Part shown: in pieces, positions 1-21,155 of the stretch
How positions within the stretch are numbered: position 1 is the first letter of the stretch
Layout of the letters: every line of letters begins with the position of its first letter
IMG/VR virus record: IMGVR_UViG_3300032030_000052
From: an uncultured virus (IMG/VR IMGVR_UViG_3300032030_000052)
Lineage: Duplodnaviria > Heunggongvirae > Uroviricota > Caudoviricetes
DNA length: 21,155 nucleotides
Reading direction: 5' to 3' (one strand)
Notes under the pieces: generated by a model
Seen by the model: only the letters and a program-made list of their open reading frames with translations
Told to the model about the DNA's origin: nothing
Database searches by the model: none
Translations under genes and position numbers: made by a program

Positions 1-432
1 GACCCAGCCTTCAGATTTCTCATGCTTAAGACGCTTAACCTCAACTTCGTTCTTCTGTCTCTCGATATCCAACCGCTCTCGTTCGATAGCGAGCCGCTCT
101 TTCTCGATTTCGTCCCGTGCCTTTTCGGCATCGACCTTGTTTTGATCGATATCGGCACGGCGCTTATCAAGCTCCAAGCGATCGCTGTCGAGTTTCAAAC
201 GATCCTCTTCGAGACGAATCTTTGCTTCATTGAGCTCTTTTTCGTCTTTAGCAGCATCTGCTTTTGCGTCAGCATCGACGTCCGTTACGTAATGTGTAAC
301 TCTCTCCTTGTAGAGTTTCGCAAGTCCTTCGATGGCCCGGGCATATTCCGGTTTCTCCGGATCGAGGTTTTTGATCTTCAATACCTCCCGTTTGATTTCC
401 TCATCCATTACGTCAGTAAGATCAACCATCAT
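1..432 (-). CDS. Hypothetical coiled-coil phage protein (partial; runs off the window start; absent from the ORF track)
   Basis: Hand translation from ATG at 432 after RBS GAAAGGAG gives MMVDLTDVMDEEIKREVLKIKNLDPEKPEYARAIEGLAKLYKERV...RLAIERERLDIERQKNEVEVKRLKHEKSEGWV, open to base 1, with E/K/R-rich heptads. Confidence 0.85.
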   Translation of the reverse strand, partial: MMVDLTDVMDEEIKREVLKIKNLDPEKPEYARAIEGLAKLYKERVTHYVTDVDADAKADAAKDEKELNEAKIRLEEDRLKLDSDRLELDKRRADIDQNKVDAEKARDEIEKERLAIERERLDIERQKNEVEVKRLKHEKSEGWV

Positions 433-474
433 TGCCTTTTTTCTCCTTTCGAAAATTTAGTGAGCTTTCGCTCC

Positions 475-498
475 ATTATAGCGTACGTTATTCTCGCG
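475..498 (-). promoter_or_regulatory. Class I repeated motif copy 1 (CGCG-N14-TATAAT)
   Basis: Minus strand CGCG AGAATAACGTACGC TATAAT GG, followed at once by the hairpin GAGC-GAAA-GCTC and then the RBS of CDS 1..432. Confidence 0.75.
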
Positions 499-718
499 TG
501 ATGGGTGTGAGATCTACCTTCAGCAAGATCTCGTCCTGTCCAAGGATGTATTGGACTGGGATTCCGTCCGACAGCTCCATGAACAAATAGGGCTCGCCTG
601 TGGAGTTGTCCATACGAAGCTTACCGACTCGCCTATGCTTGTGGCTGCCGGTTAAGAACGCTCCGACACACGATCCGCCAAGGACAAAACCGATCACGAA
701 AAACAGAATCTTAACCAT
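488..718 (-). CDS. Small protein with N-terminal hydrophobic/transmembrane segment (76 aa)
   Basis: RBS AAAGGAGGTG (728-737) 9 nt before ATG 718; MVKILFFVIGFVLGGSCVGAFLT is hydrophobic. Confidence 0.8.
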   Translation of the reverse strand: MVKILFFVIGFVLGGSCVGAFLTGSHKHRRVGKLRMDNSTGEPYLFMELSDGIPVQYILGQDEILLKVDLTPITRE

Positions 719-740
719 AGGATATATCACCTCCTTTACA

Positions 741-770
741 ATTCTACCATGATTTTTGGGTTGCGTCGTG
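741..770 (-). promoter_or_regulatory. Class II promoter candidate (CACGA-N4-ACCC-N8-TGGTAGAAT; extended -10)
   Basis: TGnTAGAAT extended -10 upstream of an RBS; layout identical to 2782..2811. Confidence 0.6.
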
Positions 771-780
771 ATGACTTTAG

Positions 781-811
781 AAAAAGGAAAGAGACCCCGT
801 TACAGGGTCTC
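781..811 (-). terminator. Intrinsic terminator
   Basis: Minus strand GAGACCC-TGTAACG-GGGTCTC then TTTCCTTTTT; the stop codon of 800..1042 lies in the loop. Confidence 0.8.
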
Positions 812-1042
812 GATACCTTTCTTGTAGTCTCTTAATGATTGCTTTGCTCGAAGATACATGAGTTTTGTGTCGATGATTTGCTCTGTATGATGGAGAGAAC
901 GCAGTAACAACGACACAGCGTATGCCGAAACACCATAGTTTACTGATCTAAGCGCTTCGTTTCGCTCTTCGTCGATTTGTCTCTTCTCCATGTTTAATCT
1001 GATCTCTTCGCAAATATCTTTGATCTCCTTCGTGGTTTTCAT
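800..1042 (-). CDS. Hypothetical protein (80 aa, helical/charged)
   Basis: ATG preceded by GGGAGGTGG RBS; flanked by a class I motif and a terminator. Confidence 0.8.
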   Translation of the reverse strand: MKTTKEIKDICEEIRLNMEKRQIDEERNEALRSVNYGVSAYAVSLLLRSLHHTEQIIDTKLMYLRAKQSLRDYKKGIETL

Positions 1043-1057
1043 ATAAGACCACCTCCC

Positions 1058-1081
1058 ATTACAGAGGTTGTAGATTATGTG
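1058..1081 (-). promoter_or_regulatory. Class I repeated motif copy 2 (CACA-N14-TGTAAT)
   Basis: Minus strand CACA TAATCTACAACCTC TGTAAT GGGAGGTGG; nearly identical to 1690..1713. Confidence 0.7.
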
Positions 1082-1108
1082 AAAAGGAAAGAGACTCCGC
1101 AGAGCCTC
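1082..1108 (-). terminator. Intrinsic terminator
   Basis: Minus strand GAGGCTC-TGCG-GAGTCTC (one G.U pair) then TTTCCTTTT. Confidence 0.75.
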
Positions 1109-1121
1109 AGTCCATTTTTTG

Positions 1122-1325
1122 TTATGCTATTTTGTATTCGTATTTAACTTCGAATGGGATGTCTTCTGATGTCACAACAACATCGCTCTTTAATTCATCA
1201 AGCAGGAAAATGAAATCCAAGATATATTCGGCGGCGTCTTCGTCCGTATCGAACGATTTCACCCAGTCATATATCGGAACATCTTTTCCTTCGGTTTTTG
1301 CGAAAGCGACAAAATTGTACAACAT
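1122..1325 (-). CDS. Small acidic hypothetical protein (67 aa)
   Basis: RBS GAAAGGAGGG before ATG 1325 (MLYNFVAF...). The longer ORF-track start crosses a terminator and is unlikely. Confidence 0.75.
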   Translation of the reverse strand: MLYNFVAFAKTEGKDVPIYDWVKSFDTDEDAAEYILDFIFLLDELKSDVVVTSEDIPFEVKYEYKIA

Positions 1326-1341
1326 ATTTATCCCTCCTTTC

Positions 1342-1365
1342 ATAATGGAAGGAGCAAATATCGCG
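1342..1365 (-). promoter_or_regulatory. Class I repeated motif copy 3 (CGCG-N14-CATTAT)
   Basis: Minus strand CGCG ATATTTGCTCCTTC CATTAT GAAAGGAGGG. Confidence 0.75.
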
Positions 1366-1366
1366 T

Positions 1367-1395
1367 AAAAAGGAAAGAGACTCCGTAGAGCCTCT
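1367..1395 (-). terminator. Intrinsic terminator
   Basis: Minus strand AGAGGCTC-TACG-GAGTCTCT then TTCCTTTTT; near-copy of 1082..1108. Confidence 0.75.
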
Positions 1396-1402
1396 CGCCT
1401 AT

Positions 1403-1675
1403 TCAGAAATAAAATCCACATGTATCATACAATAATTTTTCGATACGTAACTTGAGCATCGGATCTCTTTCTGCCAATCCATCGAGAACTGCGCAAATCG
1501 CAATGCAAGTACACTTCGTAATTGGCGTGCGCCCACTTTCCATGTTGTTTATGGACTGTCTGGTAACACCAATCAGATTGCCAAATTGCTCTGCGCTAAG
1601 ATTTGCGTATCCTCTGATTTCTTGCAGTCGATCCTTAAGTAAGTCATGTACGCTTTCGTTATATGGTAGTAACAT
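1403..1675 (-). CDS. XRE/Cro-C1-type helix-turn-helix DNA-binding protein (90 aa)
   Basis: Motif RLQEIRGYANLSAEQFGNLIGVTRQSINNMESGRT is a typical HTH_3 signature; RBS GGGAGGTGG before ATG 1675. Confidence 0.9.
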   Translation of the reverse strand: MLLPYNESVHDLLKDRLQEIRGYANLSAEQFGNLIGVTRQSINNMESGRTPITKCTCIAICAVLDGLAERDPMLKLRIEKLLYDTCGFYF

Positions 1676-1689
1676 ATAGACCACCTCCC

Positions 1690-1713
1690 ATTACATAGGT
1701 TGCAGATTATGCG
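1690..1713 (-). promoter_or_regulatory. Class I repeated motif copy 4 (CGCA-N14-TGTAAT)
   Basis: Minus strand CGCA TAATCTGCAACCTA TGTAAT GGGAGGTGG. Confidence 0.75.
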
Positions 1714-1745
1714 AAAAGAAGAGGCGCTGTTAAGCAACCTCTTCT
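1714..1745 (-). terminator. Probable intrinsic terminator
   Basis: Minus strand AGAAGAGG...CCTCTTCT stem with the 1730..1954 stop codon in the loop, then a short T run abutting the next motif. Confidence 0.6.
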
Positions 1746-1954
1746 ATAGACAGCGAATACTCAACCTCATTGATAACAAAGACGATCGCCACCATGATAT
1801 TGTCGTCGTTATACTGCGGATGATATCCGTCGGGATCATAATGATAAAAATATAATTCATCAAATCGATCTCGCATGAAATCTTCCGCAGCATCTATGGT
1901 CTGAAACCCACCATATGATGTCTCCGTCTTTGTATCGAATACCGTGTAAGTCAT
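1730..1954 (-). CDS. Small acidic hypothetical protein (74 aa)
   Basis: RBS AGAAAGGAGGG before ATG 1954; sits in a motif/terminator cassette. Confidence 0.8.
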   Translation of the reverse strand: MTYTVFDTKTETSYGGFQTIDAAEDFMRDRFDELYFYHYDPDGYHPQYNDDNIMVAIVFVINEVEYSLSIEEVA

Positions 1955-1970
1955 AGTATCCCTCCTTTCT

Positions 1971-1994
1971 ATAATGGAAGGAGTTATTCTCGCG
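1971..1994 (-). promoter_or_regulatory. Class I repeated motif copy 5 (CGCG-N14-CATTAT)
   Basis: Minus strand CGCG AGAATAACTCCTTC CATTAT AGAAAGGAGGG; overlaps the stop codon of 1984..2376. Confidence 0.75.
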
Positions 1995-2376
1995 CACGAT
2001 GAAGTAAATAGAAGAAGAGTCTGTAAATGTTATAGTAAGCGTCACGACCCATCGGCAGAACCTTCTTAGCGGACATGGAATCGTAACTGTAACCTCTCGT
2101 TACACCATACATAAGATCTTCATAAATCTCCGGATGGTCTTTCGTTGCCTCATCCATAGCGTTCATCACTATCTCGATTCGATGGCTCAGCGTTGCTCTC
2201 TTGATCGCTTCTTCCTCTGTCGGCTCACGGTTCTCACGAGTAGCGAGACCATCGAGCCAACTTCTCTGCTTCTGCCAATCCCAGAACTGGAAGCAGAAGT
2301 ACTTGAGCTCGTAGTAGCGATTCTTCGGCATCCAGTATTGGCTCTTCTTTGACACCACGGCTTGTGTTGCTTTCAT
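1984..2376 (-). CDS. Putative phage transcriptional regulator (RinA/ArpU-like, C-terminal sigma-region-4-like HTH)
   Basis: 130 aa; N-terminal RYYELKYFCFQF, central amphipathic helix, C-terminal GVTRGYSYD...GRDAYYNIYRLFFYLL resembling RinA/ArpU-type activators; RBS GAAAGGAG. Confidence 0.55.
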   Translation of the reverse strand: MKATQAVVSKKSQYWMPKNRYYELKYFCFQFWDWQKQRSWLDGLATRENREPTEEEAIKRATLSHRIEIVMNAMDEATKDHPEIYEDLMYGVTRGYSYDSMSAKKVLPMGRDAYYNIYRLFFYLLHRARE

Positions 2377-2406
2377 ATAAAAGCTCCTTTCAAAAGAAAA
2401 AATATT

Positions 2407-2500
2407 AAGAAGATGTTAGAACGGTTCACTCTCCAGTATATGGAACGGGAATTCGTTTCCGATATTCCCCGTTTATAAGTGAGCTCATCATAGTCTTCTC
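2407..2500 (-). ncRNA. Candidate ~94-nt multi-stem RNA / structured leader
   Basis: Closing stem GAGAAGA/UCUUCUU, stem UCACUU/GAGUGA, hairpin AACGGGGAAU-A-UCG-GAAA-CGA-AUUCCCGUU and small hairpin CCA-UAUAC-UGG. It begins at the G right after class I motif copy 6 and is followed by a U-rich run. Confidence 0.5.
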
Positions 2501-2759
2501 ATAATAAGGTTTGTAAATTTCGCGAACCTGTCCATACATACCCCGTATCCTCATACAGTAATTTTGGTGAAATGTAATAGCTTATCCTTCCTTTCCTTGA
2601 ATCCATCTCCTTTACATCGGTTATCAGTTTTCCGTTACGGGTAGCTTTCCCGATCGGTAACCATCCTGATATTATCCCGGCTCGAACCCATGATGCATCT
2701 CTTCCGTAAACCTTTGCTACGACAGCTATCGGAACTGACCCGACTGCCAAACCATTCAT
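2499..2759 (-). CDS. Excisionase-like small DNA-binding protein (86 aa)
   Basis: Divergent from the integrase; VPIAVVAKVYGRDASWVRAGIISGWLPIG...YYISPKLL fits a winged-helix/Xis-like pattern; RBS AAGGAGGTG before ATG 2759. Confidence 0.6.
   Translation of the reverse strand: MNGLAVGSVPIAVVAKVYGRDASWVRAGIISGWLPIGKATRNGKLITDVKEMDSRKGRISYYISPKLLYEDTGYVWTGSRNLQTLL
2501..2524 (-). promoter_or_regulatory. Class I repeated motif copy 6 (CGCG-N14-TATTAT)
   Basis: Minus strand CGCG AAATTTACAAACCT TATTAT GAG, embedded in the last codons of 2499..2759. Confidence 0.7.
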
Positions 2760-2781
2760 AGTAATCACCTCCTTGGATGTC

Positions 2782-2811
2782 ATTATACCACATCAAGCGG
2801 GTCGTTTCGTG
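2782..2811 (-). promoter_or_regulatory. Class II promoter candidate (CACGA-N4-ACCC-N8-TGGTATAAT)
   Basis: Perfect extended -10 TGnTATAAT upstream of the xis-like RBS; no TTGACA at the -35 position. Confidence 0.65.
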
Positions 2812-2850
2812 CTGAATTATGTCGTCCGTAAAAATATTTGTGTAGGAGTC

Positions 2851-2879
2851 TTGACATTCACACACCATAGTGATATAAT
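2851..2879 (+). promoter_or_regulatory. Consensus sigma-A promoter of the integrase
   Basis: TTGACA (2851-2856), 17-nt spacer, TATAAT (2874-2879) with extended TG at 2871-2872; RBS AAAGGAGGT at 2890-2898. Confidence 0.9.
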
Positions 2880-2904
2880 ACGGTGTAGGAAAGGAGGTGT
2901 AGGA

Positions 2905-4068
2905 ATGCTTATAAAGTGTCCGGAATGTGACTTACAGGTCAGCGATAAAGCATTAGAATGTCCTCATTGTGGTTATCCTATGGTTTCGGATGATAAAAGA
3001 AAAAGGCGCCATCGAACAAATCGTCGAAAGCGTCTTCCAAATGGTTTTGGTCAAATATCTGAAATCAAAGGCAAAGGTCTTCGTAAGCCGTTCAGAGCCA
3101 TGGTGACGGTCAGCAAAACTGATACCGGAAGACCAATCTGTAAACTCTTGAAACCAGAATCCTATTTTGAAACTTACAATGATGCATACTCAGCTCTGGT
3201 CGAATACAATAGGAATCCGTATGATCTTTCTAATGATATCACGATGTCGGAGCTTTTCGATAGATGGTCTGAAAACCACTTCAAGAAGCTCAAGTCGATC
3301 GATAGCGCTAAGAATATAAGATGCGCGTGGGTTCACTGTGCTCCTCTTTATGAAATGCGAGTAAAAGAAGTTAGAGTTCGCCATATGAAAGAAATGATCG
3401 AGCAGTCTCCAACTTCTAATGGCAATAAGACACTCATGAAGATGATCTTGAATATGATGATGGATTACGCAGTAGAATACGAGTTAGTTGACCACAACTA
3501 CGCTAGAGAATTTAAGATAGAAAAGGTCGATAAGAGCAAGACCGTTGGAACAGGAGCTCACGATACCATCTCTGATGAAGAACTTACCGTCTTGTGGTCT
3601 CACTCGGGTGAAAGCATGTGGATTGACATGATGCTCATACAGTGCTATGGCGGATGGCGTCCTATAGAACTCTGTCAGATTCGTAAAGAGGATGTCGATA
3701 TTTCTATCGGATGCATTACAGGTGGCTCAAAGACTGAAGCTGGTCGTCATCGTCAGGTTCCAATCCATGACAAGATACTTGACATAGTGAAGCGATATCT
3801 AAACCATGACTCCTCAGAATTCCTCTTTGGAGAGTTGACTTACGAGCAATACCGATACGCTTTCCACAACGAACTCGAAAGACTCGGATTATCAGACCAT
3901 ACGCCTCATGACTGTCGTGTACGATTCGTAACCGCAGCTAAGAACTGTGGTATGGACGAGTATGCTATCAAGAGGATCGTGGGACATGTTATAGGGGATC
4001 TGACAGAACGAGTCTACACCAAGAGAGACTTCGGATGGCTCAAATCAGAGATGCAAAAACTAAGATGA
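2905..4068 (+). CDS. int: Tyrosine recombinase/integrase with N-terminal zinc ribbon (387 aa)
   Basis: Catalytic set R (GWRPIEL), K (GSKT), HxxR (HDCR), H (IVGH), Y (VYT); N-terminal CPEC...CPHC; RLPNGFGQI arm-binding-like segment; start ATG 2905 after the RBS. Confidence 0.95.
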   Translation: MLIKCPECDLQVSDKALECPHCGYPMVSDDKRKRRHRTNRRKRLPNGFGQISEIKGKGLRKPFRAMVTVSKTDTGRPICKLLKPESYFETYNDAYSALVEYNRNPYDLSNDITMSELFDRWSENHFKKLKSIDSAKNIRCAWVHCAPLYEMRVKEVRVRHMKEMIEQSPTSNGNKTLMKMILNMMMDYAVEYELVDHNYAREFKIEKVDKSKTVGTGAHDTISDEELTVLWSHSGESMWIDMMLIQCYGGWRPIELCQIRKEDVDISIGCITGGSKTEAGRHRQVPIHDKILDIVKRYLNHDSSEFLFGELTYEQYRYAFHNELERLGLSDHTPHDCRVRFVTAAKNCGMDEYAIKRIVGHVIGDLTERVYTKRDFGWLKSEMQKLR

Positions 4069-4070
4069 GG

Positions 4071-4251
4071 TGTAGGAATAGTGTATGAATAAAGCCGTTA
4101 AGAGAGCGTTTTGCTACCCTTAACGGCTTCTTCATATACGTATTTACGTGCTTTTAGAGGCTGTTCAATCCTCCATAGACATATCCCAGTTATTCAGGAC
4201 AGTACGTATTTACGTTGTTTTGCGCATGACTTGTAGGAATAATGTAGGAGT
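4071..4251. other. Putative attP region with arm-type direct repeats
   Basis: Pairs of TGTAGGAAT-like 9-mers at 11-bp spacing on both sides (4071, 4082; 4232, 4243), and a 13-bp direct repeat TACGTATTTACGT at 4137 and 4203, in the non-coding gap just downstream of int. Confidence 0.65.
4081..4139. terminator. Long hairpin between convergent genes (probable terminator)
   Basis: AAGCCGTTAAG (4092-4102) / CTTAACGGCTT (4119-4129) perfect inverted repeat, extended by GTGTATGAA / TTCATATAC. Confidence 0.6.
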
Positions 4252-4685
4252 TATCTACCTTCCTCAAGATCCATGATGAAGCGCTTAAACTTCATACGGG
4301 TTTCTTCGTCCTTAGCGCGACCCATCAGCTCTCTGAGCTCTTCAGCCATGCCATTGTCACGAGACCGTCTCATAGCATAGGAATCGTAGTCGTCACGGGA
4401 GAACTGACCCATGGCGTTACGACGCTGTGCCATAGAACGATCGTCATAGGACTGGTCGTCGAAAGAGCGGTTACCATACATAAACGTAGGCATCGGATAG
4501 TGACCCGACTTGCCTTCGTAACCGCTTTCTTCCATGGCAATGATAGTGGAGATGCTCTTGAGGCTGTGGGTGATAAGATCGATGGTCTTCAGGTCGCTAA
4601 CATCAGCGATTCGACCCTTGTCCCTTGCCTCATCAAGCTCTTTGCACAGCATTTTCTTGATATCGTAGTAAGTCTGCATGCTCAT
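4251..4685 (-). CDS. Hypothetical protein (144 aa): helical N- and C-termini with a low-complexity Y/D/R/S linker
   Basis: RBS AGAAAGGAG; last gene of the six-gene cluster; contains RRNAMGQFSR and SYDD-like repeats. Confidence 0.85.
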   Translation of the reverse strand: MSMQTYYDIKKMLCKELDEARDKGRIADVSDLKTIDLITHSLKSISTIIAMEESGYEGKSGHYPMPTFMYGNRSFDDQSYDDRSMAQRRNAMGQFSRDDYDSYAMRRSRDNGMAEELRELMGRAKDEETRMKFKRFIMDLEEGR

Positions 4686-4704
4686 TTTGAATTTTGCTCC
4701 TTTC

Positions 4705-5187
4705 TTATCTTATTCTGCGAACGCCCTCGTAGTCGAACTTCATATTGCCGTTGACTACGGTTACGGGCTGGGTGCTAAGGTTTACGAGTGCGATGCTGTC
4801 ACAACCGCAGATACTCGGAACACTTACAACGATTCCTGTACCGATGTTCTCTGCCACTTCGACAGCAGCCGGAGTAGCGAGCATTACGCTATCGGTATCA
4901 ATGACGCCATCGACAACTAGACCAAATCTGATCTCTTCAACAGTACCATCAGTCGGAATCAAGACGTTCAGATGTGCCTCAACACCATAATCGGTAGAAT
5001 AGAGCTTACGGCAGCCGCAACCGCAGTTACAGCTGTTATTTCTGGGAGCATTCGATGCAAGCAGAAATGTACCGGCGCCCTTCTTAAAGATATAGCCCTG
5101 ATTGCAGGGGCACGGAGCGTCGAGAAATGCTACCGGCTGGTTCGGTTGTACAGTCTGGTTTGCAATGATACTGTAATCAGCAGCCAT
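4705..5187 (-). CDS. Cys-rich predicted beta-sandwich protein (160 aa; BclA-CTD/C1q-like by pattern)
   Basis: Alternating beta-strand pattern (QTVQPNQPVAF, GTFLL, YGVEAHLNV, FGLVVDG, IALVNLS), CPC and CNCGCGC motifs; RBS AAGGCGGTG. Confidence 0.8.
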   Translation of the reverse strand: MAADYSIIANQTVQPNQPVAFLDAPCPCNQGYIFKKGAGTFLLASNAPRNNSCNCGCGCRKLYSTDYGVEAHLNVLIPTDGTVEEIRFGLVVDGVIDTDSVMLATPAAVEVAENIGTGIVVSVPSICGCDSIALVNLSTQPVTVVNGNMKFDYEGVRRIR

Positions 5188-5201
5188 CCGTAATCACCGC
5201 C

Positions 5202-6086
5202 TTAATTGAAGCCATTGCAGCCGCAGTTAGAGCCGTTGGCGACATTTACAGGGCAGGTGAAGATCGGCTGAGAACCATAAACCGGAGTGGTGCCCACGGG
5301 GCAAGTAGAAAGGCGAGAATAGATGCGATCCACGATGTCATCGGACTGAGCGACACGAGAAGCCTGCTCAGTAGCGAGGTTAACCGCATTCTGGAGAGCA
5401 ATGTTCTCACGCCGTGCCTGATCGAGCTGAGACTTGACACCATCAAGCTCGATAGCGCACAGCTTGTCGATGATGGTCTGGTTACCACGACCGACGGCAT
5501 CAATGATGTCACGAGTGTTCTGATATGCAGCAGTTCTGGTAGCGCAGTTCTCGCTTGCCTCAGCATAGCGGATATCAGCAAGACCTGCCTGAACACCATT
5601 GAAGCCCTGCTGATTTGCTGTCTGCTCAGCGAAAGAGCGATTGAGATTTGCGATTTCGTTCGAGTAGAGCTGCTGAGAAAGTGCAGTCTGTGCACCGAAA
5701 ACAGAGTTGTTTACACCGTTAAATCCGTTTGCCATGCCAAGCTGCATATCGCCGCAGCAGTTGCAAAGCTGAGTAGACAGCGAGGAAATGCCGTCACGGA
5801 CGGAAGTCACGGAATCATGAAGCTGTGCATCTCGGAAACCGTCATTGATGTTCTGCGAGTTGTTGAGCCACGGATAAATGAAATCCATGCCCATCATGCC
5901 AGCGCCCATCATAGCGCCACCCATGCCGAAACCGCCAAAGCCGCCCCAGCCACCGCCGAGGACGAGCAGAAGCAGAATCCAAGCCCAGTCTCCACCGAAA
6001 CCGAAGCCGCCGTTACCGCCATAACCGCCACCGTACATCGGAGCGACAGGCATTACCATGTTGTTTGTTGCGTTTTCAGAGTTCAT
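5202..6086 (-). CDS. Gly-rich/hydrophobic N-terminus, coiled-coil, Cys-rich C-terminus protein (294 aa)
   Basis: RBS AGAAAGGA before ATG 6086 (MNSENAT...); GGYGGNGGFGFGGDWAWILLLLVLGGGWGG segment, LCNCC, heptad-like helices, terminal CGCNGFN. Confidence 0.85.
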   Translation of the reverse strand: MNSENATNNMVMPVAPMYGGGYGGNGGFGFGGDWAWILLLLVLGGGWGGFGGFGMGGAMMGAGMMGMDFIYPWLNNSQNINDGFRDAQLHDSVTSVRDGISSLSTQLCNCCGDMQLGMANGFNGVNNSVFGAQTALSQQLYSNEIANLNRSFAEQTANQQGFNGVQAGLADIRYAEASENCATRTAAYQNTRDIIDAVGRGNQTIIDKLCAIELDGVKSQLDQARRENIALQNAVNLATEQASRVAQSDDIVDRIYSRLSTCPVGTTPVYGSQPIFTCPVNVANGSNCGCNGFN

Positions 6087-6118
6087 AGTATTATCCTTTC
6101 TACGTTTGGTAGTGTATT

Positions 6119-6157
6119 TATATCCCATCGGCTTATGCGCACTCGCCGAAGAATATA
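6119..6157 (-). other. Intergenic RNA hairpin with palindromic loop
   Basis: Minus strand UAUAUUCUUCGGC-GAGUGCGCAUAA-GCCGAUGGGAUAUA: 13 bp with two G.U pairs and one bulge; the loop contains UGCGCA. Confidence 0.6.
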
Positions 6158-6195
6158 TGATAAAAATAGTAGTATGATGTTGTGGTGTGATGAAT

Positions 6196-6453
6196 TTATC
6201 TTCTACCCATGTTCTGCATCTGTTGCATCAGATAATTCTGAACCATGGGAAGACGATTCTGGTATATTGGACTGGATTGGAGAACCATCTGCATAAGAGC
6301 TTGCGGGTCGTTCTCCTTTCCTTGAGTCTGGAAACCCAGTTGCTGCATCCTTCTCAAGGCTTCCGTTCTTGGGTCTTGAGATTGCTGCTGATATTGCTGC
6401 TGAGGTTGCATCTGAGGGTTTCCACCGATGCTTTGATAGAGGTCACTTGCCAT
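6196..6453 (-). CDS. Small Gln/Met-rich protein (85 aa)
   Basis: RBS GAGGTG before ATG 6453 (MASDLYQ...); QPQQQYQQQSQ and DPQALMQMVLQS; overlaps the upstream gene end. Confidence 0.8.
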   Translation of the reverse strand: MASDLYQSIGGNPQMQPQQQYQQQSQDPRTEALRRMQQLGFQTQGKENDPQALMQMVLQSSPIYQNRLPMVQNYLMQQMQNMGRR

Positions 6454-6961
6454 GCTTCTGTTCACCTCTATTCTGGTTTTGGTTATTCTGTCTATTATTC
6501 GAGTTATTCTGCTGATTCTGGTTGTTCTGATAACTCTGGTTTGTTGTCTCGAAGCTCCTCATGATGCTTGCGATTCGGGCTTCAAGCTCTTCTCGAGTGA
6601 CAAATGCGGAAGTATCAATCGCAGGAGCCATCGGTTGAGGCTGCTGTGGTCTGGCTTCCGCATTTTCCCTCTCGTACCGGAATATCTCAAGCGGATACGG
6701 CATACCATTGGCATCCGTAGACTTGATTCCGAAGTTGTTCTCCTCAGTGTTGAAGAGGAATGCTTTCTGATTCGGTCCCATAGAGAAGGACTTCATGGCA
6801 GCGATACCCTGAACCCAAGCAATAATCAATCCATTTTGATTTCCCTGAGCAGGAGACGGAACAGTTCCGGGAATACCCATTCCAGTCATGTATCCCTGAG
6901 GTATGCCGTATTGAACTCCATAAGAGGAGCCGTAACCAGCCGGTAAGTACGGTACTGCCAT
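6443..6961 (-). CDS. Protein with a small central domain and Pro/Gln/Asn low-complexity tails (172 aa)
   Basis: TAATG coupling with the upstream gene, RBS GGAGGTG; core IIAWVQG...FGIKSTDANGMP; FVTREELE helix; N/Q-rich C-terminus. Confidence 0.85.
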   Translation of the reverse strand: MAVPYLPAGYGSSYGVQYGIPQGYMTGMGIPGTVPSPAQGNQNGLIIAWVQGIAAMKSFSMGPNQKAFLFNTEENNFGIKSTDANGMPYPLEIFRYERENAEARPQQPQPMAPAIDTSAFVTREELEARIASIMRSFETTNQSYQNNQNQQNNSNNRQNNQNQNRGEQKHGK

Positions 6962-7347
6962 TATCTATCACCTCCGTCCGAAGTCTTAGCATAATAGTAA
7001 AGCGGTGTGTCAGAAGATGAATCCCAAGAGTCGATGATATCACCGTTCACGACAGCTACCGCATGAGTACCGGTACCGACAATGTAAGTACCCTCTTTAT
7101 GAGAATTTGCGAAGTCAGAAAGCTTGTACGACTTGTTGTCGGGAAGATTGAACCTGCGATATCCAAGAGATTTCAGGTATTTCTCCCACGTCTTGTTATC
7201 GTCCCCGAAAGTGCATTCTTCATAACCCTCGACACAGAGGGAAAGATATACTCTTCTCCATGGGACGTTTTCAGCTATGGAAATTGCACGGATTACACAG
7301 TCGCCCGTGGTCTTTCCACAAGGATTTCCGTTGAATTGGATATACAT
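6961..7347 (-). CDS. Putative papain-like (C39/transglutaminase-like fold) Cys-His-Asp enzyme (128 aa)
   Basis: GDCVIRAISIA (Cys at helix start), GTHAVAVVNG (His at strand start), IIDSWDS (Asp) in the canonical order; RBS CAGGAG. Confidence 0.65.
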   Translation of the reverse strand: MYIQFNGNPCGKTTGDCVIRAISIAENVPWRRVYLSLCVEGYEECTFGDDNKTWEKYLKSLGYRRFNLPDNKSYKLSDFANSHKEGTYIVGTGTHAVAVVNGDIIDSWDSSSDTPLYYYAKTSDGGDR

Positions 7348-7391
7348 TACTGCGTTTTCTCCTGTGTTTTATAGTGTGTTACTTTGTAGGA

Positions 7392-7636
7392 GGTAAAGAA
7401 GAAGGGATATAGTCACCGCTTAAAGAATGTGGTGAGACTATTAGCAAGATTGTCGTATGACGTGTGGTTCGATGTAGTGGTGTAACGTTTAGTCCGTGTG
7501 TGACGGGTTTGGCAGTACGACGATACTTTGAATAGCTCGGTGTAGATATGCGGCAGTTGTAGTGAGACGTATTGCTGTGATTATGCTGCTTATATGGTGT
7601 CTCTTTAAGCGGCGAGCATATCCCTCCTTCTTCACC
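7392..7636 (-). ncRNA. Candidate ~245-nt structured RNA closed by a 35-bp stem
   Basis: 7392-7426 and 7602-7636 are inverted repeats matching at 30/35. Four of the five mismatches become G.U pairs on the minus strand. The interval is ORF-free in the track. Confidence 0.6.
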
Positions 7637-7670
7637 CTATAGGAAGTATGGAAGTATGCTTGATTTATGG

Positions 7671-9287
7671 TTATGTCAACTCTTTAATGTGTCCTTTGAC
7701 TGTTAGACTCGACGGTTCGAGGTCTGTATCAACCGTCAAAGTATTCTGTCCTGTAGTCGTGGGGATCTCGGGGAGCGTTGCGACAATGTCGTTCAGCTCG
7801 TCAGCGTAGTCGCCGATTTTGGCGAGGGGTTCGTTGGAGATGGTGGTTTCTTCGGTGTTTAAGACATACCAGATGGTCACGGGAGTGCCGTTTGCGTACT
7901 GGGCGGCAAGGTAGGATTTCCATGTAGCCAATTCACTTTCTGACGAAATCGTATACGGACGAAACGCCACAAACGCGCCATTATATGCAGTAGAGTTTTG
8001 CATCGAAAACCCTATATCAGTTGAAGAGCTAACGGTCGAAATCGTTTTCATCTGGTAGTGCGTGCATTTCTCCCCAGCGGTTGAGACAACTGAATTTAGC
8101 GAACCGACCTTGAAGCGATAGTATGCGTTGATCCCTGACATGCCTGCCATGTAAATCCAATCCTCATTACCTGTCAACACCAACTTCTTCACCCTTCTCA
8201 CCGTCTGCGTCTGTCCGAGATACACAGGCACGGTCTGTCCGGCGCAGGTGATCGGGATTTTCCAGCCGTAGGGTTCGTAGGGGAGAGGTTCAGTTCCGGC
8301 GTTGAGCAGGATGCTATTAACGGTTTCCCCGACAACCTCCGAATATAAGGCAACCAGTATCCACTCTGCTTCTGATGATGTTGTGAATGTTGCGCTTGGA
8401 AGATTTGTATTTACTGGCTGCCTGATAAATCCGTTAGTCCAGTCGTTAGGGATTTCCGTGTATTCTCTGATCCGTATTAGAGCGCCGCCAGCTCTGTAAA
8501 CTGCCGATACTGTATACGCTGTGTCTGGTGTAATTTTAACCTTGAATCCGATTAGCATTCTTCCTGTTACGGTAATAGTGCCGTCGGAAATTGTGTACTG
8601 ATTATAATTTTGGTAATGCGTTTCGTTATCAACAGAAACAAAAACAAGATTCTCCGTCCTCACGCCGCAGAAAGTCGGCATAATCGGCGCGTCAGGTGTA
8701 GGCGTGCCGGTCTGCTGTCCGTTGCCGATGAGGCTTTTCACTTTTACAGGGAGGGCGTATCCTTTGAAGGGAAGGGTGCCGGTGGCGGTCTGGAGCTCAT
8801 CTTCGCGTCCCCAGATGAGGCGGTCCTCATTGTCGCGGACTTCCCAGCCTTCTTGATATCCGTAGGGGAGAGGGGTGGAGCCGAGGTTGAGCATGAGTTT
8901 GGTCGCATTTTTATCATATGAAATACGGACATAACTCGCGTTACTTGGTGCCGTTATGCTTAGTGAGACATTTCCTCTCACGTCATAAATTGTATCAACA
9001 TCAGAACTAATGATATTTTTATTTGAATCATAAAACGCATATCCACGTCCATTATTATTTGCCGGATCATAATTCTCGCACGAAAAGGCGTATTGTTTCG
9101 TTGGATTTACGCAAATATAATCTGATGTTAATGTAACAGATGACGTTGCAACGGACCCGTAAGACTGAGAATCATGCTGACCTATAACCGATCCAGAAAT
9201 AACGCTAGACTCATCAAACAAATTCTTCCCCTTCATCGGAATCCGCGTGATGTCCTTCTCTTCACCTGAGACGAATCCTTTTAACAT
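7671..9287 (-). CDS. Multidomain receptor-binding/carbohydrate-binding-like virion protein (538 aa)
   Basis: Two GKNLFD/TENLV ... LNxGxxPLPY-bounded modules typical of phage CBM-like domains, GTPTPDAPI linker, NGTPVTIWYVL and C-terminal IPTTTGQNTLTV; RBS AGGAGG. Confidence 0.7.
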   Translation of the reverse strand: MLKGFVSGEEKDITRIPMKGKNLFDESSVISGSVIGQHDSQSYGSVATSSVTLTSDYICVNPTKQYAFSCENYDPANNNGRGYAFYDSNKNIISSDVDTIYDVRGNVSLSITAPSNASYVRISYDKNATKLMLNLGSTPLPYGYQEGWEVRDNEDRLIWGREDELQTATGTLPFKGYALPVKVKSLIGNGQQTGTPTPDAPIMPTFCGVRTENLVFVSVDNETHYQNYNQYTISDGTITVTGRMLIGFKVKITPDTAYTVSAVYRAGGALIRIREYTEIPNDWTNGFIRQPVNTNLPSATFTTSSEAEWILVALYSEVVGETVNSILLNAGTEPLPYEPYGWKIPITCAGQTVPVYLGQTQTVRRVKKLVLTGNEDWIYMAGMSGINAYYRFKVGSLNSVVSTAGEKCTHYQMKTISTVSSSTDIGFSMQNSTAYNGAFVAFRPYTISSESELATWKSYLAAQYANGTPVTIWYVLNTEETTISNEPLAKIGDYADELNDIVATLPEIPTTTGQNTLTVDTDLEPSSLTVKGHIKELT

Positions 9288-9299
9288 GAGATCGCCTCC

Positions 9300-10457
9300 T
9301 TAATCATAGATGAAGTACAACGGCTTGTCTTTTGTGGTGAGGGCTTCGTAGGCAGATTCGGAGATGGGATCTAAGATTGAAGAAAGCGTCTCGACATTTA
9401 CACCGGTTGCAGAACCGTTAACGTAGATGTTACCGTTCCAGTCGATGGCGAACGCATTGTGACGCGCGTTGTCGTCAGTGCCGTTTCCGATGATGAAAGC
9501 GTAGGTGCCGTTTGCGTCCGAGACGTTATATTTGCCTTGAACGTGCTGATAATTACTCGATGCTACTGTACTCCATCCCTCAGAATGAGAACCTTGGCCA
9601 ATCGCTTTTGTTCCAAGCCCCTCGGAATGAGAAGAATCACCAGTTGCTTGCGTTCCAGAACCTTCTGCATGAGAGTCGATTCCGATAGCACCTGTTCCAG
9701 AACCCTCTGCATGAGAACCAGAGCCACTAGCATTTACTCCACCACCGCCTTCTGCGTGAGCATTGTTGCCGGAGGCTGTATTATATTGACCTTCTACATG
9801 AGAGTTGTTTCCGGATGCTGTTGTACCTGTACCCTCTGCATGAGACTGGTTTCCTATTGCACTCGTCCTAGAGCCTTCAGCATGAGAATACTGTCCGGCA
9901 GCTTTATTATTTACATAGTCATTAAATATCTCAGCACCGTCTCCGGCAGTAACCGTCTGTCCGTCAATCATATACTGTTTGCCGGCTGTCTTCTCGCCAA
10001 CCATGGCAGTCGTGATGACTTTGTTTTGGACGGGGTTTTCGGAGGTGGTGGAGAGGGTAGCGTCAATATCGATCCGGACAGAGTTGGTTCCGATCGGGTC
10101 CCACTTACCGTCCTCAGTGTACATGTACTCGGGGAGATTTTCTTCCTCCGGATCACCGACAAAGTAGACCCATCCCGGTTCTGCGTTTTCCGGAAGATCC
10201 TCGATCGAGTCGACACGACCTTTCAGTGTCATCGGGTTGATAACGGTAGCCTGCTTCTTCCAGCCCTGACCGACTACAAAGCCATACTTGTCACCTGTGG
10301 AAACGTCCCATGCTTTGGATGCTTCAGCGATGATGATTTTCGGGATACCATCCTGTGCCGGAAGCTCAGAGGAACTTGAAACCGAGATATAGACTCTCGC
10401 GATGTCGTTACCCTGCGCGTCATACCGCAGATGCTTACGGGCGATAATTGTAATCAT
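9300..10457 (-). CDS. Tail-fibre/adhesin-like protein with YadA-head (Hep_Hag)-like repeats (385 aa)
   Basis: Eight SHAEG-type ~14-aa repeats plus QHVQGKYN...IIGNGT..ARHNAFAIDWNG; IDATLSTTSENPVQNKVI fibre motif; RBS GAGGAGGTG. Confidence 0.75.
   Translation of the reverse strand: MITIIARKHLRYDAQGNDIARVYISVSSSSELPAQDGIPKIIIAEASKAWDVSTGDKYGFVVGQGWKKQATVINPMTLKGRVDSIEDLPENAEPGWVYFVGDPEEENLPEYMYTEDGKWDPIGTNSVRIDIDATLSTTSENPVQNKVITTAMVGEKTAGKQYMIDGQTVTAGDGAEIFNDYVNNKAAGQYSHAEGSRTSAIGNQSHAEGTGTTASGNNSHVEGQYNTASGNNAHAEGGGGVNASGSGSHAEGSGTGAIGIDSHAEGSGTQATGDSSHSEGLGTKAIGQGSHSEGWSTVASSNYQHVQGKYNVSDANGTYAFIIGNGTDDNARHNAFAIDWNGNIYVNGSATGVNVETLSSILDPISESAYEALTTKDKPLYFIYD
9534..9887 (-). repeat. Tandem ~42-bp coding repeats (SHAEGxxTxAxGxx)
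   Basis: Recurring CCTTCTGCATGAGA-like units on the plus strand; 8 clear units and 1 degenerate unit. Boundaries are approximate. Confidence 0.85.
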
Positions 10458-10723
10458 ATCAACACCTCCTCATAGAAATGGAATGGGATACCATTAGGCT
10501 GCTTAATCCATGTACCAGTATCTCCGGGAACCTTAAGACCATAAGATTCACCGGTAGAGATGTCCCATGCGCCGGAACCCTCATGGAGAAGCAGCCCGTC
10601 GATTTCGTCGATATCGGGAAGCTCAGAAGCGTCTCCGACAGAGATAAACGCCAGTACCACATCACGTTTGGTGCCGTCACTTTCATCGTATCGGATATGC
10701 TTCCGTGTAAGCACTGTTACCAT
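10454..10723 (-). CDS. Hypothetical protein (89 aa), stand-alone paralogue of the N-terminal domain of 9300..10457
   Basis: Shared RKHxRYD, ISV...SELP, AWDxSTGxxYG and WxKQ motifs; ATGA overlap with the next gene. Confidence 0.85.
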   Translation of the reverse strand: MVTVLTRKHIRYDESDGTKRDVVLAFISVGDASELPDIDEIDGLLLHEGSGAWDISTGESYGLKVPGDTGTWIKQPNGIPFHFYEEVLI

Positions 10724-10727
10724 GGTA

Positions 10728-11450
10728 TCACCCCATTCTCAGAGATTCCCAAGTCATCGGACCGCAGATGCCATCGACATCGAGACCGTGCTTGAGCTGA
10801 TATGCGAGAAGAGCTCCGAGCGTGACAAGACCAAAGTCGCCATCCAGTTCGTTCTTTCTCAGATATCCATTTTGAATCAGAGCGAACTGAAGCCATCTTA
10901 CAGCGTCGTTCTTAGAGCCTTCTTTGACGATCGGCATGCCTTCTGTCTTCGAGCGGTATTCAGCAGGCAGATAGACGAAGCCGAGGAAATGATATTCATT
11001 ACCGGCTCCGAGATTTCCGCTGCCGAACTCTCTGTGATTGGTCCAGAACGGATTCTTGCAGCCCCAGCCCGACTCACTTGTCAGGATCGAGCCGTCCGAA
11101 TAGATCTCTTCGATATTGGCAACATGACCAGCACCGTCGCCCGGAACACCAGCTTTGCCTTTCGACCAGACACAGATAGCTCCGAGATCCGGAATGATGC
11201 CGGTCTTGAGCTTCTGGGCTTTACCGGACGAGAAGAAGTCTTCGGCATTCGGCGGATAGCTGAAATAGACAAACTTACCGGCACCGATATTCTCATTGAA
11301 TCTGCCTGCACTGTAACCGACACAGTTTGCGAGGACATTACAACCGGGATCGGTCGGACTGCCGATAATAGCAGTTGAATAGCCGCCTTTCGCTACGGTG
11401 TTGTAGTACTTATTTCCGCTTTCGGGTTTCGTCGTTCTTTTCTTGAACAT
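10728..11450 (-). CDS. Endolysin: CHAP domain plus C-terminal peptidoglycan-binding (PG_binding_1-like) domain (240 aa)
   Basis: NCVGYS (catalytic Cys), GHVANIE (His), SES; C-terminal GSKNDAVRWLQ...DGDFG..T..AL.AYQ..HGL.VDGICGPMTW; start ATG 11450 after GGAGAGG. Confidence 0.92.
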   Translation of the reverse strand: MFKKRTTKPESGNKYYNTVAKGGYSTAIIGSPTDPGCNVLANCVGYSAGRFNENIGAGKFVYFSYPPNAEDFFSSGKAQKLKTGIIPDLGAICVWSKGKAGVPGDGAGHVANIEEIYSDGSILTSESGWGCKNPFWTNHREFGSGNLGAGNEYHFLGFVYLPAEYRSKTEGMPIVKEGSKNDAVRWLQFALIQNGYLRKNELDGDFGLVTLGALLAYQLKHGLDVDGICGPMTWESLRMG

Positions 11451-11877
11451 TTTTGGATTCCTCCTCTCCATTGCTCTTGTCACGTAACTGTTCCAAGAAA
11501 CTCTTCAGTCTCTGTGGATACGGTATGAATTTTCCGCCGTTCTCGACTATCGACAGACCTTCGTTAGCGATATACAGGCTGACGATGGCGGTTCTGAGGA
11601 ATGCTCGATCGCCGCCAATGATCTGCGTATCGAGAATGTTACACACTGCAACCAGAGCCAGAAGCATAACTTTCTTGGTTATTCCTCTGAATCCGGTTTC
11701 GCTGTTTAGGGAATGCTTCTTTGTCGCCGCAACGACACCTGTGATATAGTCTATTACGATGAACGCGATCAACGTCTTCATATAACCATCCATAGGTCCC
11801 CATAGAAAGTAACAGAGAGCAATCGCTTCTGCGGCAAGGAACTTCACGATCACTCTCAAGATATTCGTCTCACCCAT
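11410..11877 (-). CDS. Holin (phage holin family 4 / toxin secretion-phage lysis type, 155 aa)
   Basis: IVIDYITGVVAA...LNSETGFRGITKK...YIANEGLSIVEN signature with hydrophobic helices, directly upstream of the endolysin; start ATG 11877. Confidence 0.92.
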   Translation of the reverse strand: MGETNILRVIVKFLAAEAIALCYFLWGPMDGYMKTLIAFIVIDYITGVVAATKKHSLNSETGFRGITKKVMLLALVAVCNILDTQIIGGDRAFLRTAIVSLYIANEGLSIVENGGKFIPYPQRLKSFLEQLRDKSNGEEESKNVQEKNDETRKRK

Positions 11878-11881
11878 GATA

Positions 11882-12553
11882 TCACCCCTCATCTTCAATC
11901 GCAAAGTAGCCATCAGTGAGCCATCGATGACCGTTGATCGTGACAGCTTTGAACTCATTTGCATAACTGTCATTGTAGGGCATGGCGCCTGCATGATCAG
12001 TATAACTGAGAGCATCAAATGCGGCATTCGTAAACATTGGCATTACGAGGCGCTGCATTCTCGTATTACCGGCAACCGTGATAGTCCTGAGCGGAGAGAT
12101 ATCGCCCCATGTGATACAAGCAAGATCGGTTCCTTCTGTCTGACCACTAGACGAGCCGACGGGGTAAATGAACGTGAGCGCTCCGAGATTGTTACGAACG
12201 ATCCGGATATGACCACCGTAATTGCTAATCGTTGTATAAATGGACAAACCATTCGGGCAACCGGCGGCATTTACAATTTGTCTGCCGTTATTAGATGCGT
12301 TAACAGTCTTAAGGCTGCTCGACGCATATGCTGCCCATCGACCGTGATGCTGATTACTATCAACGACTTCTTCAATTCTGAAAAGAACATTTCCGTCCTT
12401 ATCAAGAATCTTAAGAACAGCCATGTTGGTATAACTATTGAATTCCGAATCCTCAAGATCTACTTCGACTGTTTCATCTTTTAGTAAACCACAGGACTCG
12501 ATGAAAGTCTTAAGTTTCGGCATAGAATTATTTATTTCTGCTGTTCTGATCAC
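11882..12553 (-). CDS. Hypothetical tail-region protein (223 aa), paralogue of 12778..13449
   Basis: Shared motifs CxNG..IYT, IRIV, LxCIxWGDIxP, PMxTN, SYT...GxMPY, LxDGYFAIE; GTG start with SD GAGGAGGTG. Confidence 0.85.
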   Translation of the reverse strand: MIRTAEINNSMPKLKTFIESCGLLKDETVEVDLEDSEFNSYTNMAVLKILDKDGNVLFRIEEVVDSNQHHGRWAAYASSSLKTVNASNNGRQIVNAAGCPNGLSIYTTISNYGGHIRIVRNNLGALTFIYPVGSSSGQTEGTDLACITWGDISPLRTITVAGNTRMQRLVMPMFTNAAFDALSYTDHAGAMPYNDSYANEFKAVTINGHRWLTDGYFAIEDEG

Positions 12554-12765
12554 AGGCTCACCTCCTCATCCTCAACGGGCGCGATAATAGCACAATCGGT
12601 AAGTCCCCAAGCGAAATCACAAGCAGGAGCAATATCAAGATCACGTCTTACAGTAGGACCCGCTTGGCTGACCTTGTATAATGCATCCCAAATCGCCTGC
12701 TTAATTTCCGCTCCAGACTTGCTGTTGTCGATAACTGAGAGTTCAAGTGCAATATCTACTGCCAT
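12550..12765 (-). CDS. Small protein consisting mainly of the shared ~30-aa helical anchor module (71 aa)
   Basis: DIALELSVIDNSKSGAEIKQAIWDALYKVS matches the N-termini of 13462..14046 and 14056..15096; RBS GAGGT. Confidence 0.8.
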   Translation of the reverse strand: MAVDIALELSVIDNSKSGAEIKQAIWDALYKVSQAGPTVRRDLDIAPACDFAWGLTDCAIIAPVEDEEVSL

Positions 12766-12777
12766 TTTGATTACCTC

Positions 12778-13449
12778 TCAAGGTTCTTCCGAGTCTTCAA
12801 ACTCAATTGCAAAGTAACCGTCCGACAGATACTTCGTACCTGCAATATCGATCGCCTTCATCGCCGCGTCCTGTGTAGAATAAGGCATGAAACCCGATTT
12901 CATAGTGTACGAAACAACGTTAGCATCAGAATTTGTGAGCATCGGGACAACCATTGCATGCGTGTCATAACGGTTCGTAATGTCAATCTTATTGAACGGC
13001 TCGATGTCACCCCATGCGATACACTGAAGATCTTGTTTGAATCCTCTAGTGGTTGCTGACGGATAACCGCTAGATATCTGATAGCTGATAAACGCTATAC
13101 GGTTATCGTTTGTTTTTACGATTCGTATCGGCATTCCATGGTTGCTATCATAAGCATGCGTGTAGATCACAGCGCCATTGTCGCAAACATAACAATATGG
13201 GAAATATCCGTAATAACTGGAATCTCCTATCTTAGATTGGACATAACTTTCATTCGAGGCATAAGTCCGCCATCGAAAGTTTTTATCGTTCGTATACCTC
13301 TCACATTCAAAAAGTCTATGCCCATTGCTGTCGGTTATAGATAAAACGCCAGATTCGACACTGATAGTACAATCACTGAGAATCGGACACTCTTCGAGAG
13401 CTGTTTTTAGGTTGTCAATAACGCTGTTCACATAAAATCTTTTAAGCAT
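12778..13449 (-). CDS. Hypothetical tail-region protein (223 aa), paralogue of 11882..12553
   Basis: Full-length motif sharing with 11882..12553; RBS AAGGAGGG. Confidence 0.85.
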   Translation of the reverse strand: MLKRFYVNSVIDNLKTALEECPILSDCTISVESGVLSITDSNGHRLFECERYTNDKNFRWRTYASNESYVQSKIGDSSYYGYFPYCYVCDNGAVIYTHAYDSNHGMPIRIVKTNDNRIAFISYQISSGYPSATTRGFKQDLQCIAWGDIEPFNKIDITNRYDTHAMVVPMLTNSDANVVSYTMKSGFMPYSTQDAAMKAIDIAGTKYLSDGYFAIEFEDSEEP

Positions 13450-13461
13450 TCGATTCCCTCC

Positions 13462-14046
13462 TTACCAGTATTTGTAACGTTTTATCGTTACCGTAGCAGA
13501 TGTTACATCATCTAACGTAAGACTTGGCAAGCTACTACTTCGTCTAAAACCGAATCGAACATATGCAATGTCTGTCGGGATATTCGATACGATTGTTCCG
13601 GCTTTCCAACTCCATGGCTTGTAGGATGAACCACTTGTTGAAACCGCAGTACTGCTCTTCGATGACAAGAATGATTTACTTGCGTTGTAACAATAGAAGA
13701 ACCACTCTAGTGCAGCCGTCTGAGTGCTCACATAGATCTTCGCTTCGATGTTGATGTCAGGGCTTGTGATCGGAATATAATCAGTTGTACCGAGTTTGTT
13801 AATATCCTTCGGAGTAACAGATCCGGAACTGTCTGAAAAATCAGCTCGAACTAATCCATAATCAAATAGATCATACTCAACACCTTCAGTCGTATCATCG
13901 ATAGCTGGACCCATGGTGTAACGCTGGATTTCTTCTCCGCCTCTGTCTTGCGCTACTAAAGATAATGCATCTCGCACCGCACCTTTTACTGACTCACCGT
14001 ACTGATTGCTTCGGATGATCGCGAGCTGTTCAGAAATATCGGTCAT
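13462..14046 (-). CDS. Anchor module plus beta-rich (CBM-like) domain protein (194 aa)
   Basis: N-terminal DISEQLAIIRSNQYGESVKGAVRDALSLV; C-terminal TTDYIPI...FYCYNASKSFLS...PTDIAYVRFGF resembles the CBM-like module in 7671..9287. Confidence 0.8.
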   Translation of the reverse strand: MTDISEQLAIIRSNQYGESVKGAVRDALSLVAQDRGGEEIQRYTMGPAIDDTTEGVEYDLFDYGLVRADFSDSSGSVTPKDINKLGTTDYIPITSPDINIEAKIYVSTQTAALEWFFYCYNASKSFLSSKSSTAVSTSGSSYKPWSWKAGTIVSNIPTDIAYVRFGFRRSSSLPSLTLDDVTSATVTIKRYKYW

Positions 14047-14055
14047 GACGTCACC

Positions 14056-15096
14056 TCACGTTTCGATCATGAACGGACCTTCGATATAGAACGTCCGAGT
14101 TCCGAATTCGACAGTGCCTTCTCCAACATTTGTTAGCGCCACATAAGCCGAACGAGAGTAATCGTCAGAGCCCTCGCCTACAATTGGACCGAGTACAAGC
14201 GTATCCGTCTGATAATTCGGATTCTGATTCATCGTTGACGGGTAATTCGTCGTGCTCTCTACTGAGAATGACCGTATTTCACTTCTCGGATCAACAAAAT
14301 GAGGCATCTGAAGATAGCCACAATGGAACGAGACCATTAGTTTACCCTGAGATGATTGTACGAATGCCATATAAGCGTTTTCAATTGAACCCATTCTCAC
14401 AAGAATTGTTCTTTTTCCGACATATACGGATCTCGGGGTAATGATCGGAACTGACACCGCATCTGGTTCGGCAGGAATCTGATATGGATAACTCACGGCT
14501 TTCGTAATCTCAGACGGTGATGCTGTCGTATAGCAGTAAACCGAAATCTGATACCACCATTGTAAATTCGTACCGGTTCCGGAATATACGGCTGAAATCG
14601 TTACGAACGGAGTCTCATCGGATTCGAAATAGTAAAGCCGAAGCTCTCTTTCAGTCTCGCTGACCTCCTCATATTCGACCTTTCCGAAGATCGGAGACTC
14701 GCCGAATATTTCGCTCATAGATTGCAGCGGATCAGATTGATCGAGAGAATGGACATTGTCCGCATACGGAGTTCCACTGATCGGGGTTACGTTCACCTCT
14801 GTCGGGGTCAAACCAGCAGCGACATAATTCGTGCTTCCGATACTCTTGGACAACTTATAAAGTGCAGAATAGATCGCATCCTTTACGTCGGCACCCTTCG
14901 GCTCATTTTGAATTATTTGGAGTTCTGCTGATATGTCAGTAGTTCCAAAATCAATCGGAAATCCTTCGGCTGCTTCTTCAGCAAGCTCAAGTTCTGCACC
15001 GCTAAGTTTCGACAGTGCATCGTGAATCGGCATTCGAATGTCAACGCCATATCGATTCGCTTTGATCTCTTGAAGTTCTTTACTGATGTTTTCCAA
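14056..15096 (-). CDS. Minor tail/baseplate appendage protein with two anchor modules (~346 aa)
   Basis: Two copies of the anchor motif in the first ~90 aa, then a beta-rich domain. SD GAGGTG favours a TTG start at 15096 (the ORF track starts at GTG 15105). Confidence 0.8.
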   Translation of the reverse strand: MENISKELQEIKANRYGVDIRMPIHDALSKLSGAELELAEEAAEGFPIDFGTTDISAELQIIQNEPKGADVKDAIYSALYKLSKSIGSTNYVAAGLTPTEVNVTPISGTPYADNVHSLDQSDPLQSMSEIFGESPIFGKVEYEEVSETERELRLYYFESDETPFVTISAVYSGTGTNLQWWYQISVYCYTTASPSEITKAVSYPYQIPAEPDAVSVPIITPRSVYVGKRTILVRMGSIENAYMAFVQSSQGKLMVSFHCGYLQMPHFVDPRSEIRSFSVESTTNYPSTMNQNPNYQTDTLVLGPIVGEGSDDYSRSAYVALTNVGEGTVEFGTRTFYIEGPFMIET

Positions 15097-15106
15097 TGCA
15101 ATCACC

Positions 15107-17548
15107 TCACTTTTTAATCCACGAGCTTGTTTTCGATATCGTCTGAGTTCCCTGATAGCCTATAGAATACTGCTGATCAGAAGGATCGTTTAGCGGTATG
15201 TCTCTCTCGCTAAGGGGAAGTGTTGCGTCAACCATATGTGGTTTCGAATAAATACGAATCGGATCGAGAATGTCCGGACTGTCGACATTAGAATCGAGCA
15301 GTGAGAGATCAACTGCCGTTACATTTATTTCGAACGATTCGAGTTTGGATTCGAAGAGGGATTTCGCTCCGAGGAGCTTAAGAGACTCCGGATCAAGGCA
15401 GTTCTCGAAATTCACTATCTTCTCGATACGTCCATACTTAGCAACAGCAATCGGATCTTCGACCATATACGAATTAACCACATATGCTCTATGATCCATT
15501 TGATTCACAAACGTCTCACCATTCCAGACATATACATTACATGTCTCAAGATCGACATAATAAATGCTCGAGCTTCCTGTCTGCTCGAATATTTCATCCT
15601 TATTTTGAAAATATTGAGCAGTTTTTCCTTCTTCTGGTTCGGGGTAGACAAAATATTTATCGGTGCTATACGGATTAGCACCGGGGGTATTCTGTTTGAC
15701 TGGTTTCGCAGTCATCAAGACGGTTTGATTCGTTTTCTGACCGTTTTCTTTTTCCACCTCGACCTGTGTCGTAAAGTTCTGATGAACTCCACTAGCGAGA
15801 CCCCACAATGTGATATATTCTTCATACGGGGTTATACGAGTCGCATAGAGATTCAACTCCATAGTGGCTCTTGTAGGGGGATTCCAATCATCTCCATCTC
15901 GCCATGTATGTCTTCCTGAGACATTGAGATGTATCTGAAGGGGTTTCAGATTCTCTTCAGTCGGGGTGGGAACCGTGAACTGGGAGAGTTCATATTTTGT
16001 TCCGCCTTTCGATGCGGAAGAACTGCTGAGGATTGTTGCTGTACTTGTTCGAATCGTGCCAGTTGCAAATATTCGAAGAATCGAGTCTTCGTATCCATTT
16101 GCAGTTTGATAAAGCTTATCATCTGAAAACACATTCAATTCGTCAACCGGTGATACGTAATAACCGCAATCTTGCGAGTTCCAGTATCCGGTAGCGATAT
16201 ATGACGATTCCGGTACAAACTTGATCTGGGTATCTGGGTCTTTAACAAGTCGTATGCCGAATCCGGTTGCTAATCCCCTGCTACTTGCAGTCCAATTGCT
16301 AGACCATAAATGACCCGGATCATCACCGCCGACGTAGCCATGATGTCTGATAACGTCGTTATTCATGAACTCTTCATCAGTTGCATCTCGGGATGCCGCA
16401 AGATTCTGATAACCGCCTTGGTTATTATTCAGCGTCGGATTCCATACATACCATCCATCGCCAATGTGATAAACATGAGAAATGTCGTTATCGATTGGGT
16501 TCTTAGTCGGATCACCATCGACATACAGATCATTCACCGACGTCGGATCGTGAAGTGGGTAATGGTTAGAATCCCACGTCGAATAGGTTCCAGACAATGT
16601 TTTCGGGTTATATGGCTGATTGTTTTTGTCCAATTGCCAATAAAGACACATCGGAGCAATGTCGATCTCATCGCCGATAACCGTTGCTCCTTTTGAATTT
16701 ATCCTCTTTCCTGTAAGGAACAGTGCGTTAACGATGTTGACTCCATCACGTTTTTTAGTAAAATCGAGAAGATTCTGACCGAATGAAATATACGATACCG
16801 GTACTTCAGGTTTTCCAGTTTCGTCTTTCTTATCCATATCCTCGATCCAGTCAAGAATCGGAATTGCCATCTGGACTTCCGGATTCGTAGGTTGTTTGTA
16901 TCGGATTCGAAAATGACCGCCGAATGTATCACGGAGACTAGTAAGTACATCGAGTGTACTTGTGTAGGTATCGACCGTGAAATGCTCAATGGTCTTCTCG
17001 CTTCCATCTTTCGACTTTGTGCTAAATATGTCGTCTTTCATTGTGACGATCATATCATCGGGATCTGTAGAGAAAATGAGTCCTTGCTCAACGCCACCTC
17101 TGGTTATAGCGAGATTGTGCTCACCAATGACCTCGATTAGTGCTTCTTTTGGTGTGCGGTATCGACTCTCGCCATCATTCCAAGAAAGATTCTTTCCGGG
17201 CATGATGACAGTATCGTTAAAGAAAGAGAATGCCCCCTCACAATACAGTGAAGGGGTATTATAGAAATCTTCTTCAATTGACAGGACTCGTCCATAAAAC
17301 AGTATCTTCTTATCAAGAGCGTTGATGTCCTTATGCTCTACAACCATTACTTTGGTAGCCATTCGTTCAAGAACCGAATCCGGAATTCCCGGACTGTTCG
17401 GGTTAAGCGAGCACTCAAACGTACCTGCGCTATCTGCTGCTAAGTGGAGTTTCGGATTCATAAGCGCCAGAGTCGAATCTGGAGACATGGTGTTATATAC
17501 GCATGTTTTTATACCGCCCGTTTTCTTGAAGAACACGCTGTATCGCAT
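15107..17548 (-). CDS. Tail endopeptidase/Tal-like baseplate hub protein (813 aa) with large insertion
   Basis: Follows the distal tail gene; motifs NPKLHL..DSAGTF, FYGRVL, YCEGAFSFFND, FGGHFRIR, ISFGQNLLDF, AVAKYGRIEK, VTAVDLSLL, IRIYSKPH. Confidence 0.85.
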   Translation of the reverse strand: MRYSVFFKKTGGIKTCVYNTMSPDSTLALMNPKLHLAADSAGTFECSLNPNSPGIPDSVLERMATKVMVVEHKDINALDKKILFYGRVLSIEEDFYNTPSLYCEGAFSFFNDTVIMPGKNLSWNDGESRYRTPKEALIEVIGEHNLAITRGGVEQGLIFSTDPDDMIVTMKDDIFSTKSKDGSEKTIEHFTVDTYTSTLDVLTSLRDTFGGHFRIRYKQPTNPEVQMAIPILDWIEDMDKKDETGKPEVPVSYISFGQNLLDFTKKRDGVNIVNALFLTGKRINSKGATVIGDEIDIAPMCLYWQLDKNNQPYNPKTLSGTYSTWDSNHYPLHDPTSVNDLYVDGDPTKNPIDNDISHVYHIGDGWYVWNPTLNNNQGGYQNLAASRDATDEEFMNNDVIRHHGYVGGDDPGHLWSSNWTASSRGLATGFGIRLVKDPDTQIKFVPESSYIATGYWNSQDCGYYVSPVDELNVFSDDKLYQTANGYEDSILRIFATGTIRTSTATILSSSSASKGGTKYELSQFTVPTPTEENLKPLQIHLNVSGRHTWRDGDDWNPPTRATMELNLYATRITPYEEYITLWGLASGVHQNFTTQVEVEKENGQKTNQTVLMTAKPVKQNTPGANPYSTDKYFVYPEPEEGKTAQYFQNKDEIFEQTGSSSIYYVDLETCNVYVWNGETFVNQMDHRAYVVNSYMVEDPIAVAKYGRIEKIVNFENCLDPESLKLLGAKSLFESKLESFEINVTAVDLSLLDSNVDSPDILDPIRIYSKPHMVDATLPLSERDIPLNDPSDQQYSIGYQGTQTISKTSSWIKK

Positions 17549-17551
17549 AAG

Positions 17552-18466
17552 TCAGAGCCTCCCTTGTCTGAAGTTTATAACCATTTTGATTTCCTGACTA
17601 GAATTATTCACTAATTCTATCGCGGTCCATCTTTCGACTGGAGCGCCTATGGAAATTGACGGATCATGTTTTATGCATTTGTCAACTGCGATTTGTTCAG
17701 ATGCGACAACGTAACTAGAATCGTCATCGGGAATGTTATCCACATTTGTCATCGCGTCAGTCTCGCTAATGAGGCTTGTGTACGTTTTAACAGATATCTT
17801 TTTCTCGGCAACATCTGTAGAAATATCGCCAGTTGCCGTGAGAATGATATCAGGTACGACCGGCATAAGACCGGCTGTGATTTTGTCGAAACAGAGTTTA
17901 CCAACTGTTCCGCTTGGAACAATCTTCTCATATACCTGCTCTCTGTCAACAATGTATCCGTTTATGAAATCAAACGGATTCCACAGCCAGTCCTCGCCAG
18001 ATGTAAACAACATCCTCTTGAACGGTTCAAACTCGTAGTCTATCGTAATAGAACAGAGTGATTTTTCGGATTGGAACTGGTTTACGGACAATCTGCCCTC
18101 ATAAAAATATGAAGGAGAATCAGTAAGTATCACTCTCTTGGTGAAGCCGTGAAGCTCATTCAAGATCGTATCGTACGCCGTATCCCAGTCCCAGCCTTCA
18201 TCAGAGGTATCAACATAAAATTCGAAGCTTCCACTTCTCATATTGTAAAGCGGATAACCGAGTAAAGAATCAGTCAGATCGATTGCACCATTCATACCGG
18301 GAACCTGAATGAGGTTCTTTTGAACTTCTGGAGGATTCACGATTGGAATGTTTTTCGGAACCAGATGCCAATCCTTCCAGCTATCGAGATAGTCTTCGGG
18401 ATTGTATTCGGTGTTTTTTGGATTCCCGATGAGAATCGAATGGACACCGCTGTAGTACATTTGCAT
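17552..18466 (-). CDS. Distal tail protein (Dit-like, 304 aa)
   Basis: Immediately after the tape measure; DSWKDWHL, PPEVQ..IQVPGMNGAIDLTDSL.G.P.Y..RSGSFEF, YEGRLSV, EPFK, WLWNPFDF. Confidence 0.88.
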   Translation of the reverse strand: MQMYYSGVHSILIGNPKNTEYNPEDYLDSWKDWHLVPKNIPIVNPPEVQKNLIQVPGMNGAIDLTDSLLGYPLYNMRSGSFEFYVDTSDEGWDWDTAYDTILNELHGFTKRVILTDSPSYFYEGRLSVNQFQSEKSLCSITIDYEFEPFKRMLFTSGEDWLWNPFDFINGYIVDREQVYEKIVPSGTVGKLCFDKITAGLMPVVPDIILTATGDISTDVAEKKISVKTYTSLISETDAMTNVDNIPDDDSSYVVASEQIAVDKCIKHDPSISIGAPVERWTAIELVNNSSQEIKMVINFRQGRL

Positions 18467-18467
18467 C

Positions 18468-21155
18468 TTAATTCCCCCTTCCGCTTCTTATCGCCCGCTG
18501 ACCGAGAGCGTTATCCATCGGACCAGCCATCTGACCGACCAGTGCACCTGTATCCATAACGACCTGCATCTCAGAGATAGCTTCTTCCATATAGGAAAGG
18601 TCTTCTCTAAGCGCACGAATCTCATTGACCACATCAGAATTGGTCTGATCAAGAGAACTGATATCAGCAGCAAGTCTTCCGGAGAAACCAGAAACGGAAA
18701 TGGTCTGACTCTGAAGCATGGAGTTGATAGAACTAGCACCTGCTCGGATAGATGAACCATCAAAGACAGGGCGAATACTCGGATCATACACCAGCTCTCC
18801 GGTTGTGATCTTGGAGAGATAATCAATCGGATTACCGAACGATACGAGAATCGCATTGGACATGTCACCAACAGCGGACTCGACGTTCTGGGTGTTTTGT
18901 TCGATACCATTTACAAGACCCTGAACGATATACGCTCCATTTTGATAATAGAGCTTAGAAGGTGAATTGATCTTGTTCTCTTCTTCAAAAGCTCTGTTTC
19001 CAGCTTTGGCAAGACGAACAGCAGCCGCGGCGTATTCATCCTTTTTATCATCCATAGCAGAAATCATGCCTTCTACGACATACTCTACGGATTTACCGGC
19101 GTTAGCTTTACCAGAACGAATCTGAAGCTGGAACGGATCGTTGAAGTTCTCTTGAACAACTTTCTTGGTATCTTCTTTACTATCAACAATCGCCTGTTGT
19201 GCGCTACCGGTTGTCTCAGCGGAAGCATCGTAGATCTCGTCTTTGCCGTCGATGATTCCCTCAGCTTCAGTGGTTGTGTAAGTAGTGCCGGAATCATAAG
19301 CTATGTCTGGATTGATAAGACCGCTGCCGTCATACTCTGCGTCCCCTCCGAACTGTTTCATCATTTCTTCAGGATTCACCATATCGAGAGGATTATCACC
19401 GGTTGAAGCGGCTTTGCTTTGAGCCTGTTTAGAACGGAGTATCGCATCGTAAGCGTATCCAGGAAGATCAGAATATTCCTCTTTGAGAGATTGGAGTTCT
19501 GATTTCTGTTCTTTGGAACCGCTCTTTACCATATCAAAAAGACCGCCCAAAGCACTTGATGATCTGTCAGCGGCATCTTCTGTTGCGCCACTTGCTTCTT
19601 GGATAGATTCGATGTAGTCTTTTTTCGCTTTGTCCGCTTCAAGTGCCAGCTGGCGCTGTTCCATAACAGCCATATTCAAACCGTCTGATCCACTCTGGAC
19701 AAAATCCATTACCTTGTTAGCGATTCTCTCGCTAAACGGAGCTATTAGCATATACACAAGCTGGCCAAGTATCTGCCAAACAACGTCTATTAAAGACATT
19801 ACAACATTCCATATTGCGGCAGCTATGCTTGCACTATTTGCTCTAATGGCATCCGCAAGTCCATTGATAAGGTTGATTACAAACTCTAAAAGTCCCATTG
19901 CCACATCACCAGCAATAGAACCTAAGAACGCAAGAAGCTTAATGATAAGCTTACCGACGGTGCTAAGAATCTCAGGAGATGCTTTCATAATAGCGCCGCA
20001 AAGAGCTACAATCATGGCTGCAATTGTGGCTTTACCCTTTGTGGAGAGATTGTTAACCCAGTCAGAGAATTTGCTAGTACCTTTATCGAGTGTCACTCCA
20101 GTTTTATGGAACACCGAAGAAATCGTATAAGCGATGGCTTTGATGGTTTTCTCAAGCTGGACTATTGCGATGACCGAGCCAGCGATGATGGCAATCACGA
20201 TAATACCAACAGCTATGGCAGCGCCGATATGATTCTCAAGTGTGATGAATAGAGCATCAAGTCCTACCGCAAGAAGTCCGACTGCCGGAGCAAGGATTTT
20301 GATTCCTGCGGCGACAAGGATAATACCAGCTCCAACGAGCGCAGCACCTGCACCCGCGTAGAGGAAGGCTTTACCAATCGCCTCAAATGCCAGAGATGCC
20401 ATTGGACCTATAGCAGCTGCTATCAATCCGAGAGCACCAACCATCGCAATAAATCCACCCATTACAACCAGGGCACCAACAACACCCGGTCCATTTAAGA
20501 CCGATGCCATTTTCTCGATAGCGAACGAGAGAATAAGTAAAGCAGCGGATACCATTATAAACGCAGCACCGATCTCGATAAACGGGGTTCCAGACATGTC
20601 CTTTTTAGAACCAAACGCTGCAAATGCAAGCATTGCAATCGAAAGAGCCGCAAACACGATACCTAGAGCTAATGCAGATTTGATAATATTTTTGGTATCT
20701 CCGATTTTAGATAATGTGGAGCCGATGACCGCTATCACAACAGCCATCGCCAGCACTCCTCCGATCACCAGTTTAGGCGTGTTACCAAAAACACTAAGTG
20801 ATGTTCCGGCAAGCATCATTGCAGCGCCTAGACCGACAAGAGCGATTGCAACCGCCATTGCTGCTTCTATTGTCTTTTCGGAACCGAATAGTGAAAGCAT
20901 CGCGATGGCGCCAGTGAGAACAGAGATTGCAAATGCAATACCAGTAAACATAACTGCTGAAGCTAGCATCTTTTTGGGATCTACTGCATTTGTCATATAC
21001 ATTAGAATTACTAGACTACTGAGTATACTTCCAAGTATAAGAAGAGCATTGCCAACATCATCTCCGCCAATATGTGTTATCAGACTTAGACCAGCGGCTA
21101 TGATAGCCACAGCAGTTCCCATAGAAATCATGGCTGCGGACATGGCTAGCAATGT
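18468..21155 (-). CDS. Tape measure protein (C-terminal part; 5' end outside the window)
   Basis: Long Ala/Gly/Ile/Leu-rich amphipathic repeats, KINSPSK motif, C-terminal MQVVMDTGALVG...MDNALG, upstream of Dit. Confidence 0.92.
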   Translation of the reverse strand, partial: TLLAMSAAMISMGTAVAIIAAGLSLITHIGGDDVGNALLILGSILSSLVILMYMTNAVDPKKMLASAVMFTGIAFAISVLTGAIAMLSLFGSEKTIEAAMAVAIALVGLGAAMMLAGTSLSVFGNTPKLVIGGVLAMAVVIAVIGSTLSKIGDTKNIIKSALALGIVFAALSIAMLAFAAFGSKKDMSGTPFIEIGAAFIMVSAALLILSFAIEKMASVLNGPGVVGALVVMGGFIAMVGALGLIAAAIGPMASLAFEAIGKAFLYAGAGAALVGAGIILVAAGIKILAPAVGLLAVGLDALFITLENHIGAAIAVGIIVIAIIAGSVIAIVQLEKTIKAIAYTISSVFHKTGVTLDKGTSKFSDWVNNLSTKGKATIAAMIVALCGAIMKASPEILSTVGKLIIKLLAFLGSIAGDVAMGLLEFVINLINGLADAIRANSASIAAAIWNVVMSLIDVVWQILGQLVYMLIAPFSERIANKVMDFVQSGSDGLNMAVMEQRQLALEADKAKKDYIESIQEASGATEDAADRSSSALGGLFDMVKSGSKEQKSELQSLKEEYSDLPGYAYDAILRSKQAQSKAASTGDNPLDMVNPEEMMKQFGGDAEYDGSGLINPDIAYDSGTTYTTTEAEGIIDGKDEIYDASAETTGSAQQAIVDSKEDTKKVVQENFNDPFQLQIRSGKANAGKSVEYVVEGMISAMDDKKDEYAAAAVRLAKAGNRAFEEENKINSPSKLYYQNGAYIVQGLVNGIEQNTQNVESAVGDMSNAILVSFGNPIDYLSKITTGELVYDPSIRPVFDGSSIRAGASSINSMLQSQTISVSGFSGRLAADISSLDQTNSDVVNEIRALREDLSYMEEAISEMQVVMDTGALVGQMAGPMDNALGQRAIRSGRGN

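Follow-up and report, generated by a model that had tools for sequence, protein, structure and literature searches.

The window, by which we mean the whole 21,155-nt stretch of uncultured virus DNA that was analysed, derives from a temperate, gut-type phage in which repeats of a short motif precede small genes (Table 1). The label xis of the excisionase-like ORF was given from its position beside the integrase. The Shine-Dalgarno sequence (SD) of this ORF starts 7 nt after its host-type hexamer and serves as an internal control; overall, host-type promoters in the window leave 7–10 nt between hexamer and SD. A search with the 130-aa ORF gave only one weak virus locus, so the xis-like ORF was used as the query. 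The 130-aa family is present in 135 of 160 gut loci and in 0 of 8 named actinophage, lactococcal and oral phage genomes, and shows a weak feature likeness (0.91–0.92) to Q-antiterminator/DUF1492/DUF722 clusters.

Table 1. Motif copies and neighbouring features (window numbering)
Feature	Coordinates	Strand	Remarks
Motif copy 1	2500..2524	-	Predicted +1 G2500; overlaps xis stop; ~95-nt folded leader; 28.4 bits
Motif copy 2	1970..1994	-	Predicted +1 A1970 or G1969; ATG 1954, 16-nt leader
Motif copy 3	1689..1713	-	Predicted +1 G1689; ATG 1675, 14-nt leader
Motif copy 4	1341..1365	-	Predicted +1 G1341; ATG 1325, 16-nt leader
Motif copy 5	1057..1081	-	Predicted +1 G1057; ATG 1042, 15-nt leader
Motif copy 6	474..498	-	Predicted +1 G474; 5' hairpin 473-462; ATG 432, 42-nt leader
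Hairpin + T run	1744-1718	-	Directly upstream of copy 3; read by eye, absent from scan list
Terminator-like hairpin + T run	1375..1396	-	Just upstream of copy 4; z -4.0
Terminator-like hairpin + T run	1091..1108	-	Just upstream of copy 5; z -2.55
Terminator-like hairpin, same repeat family	791..811	-	No motif copy after
Small variable genes behind copies	1730-1954, 1122-1325, 800-1042, 488-718, 1-432	-	
HTH_3 (XRE-type) protein	1403..1675	-	Behind copy 3
130-aa ORF (phrog_11237, FP_oengus gp03-like)	1984..2376	-	Candidate regulator, temperate gut branch only
Excisionase-like (xis-like) ORF (phrog_6058, function unknown)	2499..2759	-	71% to FP_oengus gp02
Host-type extended -10, TG-n-TATAAT, for xis-like ORF	2782..2790	-	By eye, absent from scan list
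Consensus sigma-70-type promoter, 12/12 with TG	2851..2879	+	In front of integrase
Tyrosine integrase, N-terminal zinc ribbon	2905..4068	+	Start 2905 read from SD

The sequence-only reading had described six gapless, minus-strand copies of CRCR-WNAWYWRC-N3-Y-N2-YRTWAT-R, each consisting of 24 nt plus the next purine (position 25). This is confirmed: the pattern matches exactly six times in the 21,155 bases, always on the minus strand, and permitting up to two mismatches adds zero copies, while 100 shuffles gave a mean of 0.47 matches (maximum 3). Because the pattern was derived from these same six sites, a matrix trained only on relatives is the stronger check; it scores the six copies at 15.0–28.4 bits and finds a single other site, at 17888, inside the Dit gene and followed by C (16.5 bits), the next-best site in the window reaching 4.1 bits. 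The invariant A (position 7) and C (position 12) noted within the spacer are indeed present in all six copies, and the proximity of SD and hexamer in four of them holds as well, with an SD-like run 1–2 nt after the hexamer and leaders of 14–16 nt. For the other two copies, the RNA structures said to begin at the next G are both predicted to fold: (i) the GAGC-GAAA-GCUC hairpin at 462–473 (z -2.3 for 430–474), and (ii) an RNA from 2500 whose end stem opens at G2500 (z -3.25). The latter has no relative in 161 related loci (nhmmer), and Rfam at gathering score gives no match in the window or in loci L219/L220, and two tRNA matches in FP_oengus. A 46-nt block at copy 5 is 89% identical to the block at copy 3. 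In four of the six copies, the AT tract has A second and T sixth, as in a good housekeeping -10.

Scanning relatives with the matrix, as the earlier reading had suggested, recovered the motif with the same spacing in gut prophages and cultured phages. Its general gapless form, CGC-N7-RCA-N5-YWTWAT-G, lies on the coding strand in related gut prophages and, likewise, in phages of Arthrobacter, Streptomyces, Gordonia and Lactococcus. The closest relative of the window, G050:C72 (integrase 86%, xis 90% and lysin 91%, with gene order in common), carries 24 minus-strand sites and one plus-strand site, including a 25-mer identical to copy 2 at position 42832. Conservation is position-specific, the spacers between the boxes being free: among 700 gut sites, C12 is kept at 1.00, A13 at 0.96 and A7 at 0.81. 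In 80 loci, 593 matches are sense and 4 antisense; 468 distinct sites have the exact gaps, and at most two occur at any one-base shift. Since the sites come from related phages, these counts are not independent. Five host genomes (23.4 Mb) contain 61 exact matches, 56 of them inside the polymerase prophage and 5 outside, against 4 for a reversed-pattern control; in the host chromosomes, the motif is no more frequent than expected by chance. At least 30 further genomes have strand-clustered matches (among the matches listed, 150 of 253).

Named phages show the same spacing, with the following numbers of sense sites of at least 12 bits: Circum 9, CapnMurica 9, Rima 12, Avazak 14, RavenPuff 4, Sporto 11 and D_HF5_2C 8. 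Three Faecalibacterium phages without the polymerase have 1, 0 and 0 sites. Lactococcus phage 1706 has 11 variant sites on one strand only, where the gut-trained matrix gave one; the variant pattern was chosen after inspecting that genome. Among actinophage sites, 52 of 53 have a tract with A second and T sixth, a good housekeeping -10; among gut sites, 252 of 700 do. For loci with one site after xis, a different motif was considered and rejected, xis there adjoining the polymerase operon.

Several features bear on where transcripts from the motif would begin. Position 25, which was left out of the scan matrix, is G in 0.97 of the 700 gut sites, and a pyrimidine-purine step occupies positions 24/25 in 688 of these and in 53 of 53 actinophage sites; the same step is found at positions 30–33 in only 35–114 of the 700. 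A reading frame opens 8–20 nt after G25 at 216 of the 700 sites (shuffled, 15 ± 3.5), and an SD match of at least 5 nt is kept in 188 of the 216 for a start at 25, in 41 for a start at 31 and in 11 for a start at 32. In addition, 41 distinct tRNA-like RNAs follow the motif; their end helix opens at 25 in 32 cases and at 26 in six, and 38 of the 41 form 5–6 pairs at positions 25–30 (43 of 225 end-helix pairs there are G-U). A start ~7 nt after the hexamer (start 31) is incompatible with most downstream SDs and RNA stems. Since a sigma-A start would cut most short-leader SDs and the end stem of the tRNA-like RNAs, SD survival and stem position indirectly favour the earlier placement of +1 at the purine directly after the AT tract (YRTWAT).

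The sigma-54 consensus has GG at -25/-24 and GC at -13/-12. A sigma-54 promoter was rejected: of the two places before CGC, one is T in 0.71 of sites and the other unbiased, and position 11 is G in 0.25. Recognition elements of sigma-70/sigma-A are scarce: a -35 TTGACA of at least 5/6 at 16–18 nt occurs at 3 of the 700 gut sites and at none of the 53 from actinophages, an extended -10 TG at 33 and 2, respectively. Promoters of Actinobacteria, however, lack the -35 TTG in any case (PMC8407463).

The lineage to which these phages belong, the FP_oengus/1706 group, has a gene for a putative YonO-like RNA polymerase (PHROG 4291), a single chain of the two-barrel type that includes HTH domains of its own. 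No match to it lies within the 21,155-nt window; G050:C72 has a 964-aa ORF with GADFDGD. The proposed search for such a DFDGD ORF and its co-occurrence with the motif bore out the expectation. Among 25 xis-related virus records of at least 90% completeness, the polymerase gene is full in 23, cut by the contig end in one and truncated in one. Selection by a single exact motif match gave 23 near-complete records; the gene is full length in 21 of these, and the remaining two contigs stop at the expected place of the polymerase operon. Matches in G012, G020, G025 and G045 (of 43 matches) are short and to another protein, and that in G090 is a shared N-terminal tag; none was counted as polymerase. 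G043 retains 8 sites alongside a truncated polymerase, and MT835485 has 18–22 sites and no polymerase in 70.6 kb, the latter also lacking a terminase and appearing partial.

Co-occurrence cannot separate the polymerase from other core genes. The non-structural genes found in 10 of 10 genomes compared are the polymerase, an exonuclease, an endonuclease, a helicase, a primase-polymerase, an HNH protein and a small terminase-like ORF, with a nuclease pair beside the polymerase gene in all ten. As to the specificity factor that the earlier reading also allowed, no phage sigma factor was seen among the shared genes. Of 39 polymerase ORFs, 37 have a motif copy of at least 20 bits at a distance of 876–1449 nt upstream. 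In front of the operon, Rima and CapnMurica have weak copies (3.8 and 11.5 bits, respectively), and in Sporto the matrix scan found none of at least 9 bits there. No clear host promoter was found before the polymerase operon, the best consensus being 7–10 of 12 in a scan run without a control. The small protein after the polymerase has no named family in the Atlas.

The putative enzyme has the hallmarks of a two-barrel polymerase. Its DxDGD loop is invariant in 150 aligned homologs (D539, D541, G542 and D543 in G050:C72 numbering), and Pfam gives HTH and Sigma70_r4_2 matches, with terminal HTH domains. The family has no sequence relative among solved structures; a structure model of the G050:C72 protein (pLDDT 87, pTM 0.80) matches QDE-1 (E 3.5e-8), RDR2 (Z 15.4, rmsd 4.2, 376 aligned) and Thermus phage gp64/gp62 (Foldseek E 5e-6 to 2e-5; Z 10.3–10.6). 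According to this model, the PHROG 4291 enzyme has the two-barrel fold and not the T7 right-hand fold. The comparison made earlier with T7-like enzymes thus does not carry over, given that the co-occurring polymerase has DFDGD and matches two-barrel folds, while the central proposal—that the motif serves a phage-encoded polymerase lying outside the window—is supported by a motif that travels with the DFDGD two-barrel gene and is at chance level in hosts.

We propose that the motif is the promoter of the lineage's putative single-chain two-barrel RNA polymerase (PHROG 4291, YonO-like), a reading to which we assign a probability of roughly 0.8. Counted from the predicted start, CGC would occupy -24 to -22, RCA -14 to -12 and the AT-rich tract -6 to -1, and RNA would start at the purine directly after the tract, nearly always G, the first 3–4 bases being purines; such purine-rich starts may mimic an SD. 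The polymerase's own HTH domains may read the two upstream boxes, and the enzyme would melt the AT tract without host sigma. Cassettes of terminator, promoter, SD and gene would then yield short, separate transcripts. For the window's own phage, we infer a polymerase gene ~40 kb beyond the low end, as in G050:C72. The copy before the polymerase operon would provide positive feedback, and read-through from it could account for much of late transcription. A broader version is tentative, and on balance we doubt it: one sigma-free, HTH-bearing two-barrel polymerase might drive nearly the whole programme (early cassettes, replication genes, its own gene and, by read-through, late genes) from one promoter class, from gut Clostridia to Streptomyces; it would be carried in the virion via an N-terminal tag common to head-module proteins, and its self-driven gene would form a positive-feedback switch, leaving the prophage silent until primed. 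If true, host-independent transcription would help explain a lineage that spans two phyla.

Assembled RNA covers part of the locus. Contigs from two RNA-library runs of one sample, which cannot show start sites, match the window without differences at 1–252, 273–460, 827–1047, 1022–1330, 1126–1276, 2169–2319 and 2307–2467; the X2 share is small and DNA carry-over uncontrolled. Several high ends lie 10–33 nt downstream of a copy, compatible with either start model, and contig 1022–1330 crosses copy 5 and the terminator preceding it. The stretches 1331–2168 and 2520–4200 have no RNA contigs, which proves nothing.

Four other explanations were weighed. Host sigma-A holoenzyme might itself start here, with the AT tract as -10, the G as discriminator, and a phage factor—the 130-aa ORF, or the PHROG 4291 protein acting through its HTH domains alone—on the CGC/RCA boxes; T4 MotA-type middle promoters are an analogue of such a scheme. 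The TATAAT/TATAGT-like tract, intact in nearly all actinophage sites and about a third of gut sites, and the weak resemblance of the 130-aa ORF to antiterminator/activator clusters speak for this, and some sites could serve both host and phage enzymes. However, only 262 of the 700 gut sites have an A second in the hexamer, the base that matters most for melting by sigma-70, extended -10 and -35 elements are rare, the motif has no spacing tolerance, and a start 7 nt on would cut SDs and RNA stems where the window's host-type promoters leave room. The absence of the 130-aa family from the eight named genomes and the invariance of the catalytic aspartates also count against it, and we consider it unlikely. 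RNA processing, with cleavage of long transcripts immediately before G25 to produce mature 5' ends, fits the strand-specificity of the motif and would equally explain the SDs and stems at G25; the contig across copy 5 and the conserved nuclease pair are in keeping with it. Yet terminator-like hairpins directly precede two of the six copies by scan, and a third by eye, and a terminator directly before a copy calls for a fresh transcription start. As the boxes also lie about one helical turn apart and have the AT tract and pyrimidine-purine step of DNA promoters, processing seems very unlikely.

The repeats could also have been retained as boundaries at which recombination exchanges gene cassettes, as hinted by the 46-nt identity between two window blocks and by three genes behind copies that have no homolog among 160 related loci. 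In cluster AU Arthrobacter phages, a 32-bp repeat, situated in a region like that of CapnMurica with 7 sites, has been read as a recombination boundary, and the text of that paper mentions neither promoter nor RNA polymerase (10.1101/2020.01.10.891226); from its genome position, this repeat is probably the same element as our motif. Against recombination as the reason for conservation, the motif is conserved at particular positions with free spacers and not in overall identity, this conservation holds across phyla, and lone copies stand in front of the conserved polymerase operon. We consider this explanation more improbable still, with cassette exchange more likely a by-product; the promoter reading would explain the repeats previously taken as recombination sites. 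Least probable of all is a role as operators for a lysogeny repressor, for instance the HTH protein at 1403–1675: the window does hold an integrase and this XRE-type gene, but the motif is non-palindromic, lies on one strand only and occurs in phages without an integrase match (Circum, Rima), and a search of 160 related loci and 13 genomes gave no homolog of the HTH gene.

T7-type promoters are gapless motifs of fixed length, with an AT tract directly before a G start and purine-rich first bases. The motif resembles them in its fixed length, its AT tract followed by G and its purine-rich first bases; it differs in consisting of three short boxes with free spacers, and the enzyme fold is unrelated. 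Closer is YonO of the temperate Bacillus phage SPbeta, like the lineage enzyme, by description, a single-chain two-barrel protein of ~100 kDa; it starts one late operon, and its promoter sequence and need for factors were left open in that study (PMC5467207). Here, in contrast, there are 8–25 copies per genome, mostly before early genes and the polymerase's own gene. Together with FP_oengus gp55, YonO (PMC5467207) is a counter-example to the earlier remark that such a polymerase would be unusual for a temperate siphovirus. Thermus phage P23-45 gp96/gp64 are likewise two-barrel enzymes, and they too have multicopy motifs of their own, found in relatives together with the enzyme; in that phage, the start sites are mapped and two enzymes divide the work (10.1101/2022.12.01.518664). 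By comparison, one enzyme with fused HTH domains is present here and starts are predicted; the comparison covers features other than motif logos.

PHROG 4291, shared by FP_oengus, Lactococcus phage 1706 and the actinophage AM, AU, AW, BI, DJ, CC and EL group, was predicted to be an RNA polymerase and proposed as a signature gene by Koert et al. (10.1101/842583). Theirs is the same lineage and protein, with the DxDGD motif and HTH domains at both ends, and their main text, as available, does not mention promoter, repeat, intergenic or upstream (10.1101/842583). The polymerase prediction itself is already published; the motif, the predicted +1 and the link to the enzyme are absent from that paper. 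In the literature searched, no paper was found that ties the PHROG 4291 polymerase to the motif, and the available parts of PMC13432834, PMC7302621, PMC5513430, PMC5883640, PMC13313380, PMC11320949 and PMC5559632 contain no promoter reading of it; the Rhodococcus Pepy6/Poco6 and original 1706 papers, outside this scope, may describe these repeats.

For YonO, the question of how a single-chain two-barrel polymerase recognises its promoters in the absence of sigma was left open (PMC5467207). With a start predicted for a 25-base promoter that is conserved among cultured phages, one purified protein would be enough to test it, and polymerase and motif together might be developed into an orthogonal expression system for Firmicutes and Actinobacteria. 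A single motif match marks the lineage in metagenomes. The PHROG 4291 family comprises 924 clusters at 50% identity (E below 1e-30) and 250 phage records, and its proteins are often annotated as HTH protein only.

Six copies of the 24-nt motif are present in the window, as the sequence-only reading had reported: its pattern matches six times, always on the minus strand, at 475, 1058, 1342, 1690, 1971 and 2501. No seventh copy occurs anywhere in the window, even at two mismatches (shuffled sequences average 0.47). Because the pattern was derived from these six sites themselves, the window was independently scored with a matrix trained on relatives alone. The six copies score 15.0–28.4 bits; apart from one motif-like match inside the Dit gene, which is probably due to chance (see table), the next best score is 4.1 bits. 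Motif positions are numbered 1–24, with position 25 the purine that comes next.

The matrix scan of relatives proposed in the same reading recovered the motif, with the same rigid spacing, in 80 virus loci picked by their excisionase-like (xis) gene and in named phages. The 80 loci contain 481 sense matches downstream and 112 upstream, and four antisense matches. The consensus in relatives is CGC-N7-RCA-N5-YWTWAT-G-R-R, often preceded by a T run, and its gaps are rigid: 468 distinct sites (160 loci) have the exact spacing, and at most two appear at any one-base shift. Sense sites number 9 in Circum, 9 in CapnMurica, 12 in Rima, 14 in Avazak, 4 in RavenPuff, 11 in Sporto and 8 in D_HF5_2C; three control Faecalibacterium phages without the enzyme described below have 1, 0 and 0. 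Phage 1706 yielded a single site with this matrix; a variant pattern, picked once that genome had been inspected, gave 11, all on one strand. Across five complete host genomes, exact matches total 61, of which 56 fall within the polymerase prophage and five elsewhere (reversed-pattern control, four). Further genomes with matches number 30 of 30; among the 150 of 253 matches listed, most cluster on one contig and strand.

The window covers the lysis and tail part of a temperate siphovirus genome, followed by a plus-strand integrase, the xis-like ORF, an ORF of 130 aa and small variable genes. Among named phages, FP_oengus of Faecalibacterium is nearest (71% in xis, 46% in integrase, 37% in the 130-aa ORF). 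The closest relative found is a 79-kb contig, G050:C72 (integrase 86%, xis 90%, lysin 91%, tape measure 56%), which has a gene order in common with the window, 25 motif sites and, ~40 kb downstream of xis, an ORF for a 964-aa polymerase. It had been suggested that the motif serves a phage polymerase or specificity factor encoded elsewhere, the polymerase to be sought by, for example, a DFDGD motif. Such two-barrel enzymes were indeed found in relatives: the 964-aa ORF, and FP_oengus gp55, which is annotated as an RNA-dependent RNA polymerase, contains GADFDGD, belongs to phrog_4291 and has no match in the window. Koert et al. noted HTH domains at each terminus of this protein and put it forward as a possible signature gene for a group in which Lactococcus 1706 and FP_oengus stand alongside several actinophage clusters (10.1101/842583).

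Members of the polymerase family turn up in 250 phage records by tblastn, and the family's aspartate triad is invariant across 150 homologs. No sequence relative was found among solved structures. An AlphaFold model of the G050:C72 protein (pLDDT 87, pTM 0.80; 75-sequence alignment) matches QDE-1 (E 3.5e-8), plant RDR2 and Thermus phage gp62/gp64, with low global TM-scores of 0.2–0.3; a second structural comparison gave Z 15.4 (RDR2; rmsd 4.2, 376 aligned), 13.9 and 10.6.

Motif and polymerase gene co-occur, as the sequence-only reading would predict, in two samples. These are (i) 50 xis-side records (49 of the 80 loci, selected on the length of their contigs, plus MT835485), and (ii) 50 contigs from a motif-only scan (80 of at least 162 stretches listed, on 55 contigs, the five shortest left out). 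Polymerase matches were obtained in 43 of the former, four of them short matches to another protein, and in 36 of the latter. The full gene is present in 23 of the 25 xis-side records that are at least 90% complete and in 21 of the 23 near-complete motif-picked records; two motif-picked records are also in the xis-side set, and another is Circum. Among the xis-side exceptions, the gene is cut by the contig end in G031 and truncated in G043. The motif-picked exceptions, G112 and G090, carry 16 and 14 sites, respectively; each contig breaks off in the stretch that separates the helicase region from the small terminase-like gene, the position of the operon in relatives. MT835485 has motif sites, but neither polymerase nor terminase was found.

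The evidence on the start site is indirect, and the sites behind its statistics are drawn from genomes related to one another. A housekeeping -10 element covers -12 to -7 (PMC8407463), and a sigma-type +1 would therefore fall near position 31. The scan matrix was built without position 25; the base there is G in 0.97 of 700 gut sites, and purines occupy positions 26–28 in 0.96–0.99. A pyrimidine-purine step is found at 24/25 in 688/700 gut and 53/53 actinophage sites; at 30–33, it is found in only 35–114 of the 700. A reading frame opens 8–20 nt past G25 in 216 of the 700 sites (shuffled, 15), and for these 216 a 5-nt Shine-Dalgarno (SD) match would be kept in 188 cases by a start at 25, in 41 at 31 and in 11 at 32. 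In the window, the reported SD directly after the hexamer was seen in four copies, at a gap of 1–2 nt; at the host-type promoters of integrase and xis, this gap is 10 and 7 nt. The second hexamer base is A in only 262/700 gut sites. A point on the other side is that it is A in 52/53 actinophage sites and four of the six window copies, so that some sites might be used by the host polymerase as well.

Other readers of the motif were considered. Neither of the window's two candidate regulators fits as a shared reader: searches gave no homolog of the HTH gene in 160 loci and no member of the 130-aa family in the eight named non-gut genomes. All 10 genomes compared with G050:C72 keep the structural genes, polymerase, exonuclease, endonuclease, helicase, primase-polymerase, HNH and small terminase-like ORF (labels from FP_oengus annotation or from position), and among core proteins compared with Pfam, HTH matches were confined to the polymerase. 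The cluster AU repeat, interpreted as a recombination boundary (10.1101/2020.01.10.891226), is probably the same element as the present motif. We favor, at a probability of about 80%, a reading of the motif as the promoter used by the two-barrel polymerase of this lineage, with a predicted +1 at position 25. Private phage-polymerase promoters are a known kind, already shown for two-barrel enzymes in phage P23-45 (10.1101/2022.12.01.518664); for YonO, the promoter sequence was left open (PMC5467207). No publication linking motif and enzyme was found in the literature searched, with two older genome papers outside reach.

Motif sites cluster ahead of small early genes, often directly past terminator-like hairpins, and recur throughout the replication region. 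Cassette transcripts would be short. The copy ahead of the endonuclease-exonuclease-polymerase operon reaches at least 20 bits for 37 of 39 ORFs, many of them near-duplicates, and is weak in Rima and CapnMurica; it may give the polymerase gene positive feedback. Sites are mostly missing from the co-directional structural genes downstream (four precede the head module in G050:C72), and late genes would be transcribed by read-through. The first polymerase molecule would have to be supplied by the virion or by host-driven read-through. The N-terminus of the enzyme (HYG...RSGRYPWG, disordered in the model) is similar to the HYGVKGMKWG segment with which head-module proteins begin; an HxG...WG start segment is common to PHROG 4291 proteins and several small head-module proteins. 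It is possibly a capsid-loading tag, and packaging of the polymerase in the virion is a guess. Two RNA-library runs from one sample, recorded as sheep gut metagenome and possibly the source of the window, yielded contigs identical to parts of window 1–2467, one crossing copy 5, though contigs cannot reveal start positions.

Coordinates of individual features in the window and its relatives
Sequence	Position (strand)	Feature	Remarks
Window	2400–2500 (-)	Folded leader, z -3.25	Between copy 1 and 130-aa ORF; no relatives found in 161 loci
Window	4251–7347 (-)	Six unknown-function ORFs, four with unnamed PHROG matches	Between tail-fibre region and integrase; no matches in G050:C72
Window	11882–15105 (-)	Paralogous ORF pairs, e.g. 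11882–12553 with 12778–13449	Between tail and lysis genes; cross-matches in G050:C72
Window	12550–12765, 13462–14046, 14056–15105	ORFs with short N-terminal likeness	
Window	17864–17888 (-)	16.5-bit motif-like match	Inside Dit gene; followed by C, not purine
G050:C72	77980 (+)	Strong antisense motif copy	At HNH gene start
G050:C72	~40276–40190	tRNA-like RNA	Locus L220
FP_oengus	2934–3010	tRNA-like RNA	
G043:C1	~59082–59345	Polymerase residues 1–97 directly adjoining tape-measure match	Eight motif sites kept; deletion or misassembly that removed polymerase and head genes
G051:C1	296152–296436	~197-aa early-region protein	Matches polymerase profile positions 534–631

The match to the ~197-aa protein recurs at comparable places in G010, G012, G020, G025, G033, G034, G040 and G045. 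A xis-like gene lies 2–3 kb before the polymerase operon in contigs G004, G014 and G030 and in loci L010, L020 and L027; G004 (rated 90% complete) has no primase-polymerase or helicase match. Locus L155 (G062) is a compact or decayed element in which a short remnant of the primase-polymerase is followed by a polymerase whose N-terminus is altered; its strong motif copy stands after the polymerase gene, not before.

In 41 distinct cases in related loci, a tRNA-like RNA, absent from the window, directly follows a motif copy. Its end helix opens at position 25 in 32 cases and at 26 in six; outward stacking reaches 24 in seven and 23 in one. Five to six pairs form at positions 25–30 in 38 of the 41, with 182/225 pairs Watson-Crick. 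The RNA has D and T arms, a variable arm of variable length where the normal anticodon arm is expected, and an end helix of ~9–13 pairs from G25. A U-rich tail follows, in which no CCA was seen. Rfam missed the G050 copy at the gathering score and identified the FP_oengus copy as a tRNA (47.9 bits). As a guess, these RNAs might be decoys for anticodon nucleases.
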